Positions 1-64,000 of a DNA stretch of 64,000 nt are shown here, in pieces (the stretch's first letter is position 1; the number at the start of each line of letters is the position of its first letter). The stretch covers positions 1,152,001 through 1,216,000 of the forward strand of contig OZ242326.1 of the NCBI GenBank assembly GCA_965208325.1, read 5' to 3'. The notes beneath the pieces are model-generated. The model saw only the letters and a list, made by a program, of their open reading frames with translations, had not been told where the DNA came from and ran no database searches. Origin of the DNA: Candidatus Poribacteria bacterium. Lineage in GTDB: Bacteria; Poribacteria; WGA-4E; PCPOR2b. The translations under genes were made by a program, and so were the position numbers.

Positions 1-108
1 ATTGCAATTGGCTTTTTTCCCAATCCATTTTACAATTTCAGATAAGTCAGTGTATTTGCTACACCTCAATTCATTCACAGTCAAGGTCATTTTACACACA
101 ACTGAAAC

Positions 109-1782
109 ATGAATAAACTCGCCGAATCGGCCGTGCATCAAGGTACAGCTCATTTGATGAAGCAACAGAATTCATCAGGCAGCTTTGAGGGCGAACTCTC
201 CTCAAGCACTTTTCCCTCCTGCGCTTACGCTTGGGTGAAGCTTGCCCAGAATCACCTGCCTGATCAGATGCTCATTGACTGGTTCCTAAAGAACCAGAAC
301 CCGGACGGCACGTGGGGTCTTGATGCTGCCAATCAGCCAAATCGTGAAGCGACGTTATTTGTGAAACTCATATTAGCTCAAGTTGCCAAGCAGAAACCCG
401 AACCGCAGATTTTAGAAGCCTTAAAACGAATTCCCAACTATCCGTTAACACTTGCATTGAACAAATTGGCTTATGCGGCTTTCGGCGAGTACAACTGGGA
501 CAAGTTGACCATACCAAGGCGTATGCTCCCTGTAATGACGTTGATAAAAAAGGTGCTGGCAAAATTCCCATCCTTGCAAACTTTCCTCAAACCACCTAGA
601 AACGTCCTCCCTCCCGTAGACCTCTTCAATTCACCTATGTTTGGAAACCTATTCATCGCGGAGCAATATACACTCGCCGCTGTCTTTACCATGATTGAAC
701 TGAATACCCGCCGACGCCCGGAAGTCGTCAAATCGCTTGTCAATTGGCTCAAGAAACATATGCTACCCGACAACAGTTGGTTTCGTGTGAATTACATAAC
801 TGCGCTATCGGTGTTAGCCCTAATTGAACTCCAGCGGGTAGAAGGTACGGACGACGAAATTCAAGCGATAATCGATCGAGGAATTTCGTGGCTTCAATCC
901 ACGCGAAATGCGGACGGAGGGTGTCGGGAGGCTTTAAACCTTAATGTATGGGATACCGCCCTAAGTCTAATCTCGCTTCTAGAAATTGCCAATGCCGACG
1001 GGAACAACGCGATTCAAAGCGCATCCAAGTGGTTAATCGAAAATCAGAGTCCAGACGGTGGTTGGGCGTTTTCTCGGATGGGGCAAAACGATAACCTCCC
1101 GAGCGATGCGGACGACACAGCATTAGCCACACTGGCGTTAATCCGATCGAAATCACCGCATGCGGAAGCAGCCATTCAGAGCGGGTTGAATTGGCTAAAA
1201 ACGCGCCAGAGATTCGATGGATGCTGGAGCACGTACCTTCCCGGCCAAGGCGATGTCGGTTGCGTAAGCATCACCGCGCACGCAATCGAGGCATTGCAGG
1301 AGGCAACCGGCATGGAAGCGCAGATTGCACGGGCAACCCAATGGATTAAGGGTCAAATCTCTTCTGAGGGATATTGGACGGATTTATGGTTAGCCAAACG
1401 AACTTATGGGACAGCCTGTGCCATTATTGCCTTAATCAAAGCGGGAATGAAGGACACAGCGGAGGTTTCGCGGGGAGTGCGTTGGCTTGAATCCGCGCAA
1501 AACTCCGATGGCGGGTGGGGAGAAGATATGTTCGGCAACCGGAGGGATAGCACTATCGAACAAACTGCGTGGTGCACCCACGCGCTCCTGCTCGCCAATC
1601 CTGAGAACCGAGCCGTGAAAAACGGGTTAAACCTCATCCTAAGCCGCCAAAAATCGGACGGTTCCTGGGACGCGAGTTGCGTGGGGATTTACTGGGAAAT
1701 CATCGGCGGCTATGCCGATCCGATTTACGCTTCCGTGTTTCCCCTGCGCGCACTGAATCAGTATTTGAAGGGTTCAAAATAG
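109..1782 (+). CDS. Squalene-hopene cyclase-like class II triterpene cyclase (prenyltransferase/QW-repeat protein), divergent
   Basis: DADDTA (DxDDTA) protonation motif, NVWDTA, GGWAFS and several QW repeats (QNPDGTWG, QSPDGGW, QNSDGGWGE, QKSDGSW). At 557 aa it is shorter than canonical SHC. Confidence 0.8.
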   Translation: MNKLAESAVHQGTAHLMKQQNSSGSFEGELSSSTFPSCAYAWVKLAQNHLPDQMLIDWFLKNQNPDGTWGLDAANQPNREATLFVKLILAQVAKQKPEPQILEALKRIPNYPLTLALNKLAYAAFGEYNWDKLTIPRRMLPVMTLIKKVLAKFPSLQTFLKPPRNVLPPVDLFNSPMFGNLFIAEQYTLAAVFTMIELNTRRRPEVVKSLVNWLKKHMLPDNSWFRVNYITALSVLALIELQRVEGTDDEIQAIIDRGISWLQSTRNADGGCREALNLNVWDTALSLISLLEIANADGNNAIQSASKWLIENQSPDGGWAFSRMGQNDNLPSDADDTALATLALIRSKSPHAEAAIQSGLNWLKTRQRFDGCWSTYLPGQGDVGCVSITAHAIEALQEATGMEAQIARATQWIKGQISSEGYWTDLWLAKRTYGTACAIIALIKAGMKDTAEVSRGVRWLESAQNSDGGWGEDMFGNRRDSTIEQTAWCTHALLLANPENRAVKNGLNLILSRQKSDGSWDASCVGIYWEIIGGYADPIYASVFPLRALNQYLKGSK

Positions 1783-1843
1783 AAATAATCCGTACACGCT
1801 GCTAAAATTCACGTCGCACAAGGGCAATCCGTGTCTGGCTAAA

Positions 1844-2515
1844 ATGATCTCTGTCATCATTCCAATTCTCAACGAAGCCAAAATCTTAGAACGGTCGCTC
1901 TCAAAACTCGGTCAACAACTGCAGAGGCACCAACTAATAATCGTCGATGGGGGCAGTACAGATGGCAGCCTCTGCATTGCGAAAAAATTCGGACAAATAT
2001 TATCTTCTTCCCAAGGAAGAGCCCGTCAAATGAATGCGGGTGCTGCTGTTGCAACCGGGGACATTCTGCTGTTCTTGCATGCTGACGCTTGGCTTGAGGC
2101 CGGCGCAATCAAGGGAGTCGAAGCGGCAATCACCACTGGATATGTCGGCGGCGCGTTTAAACAGCGCATCGAAGGCGGGCATATTTTATATCGCCTGATT
2201 GAGCGAGCCGCAAACTTCAGAGCACAACGCCTGCAGCTTTTCTACGGCGATGGAGGGATTTTTATAAGTAAGCGCCACTTTCACCAGATTGGCGGCTTTC
2301 CCAATGTTCCAATCCTCGAAGAGATGGAATTTTCGCGGAAACTCCGACACCTCGGTAAAACCACACTTGTTGAGCCAGGAATTCGAATCTCTTCCCGGCG
2401 CTGGAAGAAAAACGGTATTGTTCGTACGACAGCCCTCAATTGGTTTATCACTGCGCTATATTCTCTGGGTGTCTCCCCTACCCGGCTCGCCAGATTGTAT
2501 CGTCATATCCGTTGA
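1844..2515 (+). CDS. Glycosyltransferase family 2 (TIGR04283-like)
   Basis: SVIIPILNE, VDGGSTD, GRARQMNAGA, LLFLHAD, YGDGGIF and SSRRWKKNG motifs. Confidence 0.85.
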   Translation: MISVIIPILNEAKILERSLSKLGQQLQRHQLIIVDGGSTDGSLCIAKKFGQILSSSQGRARQMNAGAAVATGDILLFLHADAWLEAGAIKGVEAAITTGYVGGAFKQRIEGGHILYRLIERAANFRAQRLQLFYGDGGIFISKRHFHQIGGFPNVPILEEMEFSRKLRHLGKTTLVEPGIRISSRRWKKNGIVRTTALNWFITALYSLGVSPTRLARLYRHIR

Positions 2516-2693
2516 TTGCACATATTTAACAATCGCCTATATCTCAAAGCCGACATGCGTTCACCCCGATCGCATGGCACCACATCCCAAACGGTATTCA
2601 CATCGAAAGTCATCGTTTCTAAAAAACGTGAAAACAGACTCGAATTGAATCCCGCACGTTGCCCTAATGCTGTTAGGTGCGTGCATCACGTTC

Positions 2694-3275
2694 TCATCGC
2701 TGCTTCCGGTAAATTGTCACCTCCATAGCGTCCCGATCGACCCACGGCAAATCAACCTCAAACCAGTGGGTCTGACTTTCGTATCGAGAACGAACAAGAT
2801 TTAGATAATCCGTCATCTCTGACGCACCAATCCCTACGTTGTCCGCAACCACCGTCGCACCATCAAGGAGACGCGATTCAATTGCCCGAAAAGAGGAGTA
2901 ATATGCGCCGAAACTGTTGTCTAGCAGTAGAAAATCTATGCCGTCATTAACTACTTTCAGGACCTCTGCGGCGTCCCCAATCCGCGAATCAACTTGCTCG
3001 CTGAGACCGGCGCGCGCGAAGTTTTCCTGGGCTTCATGGGCGCGATCGGCATCAATTTCAACAGTGATTAGCCTGCCCTTGCCCATCGCTTGCAATCTCG
3101 ACGCTATCCACAATCCGGAATACCCGATTGCGGTACCGCATTCTACAATTAGTGACGGTTTTACCTGCTCAATGAGGTCGGTGAGAAATTCAGCCTTTTC
3201 GCGTCCAAGCATAGGGATATGCCGCTCCCGGCAAAGGCCATCCACCTCTTGCAATACCTGATCGAATTGGGTCAT
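2694..3275 (-). CDS. Class I SAM-dependent O-methyltransferase (COMT/CCoAOMT-like)
   Basis: VECGTAIGYSGLW, ITVEID, LLLDN and VVADNV motifs. Start moved to ATG 3275 (AGGGAAGG upstream); the longer ORF-track N-terminus runs through REP repeats. Confidence 0.85.
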   Translation of the reverse strand: MTQFDQVLQEVDGLCRERHIPMLGREKAEFLTDLIEQVKPSLIVECGTAIGYSGLWIASRLQAMGKGRLITVEIDADRAHEAQENFARAGLSEQVDSRIGDAAEVLKVVNDGIDFLLLDNSFGAYYSSFRAIESRLLDGATVVADNVGIGASEMTDYLNLVRSRYESQTHWFEVDLPWVDRDAMEVTIYRKQR

Positions 3276-3309
3276 CGGTTTACCTTCCCTTACACGAGGT
3301 TCATTCGCT

Positions 3310-3372
3310 GTAGCCGGCGCATCTCGCCTCGCATACACCACCGCACTCCGTACGCGGGGCATCCTGACACGC
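3310..3372 (+). repeat. Tandem pair of degenerate GTAG-type REP-like palindromes
   Basis: gtagccggcgcatctcgcctcgc (3310-3332) and gtacgcggggcatcctgacacgc (3350-3372), 40 nt apart. Same family as the copies at 44891 and 56115. Confidence 0.6.
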
Positions 3373-3664
3373 TATCGCCATTCGCGCCATCGGCAGCGAA
3401 TGACTAATTTATTCTCCGTAATTGGTGAAACATGGGCAATATTGCATGATGATAACACAAGTTTCACAGATTGTGCATGCGAAAAATGACTCGCGCGAAT
3501 TTTACGCGCCGCTCTTCAATGTATCATTATTCATGCCTGTTCTTACGAGAAACGCGGCGTGCGCTGTTACATGATTTTGAGACAAGGTTTAGGTTTTGCA
3601 AATCTTACCGTAAAACGGAATTGAGAATCGGTTCCCGAACCTCCAATACTCGTAGCTTTTTGGC

Positions 3665-3693
3665 TTGACGATCTACATGGTGTTGTGTAGAAT
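3665..3693 (+). promoter_or_regulatory. Sigma70-type promoter for the TPR/lipoprotein/Omp85 operon
   Basis: TTGACG (3665-3670), 17-nt spacer, TAGAAT (3688-3693). Confidence 0.6.
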
Positions 3694-3699
3694 ATTACC

Positions 3700-4134
3700 A
3701 TGAATGGGGTAATAAAGATGCCCGTCCGATTCCTTTTCTTTCTAGCTGCCGTTTCCTTTCTTGCATCGGGATGCTCGCCGCTACAACATCACGCTACCAT
3801 TGACCAATACAATGAATTTGCAATAGAGGCTGCTGAATTGCAATTATGGAACGAAGCTGTGTTCCGATGGGAACGCGTCATTGAAATTGACCCGCAGTAT
3901 GCACGAGCACACAATAATTTAGGCGTCGCTTTCGAAGCGTTGGGAAAGACCGATGAAGCCATTGAAGCCTACAAACGGGCGACGGAATTAGATTCATCCA
4001 ACAAGTTTTACCGATTCAACTATAGAAAGTGCCGCCTCAACATTCAACGCAATATCAAAAGGCAACCTGATACAGAGGATGACGCCGTTGAAGAAGATGA
4101 AGATACCGAAGAGGACAGCCAAGGCAAATCTTGA
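3700..4134 (+). CDS. TPR-repeat lipoprotein
   Basis: Signal peptide with lipobox LASGC, TPR motif (AHNNLGVAFEALGKTDEAIEAYKRATELD) and an acidic tail. The start may be ATG 3718. Confidence 0.8.
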   Translation: MNGVIKMPVRFLFFLAAVSFLASGCSPLQHHATIDQYNEFAIEAAELQLWNEAVFRWERVIEIDPQYARAHNNLGVAFEALGKTDEAIEAYKRATELDSSNKFYRFNYRKCRLNIQRNIKRQPDTEDDAVEEDEDTEEDSQGKS

Positions 4135-4333
4135 ATCACCGCTGGAAACTTTTTGTGATTCACCCTAATGTGTGCCTCAGGGAGCGCCAAGGATTAAGTG
4201 CGCGGTTAAAATATATATCGTAAGCGTACCCGCGGCGGTTTTAACCCCGCATAGCGAAGGCATGAATTAATGGGTTCTTTATCCATCTGTACTTTCGTCA
4301 AAAAATATATACTCCCACTAGCGTCCGCCGTGT

Positions 4334-5200
4334 ATGAAAATTGCTACTGTAAAATCCACTCCGTGGACTCGCAAACAAAGTATCAGCCAATCGAAGAAAG
4401 GTGAAAGTTTCGCCCTCTGTGCGTTCCCTGCGTGCATTTTGACCGTTGCAACACCACTTTTTTGTCTAAGGATAACCAAAGACAGATTCGGCGTTAGTCT
4501 GCTGATGGTTGTGATGTGTATCTGTTTTTTCTGCGGCTGCGGTGGTCCGATTACACGGATCTCGATTCCCATCAAGGTTCAATCAGAATTAAACGTGAGT
4601 CAGTATTCGAGTTTTGTGGTCTTGCCATTTTTTGATGAACGGCCGGACGGAGAAACGAAATCTGCAGCTAAAGAGGCAGAGGAAGAGATTGCGTCTTTAA
4701 TGCGGCGGAGACTTGGGCAACAAAAAAACCTTAACATCCTTGGCACACAGGAAACGCTGCGAATGCTAGATGGCGAACCACTTGACCTCAATCTTTTGAA
4801 TGAACCTAGCCAGATATTTCAATATGGAGAACTATTCGAGGTAGATGCGGTCGTTCTAGGCAGCTATAAATTTTATACCGTGAGCAGGTCTCGGCGCTAC
4901 TATGGTGAACGATATTCAAGGACGATGCAACGCTATGTGACCGACTATCAGGATTACCTGCAGAAAAACTATATCTTCTCGCTTAGAGTTTTGATTGCAG
5001 ATGCAGAATCTGAAGAAGTCGTTTGGGATGAAAAATACGAACGTACCGCGGCTGAAGCACACACCCTCGGTTCCTTTCTCGTGTCACAAGCTACTCCCGA
5101 CGAAAGCACCTTAAAAAATCTAGCAAAACAAGCAATCACAGAATTTACACGCAAAATTGCACCTCACTACCAAACTGAAGAAAGATTTCTGGTGAGATAA
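4334..5200 (+). CDS. Putative lipoprotein (CsgG/TolB-N-like alpha/beta fold); true start probably downstream
   Basis: Hydrophobic stretch ending FFCGC, followed by VVLPF, VDAVVLGS and LRVLIADAESEEVVW patterns. Confidence 0.6.
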   Translation: MKIATVKSTPWTRKQSISQSKKGESFALCAFPACILTVATPLFCLRITKDRFGVSLLMVVMCICFFCGCGGPITRISIPIKVQSELNVSQYSSFVVLPFFDERPDGETKSAAKEAEEEIASLMRRRLGQQKNLNILGTQETLRMLDGEPLDLNLLNEPSQIFQYGELFEVDAVVLGSYKFYTVSRSRRYYGERYSRTMQRYVTDYQDYLQKNYIFSLRVLIADAESEEVVWDEKYERTAAEAHTLGSFLVSQATPDESTLKNLAKQAITEFTRKIAPHYQTEERFLVR

Positions 5201-5222
5201 CATTGTAATTGGGCGAAGTAGA

Positions 5223-8144
5223 ATGATTACATTGATACAATTGTTCATAACACGCTTCAAGTTTTGTGTCGAGCGCCGCAATTCGCGCATCACACCGGCT
5301 TCACCGGCGATTTCATTGTTCTTCTTGTGTCTGTCCACATTTCTCTTTTACTCCCAAACCAGTTGGGCGCAGGGATTTGGCAAAAACAAAGTTACCGATG
5401 AACCTTTCGACTGGAAAATTCACCGCACAGAACATTTTGATATTCATTACTACCCTAGCGAAGAGCGGCTTGTTCCGATTATGGCAGACATTGCGGAAGA
5501 AGCGTATGAAAAGCACAGCGAAGATTTTGACCACGAAATCAAAGATCGCACACCGCTAATTCTATATCAATCCCACAAAGATTTTCAGGAGACCAATATT
5601 ATACTGCAGGAGATTCACGAAGGCATAGGCGGTTTCGCTGAAATATTTAAGCGGCGTATGGTGATTCCCTTCACGGGTTCAATGGAAGCGTTTCGAGAGG
5701 TCATATTTCACGAATTGGTACATATCTTTCAATACGATATTATCTATCAGAAACCTGCGGCTCATATCTATAGCGGCGAATTTCTCTATTCACCTCCAAT
5801 TTGGTTCATTGAAGGATCAGCAGACTACTTTGGCGAAGACAATGACACGATCGGAGAGATGGTTTTACGGGATGCAAGCCTCGCCAACTACATTGTTCCG
5901 TTGACCCGCCTTCAAGATTTCCGCATTCTCGGCCCGCATGTCTTTCTCGGGTATAAGATGGGGCAATCCGCAGTTGGGTACTTGGTGGAAACTTACGGGC
6001 GAGACAAAGTGGGGCAGATCATGCATGAATTAAGGCACATCCGAACAAAAGATATCGACATAGCCTTCAAAAATGTGCTCGGCATTGGTCTAGAAGAGTT
6101 CGATAAAAGTTGGCGCCGCGTCGTTCAGAAAAAATATTGGCCCCTGGTTGAGCACAAGGATACGCCAGATACGATTGCCAAAAGCCTGACTGAAAAATCC
6201 CGCTTTTCCAGCAACGTAAAGCCGGCTTGGTCGCCAAGCGGCGACATCATCGCTTACATTACCGGCAGCGACGGATTTGGCGAAATCGTCCTCGTGTCCG
6301 CAAAGAGCGGGAAAAGACTTGCCCGAATTAGTAAACGTTTCTTTGGAAGCAAATATGAAGACCTCCGCATGGATGGCAGCGGAATTGCTTGGTCGCCTGA
6401 TGGTGATTGTATTGCATGTATTGCCAAGCATCACGGAACGGATTATCTATTGGAGATTGATATCATAACCAAAAAACTAAAGCGCCGCTTAAAACTCGAC
6501 TTCGATGCAGCATATTCACCGAGCTATGATGGAAACGGCGACCGCATCGTTTTTGCTGCATTAGACAAAGGACAATCCGATTTATATGTCATCGAACTTT
6601 TAACCGGAGAGATCACTCGGTTGACAAACGACCCCTTCAATGATAACCACCCGTCATGGCACCCAACAACAGAAGAAATCATCTATTCCTCAGAGCGCGA
6701 GAGCAAGAACAAACTAGTCATCTTTAATCTAATTGACCGCACACAACGGCAGTTGACATACGGCGAACACAACGCCGTGAGTCCAAAATGGTCGCCCGAT
6801 GGGGAAAAAATAATTTTCTGCTCGGACCTGCACGGTGTCTACGATTTGCACACGATTAAACCGGATGGATCGGATTTTACGCGATTGACAAGTATCATCA
6901 CGGGGTGCTTCAACCCTAGCCTTGACCCCAATCAGAAAAATATTGTCTTTACTGCGTATCAAAATGGAAGACAGGACATCTATCTAATGGATGCGGCTAA
7001 GGCAATGGATGACAAGATTGACATGCCGCCTTTGGAGGTGCAGCCGATAATTGCAGACGCTTCGACACCGCCGCCGCGCCGCATTGGCCGCCGGAAATAC
7101 GATACCAACATTGCCCTGGACGCAATTTTCACCAACTTTAACTTGGGCGCTGACGGTCTTCTGCGTAACACAACGGAGTTCATCGGAAGCGATATGATGG
7201 GCAACCATCGGTTGGGCGCAAGTTTGATAAATCAATCAGGCTTCCTGGCACCGGATTTCATACTACGATACGGATTTCTCGCGCGCCGCAGCGATATTGG
7301 CGCCGCCCTTTTTAACTACCACCAGTATTACCTCTTGGGCACAACTCGCGATCGCCGCGGGTATTTGCAGCGAACCACCGGCTTTCTCGGATTCATGAGT
7401 CATCCATTCAATCGCTATCGTCGGTTAGATTTCAACCTCTTAATGTACTCTACCCCGTTTTCCTTCAACTTTGAACCGAATCCGGCGCGCAATTTCGGCG
7501 ACAACCGTGCAATCCTCTTTCTCGGAACACTCTCTCTCGTGGGTGATACCACGATGTGGAAAGTGTTTGGGCCCCATACTGGCACACGCTACAAACTTAC
7601 ATTCGAGAAGTCGTTTCGGGCTTTAGGCAGCGAACTAGAACTGACGAATGTCGTCTTCGACTATCGACGCTATTTTAAACTTGGCAGGCGTTCAACATTT
7701 GCAACCCGTTTGCTGCTAGGCGGCAGCTTTGGCTCAGATAAATCCCTCTTTTATCTCGGCGGAATCGATACCCTCAGGGGATATCGTTACCAGGACCTAA
7801 TCGGTACGCGTATGGGACTAATGAATTTTGAGATTCGAATCCCATTCATTGACGAGCTTAGGTTTGGTTGGCCCTTCCCGTGGGCAATCAGCGGGATTCG
7901 TGGTATTGCTTTCTCTGATTTTGGCACCGTTTGGTCGGAGGCGATCCACCGCGACAATCCATATCACGTCTTTCATAAGGAGAATAACCGCTATCGCCTC
8001 GATGATGTCAAAGGTTCTGTTGGCATTGGACTCCGATTACAGCTTGGGTTCTTCTCTCTCGATTTCGATGTTGCGCGTCGAACCGACCTCGCCGAGATTA
8101 ATCCGGACACAATGTTCCACTTTGGACTAAGCCAAGCCTTTTGA
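5223..8144 (+). CDS. Omp85/BamA-TamA family outer membrane protein with N-terminal gluzincin-like peptidase domain and PD40/TolB-like beta-propeller
   Basis: HELVH plus WFIEG metallopeptidase motif; repeated PAWSPSG, WSPDG, PSWHP, PKWSPDG units; Omp85 loop-6 motif LGGIDTLRGY; C-terminal FHFGLSQAF. Confidence 0.85.
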   Translation: MITLIQLFITRFKFCVERRNSRITPASPAISLFFLCLSTFLFYSQTSWAQGFGKNKVTDEPFDWKIHRTEHFDIHYYPSEERLVPIMADIAEEAYEKHSEDFDHEIKDRTPLILYQSHKDFQETNIILQEIHEGIGGFAEIFKRRMVIPFTGSMEAFREVIFHELVHIFQYDIIYQKPAAHIYSGEFLYSPPIWFIEGSADYFGEDNDTIGEMVLRDASLANYIVPLTRLQDFRILGPHVFLGYKMGQSAVGYLVETYGRDKVGQIMHELRHIRTKDIDIAFKNVLGIGLEEFDKSWRRVVQKKYWPLVEHKDTPDTIAKSLTEKSRFSSNVKPAWSPSGDIIAYITGSDGFGEIVLVSAKSGKRLARISKRFFGSKYEDLRMDGSGIAWSPDGDCIACIAKHHGTDYLLEIDIITKKLKRRLKLDFDAAYSPSYDGNGDRIVFAALDKGQSDLYVIELLTGEITRLTNDPFNDNHPSWHPTTEEIIYSSERESKNKLVIFNLIDRTQRQLTYGEHNAVSPKWSPDGEKIIFCSDLHGVYDLHTIKPDGSDFTRLTSIITGCFNPSLDPNQKNIVFTAYQNGRQDIYLMDAAKAMDDKIDMPPLEVQPIIADASTPPPRRIGRRKYDTNIALDAIFTNFNLGADGLLRNTTEFIGSDMMGNHRLGASLINQSGFLAPDFILRYGFLARRSDIGAALFNYHQYYLLGTTRDRRGYLQRTTGFLGFMSHPFNRYRRLDFNLLMYSTPFSFNFEPNPARNFGDNRAILFLGTLSLVGDTTMWKVFGPHTGTRYKLTFEKSFRALGSELELTNVVFDYRRYFKLGRRSTFATRLLLGGSFGSDKSLFYLGGIDTLRGYRYQDLIGTRMGLMNFEIRIPFIDELRFGWPFPWAISGIRGIAFSDFGTVWSEAIHRDNPYHVFHKENNRYRLDDVKGSVGIGLRLQLGFFSLDFDVARRTDLAEINPDTMFHFGLSQAF

Positions 8145-8160
8145 ATTTTGAATATGTAAT

Positions 8161-8391
8161 GGGCACTGTTGATATTTGAAAACTTGAACACATCTCAGTT
8201 CCGACCGATTTGGGCAGGCAGAAGTCCTGTCGCTGCATTTAAGCAGCCCTTGTGGCCGCCCGGCTGTGGGTCGGGAGCCTCGCTTGACTTGTGAAATTCC
8301 GCACTAGTTGGGAGAGGAAGCCAAACCTACTACTGTTGAATTGGGTTCTAGGCAAATCACACTATCGTCCGTTAAAAATGTCAACACGCCC
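8161..8391. mobile_element. Possible non-autonomous IS remnant / MITE with IS5-like terminal inverted repeats
   Basis: Left end gggcactgttgatattt (8161-8177). Right end aaaatgtcaacacgccc (8375-8391), reverse complement gggcgtgttgacatttt, followed by TAG. No ORF-track ORF lies within the interval. Confidence 0.4.
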
Positions 8392-8513
8392 TAGTTTAGA
8401 CTTTCGTCTTTTCTTTAAAGACTCGAAAGGTTTTCAACCCCTTTGAACCTCCAGAGGGAAATCACATTGCGAATTCACAGTTCGCGTTAGCCATTAACTG
8501 AAAGTAGGTACGC

Positions 8514-11500
8514 ATGGAATCACGTTTTAAACGGCTCATTATTCTCGCCGCGGTATTGGCGGTCATCGCCGGCATTATCGCAATTTTCGTCAATATTTAC
8601 CCCAACGTACTTTGGTTTGATATGGTGGGCTACGTTTCAGTATTCACGGAAATTCTATTGACGAAAGTTGCATTGGGTGCTGCCGTCGGGGGGCTTTTTC
8701 TGGTCATCCTTCTCGTCAACCTCTATCTGATTTGGCGTTTCACTCCCTCCCGACTAAGCCCTACCCTTCTTGAATCAATCCCAATCAGCGGCGAATTCGA
8801 TTTCGATCTGCGCAAAATGATTTACGTAGTGCTGGCGCTTCTCGCCATTGCGTTTAGCGCCCTTATGGGATATACAGCGGCAGATCGATGGGAAATCGCT
8901 CTGCGCTATTTCAAAGCGGACGACCTCGCCTTTCAATCGGCCAGCCGCCTATCCGAAACTGTTGAAAGCGGCAACACAGATGTTTTAATTTCTCAGTTGG
9001 ATGTCGAAGCTAAAGGCTTAAAGGTAGGAGATAAAGTTGTTATTGAGCAGGAAAATCAAAGCCACCAGGCAAATGTCAATTCCATTAGCAGTGCTGGCAA
9101 CGGTAGAACCAAAATTACATTGAGCCGTCCTCTCGAGTTCACCACGACGGAAAAAGCCGTGTTAACCGCGGCTACCCGCGATCCAATATTCGATAAAAAC
9201 GTCAGTTATTACGTTTTCAGAATGCCGTTTGAACGCTTTATTTGCGGCAATTTAGTTGGATTGTTTCTGTTAATGACAATCTTTTCCGCGGTGCTCTACT
9301 TTTTTCACGGCTCTTTAATTGGCGATAATAACCGCTTCGATCCGCCGCGGCGCGTAAAGACACATCTCTTTTTGTTAGTCGGTATTACACTGCTGACTCG
9401 CGCTTGGAATTACCGCTTTACAATGTTTGACCTGCTGTACGCTACGAACGATGTTGTCCGCGGCGGCGGCGGATATGCAGCCATCCAAGCGCGGTTGCTT
9501 GTGCTGAAAATTTTGCTGGCGATTTCAATCATCTGTGCCGTAGTGTTTCTAATCAGCATCTTCTTGCGGCGAATCTCACCCGCTGTCGGTGGTGTTGTAA
9601 TCCTATTGATTGTTGGCTTCTTTGGCCAGGTCTATCCTAGCCTCATTCAAAGGCTAAAGGTCGAACCCAATAAGCAGGAGCTTGAATCCAAATACATTAA
9701 CTTTAACATAAAGGCAACTTTATTCGCTTATGATTTGGAAGATAACACCGTGACGGAAGAAGAATACCCCTTGACAGGCGAGTTATCCTACGAGCAGATT
9801 ACGAATGAGGAAAATTCCGCAGTCGTAAACAGCGTGCGGCTTTGGGATTGGCGTCCGCTCAGGCGTACATTTCGTCAATTACAAGAACTGCGGCGTCAGT
9901 ATGATTTTGCCGACGTAGATATTGACCGCTACCCAATGGAAGACGGCGAAGCGCGACAAGTGATGCTCTCAACTCGTGAGTTGGATTTGAACGAACTTCG
10001 AAATGAAGATTGGTATAAGCGGACCTACGTCTATACTCACGGTTATGGCGCCGTGATGAGCCCCGTTAATGAGATTGATGACGGAAAACCCAAAATGTAT
10101 ATTGAGGACATCCCCGTCAATTATGCAGCCGAATGGACGGATAATCGGTTTAATGCCGAGCCAGGACCGCGTATATACTACGGAGAACTCACACCGCATT
10201 ACGCAATCGTCCACCCAGGGCGTCATGACAAACTGGAGTTTGATTACCCTGAACAAGGGCAGGGCTATGCCAAATATTCGTACACGGGACAGGGCGGGGT
10301 TCAACTCGCATCATTCATGCGCAGGTTCGTTTACATGCTGAAATTTAACAATGAGCTGAAATTCATCCTACCAGGAGAAATTACATCTACTAGTCGGGTG
10401 CTCTACCATCGAAATATACAAGAGCGTGTTCAAAAAATCGCACCGTTCTTACGATTCGATAAAGACCCCTATGCGGTTATTCACAACGGCAGGCTTATCT
10501 GGATGATCGACGCATACACGACAACGAGACGTTATCCGTATTCCGCCCCCATGCCGGATGTGGTGCGGGCAACTATTGCGGAACGGCAGGGAAGACGCGC
10601 GGCAAGCCGAATCGTCGGCGGCGAACAACCGTGGGATGGAAACTATATTCGAAACGCTGTAAAAGTGACTGTGGACGCCTACGATGGCACCGTGAATTTC
10701 TATTTGATGAAGCGCGAAAACGACCCCATTGTAGAGTGCTACAACCGTATTTTCCCCGATCTCTTCAAACCATTTGACGACATGCCTGAAGATCTCAAAA
10801 GCCACATCCGTTATCCAACCACGATGTTCCTTATTCAGGCTCGGATGTATCAGGATTATCACATGAAAGACCCAACGACCTTCTATGCACAAGAAGACCC
10901 CTGGGAAATCGGTAAAGAGGTTTACGACACGACTGAGCGCCCACGTAATCAGCCTGTGGCGCCGCCTAGCCCATTCCCAACCCAACAAGTGAGCCCACAG
11001 CCGCTCTTGACAAATGAGCAAGAAGTCGCACCCTATTACGTTGTAATAAAACTGCCGGGCGAAGAACAGGCGGAATTCATGCTCATGCTTCCTTTCACGC
11101 CGAAGAGCAAGTTAAATCTCACGGCTTGGCTAGCTGCAAGATGCGATTTGCCGCAATACGGCCAACTGCTAGTTTATCGCTTTCCAAAAGGAAAACTTGC
11201 CCCTGGACCAATGCAGGTCGAAAATTTTATCACCCAAAAACCTGAAATTTCCGAACAGATTAGCTTATGGAATAGGGAAGGATCGCGCGTGCTGCGTGGA
11301 AATTTGTTAATTATCCCCATGCACAACGCCCTCTTGTACGTAGAGCCAATCTACATTCAATCGGAGAATGAGGAATCGGCAATTCCTGAACTCCGTCGTG
11401 TCGTCATCGGCTATAAAGAAAACGTCGTCTGGGGCGCGAGTTTTGACGAAGCCTTGGTCAAGATGTTTGGGAGAGCGGTCGCGTCGAGTTCGCCGCCGTC

Positions 11501-11714
11501 AGGGCAACCGGAATCTGGCGTACAGAAAAAAGACCTACAAAACGTATCTGGCCGCGCCACAACGCAAACCTTAATTTCAAAGTTGGCGAGAGATGCAAAC
11601 CAAATCTATCAACAAGCGGTAGACGCGAGACGGACGGGAAATTGGGCTGAATACGGGCGTTTACAAAATCTGCTGGAACAAACATTGAAGCAGTTGGAAC
11701 AAAATGCTAATTAA
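8514..11714 (+). CDS. UPF0182 family integral membrane protein
   Basis: VLWF, DPIF..YYVF, PNKQELE, VRLWDWRPL, DVDIDRY, YTHGYG, PRIYYGE, NYIRNAVK, HIRYP, LLYVEPIY and PELRRV motifs. Confidence 0.92.
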   Translation: MESRFKRLIILAAVLAVIAGIIAIFVNIYPNVLWFDMVGYVSVFTEILLTKVALGAAVGGLFLVILLVNLYLIWRFTPSRLSPTLLESIPISGEFDFDLRKMIYVVLALLAIAFSALMGYTAADRWEIALRYFKADDLAFQSASRLSETVESGNTDVLISQLDVEAKGLKVGDKVVIEQENQSHQANVNSISSAGNGRTKITLSRPLEFTTTEKAVLTAATRDPIFDKNVSYYVFRMPFERFICGNLVGLFLLMTIFSAVLYFFHGSLIGDNNRFDPPRRVKTHLFLLVGITLLTRAWNYRFTMFDLLYATNDVVRGGGGYAAIQARLLVLKILLAISIICAVVFLISIFLRRISPAVGGVVILLIVGFFGQVYPSLIQRLKVEPNKQELESKYINFNIKATLFAYDLEDNTVTEEEYPLTGELSYEQITNEENSAVVNSVRLWDWRPLRRTFRQLQELRRQYDFADVDIDRYPMEDGEARQVMLSTRELDLNELRNEDWYKRTYVYTHGYGAVMSPVNEIDDGKPKMYIEDIPVNYAAEWTDNRFNAEPGPRIYYGELTPHYAIVHPGRHDKLEFDYPEQGQGYAKYSYTGQGGVQLASFMRRFVYMLKFNNELKFILPGEITSTSRVLYHRNIQERVQKIAPFLRFDKDPYAVIHNGRLIWMIDAYTTTRRYPYSAPMPDVVRATIAERQGRRAASRIVGGEQPWDGNYIRNAVKVTVDAYDGTVNFYLMKRENDPIVECYNRIFPDLFKPFDDMPEDLKSHIRYPTTMFLIQARMYQDYHMKDPTTFYAQEDPWEIGKEVYDTTERPRNQPVAPPSPFPTQQVSPQPLLTNEQEVAPYYVVIKLPGEEQAEFMLMLPFTPKSKLNLTAWLAARCDLPQYGQLLVYRFPKGKLAPGPMQVENFITQKPEISEQISLWNREGSRVLRGNLLIIPMHNALLYVEPIYIQSENEESAIPELRRVVIGYKENVVWGASFDEALVKMFGRAVASSSPPSGQPESGVQKKDLQNVSGRATTQTLISKLARDANQIYQQAVDARRTGNWAEYGRLQNLLEQTLKQLEQNAN

Positions 11715-11744
11715 CCACTAACACCAAACATGGAGGTGACTCAA

Positions 11745-11999
11745 ATGGGACTCGACTGGAAACCGCGTCATCGGGATTTAGTCATTGGCGGCATTCCTTG
11801 GCTTGCCCGTATCACGGATAAAGCGCGCGCCAAATTGAACGGGACTATCGGCGACTACATTTACCCGTGACCAATGGATCAATCAGTATTCCTGGAGGAA
11901 TACAAGCTCACAGGCGACGAGTTTATTGAAATTGTAAAAAATAATCCGTCAGACGATGACATGATTGCTGCGATTCGGTCGCTGGCGAAAGAACAATAA
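11745..11999 (+). CDS. DUF5069-like small protein with in-frame UGA (predicted selenoprotein, 84 aa); absent from the ORF track
   Basis: RBS GGAGG at 11732-11736, ATG at 11745. Translation: MGLDWKPRHRDLVIGGIPWLARITDKARAKLNGTIGDYIYP-U(TGA 11868-11870)-PMDQSVFLEEYKLTGDEFIEIVKNNPSDDDMIAAIRSLAKEQ-TAA. It fills the whole gap between the UPF0182 gene and pheA. Confidence 0.82.
11886..11903 (+). promoter_or_regulatory. Putative bacterial SECIS element
   Basis: Perfect hairpin GTATTCC-TGGA-GGAATAC. The apical loop starts 22 nt after the in-frame UGA and has G in its first two positions. Confidence 0.72.
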
Positions 12000-12050
12000 T
12001 TCGAATTGCTATCGTAACAAGTGCATTACTCATGTTGGAGATGTCTATAA

Positions 12051-13115
12051 TTGAATCTGGCAGACTACCGAAATCAGATTGATCAACTTGACGATCAAAT
12101 CTTGGATCTCTTGCTTCAACGCGCGCGAATTGCCAAAAAGGTCGGAGACTTCAAAGAAAGCGCAAACACGGGGACTGTGTATGCGCCGCACCGTGAAAAG
12201 GAGATTCTGACTCGGTTGAAGGCGCGCAACAGGGATGGATTTCCACCCATTGCCCTCGAGAAAATTTACAAAGAGATTATTTCGGCTTGCCGATTTTTAG
12301 AAAAGCCATTGCGCATTGCATACCTCGGCCCCGTTGGTAGTTTTGGGCATGCCGCCAGCCTGCGCCATTTTGGCGGCTCGGCAAATTTCATTCCACAATC
12401 GCCTCAAACCGATATCTTCGTAGAGGTCGAAGCTAGCAGGGCCGATTACGGCGTGGTTGCAATCGAAAATTCCACATACGGTAGTGTGCGCGACGTTCTG
12501 GAAATGTTCCAGCACTCGCAGTTGCAAATTTGCGCCGAAATCTTCCTGCCAATCGATCACAACCTGCTCGCAAATTTTCCACTGAACGAAGTCGTTAAAG
12601 TTTACTCACATCCGCAACCCTTTGCGCAATGCAGAAAATGGCTTCATCAAAACTTGGAAGGTGTTCAACAAATTGAAGTCGCAAGCACGTCTGAGGCTGC
12701 GAGAATAGCCGCCGACGAACACGGTGCCGCGGCAATCGCTAGCAAGCTGGCAGCGGAAATCTATAATGTGCCTATATCCAACGCGTCAATAATGGACGAC
12801 CCAAGCAACACGACCCGCTTCCTTGTTATTGGATGGCACGCCGCGGAAAGAAGCGGAAACGACCGGACATCAATCCTTTTCGCAATTAAAGACAAAGTCG
12901 GTGCGCTCTATGAAGTCCTCAGAGTCTTGGAGCGCAACGGTATCAATATGAGCCGGATTGAATCCTTGCCTGCTCGAACAAAAGCTTGGGAATACGTATT
13001 CTTTGTGGATTTTGATGGACATGCCGAAGATGAAAACGTCCGAACCGCTTTAGACGAGATTGAAGAGCTATGCGTGCTCGTAAAAATCCTCGGGGTTTAT
13101 CCGTGTGCTTCATAG
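12051..13115 (+). CDS. pheA: Chorismate mutase / prephenate dehydratase (P-protein)
   Basis: N-terminal AroQ domain (RNQIDQLD), IAYLGP, IENSTYG, YSHPQ, NTTRF, and ACT domain SRIESLP...WEYVFFVD. Confidence 0.95.
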   Translation: MNLADYRNQIDQLDDQILDLLLQRARIAKKVGDFKESANTGTVYAPHREKEILTRLKARNRDGFPPIALEKIYKEIISACRFLEKPLRIAYLGPVGSFGHAASLRHFGGSANFIPQSPQTDIFVEVEASRADYGVVAIENSTYGSVRDVLEMFQHSQLQICAEIFLPIDHNLLANFPLNEVVKVYSHPQPFAQCRKWLHQNLEGVQQIEVASTSEAARIAADEHGAAAIASKLAAEIYNVPISNASIMDDPSNTTRFLVIGWHAAERSGNDRTSILFAIKDKVGALYEVLRVLERNGINMSRIESLPARTKAWEYVFFVDFDGHAEDENVRTALDEIEELCVLVKILGVYPCAS

Positions 13116-13124
13116 GTTGCTAGG

Positions 13125-14189
13125 TCAATTATACCATATGACAACCGAAATCAGGTTCACAAAACTATGCGTAATGATAGCGGGAAAAATTGACTTCGTC
13201 CTAACAGACAGCGCGGCGTAGGCGAGCCCCATAACAAATGTTGGAATGAATCGGATTACGGACCCATGAAGAAGAGCAAACAAAAGAGAACTCAACAAAA
13301 GCCCCTTCTGATTCCCGAATCGATCGGAAAAGGCGCTGTACATTATCCCTCGGAATAAAATTTCCTCGCCGACCGGCGTCAGAACAAGTAAAACAAAACC
13401 CATGAGCACCACAGAGGCATCACGAAGATGTTCTGGCATCCCGGTCGCTTGGCGCTCTTCTTCCATCTTGATTAGAGATTCTACCGCACTGGACGATATT
13501 ATGCCGTTTACTCCAACTATCACCTGCATCCCGGCTTCTGAGATCAACACCAAAACCGGAGCAAGTAGAAAAGGCAAACCAATTATCCTAAAATCGCCGC
13601 TGAATCTCAGCCCAACGGCGGCAAGCGGCCTTCGATAACGCACGGTCACACAGTGGAGGCACAACCAAATCAGGGCATTTCGTACAATCATCTCAATAAT
13701 CCAAAAGTGAGAAGGTGGAAGCGTCGATATATATGAAGCGATGTCTTGTGGCTCCAATAACTTCTCCGCGCCCGCCGAAAACCCAATCGCCGCAAACAAG
13801 GCAAAATTGTGAACCAATAGCGCGGCCAAGATGATAACAATTGCGTCTGATGGCTCAAAATACCCGTGTAATTTCGATATTGTTTCCTCTATGGTGTAAG
13901 ATCGATTGCAGTATCTACATTGGCGCGAGGTGGCGCGGTTGTTTCGATGACAATCGCGGCATGTCCAAATAAGTTCGGGTGCTCGATTCCAAAAATATAG
14001 TGGGAAGAATGCCTCCGGGACGAAAAGGACGCCTAAAATCCACAGCATCGATCGCTCGCGAAGCTTGATATCGCGGTACGTCCAAAGCGCCAAACCGACA
14101 TGAATTAACAGCCGAACCAATAGCCCGATTATCTCCAACAAATTACGCACTCCCGCCAGTAATAAACCGTCGCGCATAGTAACACGCAC
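13125..14189 (-). CDS. CPBP (CAAX/Abi) intramembrane glutamic endopeptidase with N-terminal TM hairpin and zinc ribbon
   Basis: GEEILFRG, FALLH and HSFVN motifs; CRDC...CRYC zinc ribbon. Confidence 0.85.
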   Translation of the reverse strand: MRVTMRDGLLLAGVRNLLEIIGLLVRLLIHVGLALWTYRDIKLRERSMLWILGVLFVPEAFFPLYFWNRAPELIWTCRDCHRNNRATSRQCRYCNRSYTIEETISKLHGYFEPSDAIVIILAALLVHNFALFAAIGFSAGAEKLLEPQDIASYISTLPPSHFWIIEMIVRNALIWLCLHCVTVRYRRPLAAVGLRFSGDFRIIGLPFLLAPVLVLISEAGMQVIVGVNGIISSSAVESLIKMEEERQATGMPEHLRDASVVLMGFVLLVLTPVGEEILFRGIMYSAFSDRFGNQKGLLLSSLLFALLHGSVIRFIPTFVMGLAYAALSVRTKSIFPAIITHSFVNLISVVIWYN

Positions 14190-14376
14190 ATGTCGTTATT
14201 GTCAACTGCCTTCACCTTTCCAATCGCCCAGTTTCTACGTAACTATCTACGTTGTACCTGCACAAATCGTCGTCGTATGACGCATACCGATTCAGTTTCT
14301 GGCACGAGTCGTCAATCAGCAGTACGGTCCGCACTTGAACTGTCCGAGGCATTAATAGATAGGGCAAAAAAAGGGT

Positions 14377-15501
14377 ATGAGCCTAACAGCGCAAATTAAA
14401 GATTTCTCGCAGAAACTTGGATTCAATCTTATTGGTATTGTCCCGGCTGAACCCAGCCAAACAATCGATCGCTACGAGAGATGGTTGGAGTGCGGCTATG
14501 GCGGGGAAATGCGTTACCTCGAAAAACATTCGCCGTTGAAACAGAATGTTCGGAATCTACTACCGGAAGCCAAATCAATCATAACGTTAGGATTCAATTA
14601 CTATACAATCGATCCGCCCGATTCGCTCGCCCGCGATTCATCCCGGGGGCAAATTTCCCGATATGCATGGGGAACGGATTACCACGATATTATTCAAAAG
14701 AAACTTCGTCGGGTAGCGCAGTTCATTAAAGCGGCTGCACAGGAACAGATTAAAAGCAGAGTCTTTGTCGATTCGGGCCCAATTCTTGAGCGCGAATACG
14801 CGCAAAAGGCGGGAATCGGTTGGATTGGCAAAAACACTAACTTGATTAACTGGCAATCGGGATCGTGGTATTTTCTTGCAGAACTGCTCGTCAGCGTCGC
14901 ATTGGACTATGATTACCTGCCGCCGCGCGGCGATTGCGGTACATGCACACTCTGTATCGACGCATGTCCAACGGACGCCATTATTTCGCCAAATCTCCTC
15001 GATTCGCGGCTATGCATCTCATACCTCACCATTGAATTAAAAGGCAGCATCCCTCAAAATCTGCGTCCGCAAATGGGGAACCTAATCTTCGGCTGCGACA
15101 TCTGCCAAGAAGTTTGCCCGTGGAACAGCAAAGCAAAACCTACACGGGAACGCGGCTTTTACCCGCGGAAGGGCAACCTTGCCCCCAAACTGATTTCGCT
15201 TATCAACATGACCCAAGAGGAGTTTAGCAAACGCTTTAAGAACAGCCCAATTAAGCGAGCTAAGCGGAAGGGGTTTTTGCGGAATGTCGCTGTCGCGCTA
15301 GGGAATTGGAAGAGTCGCGCGGCAGTGCCTGCACTCAAAATCGCACTGAACGACGATGAACCGTTGGTGCGTGTACATGCCGCTTGGGCGCTCGGGCAAA
15401 TCAACGTTAAATCCGCCAAAACGGCATTACGGGAACGGCTAAAAGTGGAATCAAAAACTGAAGTCATCGACGAAATCAACGACGCCCTGTGCGTAAGTTG
15501 A
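14377..15501 (+). CDS. queG: tRNA epoxyqueuosine(34) reductase QueG
   Basis: ISRYAWGTDYH, VDSGPILER, AGIGWIGKN, CGTCTLCIDACP, GCDICQEVCPWN and a HEAT-repeat tail. Confidence 0.95.
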   Translation: MSLTAQIKDFSQKLGFNLIGIVPAEPSQTIDRYERWLECGYGGEMRYLEKHSPLKQNVRNLLPEAKSIITLGFNYYTIDPPDSLARDSSRGQISRYAWGTDYHDIIQKKLRRVAQFIKAAAQEQIKSRVFVDSGPILEREYAQKAGIGWIGKNTNLINWQSGSWYFLAELLVSVALDYDYLPPRGDCGTCTLCIDACPTDAIISPNLLDSRLCISYLTIELKGSIPQNLRPQMGNLIFGCDICQEVCPWNSKAKPTRERGFYPRKGNLAPKLISLINMTQEEFSKRFKNSPIKRAKRKGFLRNVAVALGNWKSRAAVPALKIALNDDEPLVRVHAAWALGQINVKSAKTALRERLKVESKTEVIDEINDALCVS

Positions 15502-15517
15502 CCACCCAAGCCAATAC

Positions 15518-15566
15518 AAAAAACCGCAGGGAGCAGCAATATACGCACTCGTTCTCCCTGCGGTTT
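15518..15566. terminator. Intrinsic terminator between convergent queG and the tRNA operon
   Basis: 13-bp perfect stem AAACCGCAGGGAG / CTCCCTGCGGTTT with an A-run on the left, which reads as a U-tract on the minus strand. Confidence 0.7.
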
Positions 15567-15599
15567 AGAAGGATTATCCCACTCAACAGTCGTGTGTGA

Positions 15600-15671
15600 T
15601 GCCGGTGCGGAGAGTTGAACTCCGGACAACACGATTATGAGTCGTGTGCTCTACCACTGAGCTACACCGGC
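15600..15671 (-). tRNA. tRNA with CAT anticodon, non-initiator (probably Ile2/lysidine, otherwise elongator Met)
   Basis: GCCGGTGTAGCTCAGTGGTAGAGCACACGACTCATAATCGTGTTGTCCGGAGTTCAACTCTCCGCACCGGCA. G1-C72 is paired and C29-G41 is present as in Ile tRNAs. Confidence 0.92.
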
Positions 15672-15677
15672 GGCGTG

Positions 15678-15713
15678 AAAAAAGGGAAACGCGCACATGG
15701 AGCGCATTTCCCT
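15678..15713 (-). terminator. Terminator-like hairpin inside the tRNA operon
   Basis: Minus-strand RNA AGGGAAAUGCGC-UCCAUGU-GCGCGUUUCCCU-UUUUU. It is fully paired (one G-U) only on the minus strand. Confidence 0.55.
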
Positions 15714-15719
15714 CAAAAA

Positions 15720-15794
<75 letters not shown>

Positions 15795-15816
15795 CAAGTT
15801 TCGCGAAGGTCACAGA

Positions 15817-15901
15817 TGGGCGAGGAGGGATTCGAACCCTCACACCCGGTTATGGGCGATGGATTTTAAGTCCATTGTGTCTGCCATTCCACCACTCGCC
15901 C
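15817..15901 (-). tRNA. tRNA-Leu (TAA)
   Basis: GGGCGAGTGGTGGAATGGCAGACACAATGGACTTAAAATCCAT, then a long variable arm, then GGGTTCGAATCCCTCCTCGCCCA. Confidence 0.93.
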
Positions 15902-15950
15902 GCTGGCGCAAGGGCGCATAAACGCTGCTCCCCCGATGCTGCCATGCTAT

Positions 15951-15980
15951 ATTGTAATCTAATGCCATCTGATTTGTCAA
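15951..15980 (-). promoter_or_regulatory. Sigma70 promoter of the tRNA operon
   Basis: Minus strand TTGACA, 18-nt spacer, TACAAT, upstream of tRNA-Leu. Confidence 0.65.
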
Positions 15981-16216
15981 GCCTTAATTCGTTTGAGTCC
16001 GTCGGTCGTTTCGATATCGTGAAAACGGCAAACTATGACAAGAGAATCCATTTATCATTCCCGCTCTCGCCAGTTGACAATCCCTCCAGGCCAACCGTCT
16101 AGCTTGTGCGTTAACTCCCGTCGAAATCTGCGCTCCAACTCGCCTCCGCAAAATTCAGATGGAAATTACTGCAAATAAATGAAAGTGCACCCAAATGCAA
16201 TTCAGAATAAGTACCG

Positions 16217-17041
16217 TCATGAACCCGTGCTGTAATAGTTCCGCATTCCGATGCGCCAGAGTGCATAACAACAAAGCAACAGCGCGACCGCGGCAACCGG
16301 AGCACCGAATTGAAAGTATGCAGGCATGCCCAAGAATTGGTCTTTGCCCAGTAAATGCATGGCGGGATAATATGTCACAAATGCCACGGGCAGGATAAAC
16401 GTCAATAGCAATCGCACGGCGAGAGGATAGATCGAGATGGGAAACGCGGCAGCCTCTTTACTTGCGGTGATGAGGATATCGGTGATTTTACCGGATTTTC
16501 CGGTCAGCAGTGCAACGGTTGCGCTGAGAAGCATGAATGCAAACATGATTAAGCTCCCGCTTACAACGGTGATGATTGTGAATAACCCGCGTCCGATGGT
16601 TAAGCGAATCTGCGACATGTGAAAAGCGGCACCGAAAATTACAATACTCGTCAACATCCGTGACGCATGATGGATTTCCACCCGGCTAGCTAGGACGTAA
16701 AATAAGGGTGGCACCGGTTTAATCAGTACAGCGTCGAGGTCGCCGCGAACCACATACCGGTCGAAATCGTCCAATTGATTCCCCACTATTTTCATCAAAG
16801 CGAACGCTAACGACCCTAAGCTGTATAGAAACATGATATCGGGCAAAGCCCATCCGTTTACCGAGCGAAACTTGGTGAATAAAACGCCGAGTAAGCCTAT
16901 CAGACACGCTTCCCCGGCAACGACCGCTGCGCACATGAAACCGAAAGACAGCCTGTATTGAAGTCGAGACCGCACATATGCACCGGCGAGAAGCAGATAA
17001 AGTTTGCTGTAACGCACTATCGGGTTGCTCATTTTATCCAC
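16217..17041 (-). CDS. ABC-2 family transporter permease (DUF990 / ABC2_membrane_6-like)
   Basis: Six TM segments; GDLDAVLIKP, FPISIYP and PVAFVTYYP motifs; ends YYSTGS. Confidence 0.85.
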   Translation of the reverse strand: MDKMSNPIVRYSKLYLLLAGAYVRSRLQYRLSFGFMCAAVVAGEACLIGLLGVLFTKFRSVNGWALPDIMFLYSLGSLAFALMKIVGNQLDDFDRYVVRGDLDAVLIKPVPPLFYVLASRVEIHHASRMLTSIVIFGAAFHMSQIRLTIGRGLFTIITVVSGSLIMFAFMLLSATVALLTGKSGKITDILITASKEAAAFPISIYPLAVRLLLTFILPVAFVTYYPAMHLLGKDQFLGMPAYFQFGAPVAAVALLLCCYALWRIGMRNYYSTGS

Positions 17042-17831
17042 CTTGAATCGCCAATTTTCGCAAGGCAGCTAAGTAGGCAAATCGTCCAAGCCCCATTAAC
17101 GCTACTGCCCAAAACAGTTGAATCAGGAGCACACCAACCATAGCACTTCCTGTAATGCTGCCAACATAGATTGCCGTCGGAGAATAAATTATCGCTTGGA
17201 AGGGCAAATACTCAGCCATTTTGGCTAGAAAGGCGGGATAATGCTCCAAAGGCAAAAAGTAGCCCGAAAAAAACCAAGAAATGCCCCATATCACGGCAAA
17301 ATAGATACCGCGTATTTCAACTACCCAGAACGCAAGAATCCCAATGAGAAATTCAATGTTGAACAAGATGACGAACCCCAACATTACACTGATTATAAAC
17401 ACCCCCACGGTCAGAATAGAGCCGGGCAGCAACAAACGCAAACCGACATGAAATAGCAGGAGTTTTGGAAGCATGTTGAATAGCACTGTGTGGAATGTCG
17501 TTCCCACCCCTGTTGCAAGCAGCATTAACTGAAAGTCAACCGGCTTCATCAAATCGGTTACGACTTCGCCGGTACGTACCTTTTCCTCAATGACACGTGC
17601 AATCCGTAACGTAAAGTGAAAGGACAACAGCGTTTGCGAAACAACGATGTACGTCAGAATACGGGTAAGGTCGTACCCTTCTACGGCGGACCTCCCGTTG
17701 TAGAGTGCCTTCCAAAGATACACATATATCAGCATGAACAATACATTGATAAATAACTCAACCCACAGCTCAAATCGGTAGGTCAGCGTTCTCTGAAAGG
17801 CGTTTGCAGCAAAAGCGAGGTATTTTCGCAC
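17034..17831 (-). CDS. ABC-2 family transporter permease (DUF990-like)
   Basis: GEVVTDLMKP, FSGYFLPL and LPFQAIIYSP motifs; ends IQGG. Confidence 0.85.
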   Translation of the reverse strand: MRKYLAFAANAFQRTLTYRFELWVELFINVLFMLIYVYLWKALYNGRSAVEGYDLTRILTYIVVSQTLLSFHFTLRIARVIEEKVRTGEVVTDLMKPVDFQLMLLATGVGTTFHTVLFNMLPKLLLFHVGLRLLLPGSILTVGVFIISVMLGFVILFNIEFLIGILAFWVVEIRGIYFAVIWGISWFFSGYFLPLEHYPAFLAKMAEYLPFQAIIYSPTAIYVGSITGSAMVGVLLIQLFWAVALMGLGRFAYLAALRKLAIQGG

Positions 17832-17840
17832 GATTGGCCC

Positions 17841-18827
17841 TTAATCCGTCATGCCGGACTGGTAGATTTTTCTCACGATTTCCTCAATTTCCGGTTCGGA
17901 AATCGTTAAATCCTGAATTTCATAATGCGCCGTCACTCGCGTTATGACTTCGGAAGCTGAGATAGTGTCCCTGTCAAACGCGAGCCAGATACGATTCCCC
18001 TCTCGTCGAATCACATCCACATTCTCAATCTGAATTTCAGAATAGGCTCGTGCGAGGTCCACGATGAGCATCCGCGTTCTGCCGTAGCGCTGTTTCAATG
18101 CGTCAATACCGCCATCATAGATGATGCGGCCGGTGTCAATTATCAGCAGCCGTTGACAGATTTTTTCCACGTCATTGAGGTCATGGGTTGTCAGAATCAC
18201 CGTCACCTGCCGTTCAGCGTTAACCCGTTGGAGAAACTGGCGAACCTGTTCTTTGGCAACTACATCTAAACCGATGGTAGGTTCGTCCAAGTAAAGAATT
18301 TCAGGGTTATGCAATAGGGCGGCGGTTAGATCGCACCGCATCCGTTCACCGAGGCTCAATGTCCGGACCGGCATAGATGTTAGACAATCCAGTTGTAACA
18401 ATTCGCTGAAAAACGCCAGATTTTGCTTGTATGTACGCTCTGGAATCTCGTAGATGTGCTTAAGCAGTTCGAAAGAGTCCATCACGGGCAAATCCCACCA
18501 GAGTTGGGTTCGTTGCCCGAACACCACGCCGATTCGCCGCGTGTATTCCCTTCGATGCTGATGCGGCGTCAATCCCATGACATCAACTTTTCCAGATGAC
18601 GGCACGAGTATCCCCGTTAGCATTTTGATAGTCGTTGACTTCCCCGCTCCGTTGGCGCCGATGTATCCCACCAATTCTCCGCGTTGCAGGGTGAAATTCA
18701 CATCGTTAACTGCCTGGGTAATTCGGTGTGTCCGCGAAAACAGGCCGCCAAGGCCGCGCCAAAATCCGGCCGGGCGTTCGCGTACCTTGAATTGTTTGCA
18801 CAGGTGTTCAACCTTGATGATGGACAT
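17841..18827 (-). CDS. ABC transporter ATP-binding protein
   Basis: Walker A GANGAGKST, GQRTQLWWDLP, LSLGERMR and LYLDEPTIGLD. Confidence 0.93.
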   Translation of the reverse strand: MSIIKVEHLCKQFKVRERPAGFWRGLGGLFSRTHRITQAVNDVNFTLQRGELVGYIGANGAGKSTTIKMLTGILVPSSGKVDVMGLTPHQHRREYTRRIGVVFGQRTQLWWDLPVMDSFELLKHIYEIPERTYKQNLAFFSELLQLDCLTSMPVRTLSLGERMRCDLTAALLHNPEILYLDEPTIGLDVVAKEQVRQFLQRVNAERQVTVILTTHDLNDVEKICQRLLIIDTGRIIYDGGIDALKQRYGRTRMLIVDLARAYSEIQIENVDVIRREGNRIWLAFDRDTISASEVITRVTAHYEIQDLTISEPEIEEIVRKIYQSGMTD

Positions 18828-19218
18828 GTTCGTGGGGCAGGAGGGTGTCAGTGCCCGAATAATACCAATTGTGGGAAATTGGGAAGGTGTTGAGCTGTTG
18901 AGCTAGTGTAGAGGAGGGTTTTTCGCTGACCAACGGTCACTGAGTATGTCACTCGCCGCGCCCGCAACAGGCCAATTACGTGGGTAGCGAGAACGTCCAC
19001 CGCGGTCGTAAACAGTTTAATCGCAACGCGGGTTACCCCTGCATCACGGACAGGGTGTCTAGCCAAGCCGCCTCGCAGCTTGATGGGACAGCGATTAGTT
19101 AAGGATTGCCAAACGGGTTAATATACCTTAATCAACGGAGGTTCGGTTGCCCTTCGATTGGGAAAGATTGAACTTGGACAAGCCGCGCCCGTGCAATCCG
19201 CCTCAAGAGAAGTGGTCG

Positions 19219-19947
19219 TTAGTGGCCGCCCACTTTGCCAATCTCGATTTCAATTTCGTCTCGATTTCGGATACGTTCTATCATGCCGTCCCGAATGTTG
19301 ACGACCCGATCAGATACGTCAAGCATTTTCGCGTCGTGCGTCGCCGAAATCACAGTCACTTTTTGACGAACATTGAGTTCTTTGATTAGATTAATGATTT
19401 CACGGCCCGTGGTCATATCTAAATTGGCAGTAGGTTCGTCCGCCAGAATAATCGTGGGGTCATTTGCGAGCGCTCTAGCGATTGCCACGCGCTGACATTG
19501 TCCGCCCGACAATTCATCCGGCCTGTGGTGGGTTCGATCGCCCAATCCAACCATCTTGAGGAGTTCTGCGCCCTTGTCGTTCCGTTCGCTCACCGACAAC
19601 CCCGCGAATATCATCGGCAAGGTCACGTTTTCTAACGCCGTCATCACATACAGCAGATTGTAGTTTTGAAAGATGTATCCGACGCGGTGGCAACGGAACC
19701 AAGCAATTTGAGACATACTCAATTGTGACATGTTCTGGCGGTCAATGTAGATACTTCCCCCTGTCGGGTGATCCAAAGCGCCTATCATGTTGAACAGCGT
19801 GGACTTTCCTGATCCGGAGGGCCCCATCAGTGAAATGTACTCTCCACGTACGATTTCTAAATTGACCCCGTTTAACGCTTTTACTACATTGCTACCCATC
19901 CGATACTCTTTGATAACCTCTTCAGCCCTAACTACAATGTCTGCCAT
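19219..19947 (-). CDS. ABC transporter ATP-binding protein (LolD/MacB type)
   Basis: GPSGSGKST, LSGGQCQRVAIARAL and ADEPTANLD. Start set at ATG 19947 after GGAGGA. Confidence 0.92.
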   Translation of the reverse strand: MADIVVRAEEVIKEYRMGSNVVKALNGVNLEIVRGEYISLMGPSGSGKSTLFNMIGALDHPTGGSIYIDRQNMSQLSMSQIAWFRCHRVGYIFQNYNLLYVMTALENVTLPMIFAGLSVSERNDKGAELLKMVGLGDRTHHRPDELSGGQCQRVAIARALANDPTIILADEPTANLDMTTGREIINLIKELNVRQKVTVISATHDAKMLDVSDRVVNIRDGMIERIRNRDEIEIEIGKVGGH

Positions 19948-19960
19948 GAATCCTCCCAAA

Positions 19961-20647
19961 TTAGACCTCAGTCCGCATCGCTTCGGCAGGAGGCAGTTTC
20001 GCCGCACGCCAAGCTGGAAACGCTGCGCCAATGACCGCTAAAATCATGCCGAGCACACAGCCGCCAAGAATAATGAGTAGCACGCCGTATCTAACAGCAC
20101 CATCGTCACCAACGGCCGGGAAAAACGGAAAATAAAAGAATACATCCAACCCGAAATCTTTGAGATTCAGTAGAATCGATCCAATGCAGCCAATCAACGC
20201 GCCGACGACGGCGCCGGCTAATCCTTGAAATCCCGATTCTAACAAAAACAACCTGACCACGAAACGGTCCAATGCGCCGAGGCACTTCATCGTACCAATT
20301 TCTCGGAACCGCTCCGTGACAGCCATCAGCATTGAGTTCGCAATCCCAACTACGCAGACAATTAACGACATCAGGATCAGCCACCTATCTTTGATTGAAA
20401 TTCCGCCCGTCGACTCTTCATCCTCAAAACTGGCTATCTGGTCCGTACGGCCGCTTGACTTCATCGCCTCGCCAATTTCGCTATTTGTCCAGACTGATAC
20501 CAGAAACGCAATCCCCAACGTAATGCCAGCAGTCGTGATAATCGAGCGCCAAAAACGGATCATCAGACTCTGAAAACTGATACGCACCGACTCTACGAAT
20601 GGGAGTTCAATTTGCTGTTCAATTTGACCCTGGTCGTGTTGTACCAA
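19961..20647 (-). CDS. FtsX-like (MacB-type) ABC permease, minimal form
   Basis: GIANSMLMAVTERFREIGTMKCLGA and PAWRAAKLPPAEAMR motifs; very short periplasmic loop. Confidence 0.85.
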   Translation of the reverse strand: MVQHDQGQIEQQIELPFVESVRISFQSLMIRFWRSIITTAGITLGIAFLVSVWTNSEIGEAMKSSGRTDQIASFEDEESTGGISIKDRWLILMSLIVCVVGIANSMLMAVTERFREIGTMKCLGALDRFVVRLFLLESGFQGLAGAVVGALIGCIGSILLNLKDFGLDVFFYFPFFPAVGDDGAVRYGVLLIILGGCVLGMILAVIGAAFPAWRAAKLPPAEAMRTEV

Positions 20648-20854
20648 ACTGTTTACCTCCGAATCCCTATCTTCTCGTCAGCATTTTATCACGACAAGAA
20701 AATAAAGTCAAGTCTTACAATCCATTCTCGCCAAACTTAGGCGTCCAAGAAAGGTCATTTGGCCGAAGCGCAAAACGTCGCTAGCAATCGCTGTAATGAC
20801 ACTAATACAATCGCGATAAGCATCTTTCCAAACTATTTCCACCACCCAATGCCT

Positions 20855-22390
20855 TCACCGTCTCCAGAAGCTGCGATCCAAGCTCCGGTATTGAATCGCC
20901 TCTGAAGTGTGTTCAGCCTCTATGGTAGGGCTTTCGGCGAGATCCGCAATCGTGCGCGCCACCTTCAATACTCGATCGTACGCACGTGCACTGAGTCCAA
21001 GTTGAGTGATTGCCACGCGCAGCAATTCCTGTGCATCGGGCTGCATCTGACAGTATTCGCGGATATGCCGCGTTTCCATATTTGCATTACAGAAAATTTT
21101 AGTGTCAGAAAATCGCTCCTGCTGAATGCGCCGCGCAGCCTGCACTCGTTTACGAATGGCTGTGGAGGCTTCCCCAGTAAAATCGCTGGACAAATCCTTG
21201 TATTTAACCGCGGGCACCTCTACCTGCAAATCTATTCTGTCCAACAGTGGTCCAGAGATTCGAGACACGTAGCTCTGAATCTGAGTCGGCGTGCACCGGC
21301 AATTCCGGGTAGGGTCGCCGAAGAAACCGCAGGGGCACGGGTTCATCGAAGCTACAAGCATAAAATTGGCGGGATAGGTGTACGAAGCGGCCGCACGGGA
21401 AATTGTTACTTGCAAGTCCTCAAGCGGTTGACGCATGGCTTCAAGTACATTTTTTCGGAATTCAGGAAGCTCGTCGAGAAAAAGCACGCCGTTATGCGAT
21501 AGACTCACCTCGCCGGGGCGCGGATATCTGCCGCCGCCGATAAGCCCTGCATCGGAAATCGTATGATGCGGCGACCGGCATGGGCGCGTTGCGATTAAGG
21601 GCACATCACCATGGAGCATGCCTACGACACTATGAATCTTCGTCGTTTCGAGCGCTTCTTCGAGCGTCATATCCGGCAATATCGTCGGAATCCGTCTGGC
21701 GACCATCGTTTTGCCGGAGCCCGGCGGGCCAATCATAATCAGATTGTGTCCGCCCGATGTCGCAACTTCAATGGCTCGTTTGACATGCTCCTGGCCCTTG
21801 ACATCTGAGAAGTCGATTGTATACTCCGCAAACTGGTCAAATGCATCCTGAATATTGTACTCGAAAGGCTGAATGGTTTGATCGGCATTTAAGAAATCAA
21901 CCGCCTCGCGTAGAGATTCTACAGGATAAATATCCAATCCATCAACAATCGCCGCTTCCTTGGCATTCGACTTCGGCAGGATAACGCCTTTGTACTGATT
22001 CTCCTTGGCTGCAACTGCAACCGGTAGACACCCGTGCACGGATCTGACACTTCCATCAAGTGCCAACTCCCCTAACATCAATGTATGCTCAATGAAATCC
22101 GTCCGAACCTGTCCAGTTGCTGCAATAACGCCGACAGCCATTGGGAGATCGAACGCCGAACCCTCTTTTCGTATATCCGCGGGGGCAAGATTTGCGGTTA
22201 TTCGGCTGCTCGGGAAATAAAACCCTGAATTCTTGATTGCCGCGGTAACCCGTTCGCGGCTTTCTTTAACGGCGTTGTCTGGAAGTCCAACCGTGGCGAA
22301 CGCCGGCAGGCCGTCAGAGATGTCAATCTCCACTTTCACGATATATGCATCAATCCCCATCAGTGCACTACTCAGGACGCTCGCAAGCAT
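20855..22390 (-). CDS. comM: ComM/YifB family Mg-chelatase-like AAA+ ATPase
   Basis: VGLPDNAVKESRERV, NLAPADIRKEG, GPPGSGKT, SPHHTIS, GVLFLDELPEF, MNPCPCG and ISGPLLDRID. Start set at ATG 22390. Confidence 0.92.
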   Translation of the reverse strand: MLASVLSSALMGIDAYIVKVEIDISDGLPAFATVGLPDNAVKESRERVTAAIKNSGFYFPSSRITANLAPADIRKEGSAFDLPMAVGVIAATGQVRTDFIEHTLMLGELALDGSVRSVHGCLPVAVAAKENQYKGVILPKSNAKEAAIVDGLDIYPVESLREAVDFLNADQTIQPFEYNIQDAFDQFAEYTIDFSDVKGQEHVKRAIEVATSGGHNLIMIGPPGSGKTMVARRIPTILPDMTLEEALETTKIHSVVGMLHGDVPLIATRPCRSPHHTISDAGLIGGGRYPRPGEVSLSHNGVLFLDELPEFRKNVLEAMRQPLEDLQVTISRAAASYTYPANFMLVASMNPCPCGFFGDPTRNCRCTPTQIQSYVSRISGPLLDRIDLQVEVPAVKYKDLSSDFTGEASTAIRKRVQAARRIQQERFSDTKIFCNANMETRHIREYCQMQPDAQELLRVAITQLGLSARAYDRVLKVARTIADLAESPTIEAEHTSEAIQYRSLDRSFWRR

Positions 22391-22684
22391 ATGCATGTCC
22401 TCAACATTGTGTTCTACGTACTTATAAACGTATGAATGCTTATCGTGCATTATACTATAGCATAGCTTTCAGCGGAACGCAATCCCATAATTGTCAAATC
22501 GAAATATCTCCTAAAATCAGTCAGTCAAATCGTTGCATAGCCTAGCGTCATAATAAAAAGTTTGCTCTACGTCCGTAAATTTACTGTATTGAGAGTTACG
22601 TGGAATGATGGGTTTGATGCTTTACGGCGATTGAGATCGTGAATTACCTCCGATATTGTCTTGTCACGTTCGCGAGAATTTCAG

Positions 22685-22714
22685 TTGATAAAGCGGTGAA
22701 AGATATGATATAAT
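22685..22714 (+). promoter_or_regulatory. Sigma70 promoter for the rpsF operon
   Basis: TTGATA (22685-22690), 18-nt spacer, extended -10 TGA-TATAAT (22706-22714). Confidence 0.7.
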
Positions 22715-22720
22715 TTAAAA

Positions 22721-22820
22721 TCTTTGCTCCATAATTTTGCGGATTCAAGTCGTTCAAGATTCGTTGTGTTTACAGGTAAATTCCGTGTTGATATGGAGCC
22801 ATAGGGCCAAAAAGGGAGGC
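22721..22820 (+). promoter_or_regulatory. Putative S6:S18 ribosomal protein leader RNA
   Basis: Lies between the promoter and rpsF. Long-range stem GCTCCATA (22726-22733) / TATGGAGC (22792-22799) sits just 5' of the GGGAGG SD. Confidence 0.5.
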
Positions 22821-22827
22821 AAAAATA

Positions 22828-23184
22828 TTGCGTCAGTACGAAACAATTTTTATTGTTAATCCAAATCTCGAAGAAAACGAGACCAACAGCGTCATCGAAG
22901 GTGTCAAAACGGTCATTGAAACGAACGGTGGCAAGATTCTAACAACTGATATATGGGGCAAGCGCAGGCTTGCCTATCCGATTAAACGCCACAATGACGG
23001 CTACTACGCGTTATTGGTTTTTGAGAGCGATCCTAAATCTGTACGCGAGCTTAATACATACTATCGGATTGCCGAACCCATTATCAAGTATATGGTAGTG
23101 AATTTTGAAGGGGAAATCAGAGAAAGCCAAGAGGATGTCCCGGTATCAAACGGCAATGAGGACGCTGACGAGCCTAGGGAGTAA
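22828..23184 (+). CDS. rpsF: 30S ribosomal protein S6
   Basis: RQYETIFIVNP and WGKRRLAYPI motifs; first gene of rpsF-ssb-rpsR. Confidence 0.97.
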   Translation: MRQYETIFIVNPNLEENETNSVIEGVKTVIETNGGKILTTDIWGKRRLAYPIKRHNDGYYALLVFESDPKSVRELNTYYRIAEPIIKYMVVNFEGEIRESQEDVPVSNGNEDADEPRE

Positions 23185-23250
23185 AACCTCTGATGAAAAT
23201 TTTGCTTGAGATATTATGCGGCATCGAAATGGAGTTGAGGAGAAAATATA

Positions 23251-23679
23251 ATGGCAAGTTATAATAAGGTTATTCTGATGGGAAACCTTACTCGAGATCC
23301 GGAATTGAAGTACCTTCCGAGCGGCACGGCAGTTACTAGGTTGGCATTGGCTGTGAATCACACTTATACCGATCGTCAGTCTGGCGAAAGAAAAGAAGAG
23401 GTCTGCTTCATAGATATGGACGCTTTTGGGAGAACTGCCGAGACCATGAACGAGTATCTTCAAAAAGGTAGAACGGTACTCATTGAAGGCCGCCTTAGAT
23501 TTCAGACATGGGAAACCGACGACGGGCAAAGGCGAAGTAAACACGATGTCTTCGTTGAACGGTTTTCATTTGTTGACAGTCGCCAAGGAGGTCAGGACTC
23601 GCTCAAGGATGAGGGCGCGGGATACGCTAGCCCTACTGAAGCAGCGCCTAAAGATACAGAAGATGACATCCCGTTCTAA
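23251..23679 (+). CDS. ssb: Single-stranded DNA-binding protein
   Basis: NKVILMGNLTRDPE and IEGRL motifs; C-terminal DDIPF. Confidence 0.97.
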   Translation: MASYNKVILMGNLTRDPELKYLPSGTAVTRLALAVNHTYTDRQSGERKEEVCFIDMDAFGRTAETMNEYLQKGRTVLIEGRLRFQTWETDDGQRRSKHDVFVERFSFVDSRQGGQDSLKDEGAGYASPTEAAPKDTEDDIPF

Positions 23680-23711
23680 CAACCCAAAGGGGTAAATTCC
23701 CGGTAGTTTAA

Positions 23712-23744
23712 GAAAAAGCGGGCGCATTTCATGCCCGCTTTTTC
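23712..23744 (+). terminator. Intrinsic terminator-like hairpin between ssb and rpsR
   Basis: GAAAAAGCGGGCG-catttca-TGCCCGCTTTTTC. Confidence 0.6.
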
Positions 23745-23893
23745 CACGCCTATTCAGTAACTGCTTGTTCAAATCCATTAAACGGGAAACTTCGCGAATT
23801 CTCACACAAAAGCGACTAAAAAAAAAATTAATTAAGGGAGGAGACGCGGTCGTCTCTCACGTTTTTTCGGAGAGACTTATCCGCGGTTGAATT

Positions 23894-24130
23894 ATGGAGA
23901 ATGGTCCACGCCGAACATTTTCGGTTCGGCGAAAACGCTGCCGGCTATGTGCAGAAAAGCTAAAATTCATTGATTACAAAAATGTGACGCTGTTGAGGAA
24001 CTTTATTACAGAGCGCGGAAAGATTATCCCGCGGCGCGTAGTCGGTAACTGCGCAAAGCATCAAAGGCAGGTCAACCGGGCAATTAAGCGGGCTCGTAAC
24101 ATTGCGCTTGTGCCTTTTACCCGCCAGTAA
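23894..24130 (+). CDS. rpsR: 30S ribosomal protein S18
   Basis: [21 protein letters not shown] and CAKHQR motifs (Zn-binding form). Confidence 0.97.
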
Positions 24131-24320
24131 ACCGTAGTAGTATATGCGCATTGCGGTAGTGTTCTACATTAGCATCTAGTCTCGTTCATTAAGCCGGCTT
24201 CATCCGGCGGGCATATACACTTTGTTACTGTGCATCACCAGACACGCAGCAAACTCGGCCCAAGCAGAAGTACATTTTTAGAAAAACACAGATAACATGT
24301 AAAATTGAGGTAGAATTTCC

Positions 24321-24767
24321 ATGGAGATTATTCTAAGGCAAACCGTTGAAGGACTCGGCAACGAAGGGGCGGTATTAAACGTTGCTGACGGTTACGCACG
24401 TAACTTTCTGATTCCAAGGCAGCTCGCTGTTCTGGCGACGGAAAAGAATCGGCGTCTGCTAGAACATGAGCGGCGTGTATTAGCGGTTAAGCACATCAAA
24501 GGAAAGCAAGAAGCAGAAAAACTCGCAGCTCAAATCGCAGATACGTCATGTACAATCCAAAGGCGGGCAGGAGAAGGTGATCGGCTCTTTGGGTCGGTAA
24601 CCGCCGCGGACCTTGCCGAAGCGCTTGCCGCGCAATCAGTTGACATCAGTCGCCGTCAGATTGAACTTGAAGCACCCATAAGGGATCTTGGGGTTTTCAT
24701 GGTTCCCATCCGACTACATTCAGATGTCATCGCTAACCTTCAAGTTTTCGTTGTCCGTGAAGAGTAG
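24321..24767 (+). CDS. rplI: 50S ribosomal protein L9
   Basis: VADGYARNFLIP and GDRLFGSVT motifs. Confidence 0.97.
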   Translation: MEIILRQTVEGLGNEGAVLNVADGYARNFLIPRQLAVLATEKNRRLLEHERRVLAVKHIKGKQEAEKLAAQIADTSCTIQRRAGEGDRLFGSVTAADLAEALAAQSVDISRRQIELEAPIRDLGVFMVPIRLHSDVIANLQVFVVREE

Positions 24768-24913
24768 TTTGCATATCGTAAAAGGTAATTATCCTGACTG
24801 TCGCCGCTGTCCTAAGACGCTCGCCAGTTTCACCCATGCTTACTAATTCACTGCGGCAGGGTCCTGGCTATATGTCGGATATCCATAACAAGCACCATAA
24901 ATTCATTTGAGCC

Positions 24914-26245
24914 GTGCAATCTGAACCCAGAGACACACTTCATGATAAAGCAGCTGAACAAGCTGTTCTCGGGGCAATGATGACCGACCGAGCAGTTATA
25001 CCTCGTGTAGTTTCAGCGCTCGGCCACACGGCTGAACCCTTTTTCACAACAGATCATCAGCTCATCTACGCGGCGATTCATTCGAGCTACGAGCGTCATA
25101 ATCAGGTCGATCCACTCCTCGTCGCAAACGAACTTGAAAAAATAGATCAACTGAATCGGGCTGGCGGTGCGGTTTACTTGTACGACCTGCAGGCGCAGAT
25201 CGTCGAAACTGAAAGCACTGAGCTGTATGCGCAGATTGTAAAAGAAAAGTGGATGCGGCGCCAGTTGGTTCGCGCTGGGCAGCAAATCGGCACACTTGCT
25301 AACGATCAAGAACGGGAACTCAACGATGTTTTAAGCCAAGCGCAAGAGGAAGTGTTTCGTCTCAGTCACGCCGATGCCAGACGCGGCTCGATGTTGATTG
25401 CACCGCTTGTTAAGCAGACCCTGAAGGAGATCGAAAGCCTATATCATAAAGAAGAACAGATTCTCGGCGTGTCCACAGGCTTCTTCAATCTTGACGTAAT
25501 GACATCAGGGTTGCAGCCCGGTGATTTGAGTATTATCGCCGCGCGTCCCAGTATGGGCAAGTCAACTCTCGTGCTGAACATTGCTCAAAACATTGCCAGA
25601 AATAATTTGCCGGTCTTAATCTTTAGCCTTGAAATGCCCGCTAGGCATGTGGTGATGCGAATGCTCGCTGCAGAAACAGGAATTGATTTTGGCCGCATCC
25701 GTACCGGTAAACTCACTGATGAACACTGGGAATCCTTGACGCAGGGAACAAGCAGCTTAATCTCCGTTCCGATTTTCATCAACGATGCGCGAGGTTTATC
25801 TGTACATGAATTGCGCGCCGAAGGGAGAAGGTTAAAAGGCGAACGCGACGATCTCGCCGTTATAATCGTAGACTACTTGCAGTTGCTCAGTGGCACTAGC
25901 AAATACTACGGGCGAGTCGAAGAAATTTCTGATATTTCACGCTCCCTCAAAACCCTCGCGTGGGAGTTAAACGTTCCGATTGTTGCTTGTTCCCAACTTA
26001 GCCGCGAAGTCGAAAGGCGGCCGGATAAACGGCCACAACTCTCCGATTTAAGAGAATCCGGCGCTATTGAGCAAGATGCCGACGTGGTCGCCTTCTTGTA
26101 CAGGGAAGATTATTATGATGACCAGACCGAAGAAGACCAAGGGCTCGCAGATTTGATAATTAAAAAGCAGCGAAATGGACCAACCGGTACCATTCAACTG
26201 GAATTCCATAAGAGACTGATGCGATTCTCCGATATTCCTGCGTAA
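24914..26245 (+). CDS. dnaB: Replicative DNA helicase DnaB
   Basis: AEQAVLG, AARPSMGKS, FSLEM, IVDYLQL, SQLSR, DLRESGAIEQDAD and KQRNGPTG. No intein. Confidence 0.97.
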   Translation: MQSEPRDTLHDKAAEQAVLGAMMTDRAVIPRVVSALGHTAEPFFTTDHQLIYAAIHSSYERHNQVDPLLVANELEKIDQLNRAGGAVYLYDLQAQIVETESTELYAQIVKEKWMRRQLVRAGQQIGTLANDQERELNDVLSQAQEEVFRLSHADARRGSMLIAPLVKQTLKEIESLYHKEEQILGVSTGFFNLDVMTSGLQPGDLSIIAARPSMGKSTLVLNIAQNIARNNLPVLIFSLEMPARHVVMRMLAAETGIDFGRIRTGKLTDEHWESLTQGTSSLISVPIFINDARGLSVHELRAEGRRLKGERDDLAVIIVDYLQLLSGTSKYYGRVEEISDISRSLKTLAWELNVPIVACSQLSREVERRPDKRPQLSDLRESGAIEQDADVVAFLYREDYYDDQTEEDQGLADLIIKKQRNGPTGTIQLEFHKRLMRFSDIPA

Positions 26246-26275
26246 GGCAATTGGAGGTTTTCGGCAAACTAAAAA

Positions 26276-27196
26276 GTGGGGAAGCACAATGTTCCTCAAT
26301 CCAATATTGTTGAAAATTTAAGGTTGTACATTTCAAACTTTATGATTTCGATGGGCAATGACGAGGAACAATTACTCTCAACCCAACCACATCGCCGCTC
26401 GGTTTCAGTCCGTGTTGTAGGTTTTGTGGGTGGTTGGATATTCAAGAAGTTACATGGAATTGGAAGCGCGGTTACATTTGTCTATTCAATCCTTTCTCTA
26501 ATTTTCAGACGCCCGTTTCAATTCAATCTGCTTGTTCGACAGTTACTGTTGGTTGGCGTTAACTCACTGCCGGTCGTGTTGGTCTCTGGAATCTTCACGG
26601 GAATGGTATTGGCAACGCAGGGATATCACCAACTGAAGGACCTTTCAGCCGAAGGCTCTGTCGGAAGATTTGTCAGCGTTTCGGTAGTAAAAGAGCTAGG
26701 CCCCATGGTCACGGCCTTTATCTTGGCAGGCCGTATCGGCGCCTCAATCACGGCAGAACTTGGCACGATGAAGGTGACCGAACAGATTGACGCGTTGGAG
26801 GTAATGGCGACTAGCCCGATAAAATACCTCGTTGTACCTCGGTTCGTCGCTTGCGCAATTATGCTTCCACTCCTGACGACGTTTTCGATAGTCTTTGGGA
26901 TTGCAGGAGGCTATTTCACATCCGTTTACATCTTGCCCTTCAAGATGAACGGGCGCTTTTTTTTGGAGCAGGCTCGCACTTACATTTTCATAAGCAGTGT
27001 CGTTGTAAGCCTCATCAAATCGTCAACCTTCGGAATGGCAATCGCGTCCGTAGGGTGTTATAAGGGATTCACAATCTCTTCTGCAGGGGGTGCAGAGGGC
27101 GTCGGCAAAGCCACAACAGGCTCAGCAGTTACTTCTCTGATCGCCATTTTAATCTTGGACTTTGTTCTGAATCATGTGCTCTATACAATCTGGTGA
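26276..27196 (+). CDS. mlaE: MlaE family lipid ABC transporter permease (start uncertain)
   Basis: KELGP, AGRIGASITAELGTMKVTEQIDALEVMA and GAEGVGKATT motifs. Confidence 0.92.
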   Translation: MGKHNVPQSNIVENLRLYISNFMISMGNDEEQLLSTQPHRRSVSVRVVGFVGGWIFKKLHGIGSAVTFVYSILSLIFRRPFQFNLLVRQLLLVGVNSLPVVLVSGIFTGMVLATQGYHQLKDLSAEGSVGRFVSVSVVKELGPMVTAFILAGRIGASITAELGTMKVTEQIDALEVMATSPIKYLVVPRFVACAIMLPLLTTFSIVFGIAGGYFTSVYILPFKMNGRFFLEQARTYIFISSVVVSLIKSSTFGMAIASVGCYKGFTISSAGGAEGVGKATTGSAVTSLIAILILDFVLNHVLYTIW

Positions 27197-27268
27197 ATCC
27201 TATCGTTTCGAGGCGTTTATGAGCGGCAAGAGGTTTCCAACCCTGCGGCGGATTCAGGAAGTTGTTGA

Positions 27269-27982
27269 ATGATTCACGTGGAAAATTTGTGGAAACGCTT
27301 TGGAGACAAAGCAGTCCTCAAGGGTTTGAACCTTCACATCCCTCGCGGCGAAACGTCAATCGTAATTGGAAGAAGCGGATGTGGGAAAAGCGTTTTGCTC
27401 AAGCTAGTTACTGGGCTGATGCAGCCTGATGGTGGAGAAATCCGGATTGATGGGGAGCCAATCTCCAACGTCAAAGATTTAAATCGGATTCGCCGAAAAA
27501 TTGGCATGCTTTTCCAATCGGCAGCGTTGTTTGATTCGATGACGGTTGAGGAAAATGTTGGCTTCATGTTGTCGCAACATACAAATCTCAGCAAACGCGA
27601 AATTGAAGGAATTGTCGCGGAAAAGCTCCAATTGGTCGATCTTGACGGCGTTCAGAAACTCAGACCCGCAGAACTGAGTGGGGGCATGCGAAAACGCGTC
27701 GGGCTTGCACGAGCTATCGCGTTCAATCCGGAGGTGATTCTATATGATGAGCCGACGACCGGTTTAGACCCTATAACGGGGTCCGAAATCAATCGGTTAA
27801 TTCGCAATCTCCACGCGAAACTAAAGGTCACGTCGGTTGTTGTAACACACGACATGGATAGCGCCTTCTCAGTTGGGACTAGGATGGCGATGATACACGC
27901 GGGACAAGTTATTGCATCCGGTTCTCTTGATGAAATCCGGATGATTGATAATGCGATTCTCCAACAGTTTATTTCTGAGTGA
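27269..27982 (+). CDS. mlaF: MlaF family ABC ATP-binding protein
   Basis: GRSGCGKS, FQSAALFDS, LSGGMRKRVGLARA and YDEPTTGLDP. Confidence 0.93.
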   Translation: MIHVENLWKRFGDKAVLKGLNLHIPRGETSIVIGRSGCGKSVLLKLVTGLMQPDGGEIRIDGEPISNVKDLNRIRRKIGMLFQSAALFDSMTVEENVGFMLSQHTNLSKREIEGIVAEKLQLVDLDGVQKLRPAELSGGMRKRVGLARAIAFNPEVILYDEPTTGLDPITGSEINRLIRNLHAKLKVTSVVVTHDMDSAFSVGTRMAMIHAGQVIASGSLDEIRMIDNAILQQFISE

Positions 27983-29574
27983 CGGCGGCCGTTAGTCAAA
28001 AGGGGGCATTGGTGGCAAAGTGGAATGAGCAAGTTAAAGTTGGGCTCGCGGCGGTCATCGGCTTAGCTTTACTTGTCGTTCTGTTGTTCAATGCATCGAA
28101 TTGGCCGTGGAGTGTAAGTGGTGACGTTTTGCAGGTTCAATTTGGCGCTGTAAACGACCTGCACCTCGGCGCTGGAGTTCAATTGTCAGGAGTGAAGGTC
28201 GGAAAAGTCACGGGGATAGAACTCAAAGCCGACAAAAATTTAATTGACGTTCAATTTCGAGTCAAGGAAGGATTTCAGCGGTTACGCCAGGGGTGTAGAG
28301 TCAGGATTGGCACAATCGGATTTGTAGGTGAAACTTACATTGATATTAGAAACGGTCCTGTGGGGAATCCGCCTCTACAACTGGAGGACCTCCCTTTAGT
28401 CGGCGAAGACCCAAAGAGCATCGTAGACCTCCTTGATATTGCCGAGCAAGCTGTCACTCAAGCGGCACAGGTTGCCCAGTCCGCAAATACACTAATTGAG
28501 TCGAACCGCATCGGCGTCGGTGAGGGAATTAGAGAAGTCCGCGAGTTGGTCGTGCAAACCGGCGCGGCTTTAGAGTCGGTCGTCAGAAACACCGAAAAGT
28601 CTATCGAAACCCTAAATCGGTTTGCGTCCGACAACGACGCGCGTTTGCAACAGGTTTTTAATCAAATAAACCGTTCGTTTGAAAAGTTGGAAAGCGATGC
28701 TTCAGCGCTCAGCAGCGATGCGGGAGCGATTACACAGTCCGTAATTGGTTTAATTGACCGAAACTCGCAGACGGTTGATGAGATTGTTCGTGATTTACAC
28801 GTAAGTGCTTCAAATTTTCGAGAAACGTCCCAAACGCTGCACACGGATCTCGCAGCCTTAAAATCCGAGATGTCGAATCTTATTCTAAAGAGTGAGGAAG
28901 TTATTGACGCCGAAGCACCTAAAATTGACCGGCTGCTAAAAAACCTTACTGCCGTTTCCGAGGATTTGGACGGATTGCGCGAAAACTTCGCCCAATTGCT
29001 GCATAAGGTGCAAACTGGGGACGGCAGTGTTGCGGCCTTAATTAACACGCCCGATACACACGATAAGGCACAAGATGTGCTGCAATCGGCGGACGAAACA
29101 ATCGGTGAGGTTAGAGAACTATTCCAAACCTTTAATGAAAAATCAGAGAGTTTTAAATTCCCGGACGTCGCTTGGGATTACGAACTCCGATATCTAAACC
29201 TTGAGGAACGCTTCCATAACGAGTTGGCGGTTTTGCTATTGCGCGCACATAATCACCGGTACCGATTCGGCTTTGGCATCCGCGAAGAAGAATTGAAGGT
29301 TGAACTTCAATTTGGTTATGATTTCAACAACCATTTACGCGGTCGTTTGGGGTTCATGCGTTCAACACCCGGATTGGGATTCGATTTATGGCTGCTTTCG
29401 AAGAAACTCGGTGTCACAATAGAAGCGGCTCGTTTGACGAGCGGTCGGCCCGAACTGGAAACGGAACTGTCGTGGAGGGTTTTTCCTCATGGACATGTGA
29501 TTTTCGGCGCAGAAAACCTAATCGATGATATCCGATACACAGCCGGATTTCGGCTGGCTTCAAAAAATTGGTAA
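27979..29574 (+). CDS. mlaD: Long MCE/MlaD protein (TM - MCE - long helical region - C-terminal beta-rich domain)
   Basis: VKVG TM anchor; MCE motifs LHLGAGVQLSGVKVGKV and GFVGETYIDI; about 250 aa of heptad-like helices; C-terminus with alternating aromatic/Gly strands. Confidence 0.88.
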   Translation: MTAAVSQKGALVAKWNEQVKVGLAAVIGLALLVVLLFNASNWPWSVSGDVLQVQFGAVNDLHLGAGVQLSGVKVGKVTGIELKADKNLIDVQFRVKEGFQRLRQGCRVRIGTIGFVGETYIDIRNGPVGNPPLQLEDLPLVGEDPKSIVDLLDIAEQAVTQAAQVAQSANTLIESNRIGVGEGIREVRELVVQTGAALESVVRNTEKSIETLNRFASDNDARLQQVFNQINRSFEKLESDASALSSDAGAITQSVIGLIDRNSQTVDEIVRDLHVSASNFRETSQTLHTDLAALKSEMSNLILKSEEVIDAEAPKIDRLLKNLTAVSEDLDGLRENFAQLLHKVQTGDGSVAALINTPDTHDKAQDVLQSADETIGEVRELFQTFNEKSESFKFPDVAWDYELRYLNLEERFHNELAVLLLRAHNHRYRFGFGIREEELKVELQFGYDFNNHLRGRLGFMRSTPGLGFDLWLLSKKLGVTIEAARLTSGRPELETELSWRVFPHGHVIFGAENLIDDIRYTAGFRLASKNW

Positions 29575-29639
29575 CGCACCGCCTTGAGGTTCAATGCCAA
29601 TAATCGCTTAATATCATTCATCTCCTAATAATCGATAAA

Positions 29640-31004
29640 ATGTCAAAAGAACGTCGCCAGTTCGTTTGTGGCGAGTGTGGCTACAGTTCAGCAAAATGGC
29701 TCGGGCGCTGTCCGGCGTGTGAACAGTGGAACACCTTGACCGAAGAAGTTCAGAACATCTCACCGCAAAAGACATCACGCCGGCATTTAGGTCAGCCTGC
29801 CAGTCTTCCGGAACCGATTACGCAAATCGCTGCTAGCGACGCCGATCGCCTCCAAACTGGTATCGCGGAATTCGATCGGGTACTTGGCGGAGGGTTTGTG
29901 CCAGGTTCCGTCGTCCTCCTCGGCGGAGATCCGGGTATCGGAAAATCCACGCTTCTGTTGCAAGCAAGTAACGCCCTCAGCCGAATCTATGGGAGTGTGC
30001 TCTATGTCTCGGGCGAGGAGTCGGTGACGCAGATAAAATTGAGGGCAAATCGCCTAGGCATTGATTCTGATTCGCTGTACGTTATTTGTGAAAATAATCT
30101 TGAACAAATTGATGCGCATGTTGCGTCGCTTCAACCTGATATTGTCATTATTGATTCTATCCAATCCGTTTACGTTCCGGAAATACAAGCAGCGCCCGGT
30201 AGTATTACTCAGGTTCGTGAGAGCGCGGTCCAATTGCTGATTTCCGCTAAGAACAAAAATATCCCAATCGTGCTCGTTGGACATGTGACAAAAGATGGGG
30301 CTTTAGCGGGACCTCGCGTTTTGGAGCACATGGTCGACACGGTTCTATCTTTTGAAGGCGAGAGCCGTCTCATTTACCGTGTGTTGCGCGCCGTCAAAAA
30401 CCGATTTGGTTCTACCAACGAAATCGGGATTTTTGAAATGTTGAGCACCGGTATTGTTGAAGTTAAAAATCCGTCAGCTATGTTCATCGGTGAACGGCAA
30501 AGGCATATCACTGGATCGGTGGTCGTATCGACCATTGAGGGTACGCGCCCCCTACTCTTGGAACTTCAGGCTTTGGTTTCACCGGCTAGCTCCGGAATTC
30601 CGCGCAATACCGCGGCAGGCGTGGATCGGCATCGCATTGCGCTGCTACTCGCTGTACTTCAGAAACGTGCCGGAATTGACATTGGCGGATCAGATGTCTT
30701 TGTCAATATTACCGGAGGTATGCGATTGGACGAACCGGGGATTGATCTCGGCACGGCCATCGCCATTACATCAAACCACCGAGATACTGCCGTCGACCCA
30801 CGCACTGTTGTCATCGGTGAGGTCGGTTTGGGGGGAGAAGTTCGGCCTGTTAATCATATTGATAAGCGGTTGGGCGAAGCAGCAAAGTTGGGCTTCGATC
30901 GGGCGGTATTCCCCGAATACAATCGCAATAACCTGGATTTAAAGCAAGATATTGACTTAGTTGGCGTGAAGGATCTTCATGGCGCACTCAGTGAGTTACT
31001 ATAA
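29640..31004 (+). CDS. radA: DNA repair protein RadA/Sms
   Basis: CGECG...CPAC zinc finger, GDPGIGKSTLLLQ, KNRFG and a Lon-like C-terminus. Confidence 0.97.
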   Translation: MSKERRQFVCGECGYSSAKWLGRCPACEQWNTLTEEVQNISPQKTSRRHLGQPASLPEPITQIAASDADRLQTGIAEFDRVLGGGFVPGSVVLLGGDPGIGKSTLLLQASNALSRIYGSVLYVSGEESVTQIKLRANRLGIDSDSLYVICENNLEQIDAHVASLQPDIVIIDSIQSVYVPEIQAAPGSITQVRESAVQLLISAKNKNIPIVLVGHVTKDGALAGPRVLEHMVDTVLSFEGESRLIYRVLRAVKNRFGSTNEIGIFEMLSTGIVEVKNPSAMFIGERQRHITGSVVVSTIEGTRPLLLELQALVSPASSGIPRNTAAGVDRHRIALLLAVLQKRAGIDIGGSDVFVNITGGMRLDEPGIDLGTAIAITSNHRDTAVDPRTVVIGEVGLGGEVRPVNHIDKRLGEAAKLGFDRAVFPEYNRNNLDLKQDIDLVGVKDLHGALSELL

Positions 31005-31036
31005 TCAAAATTATACTCATAATTATATGAAAGTGG

Positions 31037-32083
31037 GTGACTCCGATGCAAATTTGGTTCATCCGGGCTTCGTTTATTTTATTTGGTGCAATTTTTGGCT
31101 TTATCACGGGAGATTGGGAGGGCTGCGGAACGGCGCTCGTCCTAGCTGCCATCTTGGTCGGTGCCGAATCATTAATACGGCGGCCAATGTTACGGGATTT
31201 GTTCGCTTGCTTGGTAGGATTGGTTTTTGGGTTGATCGTGGCTGCTCTAATCATTTACATCGTTTCCCAAACAACCATTATCACAAACCTTGTCAAAGCC
31301 TGCATAACGCTCTTATTCGCTTATGCAGGAATAATGATAATCTATCGAAGGCGGGAAGCTGTTGGTTTGTTTTCCTTGACGGCACAGGGTTTACATTCCA
31401 CTTCCCCGGCTTTCAAAATCTTGGACACGAGCGTTATTATTGATGGGCGAATTCGAGACATCTGCGAAACGGGGTTTATTGATGGCATCGTTGTCGTTCC
31501 AAGATTTGTACTCAATGAATTGCAGCACATTGCCGATTCGCCGGATCCTCTTCGACGGAATAAGGGAAGACGGGGTTTCGAGATTCTGGAAGACCTACAG
31601 CAGAATCCAAAAATCAACGTCGAAATGACAGAGGACGATTTTCCCGATGTAGCAGAAGTTGACGCAAAATTGATCCATCTTGCCCGCAAAATTCAGGCGA
31701 AAATTATCACCAACGACTTTAATTTAAATAAGGTCGCAGAACTTCAAGGTGTAACAGTTCTCAACATCAATGTGCTCGCAAATGCTATTCGGCCGATTGT
31801 TGTTGCGGGTGAAGTTATCAAGGTGCGCGTAATTCGAGAGGGCAAAGAACCAAATCAAGGCGTCGGTTATCTTGATGACGGAACGATGGTTATTGTCGAA
31901 AACGGCAAACACTATATCGGGCAGACCGTTGAAGTGGTCATCACACAAGCACTGCAAACGAGTGCAGGCCGCATGATTTTTAGCCGCCGTAAACTCGGTG
32001 AAACGGATCGTGATGAATCGGAAGGTGAGCGTTCTTATTCCCGCAGCTGGCAGCGGAAGACGGATGGGACATCGTCTTATTAG
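31037..32083 (+). CDS. Membrane PIN/TRAM domain protein (YacL-like)
   Basis: N-terminal TMs; ILDTSVIIDGRI, ITNDFNLNKVA, GVGYLDDGTMVIVE and QTSAGRMIF. Confidence 0.92.
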   Translation: MTPMQIWFIRASFILFGAIFGFITGDWEGCGTALVLAAILVGAESLIRRPMLRDLFACLVGLVFGLIVAALIIYIVSQTTIITNLVKACITLLFAYAGIMIIYRRREAVGLFSLTAQGLHSTSPAFKILDTSVIIDGRIRDICETGFIDGIVVVPRFVLNELQHIADSPDPLRRNKGRRGFEILEDLQQNPKINVEMTEDDFPDVAEVDAKLIHLARKIQAKIITNDFNLNKVAELQGVTVLNINVLANAIRPIVVAGEVIKVRVIREGKEPNQGVGYLDDGTMVIVENGKHYIGQTVEVVITQALQTSAGRMIFSRRKLGETDRDESEGERSYSRSWQRKTDGTSSY

Positions 32084-32711
32084 AAAACCGTATTTGCAAC
32101 TGCACGGCAAACCGATCCTCGCGCATACCATTAGCGTCTTCGATAAAAACCCTGTCGTAGATTCGATATTTGTCATCATCAATGCTTCGGATTTTGAGTT
32201 GTGTGAATCTATTGCAATAGACCCATACGGTTTCCGAAAAGTGGGGAATCTGATTCCCGGCGGGGAAACTCGTCAAGATTCCGTTTTCAATGGCTTGCGG
32301 TTACTTCCTAGCGATACGGATTTTGTCATTGTACACGATGGAGTCCGCCCTTTTGTCACCGACGATTTAATAAACTCTTGTCTCGAAGCGGTGGATGAAT
32401 GGGGCGCGGCGGTTGCTGCTGTGCCTGTCCATGACACGATCAAGGTCGTTGATGCGGGCGGGTTCATTGTTGACACCCCAAATCGCAGCAAATTTTGGGC
32501 GGTGCAGACCCCTCAGGGCTTCAGGCGAGAGGTGCTAATGGGAGCGCACCAACAGGCGCAGGAGAAAGGCTTGGTTGCAACTGATGACGCTGCGCTCGTT
32601 GAACAACTCGGCTGCAGGGTCAAGTTGATAACGGGAAGTCATCGAAACCTAAAAATTACAACCGCGGAAGATCTTCTCATCGCCGAATCGTTTTGCGCCC
32701 CTACAAATTGA
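32013..32711 (+). CDS. ispD: 2-C-methyl-D-erythritol 4-phosphate cytidylyltransferase
   Basis: IPAAGSGRRMG, GGETRQDSV, VHDGVRPF, VQTPQGF, TDDA and NLKITT. Confidence 0.96.
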   Translation: MNRKVSVLIPAAGSGRRMGHRLIRKPYLQLHGKPILAHTISVFDKNPVVDSIFVIINASDFELCESIAIDPYGFRKVGNLIPGGETRQDSVFNGLRLLPSDTDFVIVHDGVRPFVTDDLINSCLEAVDEWGAAVAAVPVHDTIKVVDAGGFIVDTPNRSKFWAVQTPQGFRREVLMGAHQQAQEKGLVATDDAALVEQLGCRVKLITGSHRNLKITTAEDLLIAESFCAPTN

Positions 32712-32741
32712 AAGTTAGTTGACCATCTTCAACTCAAAAAT

Positions 32742-33215
32742 ATGCGTGTCGGAATTGGATACGATGTCCACCGGCTGGTGGAAAATCAAAAGCTGGTTTT
32801 AGGTGGAGTTCAGATTCCCTATGCAAAAGGACTCTTGGGACACTCCGACGCTGATGTATTAACTCACGCCGTTTGCGACGCAATATTGGGAGCGGCAGGC
32901 CTAGGTGATATTGGCGTTCACTTTCCCGATACGGACGAAGCATATGCGGATGTCAATAGCCTTAAATTGTTGAAACACGTCAAAACGCTCGTTGAACGGG
33001 ACTATTCATTTCTAAATGTGGACAGCACTATTATCGCGCAACGTCCAAAGCTTGCCGTTTACATACCAAAAATGCGTCAGCAACTCGCTAGTACATTGTC
33101 AGTCCCCGTAGATCGAATCAACGTAAAAGCCACTACATCGGAGGGGCTTGGATTCATTGGCAAGGAAAAAGCAATTGCCGCGCAAGCGATTGTTAGCTTA
33201 GACGCTAGGCATTAG
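32742..33215 (+). CDS. ispF: 2-C-methyl-D-erythritol 2,4-cyclodiphosphate synthase
   Basis: [25 protein letters not shown] and NVKATT. Confidence 0.97.
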
Positions 33216-33284
33216 GTATGGGATATGTTATCGCATATTTCTAATGCGCGGCACGATAAAATACGACTCTAAATTGGAATAACA

Positions 33285-34745
33285 TTGGCATTAAGAATTT
33301 ATAACTCTCTCACGAGACGGCTGGAGGAATTTACCCCATTGCGGGCGGGAAAGGTACAAATGTATACCTGTGGTCCTACCGTCTACGATTACTTTCACAT
33401 CGGAAACGCTCGCACGTTCCTCGTTTCTGACGTTGTGCGGCGCTATCTCGAATTTCAGGGCTACCAAGTCAAACTAGTTCAGAACATCACCGACATTGAC
33501 GATAAAATTATCAATCGCGCAAACGAATCTGGTGTTGATGCTAAACAGCTTTCCCAGAAATATGCCGCAGCGTACTTTGAAGATTCGAGACATCTTGGAA
33601 TTCGTCCTGCTGATGTTCATCCCCGCGCAACCGAACATGTGCCTGAAATCATTGAATTGCTTCAGACGTTGATTGACAAAGGTGCGGCGTATGAACGCGG
33701 CGGAGACCTGTATTACCGCATAAACCGTTTCCCCAATTACGGCAAACTTTCAAACCGAGACGTTAAGGATGTGCGCGCCGGCGCCAGAGTCGCGGTGAAC
33801 GAACGAAAAGAAGATCCGCGCGATTTTGACCTCTGGAAAATGGCTAAACCCGGTGAACCGTCGTGGGAAAGCCCATGGGGGAGAGGACGGCCGGGCTGGC
33901 ACATCGAGTGCTCGGCAATGGCTATGAAGCATCTGGGTGAAACATTAGACATTCACGCCGGGGGGCAAGACCTCCAATTTCCCCATCACGAAAATGAGAT
34001 TGCCCAGAGCGAGTTGGCTACCGGAAAGCAATTTGCTCGTTACTGGTTGCACGTCGCATTCTTGAGAACTGGTGGAAAGAGAATGGGAAAATCTGAGCAA
34101 AATTTCATTCTGGTGCGCGACGCGCTTCGAGATTATGCTCCCGAAGCAATCCGCCATTTCCTAATTTCCGCTCAATACCGCCATCCACTTGATTTCAACG
34201 ACACCAGCTTAAAGGAATCGAGCAGCGCGATCCGGCGGTTGGAAAACTGTCTAATCGAGTTGAATCAATACCAAGAACACCACGCTAATACACCTGTTGC
34301 TGAGGCTGAACGCAGCGAAGATGAAATCGCTTTAATCGAATCTGTCGATGCTATGCGTCGTGAATTTAACACCGCAATGAATGACGATTTTAATACCGCC
34401 GGCGCCATAGGTGCGATTTTCAAATTCGTGGGTAATGTCAACTCCTTCCTCGCTGAAAACCACACCCACCCCTCACTTCTGGTGAAAACGGTGCTCGGCA
34501 ATGCATACCGTAAGCTCACTGAATTGTGCGGGGTGTTGGGAATTTACGCTCAGAAATCCGATGCCCGCAGTGACAACGCCCTGTTGATTGAACATTTAAT
34601 GCAGCTCATTTTGGAGGTACGTCAAGAGGCGAGAAATCGCAAAGATTGGGAAATTTCGGATAAAATTCGCGACGGCTTAAAGCAACTGAATATTGAGCTA
34701 AAGGACTCTCGATCGGGAACTACTTGGCAACAATACGACGCATGA
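33285..34745 (+). CDS. cysS: Cysteine--tRNA ligase
   Basis: MYTCGPTVY, HIGN, NITDIDDKII, GRPGWHIECSAM, FPHHENE, and KMSKS variant RMGKS. Confidence 0.96.
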   Translation: MALRIYNSLTRRLEEFTPLRAGKVQMYTCGPTVYDYFHIGNARTFLVSDVVRRYLEFQGYQVKLVQNITDIDDKIINRANESGVDAKQLSQKYAAAYFEDSRHLGIRPADVHPRATEHVPEIIELLQTLIDKGAAYERGGDLYYRINRFPNYGKLSNRDVKDVRAGARVAVNERKEDPRDFDLWKMAKPGEPSWESPWGRGRPGWHIECSAMAMKHLGETLDIHAGGQDLQFPHHENEIAQSELATGKQFARYWLHVAFLRTGGKRMGKSEQNFILVRDALRDYAPEAIRHFLISAQYRHPLDFNDTSLKESSSAIRRLENCLIELNQYQEHHANTPVAEAERSEDEIALIESVDAMRREFNTAMNDDFNTAGAIGAIFKFVGNVNSFLAENHTHPSLLVKTVLGNAYRKLTELCGVLGIYAQKSDARSDNALLIEHLMQLILEVRQEARNRKDWEISDKIRDGLKQLNIELKDSRSGTTWQQYDA

Positions 34746-34787
34746 ATTTCAAACTCACACTAAATTATACAAGGAGCGTGATAACAA

Positions 34788-35408
34788 ATGTACCGCTTTG
34801 TACCCTTATTGTTGGTTTGTCTAACTGGATGTAATATTGTTAGCAAGCTGGTGTCTAAGCAGGAGCTCAGCGAAAACTATGCTCTGATGGAAGGCGTAAA
34901 AGCAACAACCCCTGAAATGATTGATGGCAACTTGAGGACAGTCGGCGAAGCTTCATTGCCTGAAGGCGCCGAAGGAGCATTCGGAATGTCTCCTACAACC
35001 GAAGCCATTGTAACATTACCTGAAAAAAAGGTGATCAGCCGAATTGTAATCCATTCAAAAAACTTAAAAGAGTTTGACGTGTGGGCGGATAAAGGAAACA
35101 GCGATTGGGTGGTGTTAAAGGAAGTCAGGAGCGCCAAATCCAATCCCATCGTACTTTCCGGACTTCGGGCGCATTTCCCGACTGACAGAATCCGAATCCG
35201 TGTGTTAGGAACAACCGATGATGCCGAGTTGCGGCGGAGAGAACGAGCACGCGGCGGTTTTCAGGCCGTGGGTTTCGGATACAGCCGTGCACCGGGTAAG
35301 TTTTATGAGATTGAACTCTACGGTTACAGATCATCAGAGGATGCCGAAATAAAACAGGAAGTAGAAAAGCGGGAACAGGAATTGGATGACCTCTTAGAAT
35401 TAAAGTAA
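34788..35408 (+). CDS. Hypothetical lipoprotein, discoidin/F5-8C-like fold
   Basis: Lipobox CLTGC; ENYAL..DGN..; RIRIRV...YEIELYG. Confidence 0.65.
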   Translation: MYRFVPLLLVCLTGCNIVSKLVSKQELSENYALMEGVKATTPEMIDGNLRTVGEASLPEGAEGAFGMSPTTEAIVTLPEKKVISRIVIHSKNLKEFDVWADKGNSDWVVLKEVRSAKSNPIVLSGLRAHFPTDRIRIRVLGTTDDAELRRRERARGGFQAVGFGYSRAPGKFYEIELYGYRSSEDAEIKQEVEKREQELDDLLELK

Positions 35409-35519
35409 CTCGAAAATTCAACCTCAACTCCCTCTTTTTATATCGAATCAATACTTTTAAAATAGATGCTCTGCTTTTGCAGAAAGCAATCCGCAATAAA
35501 ACTAGAATAGGAGGAAAAC

Positions 35520-36110
35520 ATGCGATACGCCGCGTATACACTGATAATTCTGGCAATGGTTTCATGTCTCGGTTGTTTGACCTCGTCCACCTCATCAATC
35601 AGATGGAGTGAGAACATCGCTATGTCCGGAACAGCGGACGATCCGAGGCTAAACGACGGTAATCTCTATTCAGTTGGTGAAACTAGCCCAATAAGGGATG
35701 ATCCGAACAACCCGGACTCATACAAAGAAGCTGATGAATACAGCCAAGCTGTGATTCAATGGGGCAGACCGCAACAAGTCCAGCGGATTATTGTAATAGC
35801 CAAGGAAGGACAACTGGAGTTTTTCGAAATCCAGTACGAAGATGAGAACGGGAAATGGAAGACTGTCAGAAGTGTCAGGGATCATTTGAGACCGGAATAC
35901 AAATACACCGGTAAGGAACCAATGACGACTCGCAAAGTCCGCCTCAAAGTTCCCCGTAGATGGGATTCTCGCCGGGTGGGGGGTGAGAAACGAAGAACGG
36001 TAACGGATGGCGGCGCACCGGTTGTACGAAATCGAAAGATTCAAGAGATTGAAGTCTATTATGCGCTGCCGCCGGAAGAACCAGTTGTTCCCGAAACATC
36101 TGACCAGTGA
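35520..36110 (+). CDS. Hypothetical lipoprotein, discoidin/F5-8C-like fold (paralogue of the preceding gene)
   Basis: Lipobox SCLGC; ENIAM..DGNL..; FEIQY, KVRLKV and IQEIEVY. Confidence 0.65.
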   Translation: MRYAAYTLIILAMVSCLGCLTSSTSSIRWSENIAMSGTADDPRLNDGNLYSVGETSPIRDDPNNPDSYKEADEYSQAVIQWGRPQQVQRIIVIAKEGQLEFFEIQYEDENGKWKTVRSVRDHLRPEYKYTGKEPMTTRKVRLKVPRRWDSRRVGGEKRRTVTDGGAPVVRNRKIQEIEVYYALPPEEPVVPETSDQ

Positions 36111-36119
36111 GAACCGTAG

Positions 36120-37319
36120 ATGACGTTATCTGATGAAGTGAAGAACTTGATTCATCTCAGCATCATCCCCGGTGTTGGGAGTCAATCAATTCGATGTCTG
36201 ATGGCGGCGTTTGGATCCGCGGAGAGGGCTTTAACGGCAACATCGGAGGAATTGGTTCAGATTGAGGGGCTTACGCATAAGGCGCGCCAACGACTAGTCA
36301 ACGGCAGGTCGCACGTCTCTTTGAATCGGGAACTTGAACTTATTCAATCCCATCAGTGTCACATCGTTACATTCGAGGATGAAGCTTATCCACCCCTTCT
36401 CAAACAGATTAGCGACCCGCCGCTGGTACTATATGTCAAGCGGCGGTTGCCTCCGCAAGACGCATTGAGCATCGCAATTGTGGGGTCGCGGAGTCCAACA
36501 CATTATGGCAAAACCACCTGTCAGCAACTTAGCCAGCAGCTTGCAGCGCGGGGGGTCACCATTGTCAGCGGGTTTGCGCGAGGCATAGATACCGTTGCGC
36601 ACCGCGGCGCATTAGAAGCGGGCGGCCGTACAATTGCTGTCATGGGAAATGGGTTGAATCATGTATACCCGGAGGAAAATCGGAATCTCGCTGATGAAAT
36701 TCTTGAATCGGGCGGCGCACTAATCTCCGAATTCCCGATGACCGTGCCGCCAATGGGAACAAACTTCCCGCTTCGAAATCGCGTTATCAGCGGATTGACT
36801 TCGGGAACTCTCGTTGTCGAAGCCTCTGAACGCAGCGGTTCTCTGATTACTGCCCGGCTTGCCGCCGAACAAGGACGTGAAGTTTTTGCCGTGCCGGGCC
36901 AAATCTTCTCAAAACTCTCTCAGGGCACGCACAAACTTATCAATCAAGGAGCCACCCTCATCCACTCCGTTGACGACCTCTTTGATGAACTGCCTCAGGC
37001 CTTTACAGGATTGGCACCTCCATCATCTACGGTCTCTCAACCCCATGAGCAACATCCGCACCCCGATTCAACAATCAGCCATTCCCGCCAATTGACACTA
37101 GATGATATGCCGCAGGAGGAGGACAAGCCTGCGCCGTCTGTACAACTGACACCGGATGAAGGCGTAGTTCTCTCGGCGATAGATGCGCCCACCTCACACA
37201 TTGATCAGATTGTCCGAACAGCACAGCTCCCCATTAACCGAGTGTCCAGTGTTCTCCTCACCCTTGAACTGAAAGGTATTGTCGAACAGTTGCCGGGCAA
37301 ACATTTTGCGAAAAAATAA
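36120..37319 (+). CDS. dprA: DNA-processing protein DprA
   Basis: AIVGSR, IVSGFARGIDTVAH, FPLRNRVISG, VVEASERSGSLITA, GREVFAVPG and a C-terminal wHTH. Confidence 0.96.
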   Translation: MTLSDEVKNLIHLSIIPGVGSQSIRCLMAAFGSAERALTATSEELVQIEGLTHKARQRLVNGRSHVSLNRELELIQSHQCHIVTFEDEAYPPLLKQISDPPLVLYVKRRLPPQDALSIAIVGSRSPTHYGKTTCQQLSQQLAARGVTIVSGFARGIDTVAHRGALEAGGRTIAVMGNGLNHVYPEENRNLADEILESGGALISEFPMTVPPMGTNFPLRNRVISGLTSGTLVVEASERSGSLITARLAAEQGREVFAVPGQIFSKLSQGTHKLINQGATLIHSVDDLFDELPQAFTGLAPPSSTVSQPHEQHPHPDSTISHSRQLTLDDMPQEEDKPAPSVQLTPDEGVVLSAIDAPTSHIDQIVRTAQLPINRVSSVLLTLELKGIVEQLPGKHFAKK

Positions 37320-37331
37320 GAGATTGACACT

Positions 37332-38303
37332 ATGCGTTCGAAAAATTTGGACTTTGAAAAACCGCTCATCGAGTTAGGCCAACACATAGAACAACTGAAA
37401 TCATTCGCCGAAGAAAATCCGGAATCGAGTATTGCTGAAAACATAAAAGCGCTCGAAGCCGATGCCGATCGATTTACCCGGCACACCTTTCAAAAGTTGA
37501 CCCGGTGGGATAAGGTTTGGCTGGCGCGGCACGAAGAACGCCCGCAAACGCCAATATACATCAATGCGCTCTTCGATGATCCCATTGAACTCCACGGAGA
37601 TAAGTTGTTTGACGACGATCAAGCGTTAAATGGCGGTCTGGCTTGGTTCGACGGGAATCCAATTGTCTACCTGGCGCATCAGAAGGGAAAAAATCTGAAA
37701 GAGCGGCAAGCTGTAAATTTTGGAATGCCGCACCCGGAGGGTTATCGGAAGGCGCGGCGGTTGATGAAATTTGCAGAAAAGTTTAACCGGCCTATTATCA
37801 GCTTTGTCGACACTCCCGCGGCGCATTTTGATAGAGGCTCGGAGGAGCGTGGACAAGCCATGGCAATCGCCGAAAATTTGGCAGAGATGGCGCGATTGCA
37901 GGTGCCAATGATAGTTATTCTGATTGGCGAAGGAGGCAGCGGCGGTGCGTTAGCCATCGCAATGGGAGATCGTGTGCTCATGATGGAATACGCCATTTAT
38001 TGCGTAGCCCCTCCGGAGGCGTGTAGCAGTATCGTGTGGAAGGACGACGGCACACATGCACCGCAAGCCGCTGAAGCGCTAAAACCCACCGCCGTGGATT
38101 TGCTCGAATTCGGCATCATTGATGGAATCATTCGTGAGCCGCTCGGTGGAGCGCATCGAGACTTTCCGATGGCTGCCAAGCGCGTCAAATCTGCAATTCG
38201 AAAACATCTGAAAGAATTGATGCAACTCGATCGAGATGTATTGCTTCAACAGCGAAGTGAACGTTACCGGAGAATAGGAATCTACGGTGAAGAAAATTTG
38301 TGA
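37332..38303 (+). CDS. accA: Acetyl-CoA carboxylase carboxyltransferase alpha subunit
   Basis: LDFEKP, ELHGD, NFGMPHPEGYRKA, VDTP, IGEGGSGGALA and EPLGGAHR. Confidence 0.97.
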   Translation: MRSKNLDFEKPLIELGQHIEQLKSFAEENPESSIAENIKALEADADRFTRHTFQKLTRWDKVWLARHEERPQTPIYINALFDDPIELHGDKLFDDDQALNGGLAWFDGNPIVYLAHQKGKNLKERQAVNFGMPHPEGYRKARRLMKFAEKFNRPIISFVDTPAAHFDRGSEERGQAMAIAENLAEMARLQVPMIVILIGEGGSGGALAIAMGDRVLMMEYAIYCVAPPEACSSIVWKDDGTHAPQAAEALKPTAVDLLEFGIIDGIIREPLGGAHRDFPMAAKRVKSAIRKHLKELMQLDRDVLLQQRSERYRRIGIYGEENL

Positions 38304-38326
38304 ATGGTGAATAAGGCGGGTGTCAA

Positions 38327-39796
38327 GTGTCGCGCTTAAGGACGGCCTCTCAATCGTTTATAGTCTCCCTTCTAATTCATGCGCTAATCGCCTTCGTCAT
38401 CGGGGTGTTCTTGATAACTCGGACGCGTGCGTTTCGTGATCTCATTGACGCCAGCATTCTACAACCCGCCGAACCTCCCAAGCCGATGATCCGCAAGCCG
38501 ATAGTTAAACCAGCGGCAAAGCCTATTGTTCCCGTTCAATCAATAATAGTTGTCGACCAAATTCAAACTACACCACGTGTCACAACATCGGTAAGGCATG
38601 AAAGCCCCCGCGTTACCGCTGAACAGAAGGTTGCATTTTCAAATCGCCGCTTAAAGCTCGATTTAACGCCAAATCCAGAAACACCAAGGGTTGTCAATCC
38701 CAATCAACCAACTGCCCACATAGTCACGCACGTGAATCTCCCAATCGCCGACTCGCAGGGTGCGCCGGCTTTTTCTGCATCTGTTTCGCCGGGTGGCGGC
38801 CGCGCAAACCGGTATAGCCAACGCGGGATTCACTCTGCACATCACGGCATTCCAATCGGGCAGAATTCTCGCCGCATGGCTTCCGGTATAAAATCCTTAG
38901 TCAATGCCACTGGCGCCGAACCGTCCGCACTAAATGCTTTAAACCGCGAGATTCATTTGGGAAATCAACTCATGGTGCCACTTAAGGCGAACGAATTAGG
39001 TGCTCGAATTTACACCGACCCCCACACTGGTATGCCCACCGGCTATTTCCATATCTGCTACGTCCGTTTTCGCCAACGTGGAATGAATGAATTTTTTGAA
39101 GTCGATCCGACCGCACTTTACTTTTTGGTGAAATGGATGACGCAAAGTACACACATCAAAGGTCGAATCGCCGGTCGTACGCTTTTTCTCGATGACCCGG
39201 GAATTCATGAATCGCCAATGCTCTATATGAACGGCACGCGCGCAGTTCGCCTGCGCCCCGCGGAAAAATGGAACCTCACACGTTATCTCGTTGAGAAAGG
39301 CGGCTTCATCTTTGTTGACGACGATATGGGGCAAGGCAGCGCATCAGTACGGGCATTTGCGCGTTCATTGCGCGCACAGTTTCGAGAGATTATCCTCGGC
39401 GCTGGTGGTAGAGAACTCATGAAAATTCCAAACGAACATCCAATCTGGAATGAACCGTTTAAACTCGGCGGGCAACCTGCCAGTCCCAATCCGTACAGCC
39501 GGCCCACCCTTCCGATGACCGCGTTTGAGTTGAATGGACGCCTCTCCGTAGTCGTCAGCTATGACGACTATAACAACGGATGGGAAGCTCCCGGCAGGGG
39601 TATGGGCGGGATTGATTTTGTGCCCTCAATCCTACGCATGGGTGCAAATTTTATGTTCTATGCTGGAACACACGGGAAGATAAGCGATTACAAGCACTAT
39701 GTTCCATCCGACAAGTGGAGAAATGACGATGCCCTGGAAAAAGTGCCGACGCGGGCACCTCAAGCCGCTTCCATTTCATCGTTAGGTCTTCAATAG
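38327..39796 (+). CDS. DUF4159 domain protein with N-terminal membrane anchor and Pro-rich linker
   Basis: SLLIHALIAFVIGVF anchor, PAEPPKP linker, and C-terminal PMLYMNG / LTRYLVEKGGFIFVDD / PNEHPIW / D..NGWE / MGANF pattern. Confidence 0.75.
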   Translation: MSRLRTASQSFIVSLLIHALIAFVIGVFLITRTRAFRDLIDASILQPAEPPKPMIRKPIVKPAAKPIVPVQSIIVVDQIQTTPRVTTSVRHESPRVTAEQKVAFSNRRLKLDLTPNPETPRVVNPNQPTAHIVTHVNLPIADSQGAPAFSASVSPGGGRANRYSQRGIHSAHHGIPIGQNSRRMASGIKSLVNATGAEPSALNALNREIHLGNQLMVPLKANELGARIYTDPHTGMPTGYFHICYVRFRQRGMNEFFEVDPTALYFLVKWMTQSTHIKGRIAGRTLFLDDPGIHESPMLYMNGTRAVRLRPAEKWNLTRYLVEKGGFIFVDDDMGQGSASVRAFARSLRAQFREIILGAGGRELMKIPNEHPIWNEPFKLGGQPASPNPYSRPTLPMTAFELNGRLSVVVSYDDYNNGWEAPGRGMGGIDFVPSILRMGANFMFYAGTHGKISDYKHYVPSDKWRNDDALEKVPTRAPQAASISSLGLQ

Positions 39797-39909
39797 TAAA
39801 TCCCCGAGCATTGTGCCGTGAACGTAATCGTGCTCGACCGCCTTGCTCATGTAAACTTTCAACATCGTTTTCTAGATTGACTCTCTAGAACGCTAGAAGA
39901 CGGTTAAAG

Positions 39910-40283
39910 ATGCGCATTCGCACCCGACTAATCTGGAATTATATCGACATTGTGCTGGTGTTTTTGCCGGCAATCGAAACGAATCTGCCGCCTCAAAACT
40001 CCGGCTCAACGGACTAACAGTTGATTTGGAATAGCATCAAGCCTTCAGTCACGAAGCGTTAATTGATTTGACGACGACGGAAATTAAGATGCAGACGTTA
40101 TTCGCCGGTTCACCGGGGCGTGCATTTACTCGGAACATTTTGATGGACGTAGTTAAGGGACAGGAGTATTACGGCGCGAATCGCACAATAGACACGCACA
40201 TCAGCCGACTTAGACGCAAATTAGGTGGATTTGGCGATTTAATCTAAACCGTGCACGGCGTGGGATATCGGTTAAAAGCGTAG
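39910..40283 (+). pseudogene. Collapsed two-component relic: sensor-kinase-like N-terminus joined to a degraded OmpR/PhoB DNA-binding domain
   Basis: From ATG 39910: MRIRTRLIWNYIDIVLVFL. In another frame (39996-40283): KLRLNGLTVDLE*HQAFSHEALIDLTTTEIKMQTLFAGSPGRAFTRNILMDVVKGQEYYGANRTIDTHISRLRRKLGGFGDLI*TVHGVGYRLKA*, with internal TAG 40032 and TAA 40245. Confidence 0.85.
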
Positions 40284-40295
40284 CTTCCGCGAGAA

Positions 40296-40976
40296 CTATT
40301 CCGTTTTTTCCTTAAGTTTCGCGGCACGTTGATGACGAATCACATCGCCTTCAACCAAATAGTACACCTCTTCGCCAATATTCGCCGCCAAGTCTCCAAT
40401 CCGCTCCAAATGCCGGAAGAGCAGCAACGTGCTGATGCCAGGCCGGACGAGTTCAGGCCGCTCAATCATATACGTCAAAAGCTCACGCAAAGTTTGGTCG
40501 TATATGGCGTCAACCTGCTTATCTCGTTCCCGCACCTCCTGGGCTAAGATAGCGTCGCGGTTTACAAATGCGTCGAGTGTGTCTTTCACCATTTCCTGGA
40601 CGATTCCAGCAACGCGCGGCAAATCTATAAACGGCTTAACCGGCGCATGCTCCATTAATTCCAGGCATCGTTGAGCAATATCGACTGCCTTGTCTGCCAT
40701 CCGCTCAAGGTCACGGTTAATCTTCATCGCCATCGTGAGAAAACGGACATCTGACGCCGCTGGCTGGTGGAGGGCAATGAGTTGGATGCAGTATTCTTCA
40801 ATTTCATTCTCAAGTGCATCGGCTTGGTCATCACTGTCAATGACCGCCTGCGCAAGCTCTCCGTTGCGGTTGAGAACAGACTCGACCGCCCGGTGTAGCA
40901 TATCTTCCGCAAGGTCCCCGAGCACGAGCAGTTTCTGTTGAAGTTCACTTAATTCAAGTTCAAAACGCCGCTGCAT
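40296..40976 (-). CDS. phoU: Phosphate signalling complex protein PhoU
   Basis: ALHQPAASDVR, DLERMAD and HLERIGDLAANI; downstream of pstB. Confidence 0.96.
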   Translation of the reverse strand: MQRRFELELSELQQKLLVLGDLAEDMLHRAVESVLNRNGELAQAVIDSDDQADALENEIEEYCIQLIALHQPAASDVRFLTMAMKINRDLERMADKAVDIAQRCLELMEHAPVKPFIDLPRVAGIVQEMVKDTLDAFVNRDAILAQEVRERDKQVDAIYDQTLRELLTYMIERPELVRPGISTLLLFRHLERIGDLAANIGEEVYYLVEGDVIRHQRAAKLKEKTE

Positions 40977-41124
40977 CGTAATACCTCCTTTTGCCGGATG
41001 ATGTATATTTCATGCAATCCGTACATCAACCTAATTCAGGGCACATCATTTGGTTAAGAAATCTGTAATTCATGCATAATGGACAGTCATCCAGACTACT
41101 GTCTCGCCGAAAATTTAAGGCCAA

Positions 41125-41904
41125 TTAACCAAACTTGCCTGTGATGTAAGCCTCTGTCCTTGAGTCTCCCGGATTGGTAAATATCTTTTCTGTCGCATCA
41201 AATTCAATCAGCTCGCCGAGATAGAGAAAAGCCGTAAAATCCGAGACACGCGCCGCCTGTTGCATGTTGTGCGTAACGATTAGAACCGTATAGTTGGCTT
41301 TCAATTCCAGTATCAGTTCCTCAATTTTGCCCGTCGCTATTGGATCGAGCGCTGAACACGGTTCATCCAGCAACAATACCTCCGGTTCAATTGCTAACGT
41401 CCTCGCGATGCAAAGCCGCTGTTGTTGTCCGCCAGAAAGTGTGTACGCGTTGTCTTTCAACTTGTCCTTGACTTCATCCCATAGCGCAGCCTTTTTCAAA
41501 CTGTCTTCAACTATCATATCAAGCTTAAGACGATTGCGAATCCCCGAAATCCTAGGGCCGTAAGCCACATTTTCATAGATGGATTTTGGAAACGGGTTCT
41601 GCTTCTGAAAGACCATGCCGAGCCGCAAACGCACCTCTACCGGATCAATTGCGGGGGAGTATAAATCCTCGCCCTCCAAGAGGATTTGTCCCGCCAGCCT
41701 AAAAGTGGGAATGAAGTCGTTCATACGGTTGAAACACCGGATGAGCGTACTTTTGCCGCATCCGGACGGGCCAATCAACGCGGTCACTCTGAAACGTTCA
41801 ATATTAAACGATATATCTTTCAGCGCCAGTGCCGTGCCATACCAAGCGTTTAAACTTTGTACATTTAAGATGGTGTCTACTTTATTCAGTTGCTCGTGGT
41901 TCAT
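41125..41904 (-). CDS. pstB: Phosphate ABC transporter ATP-binding protein
   Basis: [42 protein letters not shown] and YITGKFG. Start set at ATG 41904. Confidence 0.96.
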
Positions 41905-41911
41905 CTTTGCC

Positions 41912-42790
41912 TCACGAATACTGTGTCTGATAACGGTTTCGTAAAAAGATAGCGAGGGCATTTAAGAGGAGTGTCACCGCCAACAGGACAACGATTCCTG
42001 CTGCTGCATTGGTGAGAAATTCTTTTTGCGGTCTGTCAACCCAATTGTAAATCTGAATAGGTAACACGGTAAATGGCTTGAGTAGCCCTTCGGGCGGATG
42101 TGTAACGAACATTAGCGCCCCTATCATAATCAACGGAGCAGTTTCTCCGACCGCACGCGAAATGGCAAGGATTACTCCGGTGAGAATCCCCGGGAACGCC
42201 ATTGGCAGGACATGGTGACTAATCGCCTGCCAGCGCGAGGCGCCGAGTGCATACGCCGCTTCACGGATACTGGGGGGTACAGACCGAATTGCCTCGCGAG
42301 CCGAAATAATAACAATTGGCAGCACGAGTAGCGCCAATGTCAATGCCCCCGCCAAAAGGCTCTTGTCTAGGCGCATTATCCTGACAAACAGCCCCAATCC
42401 TAAAATTCCGTAAATTATCGAAGGCACTCCTGCTAAATTGGCGACATTGATTTCGATGATGCGGCTAATGCGGCTTGACCGATTCGTATATTCTTCAAGA
42501 TAGATTGCCGCACCCACGCCCAATGGCACACTGATTAACGCGGTTAGCGCTATCACGTACATACTGCCAAGCAACGCCGCAAATATTCCGGCTTCTGCAG
42601 GGAACCGGGACAAGTAGCTAGTTAGAAACTTCCAACTGAGCCGCGGCACCCCATCAATGAGCGCATCTACAATCAGCGCTCCTAATGTGATTAGCGCTAT
42701 CAATACGCCAATTGCAGCAACAATCTGAAAAATTCGGTCATTCCGCCTTTGCCTAGCGAGAAGCCTTTGGAGTTGTGTCCTTGAGATCAT
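41912..42790 (-). CDS. pstA: Phosphate ABC transporter permease
   Basis: [20 protein letters not shown] and RAVGETAPL. Confidence 0.96.
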
Positions 42791-43686
42791 TCGTACCTCT
42801 CCCTAAAGCGCCGGCGCAACCGGTCTCCGAGGATGTTGAGCATGAACGTTGATACAAACAGCACCATACCTACCGCAAAAATCGTCCTGTATACAAGCGT
42901 ACCGCTCGGTGTGTCGCCCAAACTGACCTGAACGATGTAAGCCGTCATCGTCTCTATAGCCACCAACGGGTTAAACGTGAATGTCGGTTTCTTGCCCGCG
43001 GCAATTGTAACCAACATCGTCTCGCCGATAGCACGGGAAACCGCGATAACAAAGGACGCTGTTATGCCGGAAAACGCCGCCGGTACGACAACCCGCCACG
43101 AAACCTGAAGCCGAGAAGAACCTAACGCATAGGCTGCATCCCGCAAACTGCGGGGCACTGCAAACATAGCATCCTCGCTGAGAGAGGAGACTAACGGGAG
43201 TATCATGATGCCCATTACGATGCCGGGTGAGAGTGCGTTAAACGCTTCAAGGGAAGGAATCAGTCGCTGCAAAAGCGGCGTGACAAACAGCAGCGCAAAG
43301 TAACCGTAGACAATCGTGGGTACACCGGCTAATATCTCCAAAATGGGTTTCAACAATCGACGCAGTCTGTCCGGGGCATATTCACTCAAAAAAATCGCCG
43401 TTAACAGCCCCAAGGGTACAGCCGTGAAAACGGCGATTAGTGATATTAACACTGTCCCTGACAGCAGGGAAAGCACACCGAATCGCTTGTTCGTGAATTG
43501 GGGAGTCCACTCCCTGTCGGTTAGGAATTCGAAGACCGAAACCTCTTTAAAAAAGGCAATCGTCTCAAACAACAGCACACAGATAATTCCAACGGTGGTT
43601 AAGATGGAGAGTAGACCACATGCCATAAGGCTCAATTCAATAATCCGCTCAATGATCCGAGACGTCTTTGTCTGCTTCGATCTCAT
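42787..43686 (-). CDS. pstC: Phosphate ABC transporter permease
   Basis: [19 protein letters not shown] and SRAIGETM. Start set at ATG 43686. Confidence 0.95.
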
Positions 43687-43770
43687 TGGATTCGGCCATC
43701 GAAACTGTTGTTTTTCATAAAAAACAAGATTATCCTCCGCCCCGTTAGAACACGGGATTCCCGGCACCGC

Positions 43771-44778
43771 TTAATTTATATCGCCGCGTAGAACATCATC
43801 TATCGAAACTCCCAATGTCGAACCCTTACCGCCAAACACTGAGCCGGTGACGCGATTTTGGAAACGCCGCAGGATGAGTTGGTATGTCTCTTCCGGAAGC
43901 GGAATGTATTCAGCTTCCTCGGTCAAAGTCTTCGCTTGCTGCAAATAAAATTCAACAAATTTTTCAACCTCCGGACGGTCAGCCGACTGCTTGCTGACGT
44001 ATATGAAGATTGGCCGCGATAGCGGCTGATACGTGGCATTTTTGACTGTCTCTAGCGAGGGAGCGATGGCACCGTCGCCGTTGTCCATTTTCCCATCGTC
44101 TATCGGTACGAGCTTCAGAATTTCCCGATTGGCTTCGTAATATGCAAGTCCAAAGACTCCTAGCGTGTAATCATCCCGGGCTACCGCCTGCACGAGTACG
44201 TTGTCATTCTCGCTAGCAATAAAATCCCCGCGGCTCGCCCCCTCTTCACCACAGACAGCCTTCGTAAAGTAATCATACGATCCAGAATCCGGGCCAGGGC
44301 CAGCAAGTGAAATCTTCTTACTCGGCCAATCCGGTCGAATTTGATTCCAGTATAATATCTTCCCTTGCGCCTCCGGCTCCCAAAGCTTCTTCAGTTCCGC
44401 AACCGTCATATAATCCACCCAGTCGTTTTCCGGATTGACTGTGATTGCCAAACCGTCGAATGCCACTGGCAGTTCAATATACTCAATGCCGTTCTTCTTA
44501 CACAATTCAACCTCCGAGGGTTTGATAGGGCGCGACGCATTAGTCACGTCGGTTTCACCGCGTCCGAATTGTTTAAATCCGCCGCCGGTGCCGGAGATAC
44601 CGACAGTTACTCTGAATGTAGGGTTTTCTTTCTGGAACTCTTCAGCCACTGCCTCGGTAATAGGATAAACCGTGCTTGAACCATCCACTTCAACTAGGAG
44701 GGAATCGTCGCCGCAGCCGCTGTAAAATACGCTCAACAGGAGCGCAAGTGTGCCGAACCATCTGAATTTCATAAACAT
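43771..44778 (-). CDS. pstS: Phosphate ABC transporter substrate-binding lipoprotein
   Basis: Lipobox [26 protein letters not shown] and [11 protein letters not shown]. Start set at ATG 44778 after GAGAGGTG. Confidence 0.95.
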
Positions 44779-44890
44779 AATGAACCACTCACCTCTCTTC
44801 CACCGGAAAATACCGCCGAATAAGTGTTTTATTCCAAGAATCCTTAGAACCGTTTGACAATTCATTTTATACAGCCCCAGAGAAGCGTCC

Positions 44891-44953
44891 GTAGGCGGGG
44901 CATCTTGCACCGCGTGAACCAACACGCCCTGTAGGCCGGGCATCTTGCCCCGC
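44891..44953 (+). repeat. Tandem pair of GTAG-type REP-like palindromes in the pstS leader
   Basis: gtaggcggggcatcttgcaccgc (44891-44913) and gtaggccgggcatcttgccccgc (44931-44953), 40-nt period. Confidence 0.7.
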
Positions 44954-45010
44954 CCAATGCTGGAGTAAGGTAATTATCGGAATCAAGCGGCCGATTAGCA
45001 TCAGCTGATA

Positions 45011-45044
45011 AGTCTAACACTCAGATGTTACAAAATTATGGCAT
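45011..45044 (-). promoter_or_regulatory. Pho box plus -10 element upstream of pstS
   Basis: Minus strand ATGCCAT-AATT-TTGTAAC (two half-sites with 11-bp period), a 10-nt spacer, then TAGACT. This is the E. coli pho-promoter geometry. Confidence 0.6.
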
Positions 45045-45162
45045 TTCTACTACTTTAACTACAAAATTCGCGCAGATTTATTGTAGACTTTCATAGTCTT
45101 TCCAACACCGCGCTACGCAAATATGAGCTTACCTACCTAAAAGTCCGCATGGGTTTCATAAA

Positions 45163-45963
45163 CTAACCCATACATATCCCGCCATCCACGTGGATACTCT
45201 GACCGGTGATATTCCGCGCCTCTTCCGATGCCAAAAACACCACCAAATTGCCGATGTCCTCGGGCGTCTGCTCGCGTTGTAGGGGCGTGTTATGCTTTAC
45301 CCACTCCTCAAATAGTTCACGCGGCGCAAGATTTGCGTACGTTGGATTGCTGCGAGTTATGAGCGGTGCCAGCTTTCGCCAGAAGGCGGTCCAAACTAAT
45401 CCCGGACAGACCGCATTGACATTGATGTTATACGCACCTAAATCTTTTGCGACTAGCCGCGTCAGGTTCAACAAGGCGTTCTTTGCAGCCGCATACGCCG
45501 GCGCAATCTGTGGATCCCGCTTCGCTGCGATGGAAGAGATGTTGATTATCTTCCCATACTTCCGATCCATCATATGCGACGCAACGGCTTTGCAGAGGAA
45601 AAACGGCCCCTTTACGTTCACCGCATAGTTATCGTCCCAGTCCCCTTCTGTCTGGTTCGTGAAAGGAAGCCCCAACTGCTCGCCAAAATGTCCGGCGTTA
45701 TTAACGAGAATGTCTACAACCCCGAACGCTTCTAACGCCGTATCTACCAGATTCTGGCAGTCTTCCTCGTTCGTCACATCAGTCCGAACTGCTAGTCCAT
45801 GCTGTCCCATCGCTTCTAAAGTCTCGACACATCCCTTCGCAGCATCTAAATTCATGTCAGACACTACCACATCTGCGCCTTCCCTCGCGAGGCATGCACA
45901 AATCCCGCGCCCCATTCCGCCGCCGGCACCGGTAACGATAGCAATTTTGCCCTTCAATCGCAT
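45163..45963 (-). CDS. Short-chain dehydrogenase/reductase (SDR)
   Basis: TGAGGGMG, LVNNAG, NISS, YAAAK, NAVCPG and ITGQSIHVDGG. Confidence 0.95.
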   Translation of the reverse strand: MRLKGKIAIVTGAGGGMGRGICACLAREGADVVVSDMNLDAAKGCVETLEAMGQHGLAVRTDVTNEEDCQNLVDTALEAFGVVDILVNNAGHFGEQLGLPFTNQTEGDWDDNYAVNVKGPFFLCKAVASHMMDRKYGKIINISSIAAKRDPQIAPAYAAAKNALLNLTRLVAKDLGAYNINVNAVCPGLVWTAFWRKLAPLITRSNPTYANLAPRELFEEWVKHNTPLQREQTPEDIGNLVVFLASEEARNITGQSIHVDGGICMG

Positions 45964-46450
45964 CTAAAACTCCTTTCCATGATAGGAGAAATACACGTTA
46001 TCCTCTAAAGACGCGCCTAGCCGCCGCATTTCTTCAATTTCGGACATATACCGAACGACTTCAAAGAATTGATTCATCCACAGCACGAACCATGCTGCTC
46101 TATTTGCCCTCTGTTTTGCCCACTTCTTTTCCCTTTGCCGCGTCAATCTGTCAGTTACTGCTGCGAAGTGAGAGTTAAATTGGTTGCTTGATATCCGCAG
46201 CTTGCGCCCACCCAAATGAGATGCACGCGAAATCCTAGGATTATCATGCAATCTATGATTATACATCATTTCAGCCCTAAGTGACAATTGGGATTTTCGG
46301 TATTTCGCAGTTTAATCACCAAAGTTCGGCTTCATTCTATAAACGCCATATACATCGAATTGTGACACTTGTGCTACGAAGTTGTATCACTCTTGCAACA
46401 GGTTGCCTTTATGCAGATTTCATCTACCCATCTCCCACTGAATCTTAGCG

Positions 46451-46512
46451 TTGGCATCTGAATTGCTAAATCTTTATTTTAACTTGGCATATGAGGGTTG
46501 CTATGATATACT
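46451..46512 (+). promoter_or_regulatory. Sigma54 (-24/-12) promoter followed by a sigma70-like promoter
   Basis: TTGGCATCTGAATTGCT (46451-46467, GG-N10-GC), then TTGGCA (46484-46489), 17-nt spacer, TATACT (46507-46512) with TG extension. Confidence 0.55.
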
Positions 46513-46554
46513 CTCAAAAATCGTACACTAACTCTGGTGAAAGGAATGAGAGCC

Positions 46555-47121
46555 ATGAAAAACCTTGCTCTGACAGGCGCATTGCTATTGGCTGTGCTGA
46601 TAGCGGCAGGGTGTTACACCCAAGTCGGTTACTATGAATCCCGTTTCGAAAAACCATCAACGTACCACCGGCACAAAAAGGACTCGGCGGAGCAATCCAA
46701 ACACGATAAGCGGACACGCGCAGAATCGCAATCCGAAGAGGGAGTAGAACGAGAAGATACTGGCGCGGATCGTGTGGACGTAGAGGAAGATAAGGGATAT
46801 TACGGACGCCACAAACCCGCATATCGCAGATACCCGCGTTATCACAGACCCTACTATCGTTATCACACACCTTACTATTACGATTACTACCATCCACCAA
46901 CATATCGGTATTACCCGCATTACCCGTATTATTCTTATGGAGGCTATTACAGTTTTTATCCATATCGCCCCTATAGGTATAGCGGTTATCATCGGCATTA
47001 CGGTGGAAACTACGGTCGCCATCATCGTTATGGCGGGACCCGCTCAAGCCGCACCTACAAAAATCGTGACGCGCATCACGGAAAAAAACGTTCGCGGCAG
47101 TACCGCGGCAGATCGCATTGA
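46555..47121 (+). CDS. Low-complexity Tyr/His/Arg/Pro-rich lipoprotein
   Basis: MKNLAL...IAAGC-YTQV lipobox followed by a long YxxY/YPxY-rich disordered region. Confidence 0.75.
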   Translation: MKNLALTGALLLAVLIAAGCYTQVGYYESRFEKPSTYHRHKKDSAEQSKHDKRTRAESQSEEGVEREDTGADRVDVEEDKGYYGRHKPAYRRYPRYHRPYYRYHTPYYYDYYHPPTYRYYPHYPYYSYGGYYSFYPYRPYRYSGYHRHYGGNYGRHHRYGGTRSSRTYKNRDAHHGKKRSRQYRGRSH

Positions 47122-47218
47122 ATGCTGATTTCATGAGCCTTGCCAATATCATATGTGAAAAATCTACATCACAACACCTAACGATAGTTGCGACAATTTG
47201 ACAGGAGGCATGAATCCG

Positions 47219-48511
47219 ATGAGAATGACGATTAAACGCACCACCATTTTGAGTTTCACACTACTCGGTCTTACAATGTGGGGAATCGTACCAGTCGCAC
47301 AAACGGAAGAAATTGCCGTGGGTAACACATTCGGGCTTGGCGCAAGAGCAATGGGTATGGGCGGAGCGTTCGTAAGTACCGCCGATGATTTTACAACGCT
47401 GTACTGGAATCCCGCAGGCCTTGCCCAGATACGGAAATTCGAGCTATTTTCTAGTTTCTCGCACAATGAAATGGACACCGAAACTCAGTTTTCACAAGCG
47501 AGAGAAACAACAGATGCCGGTAGATCGAAAACTCGCCCAAATTCAATCGGCTTGGTCTATCCGTTATACACAACCCGTGGCGGCATGGCAATCGCAGTAG
47601 GATATAACCGCCCTCAAAACTTCGATTCGCGAATTGTGGTTAAAGGATTAGACCCCTCTGATGACCCTGTCTTCGGCGGCTTTGATGTCGATGAATCAAA
47701 CAGTTATAAAGGGGGAATCGGCATTTGGAGTTTAGGTACGGGCGTCTATGTGTCTGAGAATATCATACTTGGCGGTGCGTTGGACTACTGGTATGGCAAA
47801 AGCCTTAACGAACTAGACAGCAACGCCGCCGATGTCAACGGCATTGACATGGAAATTGCGGGCATGGAGTTTCACGACACGGTCGATCGGGAGTATGCTG
47901 GATTGGGTGCTAGGGTTGGCGCATTAGCCCATTTGAGCGAGCAAGTGACGCTCGGCTTGACAGCGGTCTTTCCCATGAACCTTGAAATTTACGAATTTTG
48001 GAGTCAAGGAACTATCGTATCGTTTGATGACGGTGAACGGGAAAGCGATTATACCGAGGGTGATATTGAATACAATATCGAACGCCCATTCGAGTTCACC
48101 ACCGGAATCGCCGTCAAACTTTTGGAAAAACGTTTAACTCTCTCCGCCGATGTCCAGTTTTCGGATTGGACACAAGCTGTTTACAATCCGCCTCCGGCGG
48201 AAGATATTTCCAGCGGCTATTTTGAGGAACTGTATGATAGCACATTCCAAGTTCGCGCAGGTGCAGAGTATCATTTATCGGAAATTGACACCCGGTTCCG
48301 CGCCGGTTTTGTCCATGATCCCATCCCTTATCGTGGAAAAGACATTGAAAGCAATCGAAATTTCCTGGCACTTGGAGTTGGAAAGATTTTTGACCAGACA
48401 GTCAAGATTGATGTTGCTTATATGCTCGGTTCATGGCAGCAATCGGATGGGGAATTGTCAGAAAAGCGAACCGACCATCGAATTTTCGTGTCCGCTGCAT
48501 ATCGGTACTGA
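47219..48511 (+). CDS. Outer membrane transport protein, FadL/OmpP1-like
   Basis: GARAMGMGGAF..ADD..YWNPAGL hatch motif, amphipathic beta-strands and C-terminal VSAAYRY; AGGAGG RBS. Confidence 0.85.
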   Translation: MRMTIKRTTILSFTLLGLTMWGIVPVAQTEEIAVGNTFGLGARAMGMGGAFVSTADDFTTLYWNPAGLAQIRKFELFSSFSHNEMDTETQFSQARETTDAGRSKTRPNSIGLVYPLYTTRGGMAIAVGYNRPQNFDSRIVVKGLDPSDDPVFGGFDVDESNSYKGGIGIWSLGTGVYVSENIILGGALDYWYGKSLNELDSNAADVNGIDMEIAGMEFHDTVDREYAGLGARVGALAHLSEQVTLGLTAVFPMNLEIYEFWSQGTIVSFDDGERESDYTEGDIEYNIERPFEFTTGIAVKLLEKRLTLSADVQFSDWTQAVYNPPPAEDISSGYFEELYDSTFQVRAGAEYHLSEIDTRFRAGFVHDPIPYRGKDIESNRNFLALGVGKIFDQTVKIDVAYMLGSWQQSDGELSEKRTDHRIFVSAAYRY

Positions 48512-48800
48512 ACCGTATCGTAACGTTCACCTTCCAGTTTAACCAAACTATGCGCGAAGAATTCCTCATTTCTTGGCGCATTGCACCATCGGTAGTTTTG
48601 CCTGCATGACAGCAATCCTAATCTCAGATTAGGTCGGGTTGGTTGCTAACCGCCGCTTAATTTTTCTGCCAAAATTCATCGCACTTGCCACTGAAGATTA
48701 AGTTGCAAACGCTGTAGTCACGCAAGGGTGGTGAACCTAAATCGATATTGATTATTTTCGCGTTTTCGTGCTAATAGGCACGAAAATTGGAGGCCAATTA

Positions 48801-49472
48801 ATGCGTACCAAATATTTCTCTTTCCATTTGCCCATGCTCATGTTCATGGCTTGGCTCTTGTCAGCGTGTGCGGCTAAAGTCATGGATAATTCTCAACTCC
48901 AGTACATCGCTCCCGAATTTACAGACAATTCCCTGCCTGAACATGGTCTGAGCCTACTTCCCATCGTCGCTGGCCATGGGCAAGAGGGGTTGCGTCGACC
49001 CCTAGGGGCAAAACTTGATTCCAATCTGACAAATCAGTTGCCTGAAGGAAAATTCATCGCGACAATTCCAACGCTTGACTTGATTAATGAAGCGAATCTG
49101 ACGGAAGCCTACGCGCAGATGATTGATGATTATGCCCGCGCTGCAATTCTCAACAAGAAAACACTTCGCCAGATTGGCGAGGCGACTGGAATCCGTTACC
49201 TCTTGCACGTGAAACTATTGGATCAATCCCATACGGAAACCGTCGGTCCCGCTCTCTTATCCGACGAAATTATCAACGTGCAAATTAGGAACGTCAGTAT
49301 ATTCGGACAAGTGTGGGACTGCGATTTAGGTGATATTGTGTGGGAGGGTACGGGAGAGGCTATGGTGCGAACTGAGGTGGAAGTTCAGTATCTAAAGCAT
49401 TCCATCGAGGACTTGGTCAACATAGCGGCGCGTTCATTTCTAAACAATTTGCCCGGAATCAAAATTTCATAA
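48801..49472 (+). CDS. Hypothetical lipoprotein
   Basis: GGAGG RBS, lipobox LLSAC, and LSLLP...IGEATGIRYLL...VWD...IVWEG pattern. Confidence 0.7.
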   Translation: MRTKYFSFHLPMLMFMAWLLSACAAKVMDNSQLQYIAPEFTDNSLPEHGLSLLPIVAGHGQEGLRRPLGAKLDSNLTNQLPEGKFIATIPTLDLINEANLTEAYAQMIDDYARAAILNKKTLRQIGEATGIRYLLHVKLLDQSHTETVGPALLSDEIINVQIRNVSIFGQVWDCDLGDIVWEGTGEAMVRTEVEVQYLKHSIEDLVNIAARSFLNNLPGIKIS

Positions 49473-49809
49473 CCCAAAACAATGCGAGTTTGACTAGGCA
49501 GGGCACTATCGTAGGCTTCTGAATTTTCATTTCCTCCCCGTAAACAGACATTTCGGGTTTGCCGTGTGTGGCCAACCCGAATTCACATCACACGATTTCG
49601 GTCCCATTCGCGCCCAGCTAGGCGGCTTTGTACGCCTTGTGTTGGTTACACTTGCTCACTCGCCTCCTTGACCTTCATCGCTGTTTCAAAAATTGGATTT
49701 TTGTCTGCTGGATATAGTTCGTCCAAATTCTTTATCTGTATCACTGAACTGGCCAATTAATATCTGTAGGAACACATCTTGCCAGCTATTGGCGGCTTTT
49801 TGGTTGGAC

Positions 49810-51573
49810 TTATTGAACGATGGGCAGCCAAGAACGGGACCAAGTGCCGTGGGCGCCAGCAGTAGCGTAGTCGGTCAGGTGAATCTCCGTCCCGTCCATA
49901 GCCATCGTCTTGAATAAGGTCAACGGTTGAAACCGGTCGTTGCATGCCGCAGGGCTTAACTCTAGTTTGCCAAAATCCAACGTCGGCATATCATCCGGTT
50001 CAATGGTGTTGTGCTTTTGGTCAAATGCCAATAATAGGGGACCTCTGTAAAGGGATGCGTTATGATTGACATATGCATCGCCCCGAAGCAGTCGCAGGTT
50101 AAAGTCTAACTCCACATCAATGCAATCCTTAGTTTTCCATATCCTGTCTAGTTTGAGGTAAACCCCCGGTCGGACATCGCCGACGGGGTTGCCGTTCAAA
50201 GATACTTTCGTTTTCATTGACCAAGCAGGTATTCGCAGGTAAATGGGAATCTCTAGCGGGCTGTCTGGTTCCACTTCTATGCGAACCGTCGGCTCAGCCG
50301 GATATCTCGTCTGTTGCCTAAATACCCATTTCGAAGTCGTGTTTAAATTCACCTCAATCGTGCCCGGGCCAAAATAGTTCACATATAAGCCCTGCTGGTC
50401 GTCTCCCAAAATCGCCCATTCGGAAAGCATACCTAAACTCCGGGGACCGTTTACTGCACAGCAATTTAACTCCGGTGAACCGCAGGCCGAATGGACATCT
50501 GCCAAATGATGGAATGCGGCGAGCCGCTTGCCATCCATCGGAGTGTCGTACGTCCACCATCGGCCGCTGGGATGCTGGGAGCCGAGCATAGCGTTCCATG
50601 TGGCGTTTTCGATGGCGTCGGCGATTTTGCAGTCCGGACTGAATCGCAGCGCGTCAATACTGTACGCAATCCAAGCAACTGTGCAACAAGTTTCAATCGC
50701 GCCCGGCATAAATGGATTGCCGGCCGCCTGCTCGCCCACAGAAAAACTGCCGGCGTTGTGAACATCAGTCTTGAGGATACTGTGCCAATAGTGTACTTGT
50801 GCCTGCTTGTAGGTCTCATCACCGGTAATCCGGTAGAGCTCGCTCAATCCCTGCAGCGCATGAAGAATTTCCCAGCGGTGGGAACCGGTTTGGTAAAAGT
50901 CTACACCCTCTATCGCCTGATGGTAGTATCCACGCCCGCCCAGCTTTTCCCAGAAAGTCTGAATATGTTGTATGCCTTGGAGGTAGAGATCGGTACCAGT
51001 TTCTTGGTAGAGAATCCCCAAGGCGTGAATAATCGACGTGTTAATTTCCGGTCCCGGCGTATCATGAAATCCCTTTTCCCCGGTTAGTAACCCATGGCAG
51101 ATTAAGTCCGCTGCGCGCAGGGCGCAATCCAATGCGGCTTGGTCGCCAGTTTCTCGGTGCCACATATAAAGACCCAATATGCAATGATAATGCGCCCAGA
51201 TATCCCAATGCGCAAAAAGCCGCTCATGTTTGTAGTAGACCCCCAAGTATCCGTCCTCGTCTTGCGTGGAGATAAAATCTTCGACGAGTTCGCCGATAAA
51301 GGGACGCAGCTTTGGATCGTCCGTCATGCGCATCGCCTGCACGGCGGAAATCAAATACTTCCCCCACAAAGACCCCGAGTCAATGGTGACTTTCGGTTTT
51401 GGCGCACGGTCCCGCATGCGAAACATCTCCAGAAGACCGGGGTTCACTTTCGGGCAGGGATACAGCCAATTGTCCAGATTGGCTTGAATTCGCTGCCCCA
51501 TTTCACCTTCCAAGCGCAAAAACAACTGCCGTTGATTCAATTCGGAAATTTGAGGGTTCTCGGTCATATTCAT
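49810..51573 (-). CDS. GH127/GH146 family (beta-L-arabinofuranosidase-like, DUF1680) glycoside hydrolase
   Basis: LWGKYLISA, QDEDGYLG, WDIW, ETCCTVAW, NCCAVNG, TRYP, LRIPAWS and YRGPLLLA. Confidence 0.88.
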   Translation of the reverse strand: MNMTENPQISELNQRQLFLRLEGEMGQRIQANLDNWLYPCPKVNPGLLEMFRMRDRAPKPKVTIDSGSLWGKYLISAVQAMRMTDDPKLRPFIGELVEDFISTQDEDGYLGVYYKHERLFAHWDIWAHYHCILGLYMWHRETGDQAALDCALRAADLICHGLLTGEKGFHDTPGPEINTSIIHALGILYQETGTDLYLQGIQHIQTFWEKLGGRGYYHQAIEGVDFYQTGSHRWEILHALQGLSELYRITGDETYKQAQVHYWHSILKTDVHNAGSFSVGEQAAGNPFMPGAIETCCTVAWIAYSIDALRFSPDCKIADAIENATWNAMLGSQHPSGRWWTYDTPMDGKRLAAFHHLADVHSACGSPELNCCAVNGPRSLGMLSEWAILGDDQQGLYVNYFGPGTIEVNLNTTSKWVFRQQTRYPAEPTVRIEVEPDSPLEIPIYLRIPAWSMKTKVSLNGNPVGDVRPGVYLKLDRIWKTKDCIDVELDFNLRLLRGDAYVNHNASLYRGPLLLAFDQKHNTIEPDDMPTLDFGKLELSPAACNDRFQPLTLFKTMAMDGTEIHLTDYATAGAHGTWSRSWLPIVQ

Positions 51574-51594
51574 CGGGTTTCCTTTGAGTCGTCC

Positions 51595-52079
51595 TTATTC
51601 TTTTGATTTTGGTTCCTCATTCGCAATTACCGGGTAACAGGTGACCCGCTCATCCTGATTTTCATAGTTAAGTTTAATCCAGAATACGGAGCCGCAAAGT
51701 TCACCGGTACATGGGCTTTCCCAGTCGATAAAATATGATTTCGGCGGATAATCCCTCTTGATGTTTTCACCCCAAGAGATGGCTATGCTGCCGCCGACGT
51801 GCTCCCATCTGTTGTGAATCAGATTCCAAGCATTGGACACATCCGTCAACTATTTTTCTATGCCAGTGGCTCTATTCACATCCAAATATGCTTCAATCGC
51901 CGTAACTTCATAGCAGTGCGCGTCGCGGCGCTTATAACTGCTCTATCGTCATTTACGATTATCTGATCCAACCACCAATCTTCTTAGTAATACTGTTGAA
52001 CCACCTCAAGATCGCGCTTGCGGCCAATCAATGTAAAATACATCCTCGTATTGGGTATCGTCCCTTGGTAACCGACAGA
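51595..52079 (-). pseudogene. Degraded fragment of a second GH127-like glycoside hydrolase
   Basis: SVGYQGTIPNTRMYFTLIGRKRDLEVVQQYY*EDWWLDQI (TAA 51984-51986), a frameshift, then HCYEVTAIEAYLDVNRATGIEK*LTDVSNAWNLI...GGSIAI...TGELCGSVFWIKLN (TAG 51850-51852). Confidence 0.6.
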
Positions 52080-52691
52080 CCTGGCGGCGCACACGCCGAC
52101 GTGAGACGCGCTTGGCCAAAACAACTAGCATGATTTCAGAATTCGTCATGTGGAAAGGGATTGATGCTTAAATTCTCTAGAGAGGCTAAAATTGCGGCTA
52201 GTGGATGGGGCGTGCCTGTCAGCGAGTAAATGAAATTCAGACAAAACTGTGGGGCATTTCGTGTCGGAGGATTTCCGGCTGCAATCGATAGTCCAAGGCC
52301 TTGATGAAAGCGTCGAGACCTTGGCACAATGAATGTTCAAATTAGCTGCCGCCCCACTTTCATATCCTGCTGTATAGTAATACCTGGATTAGGGCAAATC
52401 GGTTCGCGCCGCCCAACTATAAAAGCAGTTGCCCTACGTTACATGCTGAAAGGCATCTTTCCAAAATTTTTCCGCGGTCCGATGCCGCTTCGGTTTTGTC
52501 TGCGGCATCGACTTAATCGGAAGAGATGTCCAATCTGACTTACGCGGAAACCCGTGTTATTCTAGCAATACGCTAAATGCTTGTAGACTGCCGCGCGTGA
52601 CAATCAACAGTTCGACAAGAAACCAAAGTGAAGAGCGTCCGGTTCGTTGTCGATTTACCCCACTCCAATCGACAAAACTAACGTTTTTGGC

Positions 52692-53546
52692 TTAACGGGT
52701 CACTTTGAGCGCACCCCAAAATGTTGCAAGTTTACTTGTAGGTTCAACAACAGCAAGCATATCGCTAATCGGATGGTCCATTAACTCTTCGATTTCTGGT
52801 ACATCCAGCTCCTTGCTGAAGATAGCCATTTCGTCCATCGTGCCGTTGAAAAACTCAAACATCAACGGCTCGTTCCCACCGCAACACTCGTGTACATTCC
52901 CTAACGCCCCAAAGACGATGGGCCAGTCGATTCCGGAGATGTCCTTATCGCCGGAGATATCCCTTTCCCCATCCAATTTGGCGTCCACATAAATTTTGGC
53001 TTCAAGCGTATCCAAATTAAATACATGAACAACGTGATGCCATTTGTTGTCAGCTACGTTAGTCGCAGATTGAAGTGCCCAGCCGGGAGCAACATTGTCT
53101 ACAGCTTCAGAAAAAGGTCTTCCGCCAACAATCGCAGCATGCCACCCTTGTGTCCAACCGCTTGATCCCTTCTCAATCGTCCGGCCTTTCCCCGATCTCA
53201 TGGTCGTTTTAACCCAGTAAACAACGCTCAAAGCCGTGCCAGGCTTGCCGAGCGCGTCATGTTTGTCATTCGTGCCGACAAGCACAAACCATTTCTTGCC
53301 TGCATTGAATTCCAAGCCCATACCAAATTTGCCTTCCACCCAAGCGTCATCGTGAGGTTTCCCGTCCCATTCGGGCCCAACGCTTAGGGTACCGTGTAAA
53401 CGGCCCGCCAGATCCGCGACTCTACTCCCGCGCCCTTCATCAGCCGGCCAATATCCTACGACATCTCCGCTTTCAAACGCAAAGGCGGGGAATGCCAAGA
53501 AAAAAGCAGCCAATCCGAGCAGCCATAAATGTAGCTTGGTGTACAT
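52692..53546 (-). CDS. Secreted LamG/concanavalin A-like domain protein
   Basis: Signal peptide AFPAFA; GYWPADEG, WVEGKFG, WHHVV, KIYVD and FNGTMDEMAIFS; C-terminal VEPTSKLATFWGALK. Confidence 0.88.
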   Translation of the reverse strand: MYTKLHLWLLGLAAFFLAFPAFAFESGDVVGYWPADEGRGSRVADLAGRLHGTLSVGPEWDGKPHDDAWVEGKFGMGLEFNAGKKWFVLVGTNDKHDALGKPGTALSVVYWVKTTMRSGKGRTIEKGSSGWTQGWHAAIVGGRPFSEAVDNVAPGWALQSATNVADNKWHHVVHVFNLDTLEAKIYVDAKLDGERDISGDKDISGIDWPIVFGALGNVHECCGGNEPLMFEFFNGTMDEMAIFSKELDVPEIEELMDHPISDMLAVVEPTSKLATFWGALKVTR

Positions 53547-54016
53547 GTCATTTCCTCCCGAAATTGGGTTAGTCTTTCAGTTTTGCAATAGTAAAATCCT
53601 CGGCAGCCCGATACTATAATCTCAAGAATTCGGACGCTAATGTGTCGCGCGCCAAGGCGCCAAGACATTGTTGACTCCAAAAGGTACATATTACATGGGC
53701 ATTTCAAAGCCCAAGTTGGATAGTATCCACGCGTCATCGTATCACTAGTTGGGGTGCGGTGTCAAACCATTTCAATCCCTTCATTTCTCCTCATCAACAT
53801 TCCAGCATTTCAGAGGAGCGAGGATTTTGGTTTCTCGTACAAAACTTGGCTCCTGCGCCGAATATCGGAATTTAGGCGGACTTTGGAAAATCGCGGGGTT
53901 AAACGATTCCGATGGAACTGCACGTCGTTATTCAAACGCCGCCCGGTCAGTCCGGCAATTAAGGAATATAGTCAGATTGAAAGTTCAGTCAACACCATCA
54001 ATTTGATCCAAATTCT

Positions 54017-54760
54017 TCATGATGCTGTTTTAATCTCTCCCCATATCGTTGTAAGATTGCTACCAGGTTGGATCTGTAGTGCATCTTTCAAAAATAGTAT
54101 CTCGTCAGCAATCTGAAGGTCATCGAAGTACACATCTGCACCGGGGCTTTCCCATTTGCCAACCTGCCGAAAATAATGCCCTCCGCCCTCCATCTTGTCG
54201 CCTAATGCACCGCCGCGGTTCTTGATAAAGGACGTGTCCTCGAAAACGATTACCGGTTCTTCTCCTTCGGCTTCAACGTAACAGTCAAAAGTCTGGTTCT
54301 TCAAGTTAATCTCCGTTTTTAACCGGTACCATGTGCGGGGTTCCAAGTTTACGGGCTTCGCAGGCTGAGGAAATCCGTTAATCGCATAAACCATCAGATT
54401 GTCTGCGCGGATTCCGATATGCGGGCCGACCCATCCCCACACATCGTTTGTCCAAACATGAATGTGGTGTAGATGAGGATCACCACGCAGGGTGCCATCG
54501 ACGTAAAACCAGATAGCATCATCGATTCGGTCCTTTTTTGGCAGGTCCAGTGGCACCCGTGCACTAGGAACCCCAACGCCTTTCCCAGTGCTCAATATGC
54601 TGTGGTTTCCACTATGGGCTTTTTTATCGGAAATCGCCATACCCTGAAATGCCCAGTCGGCTGCGCCGTCTTCAAAACCCTGCTCATAAAATACCTCAAC
54701 GCCGCTAAGTGTCGCGGGAATTATCATTCCAAACGTCAACAACAGCACGATTCTCTTCAT
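54017..54760 (-). CDS. Secreted hypothetical beta-sandwich protein
   Basis: AAGGAGG RBS and signal peptide; FEDG, TWYRLK and VYFDDLQI; C-terminal IQPGSNLTTIWGEIK. Confidence 0.75.
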   Translation of the reverse strand: MKRIVLLLTFGMIIPATLSGVEVFYEQGFEDGAADWAFQGMAISDKKAHSGNHSILSTGKGVGVPSARVPLDLPKKDRIDDAIWFYVDGTLRGDPHLHHIHVWTNDVWGWVGPHIGIRADNLMVYAINGFPQPAKPVNLEPRTWYRLKTEINLKNQTFDCYVEAEGEEPVIVFEDTSFIKNRGGALGDKMEGGGHYFRQVGKWESPGADVYFDDLQIADEILFLKDALQIQPGSNLTTIWGEIKTAS

Positions 54761-54924
54761 CGAAGTTTCCTCCTTCATGGAATGTGCGGAAATTCTGAAA
54801 CTAGCAGTATTTTACCACAAACAAAACCTTGTTATTTGCAACATCATATATTCTCCCGTTTTCTACGGTTACCACGTACCGGTGCGCTCTTTATGCGATG
54901 TGTCTTGCAATCGTGTCTGCCGGC

Positions 54925-56088
54925 TTAATCGTCAATTGTCAGTGTTTCCATGTTTTCCAATGCCTGTTCTAAGAGAGCGTCAGTTTCTAGATTTAGCTCT
55001 GCTTCCCTCACCGACTCAATTGAAGCGTTGGTAGCGGGATGATCGGGGACGAATAGGGAGCAGCAATCGTCGTGCGGCAGCGTAGATATTTCAAACGTCT
55101 CGATCCGCTGAGCGAGTCGGATAATCTCCTCCTTGTCATCGCCGATGAGTGGACGTAGGATCGGTATCTCAACTGCATCTTCGATGGCTCTGAGATTCCC
55201 AAGTGTTTGGGAAGCGACTTGTCCAAGGCTCTCCCCCGTGACTAAGGCATCCGCTTTAACAACCTTTGCAATCTGCTGCGCAATTCGAGCCATGAAGCGC
55301 CGGTAAAGAATCACCCGAAACGGCGCTGGTGTTTTAGTCACAATTTCGCGCTGAATGTCCGCAAATGGCACCAGATAAACAAGTGTGCGATAGTTCCAAA
55401 TCGCCAAAAGCTGAGCCAGCGCTTTTACCTTTTCGAGTGAGGCTTTGTCCGTATACGGATAACTGTAAAAGTGAATGTGGCTGACTTTCGCGCCGCGTCT
55501 CATCATTCGCCATGCCGCAATAGGCGAATCAATTCCCCCCGAGAGCATCACAAGCACTTTTCCGCTAACGCCAACTGGCAGCCCGCCGATTCCCTGAATT
55601 TTCTCGGCACGGATATACGCGGCTTTTTCAACTACCTCAATTTGACACAATAATTCCGGATCGCGCATGTTCGCACGTGCGCCGGTATGTTCTATCAGGT
55701 AACCCCCCACCGCAGCACTAATTTCCGGTGAAGTCATCGGAAAATCCTTGTTCGCACGCTTGGTTTCAACCTTAAGCGTCTTAAACACCTTGTCCCGTAT
55801 CCACTCGAGCGCAGTAGTCTGGATTGCCTCAATGTTCTGTTCGGTGACACAAGCAAGCGCGTAATGGGCAATCCCCATTACTTTTCCCAACTTTTCCCGT
55901 ATCGCCGTAACGTCACATTCTGGTTGGATTGGGACCAGTATCCGCCCGTATATGCGTTTTACGTCTGCGCATCCCGAACCTTTTAGTGAACGCCTGATGT
56001 TTTGAACCAGCTTATTTTCAAAGAAAGACCTGTTCTTCCCCTTTAGTCCGACTTCTCCGTAGTGAACCAGAAACACCCTATCCATCAT
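54925..56088 (-). CDS. thiI: tRNA 4-thiouridine(8) synthase ThiI (no rhodanese domain)
   Basis: HYGEVGLKGKNR, THUMP domain, GGLPVG, PP-loop SGGIDS, TGESLGQVASQT and DDCC. Confidence 0.95.
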   Translation of the reverse strand: MMDRVFLVHYGEVGLKGKNRSFFENKLVQNIRRSLKGSGCADVKRIYGRILVPIQPECDVTAIREKLGKVMGIAHYALACVTEQNIEAIQTTALEWIRDKVFKTLKVETKRANKDFPMTSPEISAAVGGYLIEHTGARANMRDPELLCQIEVVEKAAYIRAEKIQGIGGLPVGVSGKVLVMLSGGIDSPIAAWRMMRRGAKVSHIHFYSYPYTDKASLEKVKALAQLLAIWNYRTLVYLVPFADIQREIVTKTPAPFRVILYRRFMARIAQQIAKVVKADALVTGESLGQVASQTLGNLRAIEDAVEIPILRPLIGDDKEEIIRLAQRIETFEISTLPHDDCCSLFVPDHPATNASIESVREAELNLETDALLEQALENMETLTIDD

Positions 56089-56114
56089 GTATACCCTTCA
56101 TTTCCCGTCCCGCC

Positions 56115-56170
56115 GTAGGCAGGGCTCCTTACGCCACTACACACACCGTACGCGGGGCATCTCGCCGCGC
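56115..56170 (+). repeat. Pair of GTAG-type REP-like palindromes between rtcA and thiI
   Basis: gtaggcagggctccttacgccac (56115-56137) and gtacgcggggcatctcgccgcgc (56148-56170). Confidence 0.6.
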
Positions 56171-56175
56171 TACTC

Positions 56176-57222
56176 TCAAAGTGGGCGCGTCATAACCGTC
56201 CCCCGCTCTCCCTCCGCACCCTCGACTTCAAATCGATCGGGCAAAAACTGCTGAACCAACCAAATATTCGTCGTGAGATGTCGCGATATTTGCGAAGTGG
56301 TAAAACAACTTTCCCCGTCGGAAAGCGCCATGGGTAAAATGAGTTGATCGGAAAGGTGCGGGTCAATCGCTGCCCCCGATTCCAAGAAATCAATCAGAGC
56401 TAGACAGGCCTCATCGGCAACCTGTTCGGCAGGTTTGCCGCGTTTCCCCAGTGCCGAAAATCCCGCTTGCGCACGCTCAAATTCCGCAATTAGTAAAACA
56501 AGCGTTCCCTTTCCAACAGATTTTGTCTCTACCATTTCGATAGAAATGCGCGGGGCGAATGGCGCTAAGCGCGCCATACACTGATCCTGCTGGCGGATCG
56601 CAACGTGCCTGGGCAAATTAGAAACGGCGGAAATGCCCCGAATCAATTTCAATGCGCCCCGCTCACTCAAGTTTACGCCGCACCAGTTGGAAACCGGTTG
56701 AATACTCGCAGTTGCTTCTCCACCCCCGTTTGGATACCAGCCCCACCGTTTCAACTTCAATGAGCCTTGAAATCCAAACCTCGCCAGCGTAGGGATGAAA
56801 ATCGTCTGAAGGTAATGCGTGTTTGGGCTGTAAGGTACATGCGTCCCACCCCGCAGCGTCACGGTTGACGGTGCATCAGCGTATGTAAGCGGGAGGGCAA
56901 TGGACTGAAAGACCAGCGATAGTGCCCCGGCGCTTGGACGGACATCAGCCACGTCAAAGCTGTAGTTACCGGCGCGAATCCGCTGCGGAACAAAGGTTAA
57001 TGTTTGCGAACCAAGCGTATCGCCAGCCACTTCCGCGTTTGTAATCGCCGTCACCGCATTAACCGTGGTGAGATGTTGTGCCGCCAGGCCCGGTTTTTTG
57101 CGTCTCGAACGGATTTTCGTCAAACGGATGGGCTGTCCGAGAATCGCCGACAAACTTAAGCTCGATCGCAAAATCTGTCCGCCACCCTCGCCGTAATCGC
57201 CATCAATTTCTAGAAATCTCAT
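56176..57222 (-). CDS. rtcA: RNA 3'-terminal phosphate cyclase
   Basis: IDGDYGEGGGQILR, PGLAAQH, GGTHV, GWYPNGGG, DPHLSDQL and HLTTN. Confidence 0.95.
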   Translation of the reverse strand: MRFLEIDGDYGEGGGQILRSSLSLSAILGQPIRLTKIRSRRKKPGLAAQHLTTVNAVTAITNAEVAGDTLGSQTLTFVPQRIRAGNYSFDVADVRPSAGALSLVFQSIALPLTYADAPSTVTLRGGTHVPYSPNTHYLQTIFIPTLARFGFQGSLKLKRWGWYPNGGGEATASIQPVSNWCGVNLSERGALKLIRGISAVSNLPRHVAIRQQDQCMARLAPFAPRISIEMVETKSVGKGTLVLLIAEFERAQAGFSALGKRGKPAEQVADEACLALIDFLESGAAIDPHLSDQLILPMALSDGESCFTTSQISRHLTTNIWLVQQFLPDRFEVEGAEGERGTVMTRPL

Positions 57223-59888
57223 GACGCACTGTCAATAATTTCCGCATGCCCCAGCGCTTCTGCCAGTGTATGCTTAATTGCTGCAATCCGATCAGGCGAT
57301 GTAGTTTTTGTCCCATCTTCCTCCGTAACGTAGAACGAATCAATTGCAGTAAATGCTCTCGTCGTAACCTTAGCCAAGCGAATCCCCAAATCCAGTTCAT
57401 AAAATACATTTGAAATCGTGTAAAGTAAGCCGACCCGATCCGGTACACGAATATCGACAATGATGGCATAATCCGAACTCGTACTGTCAATCCGAATTTC
57501 TGAAGGGCTGCTGCGGCGCTGCAGATGCGCCGGAAAACTGGAATCACCCCGCTCTTTAAGCAGTGCTTCTACTGCTTTCTCCCCTCTCCAAACGGCTCTT
57601 AGAGTTTCCGCAAATTGATTACACTGATTTAAAGAAATCCCTTGCAAAGAGATGTCTCTCATGGATTCATCAGAACGCCCAACCGCTACATTGAGCATAT
57701 CAATAACAATCCCATCCCTTCGCGTGTTGACGACAGCGCTCAAGATGTTAATATCCTCGGCAGCGAGAACGCCTGTAATTCCCCGAAATATGCCTCGCGC
57801 ATCACGTGTGCAAACTCCGATTTGCGTATAGGTCTCCATTTCTTCAAAACAGGAAACTGGAACCGGATCTGATTTCAATTGTTCAACTAACTGAATCTGT
57901 TTGCCTATTGAGTCCGGAGTCTGCGAAATTAACTCCTGCTCGGGCATCATCTTAAAGTGTTGCGTGATCTCGGCCTCACCGACGGTTCCCCCCATAAACC
58001 GCGTGACCTGTTCCTTCAAATCATCCAACTTCAATGAATCTTGTTTGCCCTCCAGATGTTTCAAAGTCCGCGTATACAGCTTTGACAGCAGCGTCGAATT
58101 CCATTCATTCCAGATTGACGGATTGACTGCTCGCATGTCCGCAAACGTCAGGAGGTAAAGCATCTTCAAATGCTGTTCATCACCCACTAACCCGGCAAAT
58201 CGTTCAATCTCTGCCGGATCGTCCACATCGCGCTGTTGCGCTGTGTAGCTCATTTCTCGATGCCGCAAAATCAGAAACAACACCATCTCTTGGTCAACAT
58301 CGTTCAGCCCCAACCGGTTCAGTGCACCCTTTGCCATCTCAACGCTTCGGACATCATGCCCTCCTATTGGCCCGTCAACGCCTTTTCCCACGTCATGTAA
58401 TAAGAGCGCCAACCGTAGCATTGCCGGCTTTTTCAACCCGTTCAATATTTCCAGAAATACGTTTCCATCTTTTAAATCCCTCAACACGCCTTCATCCAAA
58501 TTTTCAATGGCATACATTGTGTGTTCATCAACGGTATATTGATGATACCGATCAAATCGAATCAGCGATCGTACCTTTCCAAACTCAGGCAGGTAAGAAT
58601 CCAACACTTGCCAGCGGTGCATCCGGCGCAGCACCTCGGCAACGGCTGTCGGATAACTTAGGATTGAAAGGAAACATTTGGCGTTTTCCAATAGACGGCG
58701 AAACTCGTCATCAATGAGATTTAGGTTGGCTGCAATCTGTTGACGAATAATGGCGCTAATTCGCCGATTGAGTTGTTGACGATGTACAAACACCTTCATC
58801 ATTCGACTCGGGTCGTTCGTAAAATCCGATTGGCCCGGCTGGAAACTTATCTCATTGCGCACGACAGCAAATCCGTCAGGCAGCCGTTTGGTCAGCATTC
58901 GATTAATTAGCCGAAACAGCTTGGATTCGTTATGTTTCACCCGGTCTATTATCAGCTTTGCAAATTCAAAAAGGTGCTCAGCGTGAAGATAGTAATCGCG
59001 CATAAGATCTTCTTCAGCTAGGGTGTGATCCTTATCCCTGTAACCCAAATTTTTTGCCACGGTTTCTTGGACCTCAAACGTCAGTTGATCGTTCCTTCTC
59101 TGGTTGACGTAATGCAGCTCATTACGCAATCGCCAAAGAAAATCGAGCGCAGTTTCACACGCATCTGATTCCGTTTGGATAATCATACCCCGGTTGGCGA
59201 GACCCGGTAAATCTTTTACCCCATATCGAACTGCCGCAATCCAAATCGCTGTGTGAAAATCCCTAAGTCCTCCGACGCTTTCCTTAATGTTTGGTTCTTG
59301 TAGATAAATCGAGGCGCCGTAAGATTCATGGCGCTCGTTCCATTCCTGTATTTTCTGTGCGATAAATTTCCCAACCCGCCTTTTAAAAAAATGCTTTGAT
59401 GTGTGCACCTGAAATTTACGGTAAATCGCCCTTGACCCAACGATATAACGCGCATCCAGCATTGACGTCTTTGAAAAAATGTCCTCGTACGTTGCGCGGA
59501 TACACTCTTTAATCGATCGGCAGCTATGTCCAACCTCAAAGCCCGCATCCCATAGCACCGTTATCAACTGGGACGCAAACGGTTGTATTTCTTTAGCGTT
59601 CATCCGTGAGGCATCATATACCAACATTATGTCAATATCTGAATATGGATTCAATTCTTCTCGCCCATACCCTCCCAATGCAAGAATTGCAAGGTAAGGT
59701 TCTTGAGGTAAAATGTTATCTTGTATTGCCGCGTAATAAATCCGTTGGATAACGTTATCCGTGAGTCGCGTGTACTCCTCGACAATCTCTTTGCCGCCGA
59801 TGCCGAACTGGTGGCGTGAGTAGATTCGTTCGCGCTCTTTTGCGCAGAAATCCTTCAAATCTTCAACATGCGCACGATCCTGTTGCAT
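57219..59888 (-). CDS. glnD: [Protein-PII] uridylyltransferase / uridylyl-removing enzyme
   Basis: ALGGYGREELNPYSDID, EPNIKESVGGLRD, YHQYTVDEH, LLHDVGKG and two ACT domains (DRVGLL, AIDSFY). Confidence 0.96.
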   Translation of the reverse strand: MQQDRAHVEDLKDFCAKERERIYSRHQFGIGGKEIVEEYTRLTDNVIQRIYYAAIQDNILPQEPYLAILALGGYGREELNPYSDIDIMLVYDASRMNAKEIQPFASQLITVLWDAGFEVGHSCRSIKECIRATYEDIFSKTSMLDARYIVGSRAIYRKFQVHTSKHFFKRRVGKFIAQKIQEWNERHESYGASIYLQEPNIKESVGGLRDFHTAIWIAAVRYGVKDLPGLANRGMIIQTESDACETALDFLWRLRNELHYVNQRRNDQLTFEVQETVAKNLGYRDKDHTLAEEDLMRDYYLHAEHLFEFAKLIIDRVKHNESKLFRLINRMLTKRLPDGFAVVRNEISFQPGQSDFTNDPSRMMKVFVHRQQLNRRISAIIRQQIAANLNLIDDEFRRLLENAKCFLSILSYPTAVAEVLRRMHRWQVLDSYLPEFGKVRSLIRFDRYHQYTVDEHTMYAIENLDEGVLRDLKDGNVFLEILNGLKKPAMLRLALLLHDVGKGVDGPIGGHDVRSVEMAKGALNRLGLNDVDQEMVLFLILRHREMSYTAQQRDVDDPAEIERFAGLVGDEQHLKMLYLLTFADMRAVNPSIWNEWNSTLLSKLYTRTLKHLEGKQDSLKLDDLKEQVTRFMGGTVGEAEITQHFKMMPEQELISQTPDSIGKQIQLVEQLKSDPVPVSCFEEMETYTQIGVCTRDARGIFRGITGVLAAEDINILSAVVNTRRDGIVIDMLNVAVGRSDESMRDISLQGISLNQCNQFAETLRAVWRGEKAVEALLKERGDSSFPAHLQRRSSPSEIRIDSTSSDYAIIVDIRVPDRVGLLYTISNVFYELDLGIRLAKVTTRAFTAIDSFYVTEEDGTKTTSPDRIAAIKHTLAEALGHAEIIDSAS

Positions 59889-59974
59889 CTATTTTCTCCA
59901 ATTTGAAATAATCCAGTTATGTGGCAACAACGTCCGCGGGAGAGGCTCTCTAACCGCAATGCCCCACGTGTAAA

Positions 59975-61330
59975 CTACCAACCATACAATAATAGGATAA
60001 ACATGAGGACTGGCAATAAAACAAATAGAATCTTTACTTCCACCAAATATCCCTGATAGCGTAATGAACGTGAATCTTTTTCCTCATACCGGTCAATTAA
60101 CTCGATTCGCCGATGGATCGAAGGATGTGTGTGGAAAATTTCAAAAACTCGTTGAATCGAATACGGAATAAAATTCAACCGCGAAAGCCGGCAGAGCGCG
60201 GATTTGAATGCCTCTGGGTTGCCGGTAAGCTCCACTGCATAAAGGTCCGCTTGGTGTTCAAATCGTCTCGAAAGGTAACCAAATAAGAGGACAAAGTAAA
60301 GGAAAAGGAAGACTATTGCCTCAATTGATGTCAGGATGGCGGATTCAGGCAAGAGCGACAATATCGGTCCGCCAACGTAGATAGAAAAGATTGCATATCC
60401 GAGAAAATATGTCATCGAAAAGATGAAATAGGTTGGGATATGATTGTAACGCACATGCCCAAACTCATGCGCAACAATGGTTTCAATCTCGTCATCGGAA
60501 AAATGGGTCAACAACGCATCGGTCAAGAATATTTGGCGCGACCATCGGACGATTCCAGCGACTGCCGCATTCGCTATAGACAATGACCCTGTTTGCCAAA
60601 CAACTATCTTTTTGTACCTTATTTTACCTTGTACCGCGAGACGGCTAATCTTTTCTTTTAAGCTCATGTCAGCCAGCGGGAGCATTTTACCGATTCGGCT
60701 CACTAATAGCGGCGCGTAAATGTACATAAGCAGAACAAGAAGAGCCATAAGGGCTAAAAATAGATATGTATGTTCGACAAAGAATCGCTCCGTTTCCGGG
60801 AAGCCGTCGATCAAATCAAGCAGTATAAAATAGATCAATAAAGGCAGCAGCGGAAAAATCAAGAATTTAAAGTGGACGCTTAGAAACTCAAGCCTTTTTG
60901 CCGTACTGCGGCGCGCACTTCGGTCAATCTCATAAAGTGCTAGACGAATAAGCATCAACCCGGCGATAAGGGGAAGAATTGAAAAGGCATGGCGAATGCG
61001 GGGCAAATTGACGAAGTGTAAGGTTTGATGGACGAGAACCGGAAAATTCAAGATGTAAACATTACAGACAAAACCGGCGATGCCCAAAAGGTCGAATCCA
61101 ATCGCTGCCTGATTAATGCGAAAACGCCGGTGCAGAAAATCGGCTGAATTGCTAGCAAGGGTTTTAGTGGTAAACCTTCCAAGTAAATATAAAAGAACAG
61201 ATGGTGTAACGGTCGACGCTGCAGTAAACAGGAGAATAAGGCTGCGATAAATTTCTCTGTCATTTATTGTAGGTTCGAAGGAGAATAGAAAGATAAACCC
61301 AGCGATTAGTATAAGGCTAATCTGCCTCAC
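59975..61330 (-). CDS. M48 family (Ste24/HtpX-like) membrane metalloprotease
   Basis: ANAAVAG, HEFGH, SRRFEHQAD and THPS..RR motifs; multiple TMs. Confidence 0.9.
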   Translation of the reverse strand: MRQISLILIAGFIFLFSFEPTINDREIYRSLILLFTAASTVTPSVLLYLLGRFTTKTLASNSADFLHRRFRINQAAIGFDLLGIAGFVCNVYILNFPVLVHQTLHFVNLPRIRHAFSILPLIAGLMLIRLALYEIDRSARRSTAKRLEFLSVHFKFLIFPLLPLLIYFILLDLIDGFPETERFFVEHTYLFLALMALLVLLMYIYAPLLVSRIGKMLPLADMSLKEKISRLAVQGKIRYKKIVVWQTGSLSIANAAVAGIVRWSRQIFLTDALLTHFSDDEIETIVAHEFGHVRYNHIPTYFIFSMTYFLGYAIFSIYVGGPILSLLPESAILTSIEAIVFLFLYFVLLFGYLSRRFEHQADLYAVELTGNPEAFKSALCRLSRLNFIPYSIQRVFEIFHTHPSIHRRIELIDRYEEKDSRSLRYQGYLVEVKILFVLLPVLMFILLLYGW

Positions 61331-61438
61331 TTTGTTTCCCTTCCAACTTGCACATTCTCTTCTTGTCAGTGTAAATGTATCTCGGCGCGACCGGCTAAAT
61401 TTTTGGGCGGGGAGATTTGAATTGCCGAACGGCTGGAA

Positions 61439-61750
61439 TTACATATTCATCTGAATCTCTTTGGATTTTGCCATCGCTTCCTCCGCTTCGGGAATCATGC
61501 CCTTGCGTTGATAACAGACGGATAAACTCGTGTAATTCAGCGGATCATTCGGGTTAACTTCGATCGATTTCTTAATCGCTTCAATCGCATCGTCGTACCT
61601 ACCCATTCTCTCATAAGTGTGTCCGAGTCCAACGTACCCGTCCGCATAATCCGGGTACTGATTGATGAGGTCATTGAATGCGTCAATAGCCGCGTCGAGT
61701 TCGTTATTTCCAAAATAGGATAGCGCTCGATCGTAAAGTTCCTCTTTCAA
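61439..61750 (-). CDS. Small TPR protein
   Basis: Consecutive TPR units; YTSLSVCYQRKGMIPEAE; GAGAGGAG RBS before the TTG start. Confidence 0.85.
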   Translation of the reverse strand: MKEELYDRALSYFGNNELDAAIDAFNDLINQYPDYADGYVGLGHTYERMGRYDDAIEAIKKSIEVNPNDPLNYTSLSVCYQRKGMIPEAEEAMAKSKEIQMNM

Positions 61751-62081
61751 CAGAAATCTCCTCTCTTTTCCAATTTAAAATGGCCATCTAAGCAGAATGT
61801 GGATATTCGAAACGCTTTTCGCCTGCGCACTTGCCAAGCACGATGTTATCAGAGGCGCAAGATTTCCTACTTCAGCTTTATCGAAGCAGGACATCTTTCG
61901 GGGGAAATGTCCCGGTATCAATTAGTAAATAACGCAATTCTATCGTCAAATCGAGTGGTTTCTTGAAAACTCGGTTTCTTTAACGGTGCAGCATGGCAAA
62001 TCAATATTTGGGTTGATTTTATCACGGCTATTCTAACAGAAGCCTAGCTGAAAAGTCAACGCCAAAACCTGCCGATTTCGT

Positions 62082-62110
62082 TTGACTGTCTACCGTGTGA
62101 TTGGTATAAT
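62082..62110 (+). promoter_or_regulatory. Sigma70 promoter for the cyclophilin gene, back-to-back with a minus-strand promoter at about 62030-62059
   Basis: TTGACT, 17-nt spacer, TGG-TATAAT. On the opposite strand: TTGACT, 18-nt spacer, TAGAAT. Confidence 0.7.
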
Positions 62111-62139
62111 TAAGTCGGTCCAAATAGGGCGAATTCGAT

Positions 62140-62679
62140 ATGATCTGGATAGTACGATATTCGATAACTTCCGGTGTTATCTTTCTAATTCTCATAACTT
62201 ACTGTGGTTGCGGAAAGTCAAATCCAGTCGCAATCATTGAGACCAACAAAGGGAAAATTGCAGTCGAACTTCTCAATGAAGCGGCACCACAAACGGTCGA
62301 GAACTTTATTAACCTCATTCAGCAGGGGTTCTATGATGGTCTCACATTTCATCGGTATGAACCCGGCTTTGTGATACAAGGTGGCGATCCGAAGGGTGAT
62401 GGGTCTGGCGGTCCGCCGTGGAAAATCCCCGGAGAGTTTCAAATCCCTGAACTTCGTGAGAAGATGCCCAGGCACGAAAAGGGTGTCGTTGCAATGGCGA
62501 GAACCGCCAATCCCGATTCCGCTGGAAGCCAGTTCTACATCTGCCTGAATCCAGATCCTAATCGCTATCGTCATCTTGAAGGCAAATACACAACTTTTGG
62601 ACGCGTAATTGAAGGTTCGGATGTGGTTGTTCTGCTGCGAAAGGGAGATAAGATGAATCGGGTAAAACTGAAGCGTTAG
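62140..62679 (+). CDS. Cyclophilin-type peptidyl-prolyl cis-trans isomerase (putative lipoprotein)
   Basis: APQTVENF, FYDGLTFHR, FVIQGGDP, VAMAR, SAGSQFYI and YTTFGRV; lipobox-like YCGC. Confidence 0.95.
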   Translation: MIWIVRYSITSGVIFLILITYCGCGKSNPVAIIETNKGKIAVELLNEAAPQTVENFINLIQQGFYDGLTFHRYEPGFVIQGGDPKGDGSGGPPWKIPGEFQIPELREKMPRHEKGVVAMARTANPDSAGSQFYICLNPDPNRYRHLEGKYTTFGRVIEGSDVVVLLRKGDKMNRVKLKR

Positions 62680-62812
62680 CACGCCAATTCAACCCACGGC
62701 ATGAGATGTCGTTACAAATTAAATTGGGTGCGCCCAAATCGCGGGCCGCAAAAATTTAGGGTTAGCTATTCCTAACGCTCAACACCTGCTTTAGAAAGGA
62801 CTTTAATTTCGA

Positions 62813-63874
62813 ATGGAAGATTGGAAACAACTGGTGCGTAATTCCGTGAATACGCCTGAAAAACTTGCCTCTATCTTTGATGTTGACCTCGAAGAGATGC
62901 GGCGGGTTCACGAAGTATTTCCAATTCGCATCAATCCCTACTATCTGAGTCTGATTGAGAAACCCGGTGACCCAATCTGGAGGCAGGTTGTTCCCGATCC
63001 GAAGGAACTCGTCAGAACGGGCGTTGAAGAAGACGACCCGCTGCATGAAGAGGACGACAGTAAAGTCCCCAATGTTACACATCGTTATCCGGACCGCGCC
63101 CTGTTTTATGTCAACTACATGTGTCCAATCTATTGCCGGTTTTGTACACGGAAACGCAAGGTTGGCGACCCAGGATCCATCCCTGATGGAAGTATTGAGA
63201 TGGGCTTGCAGTATCTCCGTGAACATACCGAGGTGCGCGATGTGATAATATCCGGCGGCGATCCGCTCATGTTGACTGACCGCAAAATCGAATACGTCGT
63301 GGGTGGACTTCGAGCAATCGAACACATTGAGATAATTCGTATCGGTACCCGAGTGCCGGTGACATTACCGCAGCGCATCACGCCCGAACTATGCCAAATC
63401 CTCAAAAAACACCATCCCTTCTACATCAACACACACTTCAACCACCCTCGTGAAATTACGCCGGAAACCACGGAAGCGTGCGCAAGGTTAGCGGATGCTG
63501 GAATACCGCTCGGCAACCAGTGCGTGCTGCTGCGGGGCGTCAACGATGATTCTACAGTCATGGCTGAGCTGATGAAGAAACTCCTCAAAATCCGCGTGAA
63601 GCCTTACTATATCTATCAGGCGGATCTCGTGTATGGAACCGATCACTTCCGCACATCTGTAAAAAAAGGACTTGAAATTGTCGCCGCATTACGCGGTCAT
63701 ATCTCTGGGTTAGGCGTTCCGCATTATGTCATTGATGCTCCCGGCGGCGGCGGTAAAATTGCGCTAATTCCGAATTCAATTGTGTCGTTCGACGATGAAG
63801 AAATCAAGCTCAGGAATTACGAAGGCAACGTGTATGGTTATCCAAGTATGCCTTTCTACGACGAGGACTGGTAA
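62813..63874 (+). CDS. KamA family radical SAM protein (lysine 2,3-aminomutase-like)
   Basis: DPLHEE, THRYPDR, CPIYCRFCTRKR, ISGGDPL, HFNHPRE, YYIYQAD and IDAPGGGGKI (PLP lysine). Confidence 0.92.
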   Translation: MEDWKQLVRNSVNTPEKLASIFDVDLEEMRRVHEVFPIRINPYYLSLIEKPGDPIWRQVVPDPKELVRTGVEEDDPLHEEDDSKVPNVTHRYPDRALFYVNYMCPIYCRFCTRKRKVGDPGSIPDGSIEMGLQYLREHTEVRDVIISGGDPLMLTDRKIEYVVGGLRAIEHIEIIRIGTRVPVTLPQRITPELCQILKKHHPFYINTHFNHPREITPETTEACARLADAGIPLGNQCVLLRGVNDDSTVMAELMKKLLKIRVKPYYIYQADLVYGTDHFRTSVKKGLEIVAALRGHISGLGVPHYVIDAPGGGGKIALIPNSIVSFDDEEIKLRNYEGNVYGYPSMPFYDEDW

Positions 63875-64000
63875 AATATTATCCACAACTAACGCACATA
63901 AGTAATGAAGGGCATGGGAGAGAATCACTACGAAAAGAAATCATACGGTTACTGTCCCAAACACCAGCGCGGCCGCAATGCTCGCACACATATCGGTTTT

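Follow-up and report, generated by a model that had tools for sequence, protein, structure and literature searches.

A short-form DUF5069 gene of Candidatus Poribacteria with an in-frame UGA and a SECIS-like hairpin is predicted to encode a selenoprotein

Does the in-frame TGA at positions 11868-11870 end a very small gene, or is it read as selenocysteine (Sec) within a larger one? The window, by which we mean the whole stretch of 64,000 nucleotides that was analysed, comes from a genome of Candidatus Poribacteria, which are uncultivated sponge symbionts. A reading of the DNA made from its letters alone (hereafter the sequence-only reading) had placed a hidden gene in the gap between a UPF0182 gene and pheA, with a GGAGG ribosome-binding site, 41 codons, the TGA, 42 further codons and a TAA stop. 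All of these elements proved correct when the sequence was checked, and the location between the two neighbours is borne out by the ORF list together with Pfam. The analysis described here leads us to regard 11745-11999 as very probably a genuine selenoprotein gene, in which the UGA of codon 42 is read as Sec by ordinary bacterial recoding. The features on which the argument draws are as follows.

8514..11714, plus strand: UPF0182 family gene, the upstream neighbour, given for context only (ORF list; Pfam PF03699 matches the part covered in locus L021)
11732..11736, plus strand: Shine-Dalgarno-like GGAGG, 8 nt ahead of the ATG at 11745, read directly from the sequence
11745..11999, plus strand: whole predicted selenoprotein gene, with 41 codons, UGA (Sec42), 42 codons and TAA; 84 residues, short-form DUF5069 (translated with TGA as U)
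11868..11870, plus strand: in-frame UGA, predicted Sec in the motif YIYP-U-P (orthologue conservation and Cys alternation)
11886..11903, plus strand: SECIS-like hairpin, stem 11886-11892/11897-11903 (7 bp), loop UGGA 11893-11896, overlapping the codons V-F-L-E-E-Y
11997..11999, plus strand: true stop TAA (sequence, and translation with TGA as U)
12051..13115, plus strand: pheA-type gene, the downstream neighbour (Pfam CM_2, PDT and ACT, that is, chorismate mutase, prephenate dehydratase and ACT)

A scan of 11500-12200 for promoters and terminators returned no matches, and a search for RNA sequencing runs that contain this stretch found none.

A bare in-frame stop, and nothing more, would fit a sequencing or assembly error, a recent nonsense mutation that has left a pseudogene, or an organism in which TGA is a sense codon throughout. 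The conservation of the codon argues against the first two. All 61 genomes of the order to which this one belongs, from 4 families and 15 genera, have a best match (64-99% identity) with a single in-frame TGA. Contigs from three other studies span 11868-11903, and the differences listed lie elsewhere in the gene, with none in the TGA or the hairpin. The TGA was at the same codon, in the context YIYP-TGA-P, in all 40 orthologue loci inspected, 6 of which also have TGA as the true stop of the gene. Across the phylum, 168 of 176 genomes contain a match (E <= 1e-8), and TGA was present in 149 of the 150 rows among the phylum-wide matches listed, with 28 further matches beyond these. Against TGA as a sense codon throughout, TGA terminates 387 of 1170 long frames in this genome, which is one contig of 4.7 Mb, and the TGA at 2513-2515 of the window terminates an ordinary ORF of 223 residues (1844-2515), as expected from the earlier claim that TGA is an ordinary stop elsewhere. 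Genome-wide reassignment of UGA as in NCBI tables 4 or 25 was not found: TGA is used as a stop, and tRNA-SeC (anticodon tca according to ARAGORN) is the sole carrier of tca among 49 tRNAs, so that tRNA-Sec alone reads UGA. The 61 genomes, the 149 rows listed, the 387 frames and the contigs of the three studies together refute error, pseudogene and genome-wide sense TGA, which we consider exceedingly improbable. Site-specific recoding rather than a changed code, as the sequence-only reading had it, therefore stands. One orthologue row (G152:C2:2362477-2362722) shows one TGA and one TAG; the TAG may reflect an alignment that overran the true stop.

The protein obtained by reading through the UGA is a member of DUF5069. 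Pfam DUF5069 (PF16798) matches residues 7-82, a range that spans U42, with E = 5.7e-15 and 56.1 bits, above the family's cut-off (gathering threshold) of 27 bits. Because these residues align only to positions 4-78 of the 133 in the profile, the protein is a short form without the C-terminal part found in the structure 3OMD and in paralogues of 140-150 residues. A phmmer search matched PDB 3omd_A with E = 2.8e-14, and the Cys of 3OMD was aligned to U42. Alignments of DUF5069 members, both short and long, show no variation in this Cys column, and the family motif is Y-P-C-P-x-D. The proposal that the gene belongs to DUF5069, with the TGA on the conserved Cys, was thus confirmed, and the profile match runs through both sides of the UGA. 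NCBIfam gave no family at E <= 1 for the read-through protein.

If the UGA were a real stop, the product would be a peptide of 41 residues, and the downstream half would be either a second small gene starting at ATG 11874 or an untranslated remnant. Standard ORF calling does split the gene in two, at 11730-11870 and 11874-11999, and truncated calls are found in databases (P0043, P0049 and P0056). However, purifying selection acts on the downstream half too, and in the frame of the upstream half: across 47 distinct orthologues, codons 1-41 had a dN/dS of 0.078 and the 33 codons that start with FLEE one of 0.139, and both alternative frames downstream contain stops in all 47 sequences. The Met at codon 44 (ATG 11874) is confined to this genus, with Q or A in most genera; most genera also have no start codon right past the UGA, with an in-frame ATG appearing only some 20 codons later. 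Furthermore, Pfam and 3OMD align as one domain through the UGA, and the orthologues that have a Cys codon at this position (poribacterial family f8) are single uninterrupted ORFs. The substitution pattern indicates that the second half is translated in frame with the first, and termination at the UGA appears very unlikely.

The same codon alternates between TGA and Cys codons. Within the phylum, family f8 has a Cys codon in place of the TGA in each of its 8 genomes (TGC in 7, TGT in 1), and families f6, f7 and f9 have TGA. Among species-representative genomes, 472 relatives were found, and the best 80 of the 472 comprise 21 TGA and 59 TGC or TGT loci, numbers that are biased toward Cys forms outside the phylum by one of the two search patterns, which included Cys. 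All of these 21 TGA loci are titled Candidatus Poribacteria; the 59 TGC or TGT loci are from Chloroflexota, Bacillota, Planctomycetota, a Brocadiaceae, a Vampirovibrionales and two Poribacteria. Both TGA/TGC alternation and a conserved hairpin were looked for, and both were found, with the hairpin tracking the TGA forms as described below.

A UGA that is translated could also be read as a standard residue, by a near-cognate Trp or Cys tRNA or by some other suppression, with the hairpin merely slowing termination. Public gene calls of the TGA forms show W at the site in 11 of 37 and in 4 of 16 sequences, but such calls come from software that applies a table in which TGA is Trp and are not measurements, and TGG occurs at the site in none of 137 distinct orthologue sequences. 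The UGA stands in for the invariant Cys of the family, the hallmark of Sec/Cys pairs. The genome also encodes a complete Sec pathway, in which tRNA-Sec is the only tRNA with a UCA anticodon, and selA is present in 164 of the 176 genomes of the phylum, including 7 of the 8 genomes of family f8. Translation of the UGA as a standard residue is, in our judgement, unlikely, and we prefer insertion of Sec.

The presence of selA, selB, selC and selD in the genome was checked, and all four were found with scores over the curated cut-offs (selD 376.8 bits, TIGR00476; selA 588.7; selB 373.5; tRNA-Sec 77.5). In family f5, neither selA nor the DUF5069 gene was found in any of the 3 genomes. Selenium insertion at the UGA and binding of SelB to the hairpin would follow the established bacterial pathway. 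In the proposed mechanism, SelD would make selenophosphate and SelA would turn Ser-tRNA(Sec) into Sec-tRNA(Sec). SelB carrying Sec-tRNA(Sec) would bind GUAUUCC-UGGA-GGAAUAC, 15 nt 3' of the UGA, and its delivery of Sec would compete with release factor 2, with translation continuing to the TAA at 11999. Sec would take the place of the family's single invariant Cys.

Several details of the Sec genes were noted in passing. The genes for selA, selB and tRNA-Sec are mutually adjacent on the minus strand at G000:C1:2041505-2044983 (L004, L005 and L013). The selD gene, on the minus strand at C1:4481278-4482201 in L001 (G000:C1:4479778-4483701), is itself a selenoprotein gene with one in-frame TGA near the N-terminus (KCAG-U-ASKL). 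A possible selD hairpin, GAUCC-GGG-GGAUC, was seen by eye 12 nt past its UGA; RNAfold did not choose it. In the window, a tRNA-like sequence at 15818-15901 on the minus strand matches the tRNA-Sec model with 42.5 bits against a gathering score of 47, and is probably an ordinary long-arm tRNA.

The candidate SECIS element is a hairpin whose stem is formed by GTATTCC (11886-11892) and GGAATAC (11897-11903) without a mismatch and is capped by the loop TGGA. The stem begins 15 nt and the loop 22 nt past the TGA, exactly the spacings given by the sequence-only reading. The perfect 7-bp stem of that reading is right for this sequence, but does not extend to the phylum, where 7 bp is a feature of the genus and conservation is limited to a core of 5 bp, GUUCC/GGAAC; of 36 aligned sequences, 16 have 6-7 bp and the other 20 have 5 bp. 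The minimum-free-energy fold includes the hairpin. Its energy, -6.6 kcal/mol in isolation, is -8.1 in context; the value is -9.2 for a stretch of 45 nt and -4.2 kcal/mol for the 5-bp core alone. Structure alone proves nothing here, because the 71-nt fold had z = -1.32 against shuffles, of which 23 of 200 folded equally well. Fold energy was dropped as evidence, this z value not being significant, and it is the comparative evidence that raises the hairpin above chance. A search of Rfam gave no match at E <= 10.

The core GUUCC-UGGA-GGAAC hardly differs among the 36 distinct sequences of the alignment. Two changes were seen, one from C-G to U-G and one from U-A to U-G, and both still pair. There is so little variation in the five pairs of the core that the covariation stems from the two outer pairs, which vary on both sides (AU in 15 and GC in 3 sequences for one pair; UA in 14 and AU in 2 for the other) and are unpaired in 18 and 20 of the 36 sequences. 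The covariation score was beaten or matched by only 2 of 500 shuffles, and slid controls scored far lower; RNAalifold returned the 5-bp core only, with a covariation term of -0.13.

The letters of the hairpin encode F-L-E-E, so that constraints on the protein and on the RNA are confounded, and synonymous sites are what tells them apart. In 47 distinct orthologues, codon entropy at F, L, E and E was 0, 0.15, 0 and 0.15 bits, compared with 0.25-2.34 bits at 37 other conserved degenerate positions. The Leu of the hairpin is encoded by CTG in 46 of the 47, and other conserved Leu columns use 5-6 codons. That the synonymous sites of these four codons are frozen indicates a constraint on the hairpin at the RNA level. 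The motif TTC[CT]TGGAGGA[AG] was found in 71 of 73 distinct TGA forms versus none of 64 distinct Cys forms. FLEE also occurs in some Cys proteins (P0005, P0008, P0012, P0066 and P0069), which were compared as protein sequences.

The limits given for bacterial SECIS (bSECIS) elements in a 2026 catalogue of prokaryotic selenoproteins are a loop of 3-9 nt, a stem of 4-16 bp, a minimum free energy <= -7.5 kcal/mol, G in the first two loop positions and 16-37 nt from UGA to loop (PMC13188914). The hairpin lies within all of them, with a 4-nt loop (U-G-G-A) that starts 22 nt after the UGA, a 7-bp stem and, for a stretch of 45 nt, -9.2 kcal/mol. Falling within the limits proves little, because a loose version of them is also passed by 42 of the 64 Cys forms, mostly from G+C-rich Chloroflexota; the frozen synonymous sites and the restriction of the motif to TGA forms are the stronger evidence. 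Like the consensus bSECIS element, that is, the Zhang and Gladyshev model as summarised in the catalogue (PMC13188914), the hairpin lies within the coding region past the UGA and has a small loop with G in second place followed by another G; its stem of 5-7 bp and its distance of 19-22 nt from UGA to loop also agree with the consensus. Unlike the consensus element, it is very short and weak, having 5 bp and -4.2 kcal/mol in the majority of orthologues, and the same sequence of 14 letters is seen throughout the phylum as well as in a second clade. The fdhF element of E. coli has a GU-containing loop, unlike the UGGA loop here.

The genome was also scanned for further selenoprotein genes by means of a TGA followed by an NWUCC/GGAWN hairpin. 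Among 117 raw hits, 17 had open frames, and none was convincing besides the present gene. The scan missed selD because the frame upstream of its UGA is short.

TGA forms of the family were also found outside Poribacteria. When metagenome contigs were scanned with a pattern, at least 120 stretches were obtained, from which 80 loci were taken, and 19 of these encode the DUF5069 family. At least 11 loci with TGA belong to a marine clade with the pattern EFRPRSR...WLPR...YIYP-U-[GP]ADKKFLEELGI (metagenome loci L172-L244), and 10 of those 11 carry GUUCC-UGGA-GGAAC, the same letters as in Poribacteria. The marine locus L210 has, as judged by eye, a different 6-bp hairpin at the same place, AGCUUC-CUUGA-GAAGCU. 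A third clade (EWKPRGR) is represented by L229, a TGA form with an 8-bp stem and the loop GGA. The Cys relative L081 keeps a hairpin similar to that of the Sec relative L229, which could be due to either a recent switch or chance. The marine clade includes Cys members too: among 16 of its proteins, Cys is present in 8 and W in 4, and the remaining 4 are truncated. A quick tree requires at least six Sec/Cys changes, four of them forced by well-supported branches, although, being built from 63 rows and 92 columns, it is poorly resolved. Cys forms branch between Poribacteria and the marine clade that shares the 14-letter hairpin.

Prokaryotic selenoproteins have been assembled into 119 families and subfamilies in the 2026 catalogue, and PF16798 is absent from the families and subfamilies of its Table 1 (PMC13188914). 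DUF5069 is likewise not among the nine new deep-Sep families where these are named in PMC12013277, and a text search of the literature collection used here found no mention of it. Judged by that table and by NCBIfam, from both of which it is absent, DUF5069 is a family uncatalogued as a selenoprotein, and would add to the bacterial selenoproteins. The closest parallels are the DUF523, DUF1858, DUF3179 and DUF166 selenoproteins, which Table 1 of the catalogue presents as predicted, with a single Sec, domains of unknown function and Cys homologues (PMC13188914). The present case resembles these entries in having a UGA where homologues have a conserved Cys, a hairpin shortly after it and the Sec machinery in the genome. 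Unlike them, DUF5069 is a separate family without a CxxU or UxxC pair, in which the single Sec lies in the motif YP-U-P.

The structure 3OMD, of a protein of unknown function from Leptospirillum rubarum, has the same family and fold as the product of the gene, and its Cys aligns with U42. It differs in having 145 residues, a C-terminal extension and Cys, whereas the protein studied here has 84 residues, no extension and a predicted Sec. An AlphaFold model of the Cys homologue P0023 (pLDDT 84) consists of four helices, with the Cys immediately ahead of helix 2. Superposition of this model on 3OMD gave Z = 12.6 with an rmsd of 2.0 over 81 residues, and the next chain had Z = 3.5; the Foldseek match to 3OMD had a TM of 0.86. 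No structural neighbours other than 3OMD were found with Foldseek or VIA-align, and a Protein Atlas search with the Cys homologue returned only DUF5069 clusters, with scores of 0.82-0.85. The charged residues R, D, K, R and D are invariant in the family. Because of the Sec/Cys pair, its position ahead of a helix and these invariant charged residues, the Sec or Cys would be the reactive selenol or thiol of the protein, which may be a small thiol- or selenol-dependent redox protein or one that handles chalcogen or metal. The Sec/Cys pair at an invariant Cys would thus mark this residue as chemically active and give a handle on DUF5069, for which a solved structure is at hand in 3OMD.

Taken jointly, the results raise the possibility, which we put forward tentatively and hold to be less than probable, that DUF5069 is a new class of selenol/thiol enzyme or a chalcogen carrier with an orphan fold, that its short form is a near-universal poribacterial selenoprotein (168 of 176 genomes), and that the Sec gene and its own SECIS element were passed on as a unit, by inheritance or transfer, with at least four to six switches between Sec and Cys. 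A near-universal poribacterial selenoprotein would bear on the use of selenium in sponge holobionts.

Public gene calls of the TGA forms are systematically mis-annotated, with Trp at the Sec site or an end at YIYP (P0002-P0021 and P0058-P0062). Among the cluster representatives listed, 12 of 150 stop right at query residue 41. A gene cut at residue 41 or given Trp is an annotation error to be corrected in public data.

The neighbourhood of the gene was considered as a clue to its function. Of 15 poribacterial loci sampled, 13 have pheA after the small gene and on its strand, Sec and Cys forms alike, and at two poribacterial loci (L025 and L027) a WD40-repeat gene is in its place. Because pheA was beside the family gene in none of 14 loci of other phyla, the adjacency is read as inherited synteny within the phylum rather than as a sign of shared function, and the neighbourhood was set aside as a clue. 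Paralogues were of no more use in this respect, since the tandem-repeat proteins found in related Poribacteria carry DUF5069 and no other Pfam domain. These have two or three DUF5069 domains in tandem, in proteins of 294 and 434 residues (L161 1147-2451, minus strand; L162 908-1792, plus strand). The present genome has a second, distant DUF5069 paralogue of 148 residues (L166 1447-1893; G000:C1:656303-656593), which matches the family with 27.8 bits and has Cys at the aligned position.
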